This document shows positions 1 through 11,457 of a DNA stretch of 11,457 bases, one piece after another. Location of the stretch: the NCBI GenBank assembly GCA_964244895.1, contig CAXTKV010000096.1:1-11457 (forward strand). Reading direction: 5' to 3'. The translations under genes were made by a program, and so were the position numbers. The notes under the pieces were generated by a model, which saw only the letters and a list, made by a program, of their open reading frames with translations, was not told where the DNA came from and did not search any database. This DNA comes from an uncultured Deinococcales bacterium. Lineage in GTDB: Bacteria; Deinococcota; Deinococci; Deinococcales; JAAFIG01. The first letter of the stretch is position 1. Each line of letters opens with the position of its first letter.

Positions 1-860
1 CTGAGGGCGTCATCCTGTTTTTCAATCGGTTTCAAACCATCCGCGAACACCGCCTGCACGCCTTCGAGCAGGCCCGCGAAACGAATCGGGTGCAAGCGCG
101 CCAGGTGCGCCAGGAGCGCATCGAAAGCCTCCAGGGCTTTGACGCCGGGGTACGCCTCGAACGCCTCGACCAACCGCGCAGGCTCGAGCGGGCGCGGGGC
201 GGACAAACCTTCGCGGTGACGGTAATCCGGGCCGTCGATCCTGATGGCGAAAAAACGCGCAGCGATGCCCTGAATCTCGCGTTTGAAATCGTCCGCGTTG
301 AAACGCCCCTCACCCAACTGGCTGGGCAGCGTGTTCGAGGTGGCGACCACGCTGACGCCTTTGGGGATCAGTTCGCCCAGGAATCTCGAGACGACCAGCG
401 TGTTGCCCACGTCGTCCAGCTCGAATTCGTCGATGCACAAAAGTTTCGCGTTTGAGAAAGCTTCCACCGCCCGAATCATGCCGAGCGCGCCGATGGTGAA
501 GGTCAATTCGGCGAAACTGAGAAAGAATTTCTCACCCGTGAAGGCGTGCCAGGTGGCCGCCAACAGGTGCGTCTTGCCGACGCCGAAACCGCCATCCAGG
601 TACAGGCTGGGGCGAGGTTCTTTGCGTTTGAAGATGGCGAAACCGCGCTTTTCTGCCGCTTCCGCCACCAGTTTCTCGAGCCTCGTCCTGGCCTCGGATT
701 GGCTGGGAAATTGCGGGTTCGGAACGTAATTCTCGAAGCGCACACCCGCGAATCTCGGCGGTGGGCGGAAATGCTCGAGCAGGCGCTCCGGGTCTGCGGG
801 CGCATCGCGTTCGGTCAGCCGAACCACGCGTCCCTGCGAGGGTTGTTGCTGCATCCGCAC
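1..860 (-). CDS. zapE: AFG1/ZapE-family ATPase, 5' part; runs off the left edge of the window
   Basis: Not in the ORF track because it has no stop inside the window. Hand translation from GTG 860 / ATG 854 gives MQQQPSQGRVVRLTERDAPADPERLLEHFRPPPRF...LYLDGGFGVGKTHLL (Walker A)...LLCIDEFELDDVGNT (Walker B)...VVATSNTLPSQLGEGRFNADDFKREI...IDGPDYRHR...QDDAL, typical of ZapE. Confidence 0.92.
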   Translation of the reverse strand, partial: MRMQQQPSQGRVVRLTERDAPADPERLLEHFRPPPRFAGVRFENYVPNPQFPSQSEARTRLEKLVAEAAEKRGFAIFKRKEPRPSLYLDGGFGVGKTHLLAATWHAFTGEKFFLSFAELTFTIGALGMIRAVEAFSNAKLLCIDEFELDDVGNTLVVSRFLGELIPKGVSVVATSNTLPSQLGEGRFNADDFKREIQGIAARFFAIRIDGPDYRHREGLSAPRPLEPARLVEAFEAYPGVKALEAFDALLAHLARLHPIRFAGLLEGVQAVFADGLKPIEKQDDAL

Positions 861-894
861 CGTTTGAAGCTAACACGCGATCCATCAACGTCAA
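861..894 (-). promoter_or_regulatory. Putative sigma70-type leaderless promoter of zapE
   Basis: Minus strand reads TTGACG-N16-TAGCTT-N6-GTG(860), with a TGn extension before the -10. No Shine-Dalgarno is visible. Confidence 0.55.
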
Positions 895-939
895 GCCCGT
901 TTTGAGCACGGTTTCTCAGGCTTTCCAGCGAATTCGAGC

Positions 940-991
940 CTCGAGAACACCGTCCAGCACGCATTCTTAGATTCGTGTGCTGGACGGTGTC
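940..991. repeat. CTCGAG-anchored intergenic palindrome, copy 1 (zapE/kptA, divergent gap)
   Basis: CTCGAG-AACACCGT(946-953)-N30-ACGGTGTC(984-991). Perfect 14-bp stem 947-960/977-990. Confidence 0.92.
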
Positions 992-1018
992 GTTCGATTC
1001 GCTTACGCCAGCGCGCGC

Positions 1019-1054
1019 TTGCGCAAGGCTTAAAGATTCGCGCAGACTGACGAT
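1019..1054 (+). promoter_or_regulatory. Putative leaderless promoter of kptA
   Basis: TTGCGC-N18-CAGACT-N6-ATG(1055), with no SD. Same geometry as the zapE and amidohydrolase starts. Confidence 0.4.
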
Positions 1055-1612
1055 ATGGAAAAGCACCTCGTCACCATCAGCAAAACCTTATCCAAGCACC
1101 TGCGGCACGAACCCGAAGCCCTCGGCCTGACGCTCGAGCATGGGGGTTGGGTCAACGTGGACGCCTTACTTGAGGCATTTTCTCGCAAAGGCTTTGATCT
1201 GACACGCGAGGAACTCGAGGTCGTCGTCGCCTCGAGCGACAAGCAGCGTTTCAGCTTCGATGCCACCCGCAAACACATCCGCGCCAACCAGGGTCACAGC
1301 GTCGAAGTTGACCTCGGACTCGAGCCCATTGAACCGCCGGAAACGCTGTATCACGGCACGGCCAAAGCGAACCTGACTGCGATTCTCGAGACTGGATTGC
1401 GACGCATGAACCGCCACCACGTTCACCTGTCCCACGATACGGAAACTGCGATCCGCGTCGGGTCGAGGCACGGCGAGCCCGTCGTGCTGAAGGTGCATGC
1501 GAAAGCCATGAATGACGCCGGGTTCGCGTTCTACCGTTCAGAAAACGGCGTCTGGCTCACCGATGTCGTACCAGCTGAATACCTGAGCCTCGAGCAATTC
1601 CAAAATGTTTGA
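1055..1612 (+). CDS. kptA: RNA 2'-phosphotransferase, Tpt1/KptA family (NAD+-dependent)
   Basis: 185 aa with SKxLSxHLRH, GGWV, KQRF, IRANQGHS, LYHGT, RHHVHLS and NGVWLT motifs. Confidence 0.96.
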   Translation: MEKHLVTISKTLSKHLRHEPEALGLTLEHGGWVNVDALLEAFSRKGFDLTREELEVVVASSDKQRFSFDATRKHIRANQGHSVEVDLGLEPIEPPETLYHGTAKANLTAILETGLRRMNRHHVHLSHDTETAIRVGSRHGEPVVLKVHAKAMNDAGFAFYRSENGVWLTDVVPAEYLSLEQFQNV

Positions 1613-1629
1613 TCAGAAACGAGGTGAGC

Positions 1630-1899
1630 GTGCAGAACTACGTCTGCTTCAATTGCCGGACAACGGCCAGAAGACCCAACAACCATGTGGATGGACGACC
1701 CTCAGGCCAAGGCGATCACCCATGTCCAACCTGTGGTCGGCTTATGGTGCGAACCCATCCATCGACTGAAGCCCCGAAGAAACGCGACATCAAAAGTTGG
1801 CGAAACCTCCAGGAGTGGTACACGAACCCCATCAGATACGATCACTCTTCAGAAGGTGCATTGTTGCTTCGCAAATTGTTGAAGAGACGAACACAGTGA
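1630..1899 (+). CDS. Small hypothetical Zn-ribbon protein (CxxC...CPxCG)
   Basis: GAGGTG RBS at 1621-1626, then GTG 1630 (TTG 1609 is an alternative start). YVCFNCR...CPTCGRLM...APKKRDIKSW. About 53% GC by hand count over 1621-1920. Confidence 0.7.
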   Translation: MQNYVCFNCRTTARRPNNHVDGRPSGQGDHPCPTCGRLMVRTHPSTEAPKKRDIKSWRNLQEWYTNPIRYDHSSEGALLLRKLLKRRTQ

Positions 1900-1944
1900 G
1901 GGCTTTTCGTTTCGAGATTGCAGGTTTTCGAGTCTCGAGTAAGA

Positions 1945-1998
1945 CGAGAACACCGTCTGGTACGCGTCCTCGAGAATGCGTCTACGACGGTATTCTTA
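1945..1998. repeat. CTCGAG-anchored palindrome, copy 2 (convergent gap)
   Basis: CGAG-AACACCGT(1949-1956)-N30-ACGGTATT(1987-1994)-CTTA. CTCGAG 1969-1974 sits exactly on the dyad axis. The right end overlaps the TAA stop of the amidohydrolase. Confidence 0.88.
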
Positions 1999-3240
1999 AT
2001 CTCGTGACGCGATCCAAGCCATCGTCTTCGAGGCCAGTTTGTCAAAGGCTCGCACGCACAACTCGAGGTGGTCCTCTTTGGTGTCCTCGATCTTGTTATG
2101 GCTGATGCCGCGCAGGGATTGCACGAACATCATCACGGTCGGGATGCCCGCGCGTGAAACCTCCGCTGCGTCGTGCAGGGGGCCGCTGGGCAGCTTGTGG
2201 GACGTGGGAACCGTCTCGAGAATCGCGTCGTTGCAGAACCCGATCAAGTCCGGGTGGAACGGGATGGGCTGTATATCCCAGATGCGCGACCATTCCACGG
2301 TGCAGCCCTCCTCTTTTGCGAAGCGTTCGCTGGCCGCCACCGCTTCGCCGTACATCGCCGCCAGCGTGCCCGCGTCCAGGTCGCGCTGATCGAGCGTCAG
2401 CTCAGCGCGTCCCACGACCGCCGTAACGATGCCGGGAAAGGTCTTGAGGCTGCCGACCGTGCAGACGGCATCCTGGCGTTTTTTCGCAATTTCTCTGATC
2501 TCGAGCGCGAACTTCGCGCCCGCGCCCAATGCGTCCTTGCGCTGCGTCATCGGCGTGCTGCCCGAGTGCGCCTCCTGCCCGAAGAACGTGATCGCGTGCC
2601 GTTCGACACCTTTCGTGCCCAGCACCACGCCCAGAGGCAGATTCAGGCTCTCGAGCACCGGGCCTTGCTCGATGTGCAACTCGATGTAGGCCGCCGCGTT
2701 CCTTTTGGCCTTTCCAGCCTCGAGCGCTTTGTCCAGGTCAATCCCGAAGGGTTTCACCGCATCCTCGAGCCTGACGCCGTCCTTGTCCTTGCGGTCGCGC
2801 AGATCCGCCGGATCGAAGAATCCGGAGACGGCAGAAGACCCGAACAGCGACCGCCCGAACCTCGCGCCTTCCTCGTCGCACCAGTCCACCAGGCGCACCG
2901 TCACAGGTGGTTTGCCATCGTACTGATCATCGATGCGCCGCAGCACTTCCAGGCCCGCCAGCACGTTCAGGCAGCCGTCCAGCCAGCCGCCGTTCGGCAC
3001 GCTGTCCAGGTGACCGCCGATCCAGAGTTCGCGGTCTGAAGCACCCGGAAGCGTCACCCAGAGGTTGCCCGCCTCGTCCTGATCCGTGGTCACGGGCAAG
3101 CCCTCGAGTTTCGACTCGAAGAACGCTCGAGCTTTCGCCCAGGTGTCCGTGAAGGCCACGCGCTGCGCGCCGTTCTCGTCGCCCGTGAGTGCCCGCAATT
3201 CCTTGAGTTCCGCCACCGTGCGCTTGGGATCGAGGGTCAT
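1996..3240 (-). CDS. Zn-dependent M20 amidohydrolase, hydantoinase/carbamoylase family; probably beta-ureidopropionase (PydC/HyuC-like) from context
   Basis: GGHLDSVPNGGWLDG, DEEGARFG, ELHIEQGPVL, AHSGSTPM, SGPLHDA and GISHN motifs. Start placed at ATG 3240 (MTLDPKR). Divergent from preT-preA. Confidence 0.88.
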   Translation of the reverse strand: MTLDPKRTVAELKELRALTGDENGAQRVAFTDTWAKARAFFESKLEGLPVTTDQDEAGNLWVTLPGASDRELWIGGHLDSVPNGGWLDGCLNVLAGLEVLRRIDDQYDGKPPVTVRLVDWCDEEGARFGRSLFGSSAVSGFFDPADLRDRKDKDGVRLEDAVKPFGIDLDKALEAGKAKRNAAAYIELHIEQGPVLESLNLPLGVVLGTKGVERHAITFFGQEAHSGSTPMTQRKDALGAGAKFALEIREIAKKRQDAVCTVGSLKTFPGIVTAVVGRAELTLDQRDLDAGTLAAMYGEAVAASERFAKEEGCTVEWSRIWDIQPIPFHPDLIGFCNDAILETVPTSHKLPSGPLHDAAEVSRAGIPTVMMFVQSLRGISHNKIEDTKEDHLELCVRAFDKLASKTMAWIASRD

Positions 3241-3276
3241 GCGGTGATTCTGTTGCGCTCGGGGCACCCCTGTCAA
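3241..3276 (-). promoter_or_regulatory. Putative leaderless promoter of the amidohydrolase
   Basis: Minus strand reads TTGACA-N18-CAGAAT-N6-ATG(3240), with no SD. Confidence 0.6.
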
Positions 3277-3292
3277 CCTCGAGCACGATTTA

Positions 3293-3357
3293 CGAGAACA
3301 CCGTCCCAGACAGCGTTTCTCGAGATGCGAAGAATACCGTGCTGGACGGTATTCTTC
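3293..3357. repeat. CTCGAG-anchored palindrome, copy 3 (divergent gap), carrying an internal insertion
   Basis: AACACCGT(3297-3304)...CTCGAG(3319-3324)...ACGGTATT(3346-3353). The spacer is 41 nt, mainly because of an extra GAAGAATACC. Perfect 12-bp hairpin 3329-3340/3346-3357. Confidence 0.85.
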
Positions 3358-3402
3358 AGGATAGGTTTCTCAGGATCGCGCGTCCTGAACGATGTTCTCG
3401 CG

Positions 3403-3432
3403 TTGACAGGGCCGCGATAAAATCCGTATATT
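3403..3432 (+). promoter_or_regulatory. Putative sigma70 promoter of preTA
   Basis: TTGACA(3403-3408)-N18-TATATT(3427-3432), followed by a leader of about 110 nt and AAGGAGG at 3533-3539. Confidence 0.6.
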
Positions 3433-3549
3433 CGTTCAATCCACAGAGGTTAATTCGGCTCCCGCGAGAGTCCGAACCTCGGCCACAGCCCGCGCATCAC
3501 AGGCTCACGCTCGAGATTCGACCCACGCACTCAAGGAGGCGATCTTTTT

Positions 3550-4905
3550 TTGAGGCCCGACACGTCCAGACTGACACCCGCGCAACTCCAGGAAAACTTC
3601 AGCGAGTACCACGCGCCATTCACCGACCGCGAAGCCGTGATCGAGGCCACGCGCTGCCTGTTCTGCTACGACGCACCCTGCACGCACGCCTGCCCGACGC
3701 ACATCGACATCCCGAAATTCATCAAGAAAATCAGCACCCGGAACGTGCGCGGTTCGGCACGCGTGATCCTGGAGAGCAACTTTCTGGGTTCCACCTGCGC
3801 CCGCGTCTGCCCCGTCGAGGAACTCTGCGAGGGCGCGTGCGTGCTGGGTTCCGACCACAAACCGATCGCGATCGGACGCCTGCAACGCTACGCCACGGAT
3901 CACGTGCTGGACAACAAGATTGACCTGTTCAAACCCGGCCAACCGACCGAAAAGAAAGTGGTCGTGGTCGGCGCTGGCCCGGCTGGTTTATCCGCCGCCG
4001 CCGAACTCGCCAAGCTGGGCCATCGGGTCACGATCCTCGAGAAAAAACCGCTCGCGGGCGGGTTGTCCACCTACGGCATCGTCGTGTTCCGCGAACCTGT
4101 CGAGGTTTCCCTGGCTGAAGTCCAGATGGTCGAGCGCTTGGGCGTCGAGGTCAAAACCGGCGTGAGCGTCGGCGCGGACGTGAGCCTCGAGAGCCTGACC
4201 TCAAATTACGATGCAGTCTTCCTGGGCGTGGGCCTCGGGAAAGTCCCGACGCTCGCCATTCCCGGACAGAACCTGCCCGGCGTGGTGGACGGCATCGAGT
4301 TCATCGAGCGCACCAAAACCGACGCGCTCGAGACGATCCCCGTCGGCAACAAGGTCGCCGTGATCGGCGCGGGCAACACCGCCATAGACGCCGCCACCAT
4401 CGCCAAACGGTTGGGCGCGGAGCAGGTCGTGATGATCTACCGACGCACACCCGACCAGATGACCGCCTACGGTTTCGAGTACGAATTTGCCAAACGCGAG
4501 GGCATCGAATACCGCTTCCTGACCGCGCCAGTCAGCGTGCAGGGCGAATCCGGCGTGACGGGTCTCGAGTGCCTGAGAATGCAACTCGGAGCGCCCGACG
4601 CGTCCGGAAGACCGCGCCCGGAACCGATCCCCGGCTCGAATTTTATTCTCGAGTGCGACATGGTGATCAGCGCGATCGGGCAGGAAAAACAGACGAGCTT
4701 GGCTGAACAGTTGGGACTTGAGATCAAAAACGGTTACGTCGTGGTCGATCCCAAGACCTGCCAGACCTCGAGCGCGAAGGTGTTCGCCGGTGGCGACTGC
4801 GTGCGCTTGGTCGGTGACGCCAGCACCGTCATGGCCGTACAGGACGGCAAGATTGCGGCACGCGGCATTCACGCGATGCTCGAAACTGAGGTGCATCATG
4901 GCTGA
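3550..4905 (+). CDS. preT: NAD-dependent dihydropyrimidine dehydrogenase subunit PreT (GltD-like Fe-S flavoprotein)
   Basis: CLFCYDAPCTHACP and CARVCPxxxLCEGAC Fe-S motifs, GAGPAG and GAGNTAIDAA Rossmann motifs, VFAGGD. TTG start after AAGGAGG. Overlaps preA by 8 bp. Confidence 0.9.
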   Translation: MRPDTSRLTPAQLQENFSEYHAPFTDREAVIEATRCLFCYDAPCTHACPTHIDIPKFIKKISTRNVRGSARVILESNFLGSTCARVCPVEELCEGACVLGSDHKPIAIGRLQRYATDHVLDNKIDLFKPGQPTEKKVVVVGAGPAGLSAAAELAKLGHRVTILEKKPLAGGLSTYGIVVFREPVEVSLAEVQMVERLGVEVKTGVSVGADVSLESLTSNYDAVFLGVGLGKVPTLAIPGQNLPGVVDGIEFIERTKTDALETIPVGNKVAVIGAGNTAIDAATIAKRLGAEQVVMIYRRTPDQMTAYGFEYEFAKREGIEYRFLTAPVSVQGESGVTGLECLRMQLGAPDASGRPRPEPIPGSNFILECDMVISAIGQEKQTSLAEQLGLEIKNGYVVVDPKTCQTSSAKVFAGGDCVRLVGDASTVMAVQDGKIAARGIHAMLETEVHHG

Positions 4906-6274
4906 TCTGAGCATTGACTTTTGCGGCATCAAATCCCCGAACCCGTTCTGGCTGGCCTCCGCACCACCCACCAACAGCGGCGCACAAATCCACAAAGCGT
5001 TCGAGGCGGGCTGGGGCGGCGCGGTCTGGAAGACCATCGGCGCGCCCGTGCTGAACGTCTCCAACCGTTACGGCACGGTCAAGTACAACGGTCAGATCAT
5101 CGGGTTGAACAACGTCGAACTGATCTCGGATCGACCCCTCGAGATCAACCTGAAAGAAATCGCGGAGATCAAGAAACTCTGGCCCGACCGCGCCGTGATC
5201 GCCTCCGCGATGGTGGAAAGCACGCCCGAAGCCTGGAAGGAAATCATCCAGCAGATCGAGGACACCGGCGCGGACGGCATCGAACTGAACTACGGGTGCC
5301 CGCACGGCATGTCTGAGCGCGGCATGGGCGCGGCGGTCGGGCAAGTCCCCGAATACTGCGAGCAGATCACGTCGTGGGTCACGTCATACGCCAGCATCCC
5401 GGTAATTGTGAAACTCACGCCGAACGTCACGGACATCTCGTACCCGGCGCGGGCAGCGGTGGCGGGTGGGGCGCACGCGTTAAGCCTGATCAACACGATC
5501 AATTCGATCGTCGGCGTCAACCTGGACACCTTTGAACTCGAGCCGAACATCGGCGGCAAGGGCGGGCACGGTGGCTACGCGGGGCCAGCCGTCAAACCGA
5601 TCGCGCTGCACCTGATGTCGCAAGTGGCGCTGACCGACGCGGTCGTGGCGAAGAAACTGCCGATCTCCGGCATGGGCGGCATCATGAACTGGAAGGACGC
5701 CGCCGAGTTCTTGCTGATGGGCGCGACCAGTTTGCAGGTCTGCACCGCCGCGATGCTCTACGGCTACCGCATCGTGGAAGACATGATCGATGGCTTATCC
5801 AACTGGCTCGACGAGAAGGGCATCGGCAGCGTCAACCAGATCATCGGCGCGTCCTTGCCGCGCATCTCTGATTTCGGGGATTTCGACCTGGGCTTCAAGA
5901 CGGTCGCGCGGATCGACCAGAATTCGTGCATCCAGTGCGATCTGTGCTACATCGCCTGCAACGACACGGAACACCAGTGCATCGATTTGTACAAAGATGG
6001 CGAGTTGGTCATGCCCGGACACGACATCCGCGACAACGGCAGAATGACCGCCACCACAAGCCGACCCTTCCCCGTGATCCGCGAGCAGGACTGCGTGGGT
6101 TGCGACCTGTGCTACAACGTCTGCCCGGTCGAGGGCTGCATCGAGATGGTGCAGGTTCCATCCGGGCGCGAGGGCATGACCTGGCGGCAACTGAGCGCGG
6201 ATCGGCCAGAGGTCACGCAGGACTGGGAAGCCATGAAAGCCTTCCGCAAGGAAGTCGGCATCGACATTCACTGA
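4898..6274 (+). CDS. preA: NAD-dependent dihydropyrimidine dehydrogenase subunit PreA
   Basis: ATG 4898 after GAGGTG. NPFWLASAPPT, GWGGAVWKT, NYGCPHGMSERGMG, VKLTPN and LINT motifs, plus two C-terminal CxxCxxCxxxC ferredoxin motifs. Confidence 0.96.
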   Translation: MADLSIDFCGIKSPNPFWLASAPPTNSGAQIHKAFEAGWGGAVWKTIGAPVLNVSNRYGTVKYNGQIIGLNNVELISDRPLEINLKEIAEIKKLWPDRAVIASAMVESTPEAWKEIIQQIEDTGADGIELNYGCPHGMSERGMGAAVGQVPEYCEQITSWVTSYASIPVIVKLTPNVTDISYPARAAVAGGAHALSLINTINSIVGVNLDTFELEPNIGGKGGHGGYAGPAVKPIALHLMSQVALTDAVVAKKLPISGMGGIMNWKDAAEFLLMGATSLQVCTAAMLYGYRIVEDMIDGLSNWLDEKGIGSVNQIIGASLPRISDFGDFDLGFKTVARIDQNSCIQCDLCYIACNDTEHQCIDLYKDGELVMPGHDIRDNGRMTATTSRPFPVIREQDCVGCDLCYNVCPVEGCIEMVQVPSGREGMTWRQLSADRPEVTQDWEAMKAFRKEVGIDIH

Positions 6275-6283
6275 AGTAGAAGA

Positions 6284-6341
6284 CTCGAGAACACCGTCCA
6301 AGACGCAAATTTAATAACGTGTGCAGGACGGTGTTCTCGAG
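6284..6341. repeat. CTCGAG-anchored palindrome, copy 4 (preA/uma2, tandem gap); best-preserved ends
   Basis: Perfect 16-bp terminal inverted repeats CTCGAGAACACCGTCC (6284-6299) and GGACGGTGTTCTCGAG (6326-6341). 58 bp long, N30 core spacer, AT-rich centre. Confidence 0.95.
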
Positions 6342-6394
6342 CCGCAGCCCTGATCTACGCGATGCGATTACAATCTGAGCAACAGGAGGACGCC

Positions 6395-6988
6395 ATGACC
6401 TCGATACTCGAACCAACCCCCACGGATTCGACGGACATTGAACCGCACCGATTCACCGTCGCGGAATTTCAGAAAATGTACGAGCTCGAACTCGTGCCAC
6501 GGCGCAGCCAACTGATCCGAGGGGAGATTTACTTCATGGCCGCGATGGGCGCAGCGCATTCCGATGCACTTCGGATTCTCGGCAAGATGATGTACCGCGC
6601 GTTGATTGATCGTGCCGAAATCATCCAGCAATCTCCGATTACTATCTGGAACGACTCGCAACCCGAACCGGATTTTGGGCTGATCGAGCCGGATTACCCA
6701 GGCGGTGTCCCCAACGCCAAAGACGTGATGCTCACGATTGAAATCAGCGATTCCACCCTGAAGTTTGACCGTCAGAAGAAACTGCCCGACTACGCCCGTT
6801 CCAGCATTCCCGAATCATGGATTCTGAACTTGAACGAGCGCCATCTCGAGGTTTACCGCCAACCCGATGGCGAGCAGTATTTGCAAGTTCAGGTTGTGAA
6901 ACCCGAGACCTTGATTGCGCCATTGTTCGCGCCGGATGTGATGCTCGAGTGGTGGCACGCGCTCACGGAAGTCAAACCCGAAGAGTGA
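6395..6988 (+). CDS. Uma2/DUF820-family PD-(D/E)xK putative endonuclease
   Basis: AGGAGG then ATG 6395. HRFTVAEF, QLIRGEI, QPEPD, IEISDST and KLPDYARSSIPESWILNL motifs. A TACAAT -10 candidate lies at 6369-6374. Confidence 0.92.
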   Translation: MTSILEPTPTDSTDIEPHRFTVAEFQKMYELELVPRRSQLIRGEIYFMAAMGAAHSDALRILGKMMYRALIDRAEIIQQSPITIWNDSQPEPDFGLIEPDYPGGVPNAKDVMLTIEISDSTLKFDRQKKLPDYARSSIPESWILNLNERHLEVYRQPDGEQYLQVQVVKPETLIAPLFAPDVMLEWWHALTEVKPEE

Positions 6989-6994
6989 TGCACA

Positions 6995-7048
6995 AGAACA
7001 CCGTCCAGGACGTAGGGGAATATATGTGTATGGAACGGTGTTCTCGAG
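6995..7048. repeat. CTCGAG-anchored palindrome, copy 5 (uma2/hydrolase, tandem gap)
   Basis: AG-AACACCGT(6997-7004)-N30-ACGGTGTT(7035-7042)-CTCGAG. Confidence 0.9.
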
Positions 7049-7066
7049 ATAGGCGTGAGGATATTT

Positions 7067-8650
7067 ATGATCGACATTGAAAAATATAAGGCGCTCCGTG
7101 AAACTGGGAAAAATCCCACTGAGATTACTCAAATCGCCGAGCTAGACGGCCTAAACACCATCGAACGTATCAAAATGATTCGGGATATTTTTGATCTTTC
7201 GATCAAAGAAGCAAAAGAGATTATTGTTAATTCTGATTCTTCTGGTCGCTTTCAGGCCGCCCAAGATGCAATTATCGCGGCCTTTGAATTCGTTTCAAAA
7301 ACCTTTGAGCTGGAACAGAAAACTCGAGAGTTGATGGAGAAATACAAGATTCCAGGTCTCGCTATTGGCATTGTGAGCGATGGTGAGGAGTACACGTTTT
7401 GTGAAGGTGTGACGAGCGTAATGCATCCACTTCCGATCACTCCTGACACGCTTTTTCAGATCGGTTCGACCTCCAAGACGATCACGGGCACGATCATCAT
7501 GCGGCTGGTGCAGGACGGCAAGCTCGAGCTGGACGCGCCCATCAGAACGTACCTGCCCGACCTGAAACTCGCGGACGAGGACGTGGCGGCGAGGCTCACG
7601 CTGCGACACTGCCTGAACCACACGGGCGGTTGGGTCGGGGATTTCTTCGCGCCGTTCGGCGAGGGTGACGACGCGCTCAAACATTACGTGGCGGGCATTC
7701 ACACCATGCCGCAATTGACGCCTCTGGGGTCAATCTGGCATTACAACAACGCGGGTTTCGGCATCGCGGGCCGAGTGATCGAGGTCGTGACGGGCGAGAC
7801 GTATGAAGAGGCCGCGACGGACATGATCCTCGAGCCATTGGGCATGAACAAGTCCGTGTACTTCGCGGAGGACGCGATTCTGGAGCGTTCCGCCGTCGGG
7901 CATTACATGGACGATCAGGGTCAGGTACAACTCGCGCGCCCGTGGTCGTTGGGGCGGTCGCGCAACGCGATCGGCGGACTGAAATCGAGCGTGCTGGATC
8001 AGTTGAAGTACGCGCGTTTTCACCTCGGGGATGGTGCGCCGATCCTTTCGAGCGAGATGCTAAGCGCGATGCACGCGCCGACGATTGACGGCGCGCTGGG
8101 CAACCGTTTCGGCGTGACGTGGTTCGTGCGGGACGTGCCGGACGGTTCGGGCGGCGCGACTCGAGTGCTGTCTCACGGCGGCGCGACGAACGGGCAGATG
8201 AGCGCGTTTTTCATCGTGCCGGAGCGCAATTTTGGTTGCACGATCTTGACGAATGGCGAGAAAGGCGCGTTGTTGCACGGTGAGCTTTCGGGTTGGATTC
8301 AACAGGAATTTCTGGGATTGCAGGAACCCGCACCGCAGTTTCTCGAGCCGAGCGCCCAGGAACGCGAGGAACTGACGGGGCGCTACGTCGGGGCAGCATT
8401 CGGGACGGTGATTGAAATCAGCGTGCAGGACGGTGTTCTGGTGCGCCGAGTGATCCCAGGCGATACCTCGAGCGTCACCAGCACACCCGCGCCGCCACCG
8501 CCACCCGCGACTTGCGGTGCGCTAGATGGGGACGTGATTCAGGTGCTGGACACGGAATTGAAGGGCTTGAAGAACGAGTTCTTGCGCGATTCAAAAGGAT
8601 CAATCGTCTGGCTCAGGTCGGGCGGAAGGTTGTACGCGAGGCAAGCCTGA
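7067..8650 (+). CDS. Beta-lactamase-related (class C / AmpC-like) serine hydrolase with an extra N-terminal domain of about 85 aa
   Basis: GAGG then ATG 7067. FQIGSTSK (SxxK), WHYNN (YxN) and SHGG motifs. No signal peptide evident. The N-terminal part is about 41% GC. Confidence 0.88.
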   Translation: MIDIEKYKALRETGKNPTEITQIAELDGLNTIERIKMIRDIFDLSIKEAKEIIVNSDSSGRFQAAQDAIIAAFEFVSKTFELEQKTRELMEKYKIPGLAIGIVSDGEEYTFCEGVTSVMHPLPITPDTLFQIGSTSKTITGTIIMRLVQDGKLELDAPIRTYLPDLKLADEDVAARLTLRHCLNHTGGWVGDFFAPFGEGDDALKHYVAGIHTMPQLTPLGSIWHYNNAGFGIAGRVIEVVTGETYEEAATDMILEPLGMNKSVYFAEDAILERSAVGHYMDDQGQVQLARPWSLGRSRNAIGGLKSSVLDQLKYARFHLGDGAPILSSEMLSAMHAPTIDGALGNRFGVTWFVRDVPDGSGGATRVLSHGGATNGQMSAFFIVPERNFGCTILTNGEKGALLHGELSGWIQQEFLGLQEPAPQFLEPSAQEREELTGRYVGAAFGTVIEISVQDGVLVRRVIPGDTSSVTSTPAPPPPPATCGALDGDVIQVLDTELKGLKNEFLRDSKGSIVWLRSGGRLYARQA

Positions 8651-8658
8651 GCGTTAGA

Positions 8659-8716
8659 CTCGAGTAAACACCGTCCAGTACACGATCTCGAGAATGCGTG
8701 CTGAACGGTGTTCTTA
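8659..8716. repeat. CTCGAG-anchored palindrome, copy 6 (hydrolase/vapC, convergent gap)
   Basis: CTCGAG-TA-AACACCGT(8667-8674)-N30-ACGGTGTT(8705-8712)-CTTA. CTCGAG 8687-8692 sits on the dyad axis. The right end overlaps the vapC TAA. Confidence 0.92.
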
Positions 8717-9112
8717 TGCGAACCAGTTCTCGACCTTCAAACCGTCGACCCTCGAGAATTCCGCGACGTTGTTCGTGACCAAAGTGGCGTTCAAGGCCAG
8801 CACGTGCGCCGCGATCTGCAAGTCAAGCGGCCCGATCACGATGCCCGTTTGCTCGAGTTGGGCGCGCAGTTCGCCGTAACGGTGCGCGGCGTCCAGGCCA
8901 AAATCTACGATGGTCATCGGCTCGAGGAATTGCTCGAGGGCAGGTTGACTGCGCGATGACTTGCTTTTTTTCGCGCCGTAGCTGAGTTCCGCGACCACGA
9001 TGCTCGAGAGGCCGATGTCGTCCATGTCGTGCTCTGCGAAGCTCTCGGCGACATGCGGTGGGCGTTTGTTCATGATGTAAATGCAGATGTTCGTGTCCAG
9101 CATGAACTTCAC
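8714..9112 (-). CDS. vapC: VapC PIN-domain toxin
   Basis: MKFMLDTNICIY, SSIVVAEL, IGPLDLQIAAH and LVTNNVAEFSRV motifs. 132 aa, starting 2 bp after the vapB stop. Confidence 0.96.
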   Translation of the reverse strand: MKFMLDTNICIYIMNKRPPHVAESFAEHDMDDIGLSSIVVAELSYGAKKSKSSRSQPALEQFLEPMTIVDFGLDAAHRYGELRAQLEQTGIVIGPLDLQIAAHVLALNATLVTNNVAEFSRVDGLKVENWFA

Positions 9113-9114
9113 GT

Positions 9115-9357
9115 TCAGTCACCCCAGTCGCGCTCGTCGGATTTCTCGGGCTGGTTGCGTTCGATGGGTTCGTCGAGCACGGGCAGGCTGTCGTACCAGG
9201 TGCGCCAGAATTCGAGGCGCTGTTCTGGGCTTTTCGGGATCAGCAGCACGCCGTTGCCGACGCGCTTCACGTAGACTTCCGTGCCCTCGAATCGGTATTC
9301 TTTGGGCAAGCGCACGGCTTGGCTGCGGCCCGTCTGAAAAAGTTTTGCGGTGTCCAC
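9115..9357 (-). CDS. vapB: VapB antitoxin, AbrB/SpoVT (VagC-like) type
   Basis: AAAGGAG then GTG 9357. [21 protein letters not shown] motif with an acidic C-terminus. Confidence 0.93.
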
Positions 9358-9365
9358 GATCTCTC

Positions 9366-9396
9366 CTTTGGTAGCTATCAAAGAGTATATATCAAA
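9366..9396. promoter_or_regulatory. Putative vapBC operator/promoter
   Basis: Near-perfect palindrome CTTTGGTAGCTATCAAAG (9366-9383). Minus-strand TATACT -10 candidate at 9384-9389. TATCAAA is repeated at 9376 and 9390. Confidence 0.5.
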
Positions 9397-9409
9397 TCAG
9401 GAGGCACGT

Positions 9410-10789
9410 ATGGCGTTGCTGATCAAAAACGGCGAGATCATCACGGCGGATTCGCGTTACACGGCGGACATCTACGCCGAGGGCGACACCATCACCCGGA
9501 TCGGGCAGAACCTGGACGTTCCGATGGGCACGGAAGTCATCGACGCGAGCGGAAAGTACGTCTTTCCAGGCTTCATCGACCCGCACGTTCACATCTACTT
9601 GCCGTTCATGGCGACCTTCGCCAAGGACACGCACACCACGGGCAGTCAGGCCGCGCTGATCGGCGGCACGACCACCTACATCGAGATGTGCTGCCCGAAC
9701 CGCAACGACGACGCGCTGGAGGGCTACAACCACTGGAAATCCCTGGCAGACGGTCACAGCGCCTGCGATTACACGTTCCACATGTCGGTTACGAAGTTCG
9801 ACGACAAGACCGAAGCGCAACTGCGGGAAATCGTGGCGGACGGCATCTCGAGCTTCAAGATTTTCTTGTCGTACAAGAATTTCTTCGGCGTGGACGACAA
9901 CGAAATGTACCAGACGATGATGCTCGCCAAGGAACTGGGCGTGATCGTGACCGCGCACTGCGAGAACGCGGAACTGGTCGGGCAGTTGCAGCAGAAACTT
10001 TTATCCGAAGGCAAGACGGACTCGTCGTTCCACGAACCCAGCCGTCCCGAAACCGTCGAAACCGAGGGCACGCAGCGTTTTGCGACCTTCCTAGAAGCGA
10101 CGGGCGCGACCGGCTACATCGTGCATCTTTCCTGCGAACCCGCGCTCGAGCGGGCGATGGAGGCCAAATCGAAGGGCGTGCCGATCTACATCGAGAGCGT
10201 CATTCCACACTTCATGCTGGACAAGACTTACGCGGAGCGTCCCGGCGTGGAGGGCGCGAAGTACGTCATGAGCCCGCCGTTGCGCGACAAGCGCAACCAG
10301 AAACCCCTGTGGGACGCGCTGGCGGCGGGCTTCATCGATACGGTCGGCACGGATCACTGCCCGTTCGACGTGGCGCAGAAAGCCATGGGCAAGGACGCCT
10401 TCACCGCGATTCCGAACGGCATTCCGGCCATCGAGGATCGCATCAATCTGCTGTTCACCTACGGCGTCAGCCGGGGAAATCTGGACATTCACCGCTTCGT
10501 GGAGGCCGCCAGCACGAAAGCCGCAAAACTGTTCGGCTTGTTTCCGCGCAAGGGCACGATCGCGGTCGGGTCGGACGCGGATCTGGTGATTTACGATCCC
10601 AATTACCGCGGCGTGATCTCGAGCAAAACGCAGCGCGTCAACAACGATTACAACGGCTTCGAGGGCATGGAAATCGATGGCAAGCCCAGCGTCGTGACCG
10701 TGCGCGGTCAGGTCGCGGTGCAGGACGGAAAATTCGTGGGCGACCCGGCCAGAGGGCAGCTTTTACGTCGCGAGCCGCAGCATTTCTGA
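9410..10789 (+). CDS. hydA: Dihydropyrimidinase (D-hydantoinase)
   Basis: AGGAGG then ATG 9410. PGFIDPHVH, GGTTT, SSFKIF (carboxylated Lys), AHCEN, VHLS, MSPPLR, GTDHCPF and GSDADLVI motifs. Confidence 0.96.
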   Translation: MALLIKNGEIITADSRYTADIYAEGDTITRIGQNLDVPMGTEVIDASGKYVFPGFIDPHVHIYLPFMATFAKDTHTTGSQAALIGGTTTYIEMCCPNRNDDALEGYNHWKSLADGHSACDYTFHMSVTKFDDKTEAQLREIVADGISSFKIFLSYKNFFGVDDNEMYQTMMLAKELGVIVTAHCENAELVGQLQQKLLSEGKTDSSFHEPSRPETVETEGTQRFATFLEATGATGYIVHLSCEPALERAMEAKSKGVPIYIESVIPHFMLDKTYAERPGVEGAKYVMSPPLRDKRNQKPLWDALAAGFIDTVGTDHCPFDVAQKAMGKDAFTAIPNGIPAIEDRINLLFTYGVSRGNLDIHRFVEAASTKAAKLFGLFPRKGTIAVGSDADLVIYDPNYRGVISSKTQRVNNDYNGFEGMEIDGKPSVVTVRGQVAVQDGKFVGDPARGQLLRREPQHF

Positions 10790-10802
10790 ACGGAGATCAT
10801 TG

Positions 10803-11432
10803 ATGCCTGAATCCTCGAGCTACCTCGTGTTCGTGCTGGCCGCGCTCGCGCTGCTGTTGGTTCCTGGCCCGAGCGTCTTGTACATCGTCACGCGCAGCGT
10901 CTCTCAGGGGCGCGTGGCGGGCATCATCAGCGTGCTGGGCATCCAGTGCGGGGCGCTCGGGCACGTGGCGGCGGCGACGCTGGGATTGTCGGCCATTCTG
11001 CTCTCGAGCGCGCTGGCGTTCAACCTGGTCAAGTACGCGGGTGCGGCCTACCTGATTTACATGGGCGTGCAGCAGTGGCGCTCGAAGGCCAGACCTGAAC
11101 AGTTCGAGATGAAACCCGAAGCGCTTTCACGCGTGTTCTCGCAAGGTTTCGTGGTCAACCTGTTCAACCCGAAAACCGCGCTGTTCTTCCTGGCGTTTCT
11201 GCCGCAATTCGTGAACCCCGCCAGAGGTTCCGTGTCCGCGCAATTCCTGATTCTGGGCTTGACCTTCGTGGGTTTGGCGTCGGTCACCGACAGCCTGTAC
11301 GCGCTCCTCTCGAGCGCCATCGGTGGCTGGTTGAAAAGCAACGAGCGCTTCCAGCGTTCCCAGAAGTACGTCACGGGCGGCGTCTACGTGGGCTTGGGCG
11401 TGACGGCGGCGTTGACTGGAAGTCACAAGTAG
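10803..11432 (+). CDS. LysE/RhtB-family translocator
   Basis: GGAG then ATG 10803. PGP, G/AAYLIYMG and NPKTALFF motifs, hydrophobic helices, about 209 aa. Confidence 0.93.
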   Translation: MPESSSYLVFVLAALALLLVPGPSVLYIVTRSVSQGRVAGIISVLGIQCGALGHVAAATLGLSAILLSSALAFNLVKYAGAAYLIYMGVQQWRSKARPEQFEMKPEALSRVFSQGFVVNLFNPKTALFFLAFLPQFVNPARGSVSAQFLILGLTFVGLASVTDSLYALLSSAIGGWLKSNERFQRSQKYVTGGVYVGLGVTAALTGSHK

Positions 11433-11457
11433 TACAACTGGAAGTCACAAGTAGTAC
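11415..11457 (+). repeat. 22-bp tandem duplication covering the LysE stop codon, cut by the window end
   Basis: ACTGGAAGTCACAAGTAGTACA (11415-11436) is followed directly by ACTGGAAGTCACAAGTAGTAC (11437-11457). Confidence 0.9.

Follow-up and report, generated by a model that had tools for sequence, protein, structure and literature searches.

Helically spaced inverted box pairs dispersed through a Deinococcales genome as candidate docking sites for a DNA-bending protein

REP, REPIN and BIME sequences are described as short extragenic palindromic dimers that lie at the 3' ends of genes, are enriched in convergent and co-directional gaps, have a heterodimer-like build and are restricted to particular lineages, and their units carry an unpaired GTAG or CGTC tag in front of a 5-13 bp stem with a short loop (PMC3733652). 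A RAYT/Y1 gene flanked by the repeats serves as a criterion for the GTAG families, while the CGTC families do without it. DNA gyrase prefers BIME-2 and its 130-bp motif has periodic flanks of 10.75 bp (PMC6379681). Dispersed non-coding repeats are also described for the order Deinococcales, namely the SNRs of D. radiodurans, which span 60-215 bp and of which SNR4 varies in copy number between strains (PMC11276467), and for cyanobacteria, where the SDR5 module inserts into HIP1, a hyper-abundant palindrome (PMC4390886). Among DNA-bending proteins, IHF has the consensus WATCARNNNNTTR (PMC9519438) and introduces kinks 9 bp apart (PMC8421141); in the accounts cited here, reports of it are confined to proteobacteria, nitrospirae and nitrospinae (PMC10325909; PMC8421141; PMC9519438), and HU is described as a sequence-nonspecific binder (PMC10325909).

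Here, a repeat family is described from the window, an 11,457-nucleotide stretch (contig CAXTKV010000096.1) of an uncultured Deinococcales bacterium, and from the assembly to which it belongs. The repeat unit is a 21-bp box, AACAC-CGT-N5-ACG, composed of a near-invariant core (CGT-N5-ACG), one AACAC flank and one A/T-rich flank, and an element consists of two boxes arranged as an inverted pair. The window contains the following features, the pairs being given without strand:

946..991, no strand, element 1, an inverted pair (centres 956/981, 25-bp class) between the divergent zapE-like and kptA (RNA 2'-phosphotransferase) genes
1949..1994, no strand, element 2, a pair (centres 1959/1984, 25-bp class) whose end coincides with the amidohydrolase stop codon
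3297..3353, no strand, element 3, a pair (centres 3307/3343, 36-bp class) between the divergent amidohydrolase and preT-like genes
3376..3396, minus strand, a weak third box (centre 3386, 14.3 bits) 43 bp outside element 3
6290..6335, no strand, element 4, a pair (centres 6300/6325, 25-bp class) 15 nt past the preA stop
6997..7042, no strand, element 5, a pair (centres 7007/7032, 25-bp class) 8 nt past the stop of ORF 6395-6988
8417..8437, minus strand, a single strong box (centre 8427, 30.5 bits) inside the serine-hydrolase (beta-lactamase-like) gene
8667..8712, no strand, element 6, a pair (centres 8677/8702, 25-bp class) between the convergent serine-hydrolase and vapC genes

The right box of element 3 is a full palindrome. 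A preliminary description of this DNA had placed six copies at 940, 1945, 3293, 6284, 6995 and 8659, and all were found there; the reported 30 nt between the arms of five copies corresponds to the 25-bp centre spacing, the sixth copy having 36 bp (41 nt), and the five centre hexamers (CTTAGA, CTCGAG, TTTAAT, GGAATA, CTCGAG) read as given. It had overlooked the second length class, the weak third box at 3386 and the intragenic single box at 8427. Its statement that this is not a described family stands within the resources searched: no match was obtained in Rfam (best score 23 bits, a chance hit to mir-299, against a cut-off of 67 bits), in plasmid and phage collections or among viral contigs (0 matches), the anatomy is not that of GTAG/CGTC REPs, and no published description of the element was found in the open-access literature searched.

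The observation is thus real, and confirmed in part: the scaffold of three CTCGAG hexamers separated by 20 nt, on which it had been built, proved to be a composite of different copies. CTCGAG does lie on the dyad of copies 2 (1969-1974) and 6, as it does in 41 of the 723 elements of the 25-bp class, and element 4 has it on each outer side (6284-6289 and 6336-6341), but all three hexamers occur together in none of the 723. Both outer ones are present in seven, fewer than the roughly 17 that single-side counts of 115 and 108 would predict, and 431 elements have no CTCGAG near any of the three places. Triples equally spaced at 26 bp occur once in the whole genome, and the perfect 58-bp palindrome assembled from several copies is realised by no element of the class, the best having 3 of 29 pairs mismatched. 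CTCGAG is the commonest hexamer of the genome (4.3/kb) and also of samples from all four sister genera (4.6-6.7/kb), which lack the element; the copy at 940-945 beside element 1 is background. The scaffold was rejected, as no position needs the hexamer and sister genera have it without the element, and CTCGAG would have come in as family-wide background. A hyper-abundant palindrome overlapping a small dispersed repeat recalls HIP1/SDR5 as described for cyanobacteria (PMC4390886); unlike there, CTCGAG is dispensable at every position, exists without the element in sister genera and comes with no duplication signature.

The family spans the genome, with 4,009 boxes in 2,549 elements, about 95% of which are extragenic. 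A matrix scan at a threshold of at least 12 bits gave 4,558 strand matches versus 12 in a reversed control. Centre-to-centre distances of 25/26 or 35/36 bp, two classes that differ by one helical turn, account for 1,332 of 1,434 box pairs, and distances between the classes are scarce (7 pairs at 27-29 bp, 0 at 32-33 bp). Measured as the spacer between arms, the 30-nt peak holds genome-wide (507 sites), accompanied by peaks at 5 (293), 31 (83), 40 (118) and 41 nt (83), while every other spacer within 0-119 nt has at most 12 sites. Many of the 1,072 "single" boxes have a weak partner at a standard offset (193 at 25/26 bp, 227 at 35/36 bp), outer-side neighbour boxes peak 41-43 bp away, and the preferred spacing of a pair varies with which flanks face one another. 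Nearly all copies are unique (721/724 and 358/358 distinct). Elements occupy 475 of 626 convergent, 1,341 of 2,519 co-directional and 309 of 649 divergent gaps, lie at a median of about 21 nt from a stop codon and show no orientation bias relative to transcription (206 vs 201). Within coding DNA, the core is 1.5-2.9-fold more frequent than in codon shuffles, with other spacer lengths at 0.84-1.19. The genes with most flanking boxes are, as judged by eye, ordinary metabolic and housekeeping genes.

The DNA around the boxes is phased as well. An AA/TT periodicity of about 11.5 bp is locked to the centre of the box whether the flank is coding or not, has an identical phase for both spacing classes, though their dyads differ by 5 bp, and fades by about 90-100 bp from the box; its power of 421 falls to 8-28 after jitter, compared with 17 for CTCGAG anchors and 7 for stop-codon anchors. 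Along the chromosome, with islands larger than 7 kb left out, the gaps between elements have a CV of 0.585, compared with 0.697+-0.016 in 300 shuffles in which the class and length of gaps were matched. This greater evenness is seen only without the islands, as the test goes the opposite way when they are included (CV 0.89 vs 0.74 in the null). Outside islands, occupancy climbs from 51% to 88% with distance to the next gene gap, and plasmid-like and defence islands are devoid of elements.

The amplification was found in the source lineage only. The paired pattern has 0-2 matches, the chance level, in each of 36 genomes of family f3, and a scan of species genomes (42 of 64 parts) returned three Blastocatellia records with one copy each after alaS and no family. 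Four of six metagenome loci belong to the same family in related organisms; loci L011 and L013, long and perfect hairpins that show none of the features of the family, were dropped. Of six elements seen in related contigs, each has its counterpart next to an orthologous gene; in this small sample, positions, core and spacing are kept and centres have diverged. Contigs aligned to the window are a mix of many organisms, and a single bridging record was used.

Single cores, by comparison, recur across the order. A matrix derived solely from the source genome places its best core match 12-13 nt ahead of the final DnaA box in 18 of the 25 Deinococcales origins that have DnaA boxes, including all five families, although the match is weak at the level of single origins (p<0.05 in 9/25) and the genomes are not independent. 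The corresponding gap of oriC is bound by IHF in E. coli and by HU in E. coli and T. maritima (PMC10325909). Upstream of hu genes, the best core reaches p<0.05 in 6/6 genomes of family f3 and 4/7 of f2, as well as in 3/15 of f1, 2/6 of f5 and 0/3 of f4, again among non-independent genomes, and among the 16 f1 hu-b promoters with sequence, 12 have a loose core at a distance of exactly 23 nt upstream of the -35 hexamer. No published description of this promoter motif was found in the open-access literature searched. Cores are also present in the gyrA promoters of genomes G000 and G001; upstream of gyrA, no clear core was seen in five f2/f3 genomes or in G003, G004 and G006. Among CRISPR leaders, one in G000 has a core; the G006 matches examined proved to belong to another dispersed repeat, and retention of the word in the leaders of relatives was not confirmed. 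The three HU paralogues of the source genome are ordinary and common to sister genera without the amplification; among the proteins listed in a codon-bias ranking, one of them stands near the top and no lineage-specific binder is singled out.

Because pairs between genes come in one-turn steps and the same word occurs singly at the origin bending slot of relatives, the pairs are likely docking sites of a bending protein. We consider it reasonably probable that each box is a double-stranded site for a sequence-preferring bender, probably an HU-family dimer acting like E. coli IHF. The core has two CpG steps that enclose 9 bp, matching the distance at which IHF kinks DNA, and further likenesses to IHF sites are the copy beside the DUE-proximal DnaA box, the defined word on one side with an A/T tract on the other and the expected pinning of plectoneme tips (PMC10325909; PMC8421141; PMC9519438). 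Unlike the IHF consensus, the word here is a GC-rich dyad, and it is known from sequence, in about 4,000 copies arranged in helically quantised pairs. Two bound dimers separated by a half-integral number of turns (about 2.4 or 3.4) would produce a defined double bend that would run on into about 90 bp of curved DNA per side and anchor supercoiled loops at their tips roughly once per 2 kb, for the most part shortly after gene ends, where supercoils from transcription would accumulate. An old low-copy site may have multiplied in one lineage through a copying mechanism that can no longer be seen, after which selection would have kept core and spacing while the centres drifted. IHF-type footprints of 35 bp would overlap at 25-bp spacing, which counts against this reading, and duplex binding alone leaves the arm covariation of the 25-bp class unexplained. 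Since HU is said to bind without sequence specificity, the origin word could instead mark bendable DNA or another protein.

More tentatively, the HU of Deinococcales, or an HU heterodimer, might be an IHF-like bender that reads sequence and has CGT-N5-ACG as its site, used singly at origins and its own promoters across the order, for which one lineage wrote about 2,500 phased pairs as a lattice fixing loop tips about every 2 kb. Such a sequence-encoded lattice would be comparable to nucleosome-positioning signals: for a phylum in which IHF is reported to be absent, it would identify the missing counterpart of the IHF site, and it would represent natural chromosome folding written in sequence at the 2-kb scale, with thousands of variants setting out the rules of core, flank and spacing. 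It also bears on the old question of the purpose of REP-like repeats, because the reading as a protein site can here be told apart from those as an RNA or a mobile element.

The preliminary interpretation, recognition by a dimeric protein or by a hairpin-processing enzyme, finds partial support: the former is favoured by the quantised spacing, the phasing of the flanks and the copies at origins and hu promoters, and the latter gains little from pairing data. Arms covary in the 25-bp class (identical N5 in 277 vs 134 expected, n=723) and the 26-bp class (17 vs 7, n=105), but largely not in the 35/36-bp classes (46 vs 35, n=358; 12 vs 11, n=145), and pairing is depleted at the inner positions +7..+9 (z about -6 to -8). 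RNA hairpins acting as terminators or mRNA stabilisers at gene 3' ends would account for the bias towards 3' ends and convergent gaps, where the N5 covariation of the 25-bp class is strongest (105/211 vs 55 expected); as single strands, copies 1 and 4 also give good folds (z -6.2 and -6.6, DNA parameters), and single palindromic boxes followed by T runs stand directly after several tRNA genes in a terminator-like shape. Yet the pairs lack both the U run and the G.U bias of intrinsic terminators: in the 265 stop-proximal elements of the 25-bp class, sense-oriented G.U mismatches equal A.C ones (216 vs 217), with p=0.016 attained in one of 16 strata, and a T-rich tail follows 43 of 846 pairs, compared with 28 on the control side. 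Divergent gaps covary as well (21 vs 10 expected, n=64) and a hairpin does not need 10-bp steps in loop length; the RNA explanation is very unlikely. The same covariation, thousands of copies including some within genes, the element-free plasmid-like and defence islands and a switch of gene order at an element in two metagenome contigs would suit a self-DNA tag similar to uptake sequences, or an attC-like site processed as a folded single strand. Integron attC sites are defined by following co-oriented cassettes beside an integron integrase. Here, elements lie in divergent and convergent gaps and flank core genes in all orientations instead of forming cassette arrays, are 95% extragenic with no orientation relative to transcription, and 9 of 11 tyrosine-recombinase matches fall in element-free islands; we regard this possibility as exceedingly slim.

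Gyrase docking as at E. coli BIME-2, with the pair as the central gate segment and periodic flanks wrapped by the GyrA C-terminal domains, would match the similar reach of the flanks, the sites downstream of genes and in convergent gaps and the presence of one gyrA, a second type II A-subunit not having been found in the genome. The flank period of about 11.5 bp differs from the 10.75 bp of the gyrase motif, however, and its phase tracks the box instead of the pair dyad; that motif is degenerate and the core near-invariant, and the lone origin core suits a bending protein better. GyrA, set aside as a special binder, is ordinary at 815 aa. Gyrase docking thus appears scarcely probable. A selfish REP/REPIN- or MITE-type repeat, its transposase lost or unassembled, that decays without a function of its own and owes its length classes to two founder subfamilies, is unlikely, if less strikingly so. 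In its favour are the REP-like placement by gap type and near stop codons, the inner asymmetry, heterodimer-like as in REP dimers (PMC3733652), the restriction to one lineage, an assembly that is 91% complete and nearest-neighbour distances slightly below simulation (135/724 within 3 changes vs 46-57). Against it, a search of that assembly for a mobiliser returned no Y1/RAYT (PF01797, 0 matches), IS110 (PF02371, 0) or HUH-motif ORF (0), so that the proposed RAYT/IS200 partner was not recovered. No target-site duplication emerged from some 500 offset/length tests in each class, the best of which gave z 2.7, and copies are nearly all distinct, unlike the near-identical ones of MITEs. None of the six sites bridged by one relative, about 10% diverged, is empty, a small sample. 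Lengths are kept although centres are scrambled, and neutral decay would not yield phased flanks, even spacing or an origin copy. One-turn spacing steps, phased flanks and almost exclusively unique copies set the elements apart from REP/REPINs, as does CGTC, which sits inside the paired arm of the box and not as an unpaired tag; the SNRs are likewise set apart by their description (PMC11276467). A separate, ordinary GTAG REP family with 62 matches, for which the assembly also lacks a RAYT, is present in the same genome and looks different from the element.

All six copies proposed in the preliminary description were found in the window, with box centres 25 bp apart in five of them, corresponding to the 30 nt between arms claimed for five copies, and 36 bp apart in the other one. 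Beyond these six, position 3386 has a weak box, and one gene contains a strong single box at 8427. The anticipated genome-wide spacer peak at 30 nt is borne out: arm-to-arm spacers peak at 5, 30, 31, 40 and 41 nt, and for this reason the repeat unit is taken to be the box, AACAC-CGT-N5-ACG, which is either extended into a full palindrome or continued by C[A/G] with an A/T tract behind it. At a threshold of at least 12 bits, 4,009 boxes form 2,549 elements, of which 1,434 are pairs, 1,102 are singles and 13 are triples. Centre-to-centre spacings among the pairs include 25 bp (n=724), 26 bp (n=105), 35 bp (n=358) and 36 bp (n=145), and many single boxes have, at one of these distances, a partner that has decayed. 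The design of three regularly spaced CTCGAG words did not survive this survey, since, in the 25-bp class (723 elements), three CTCGAG occur in 0, a central one in 41 and none in 431. CTCGAG is the most frequent hexamer of this genome (21,883 sites; 4.75-fold above codon shuffles in genes) and also the top hexamer in samples of four sister genera that lack the element (4.6-6.7 per kb; loci L034-L093), and it is a HIP-like background word of the whole family, in the sense in which HIP is used in PMC4390886.

With genes called by a simple in-house routine (4,597 genes, 81% coding), 194 of 3,709 boxes of at least 14 bits were placed within genes, where the core is over-represented relative to codon shuffles. 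Elements are present in 76% of gaps between convergent genes, 53% of those between co-directional genes and 48% of divergent ones, at a median distance of about 21 nt to a stop but about 100 nt to a start. The six copies of the window are set among a pyrimidine-degradation cluster, kptA, a zapE-like gene, a serine hydrolase gene and vapBC; at 8714-9357 (-), the cluster is broken between preA and the dihydropyrimidinase gene by small genes, among them the vapBC toxin-antitoxin pair. Right after the fifth element, at 7055-7330, the 5' part of an ORF running into the serine-hydrolase gene is markedly AT-rich, lacks a coding call under the gene model used and is possibly a foreign or fused segment. 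Judged by sequence, the host is a member of the Deinococcota: its RpoB reaches 1,710 bits with the best-matching solved structure, the top entries being from Thermus, and 1,251 bits with the first non-related group. This RpoB is 82-87% identical to those of sister genera, the host being the sole genome of its genus in the set. Element-free islands carry a plasmid replication initiator, BREX/ABC-3C genes and sugar and phenylacetate (paa) clusters (56 of 115 island proteins scanned). Such stretches on contigs C5, C15, C36, C50 and C70, 17-45 kb each and still with 2.7-5.5 CTCGAG per kb, are read as either foreign DNA or contamination of the bin. At C151:8015-11705, about 25 tRNA genes are called within 3.7 kb, and several 26-bp-class elements lie between the members of this large array; a comparable array of a sister genus (G003, L058) shows no box among the 3' flanks listed.

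An RNA hairpin was considered as the explanation of the family. In the 25-bp class, the N5 arms covary in 277 of 723 elements against 134 expected, with hardly any covariation in the 35/36-bp classes, and inner positions of pairs avoid pairing. Against this reading, A.C mismatches equal G.U mismatches in sense orientation, covariation is still present in divergent gaps, T tails are rare and element polarity is independent of transcription. The short class may be made symmetric by repair of hairpins or cruciforms. A few single boxes after tRNA genes do look like terminators, with terminator-shaped hairpins and co-varying arms around the core (C118, C48, C31, C159, C4, C51 and C102), but none of this accounts for the family as a whole.

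Regarding mobility, the preliminary description saw no mobilising enzyme in the window, and none was present among the 12 proteins scanned. No Y1, IS110 or HUH genes were found in the assembly, which is 91% complete, and no target duplication was found at elements. Copies are almost all unique, with close neighbours only slightly in excess of simulation. Six elements on four metagenome contigs from related organisms (protein identity 49-96%) all have a counterpart beside an orthologous gene in this genome, four aligned in position and two shifted, with diverged centres and retained arms; where gene order breaks, in two cases, no counterpart lies by the other neighbour. This is modest evidence, because the loci were picked by pattern and more than half of all gaps are occupied. 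The proposed comparison of filled and empty sites gave no length loss: contigs from a single sequencing run, about 10% diverged, span six more element sites, of which four aligned through and two were compared by length only (unaligned, 89 vs 91 and 110 vs 114 nt). A search of 150 genomes of the order, with all 18 from the host's family among them, did not find the repeat family: each gave 0-2 matches, as expected by chance, against 441 in this genome. The element departs from defining traits of REPs, MITEs, attC sites and terminators; its placement is like that of the REP/BIME dimers described in PMC3733652. Searches of an open-access library turned up no description of the element. Separately, an ordinary GTAG-tagged REP family (C64:~9422, C6, C17, C25 and others) gives 62 matches to a strict pattern, 51 of them no more than 200 bp from a box, with no RAYT found in the assembly. 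A different dispersed repeat of about 90 bp in the sister genus G006 (L037:13904, L038:6128 and 15817, L042:17145, L046:3017) has short inverted ends and a single internal CGT-N5-ACG core; it is MITE-like and bears the same host site. Three Blastocatellia genomes (L006-L008, 1501-1553) have one look-alike pair right after alaS, spaced 31-32, with conserved arms and non-complementary N5, and no family.

Geometry, phase, spread and conserved single copies are established, and they point to a protein site on duplex DNA. The spacing classes differ by 10-11 bp with almost nothing in between, a step that marks helical phase. AA/TT dinucleotides flanking the pairs recur with a period of about 11.5 bp that is phased on the box centre, both in non-coding and in coding flanks; this signal stops near 90-100 bp and is lost on jitter and with control anchors. 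A general 11.2-bp periodicity runs across the genome, and likewise in some sister genera; the phase-locking to the box is the special feature. Outside the islands, elements are spread more evenly than matched shuffles; with islands included, the CV rises above the null.

The site itself appears to predate its amplification. The dnaA-downstream origins of 27 genomes were scored with a matrix derived from this genome alone, and DnaA boxes were located in 25. In 18 of these, the best-scoring position falls 12-13 nt ahead of the last DnaA box, the one beside the unwinding element (5/6, 4/5, 5/6, 2/3 and 2/5 in Deinococcales families f1 to f5); only 9 of the 25 cores are significant on score alone. 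In Escherichia coli, IHF is described as binding the R1-R5M gap, which adjoins the unwinding element, and HU as occupying the same gap there and in T. maritima with DnaA present (PMC10325909). Cores also lie upstream of hu genes (p<0.05) in 6/6 genomes of f3, apparently Deinococcus-like by their lysine-rich HU tails (PMC6300522), and in 4/7 of f2, 3/15 of f1, 2/6 of f5 and 0/3 of f4. Of the 16 hu-b promoters of f1, 12 carry a loose core at a distance of 23 nt upstream of the -35 hexamer; the distance is 21 nt in two others and 8-9 nt in the remaining two. The gyrA promoters are mostly without a core. No joint p-value is given for origin and hu cores because kin are not independent.

The predicted binder would bend DNA, and HU is the probable candidate, since the origin slot is that of HU, the word is found at hu promoters, and the 9 bp enclosed by the two CpG steps equal the kink spacing of IHF (PMC8421141). 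Against HU, this protein is described as sequence-independent, its three paralogues here are common to genera without the amplification, and 35-bp footprints would overlap at 25-bp spacing. The element is likened to an IHF site in predicted action only, the box departing from the IHF consensus. By analogy with simulations in which IHF pins plectoneme tips (PMC9519438), a phased pair with curved flanks just past gene ends is suggested to pin such tips. A secondary use of the curved flanks by gyrase is possible (PMC6379681). The third HU paralogue of this genome (C10:5198-5500) comes eighth in a ranking by high-expression codon bias; upstream of it lie a pair and further cores, and downstream another pair.
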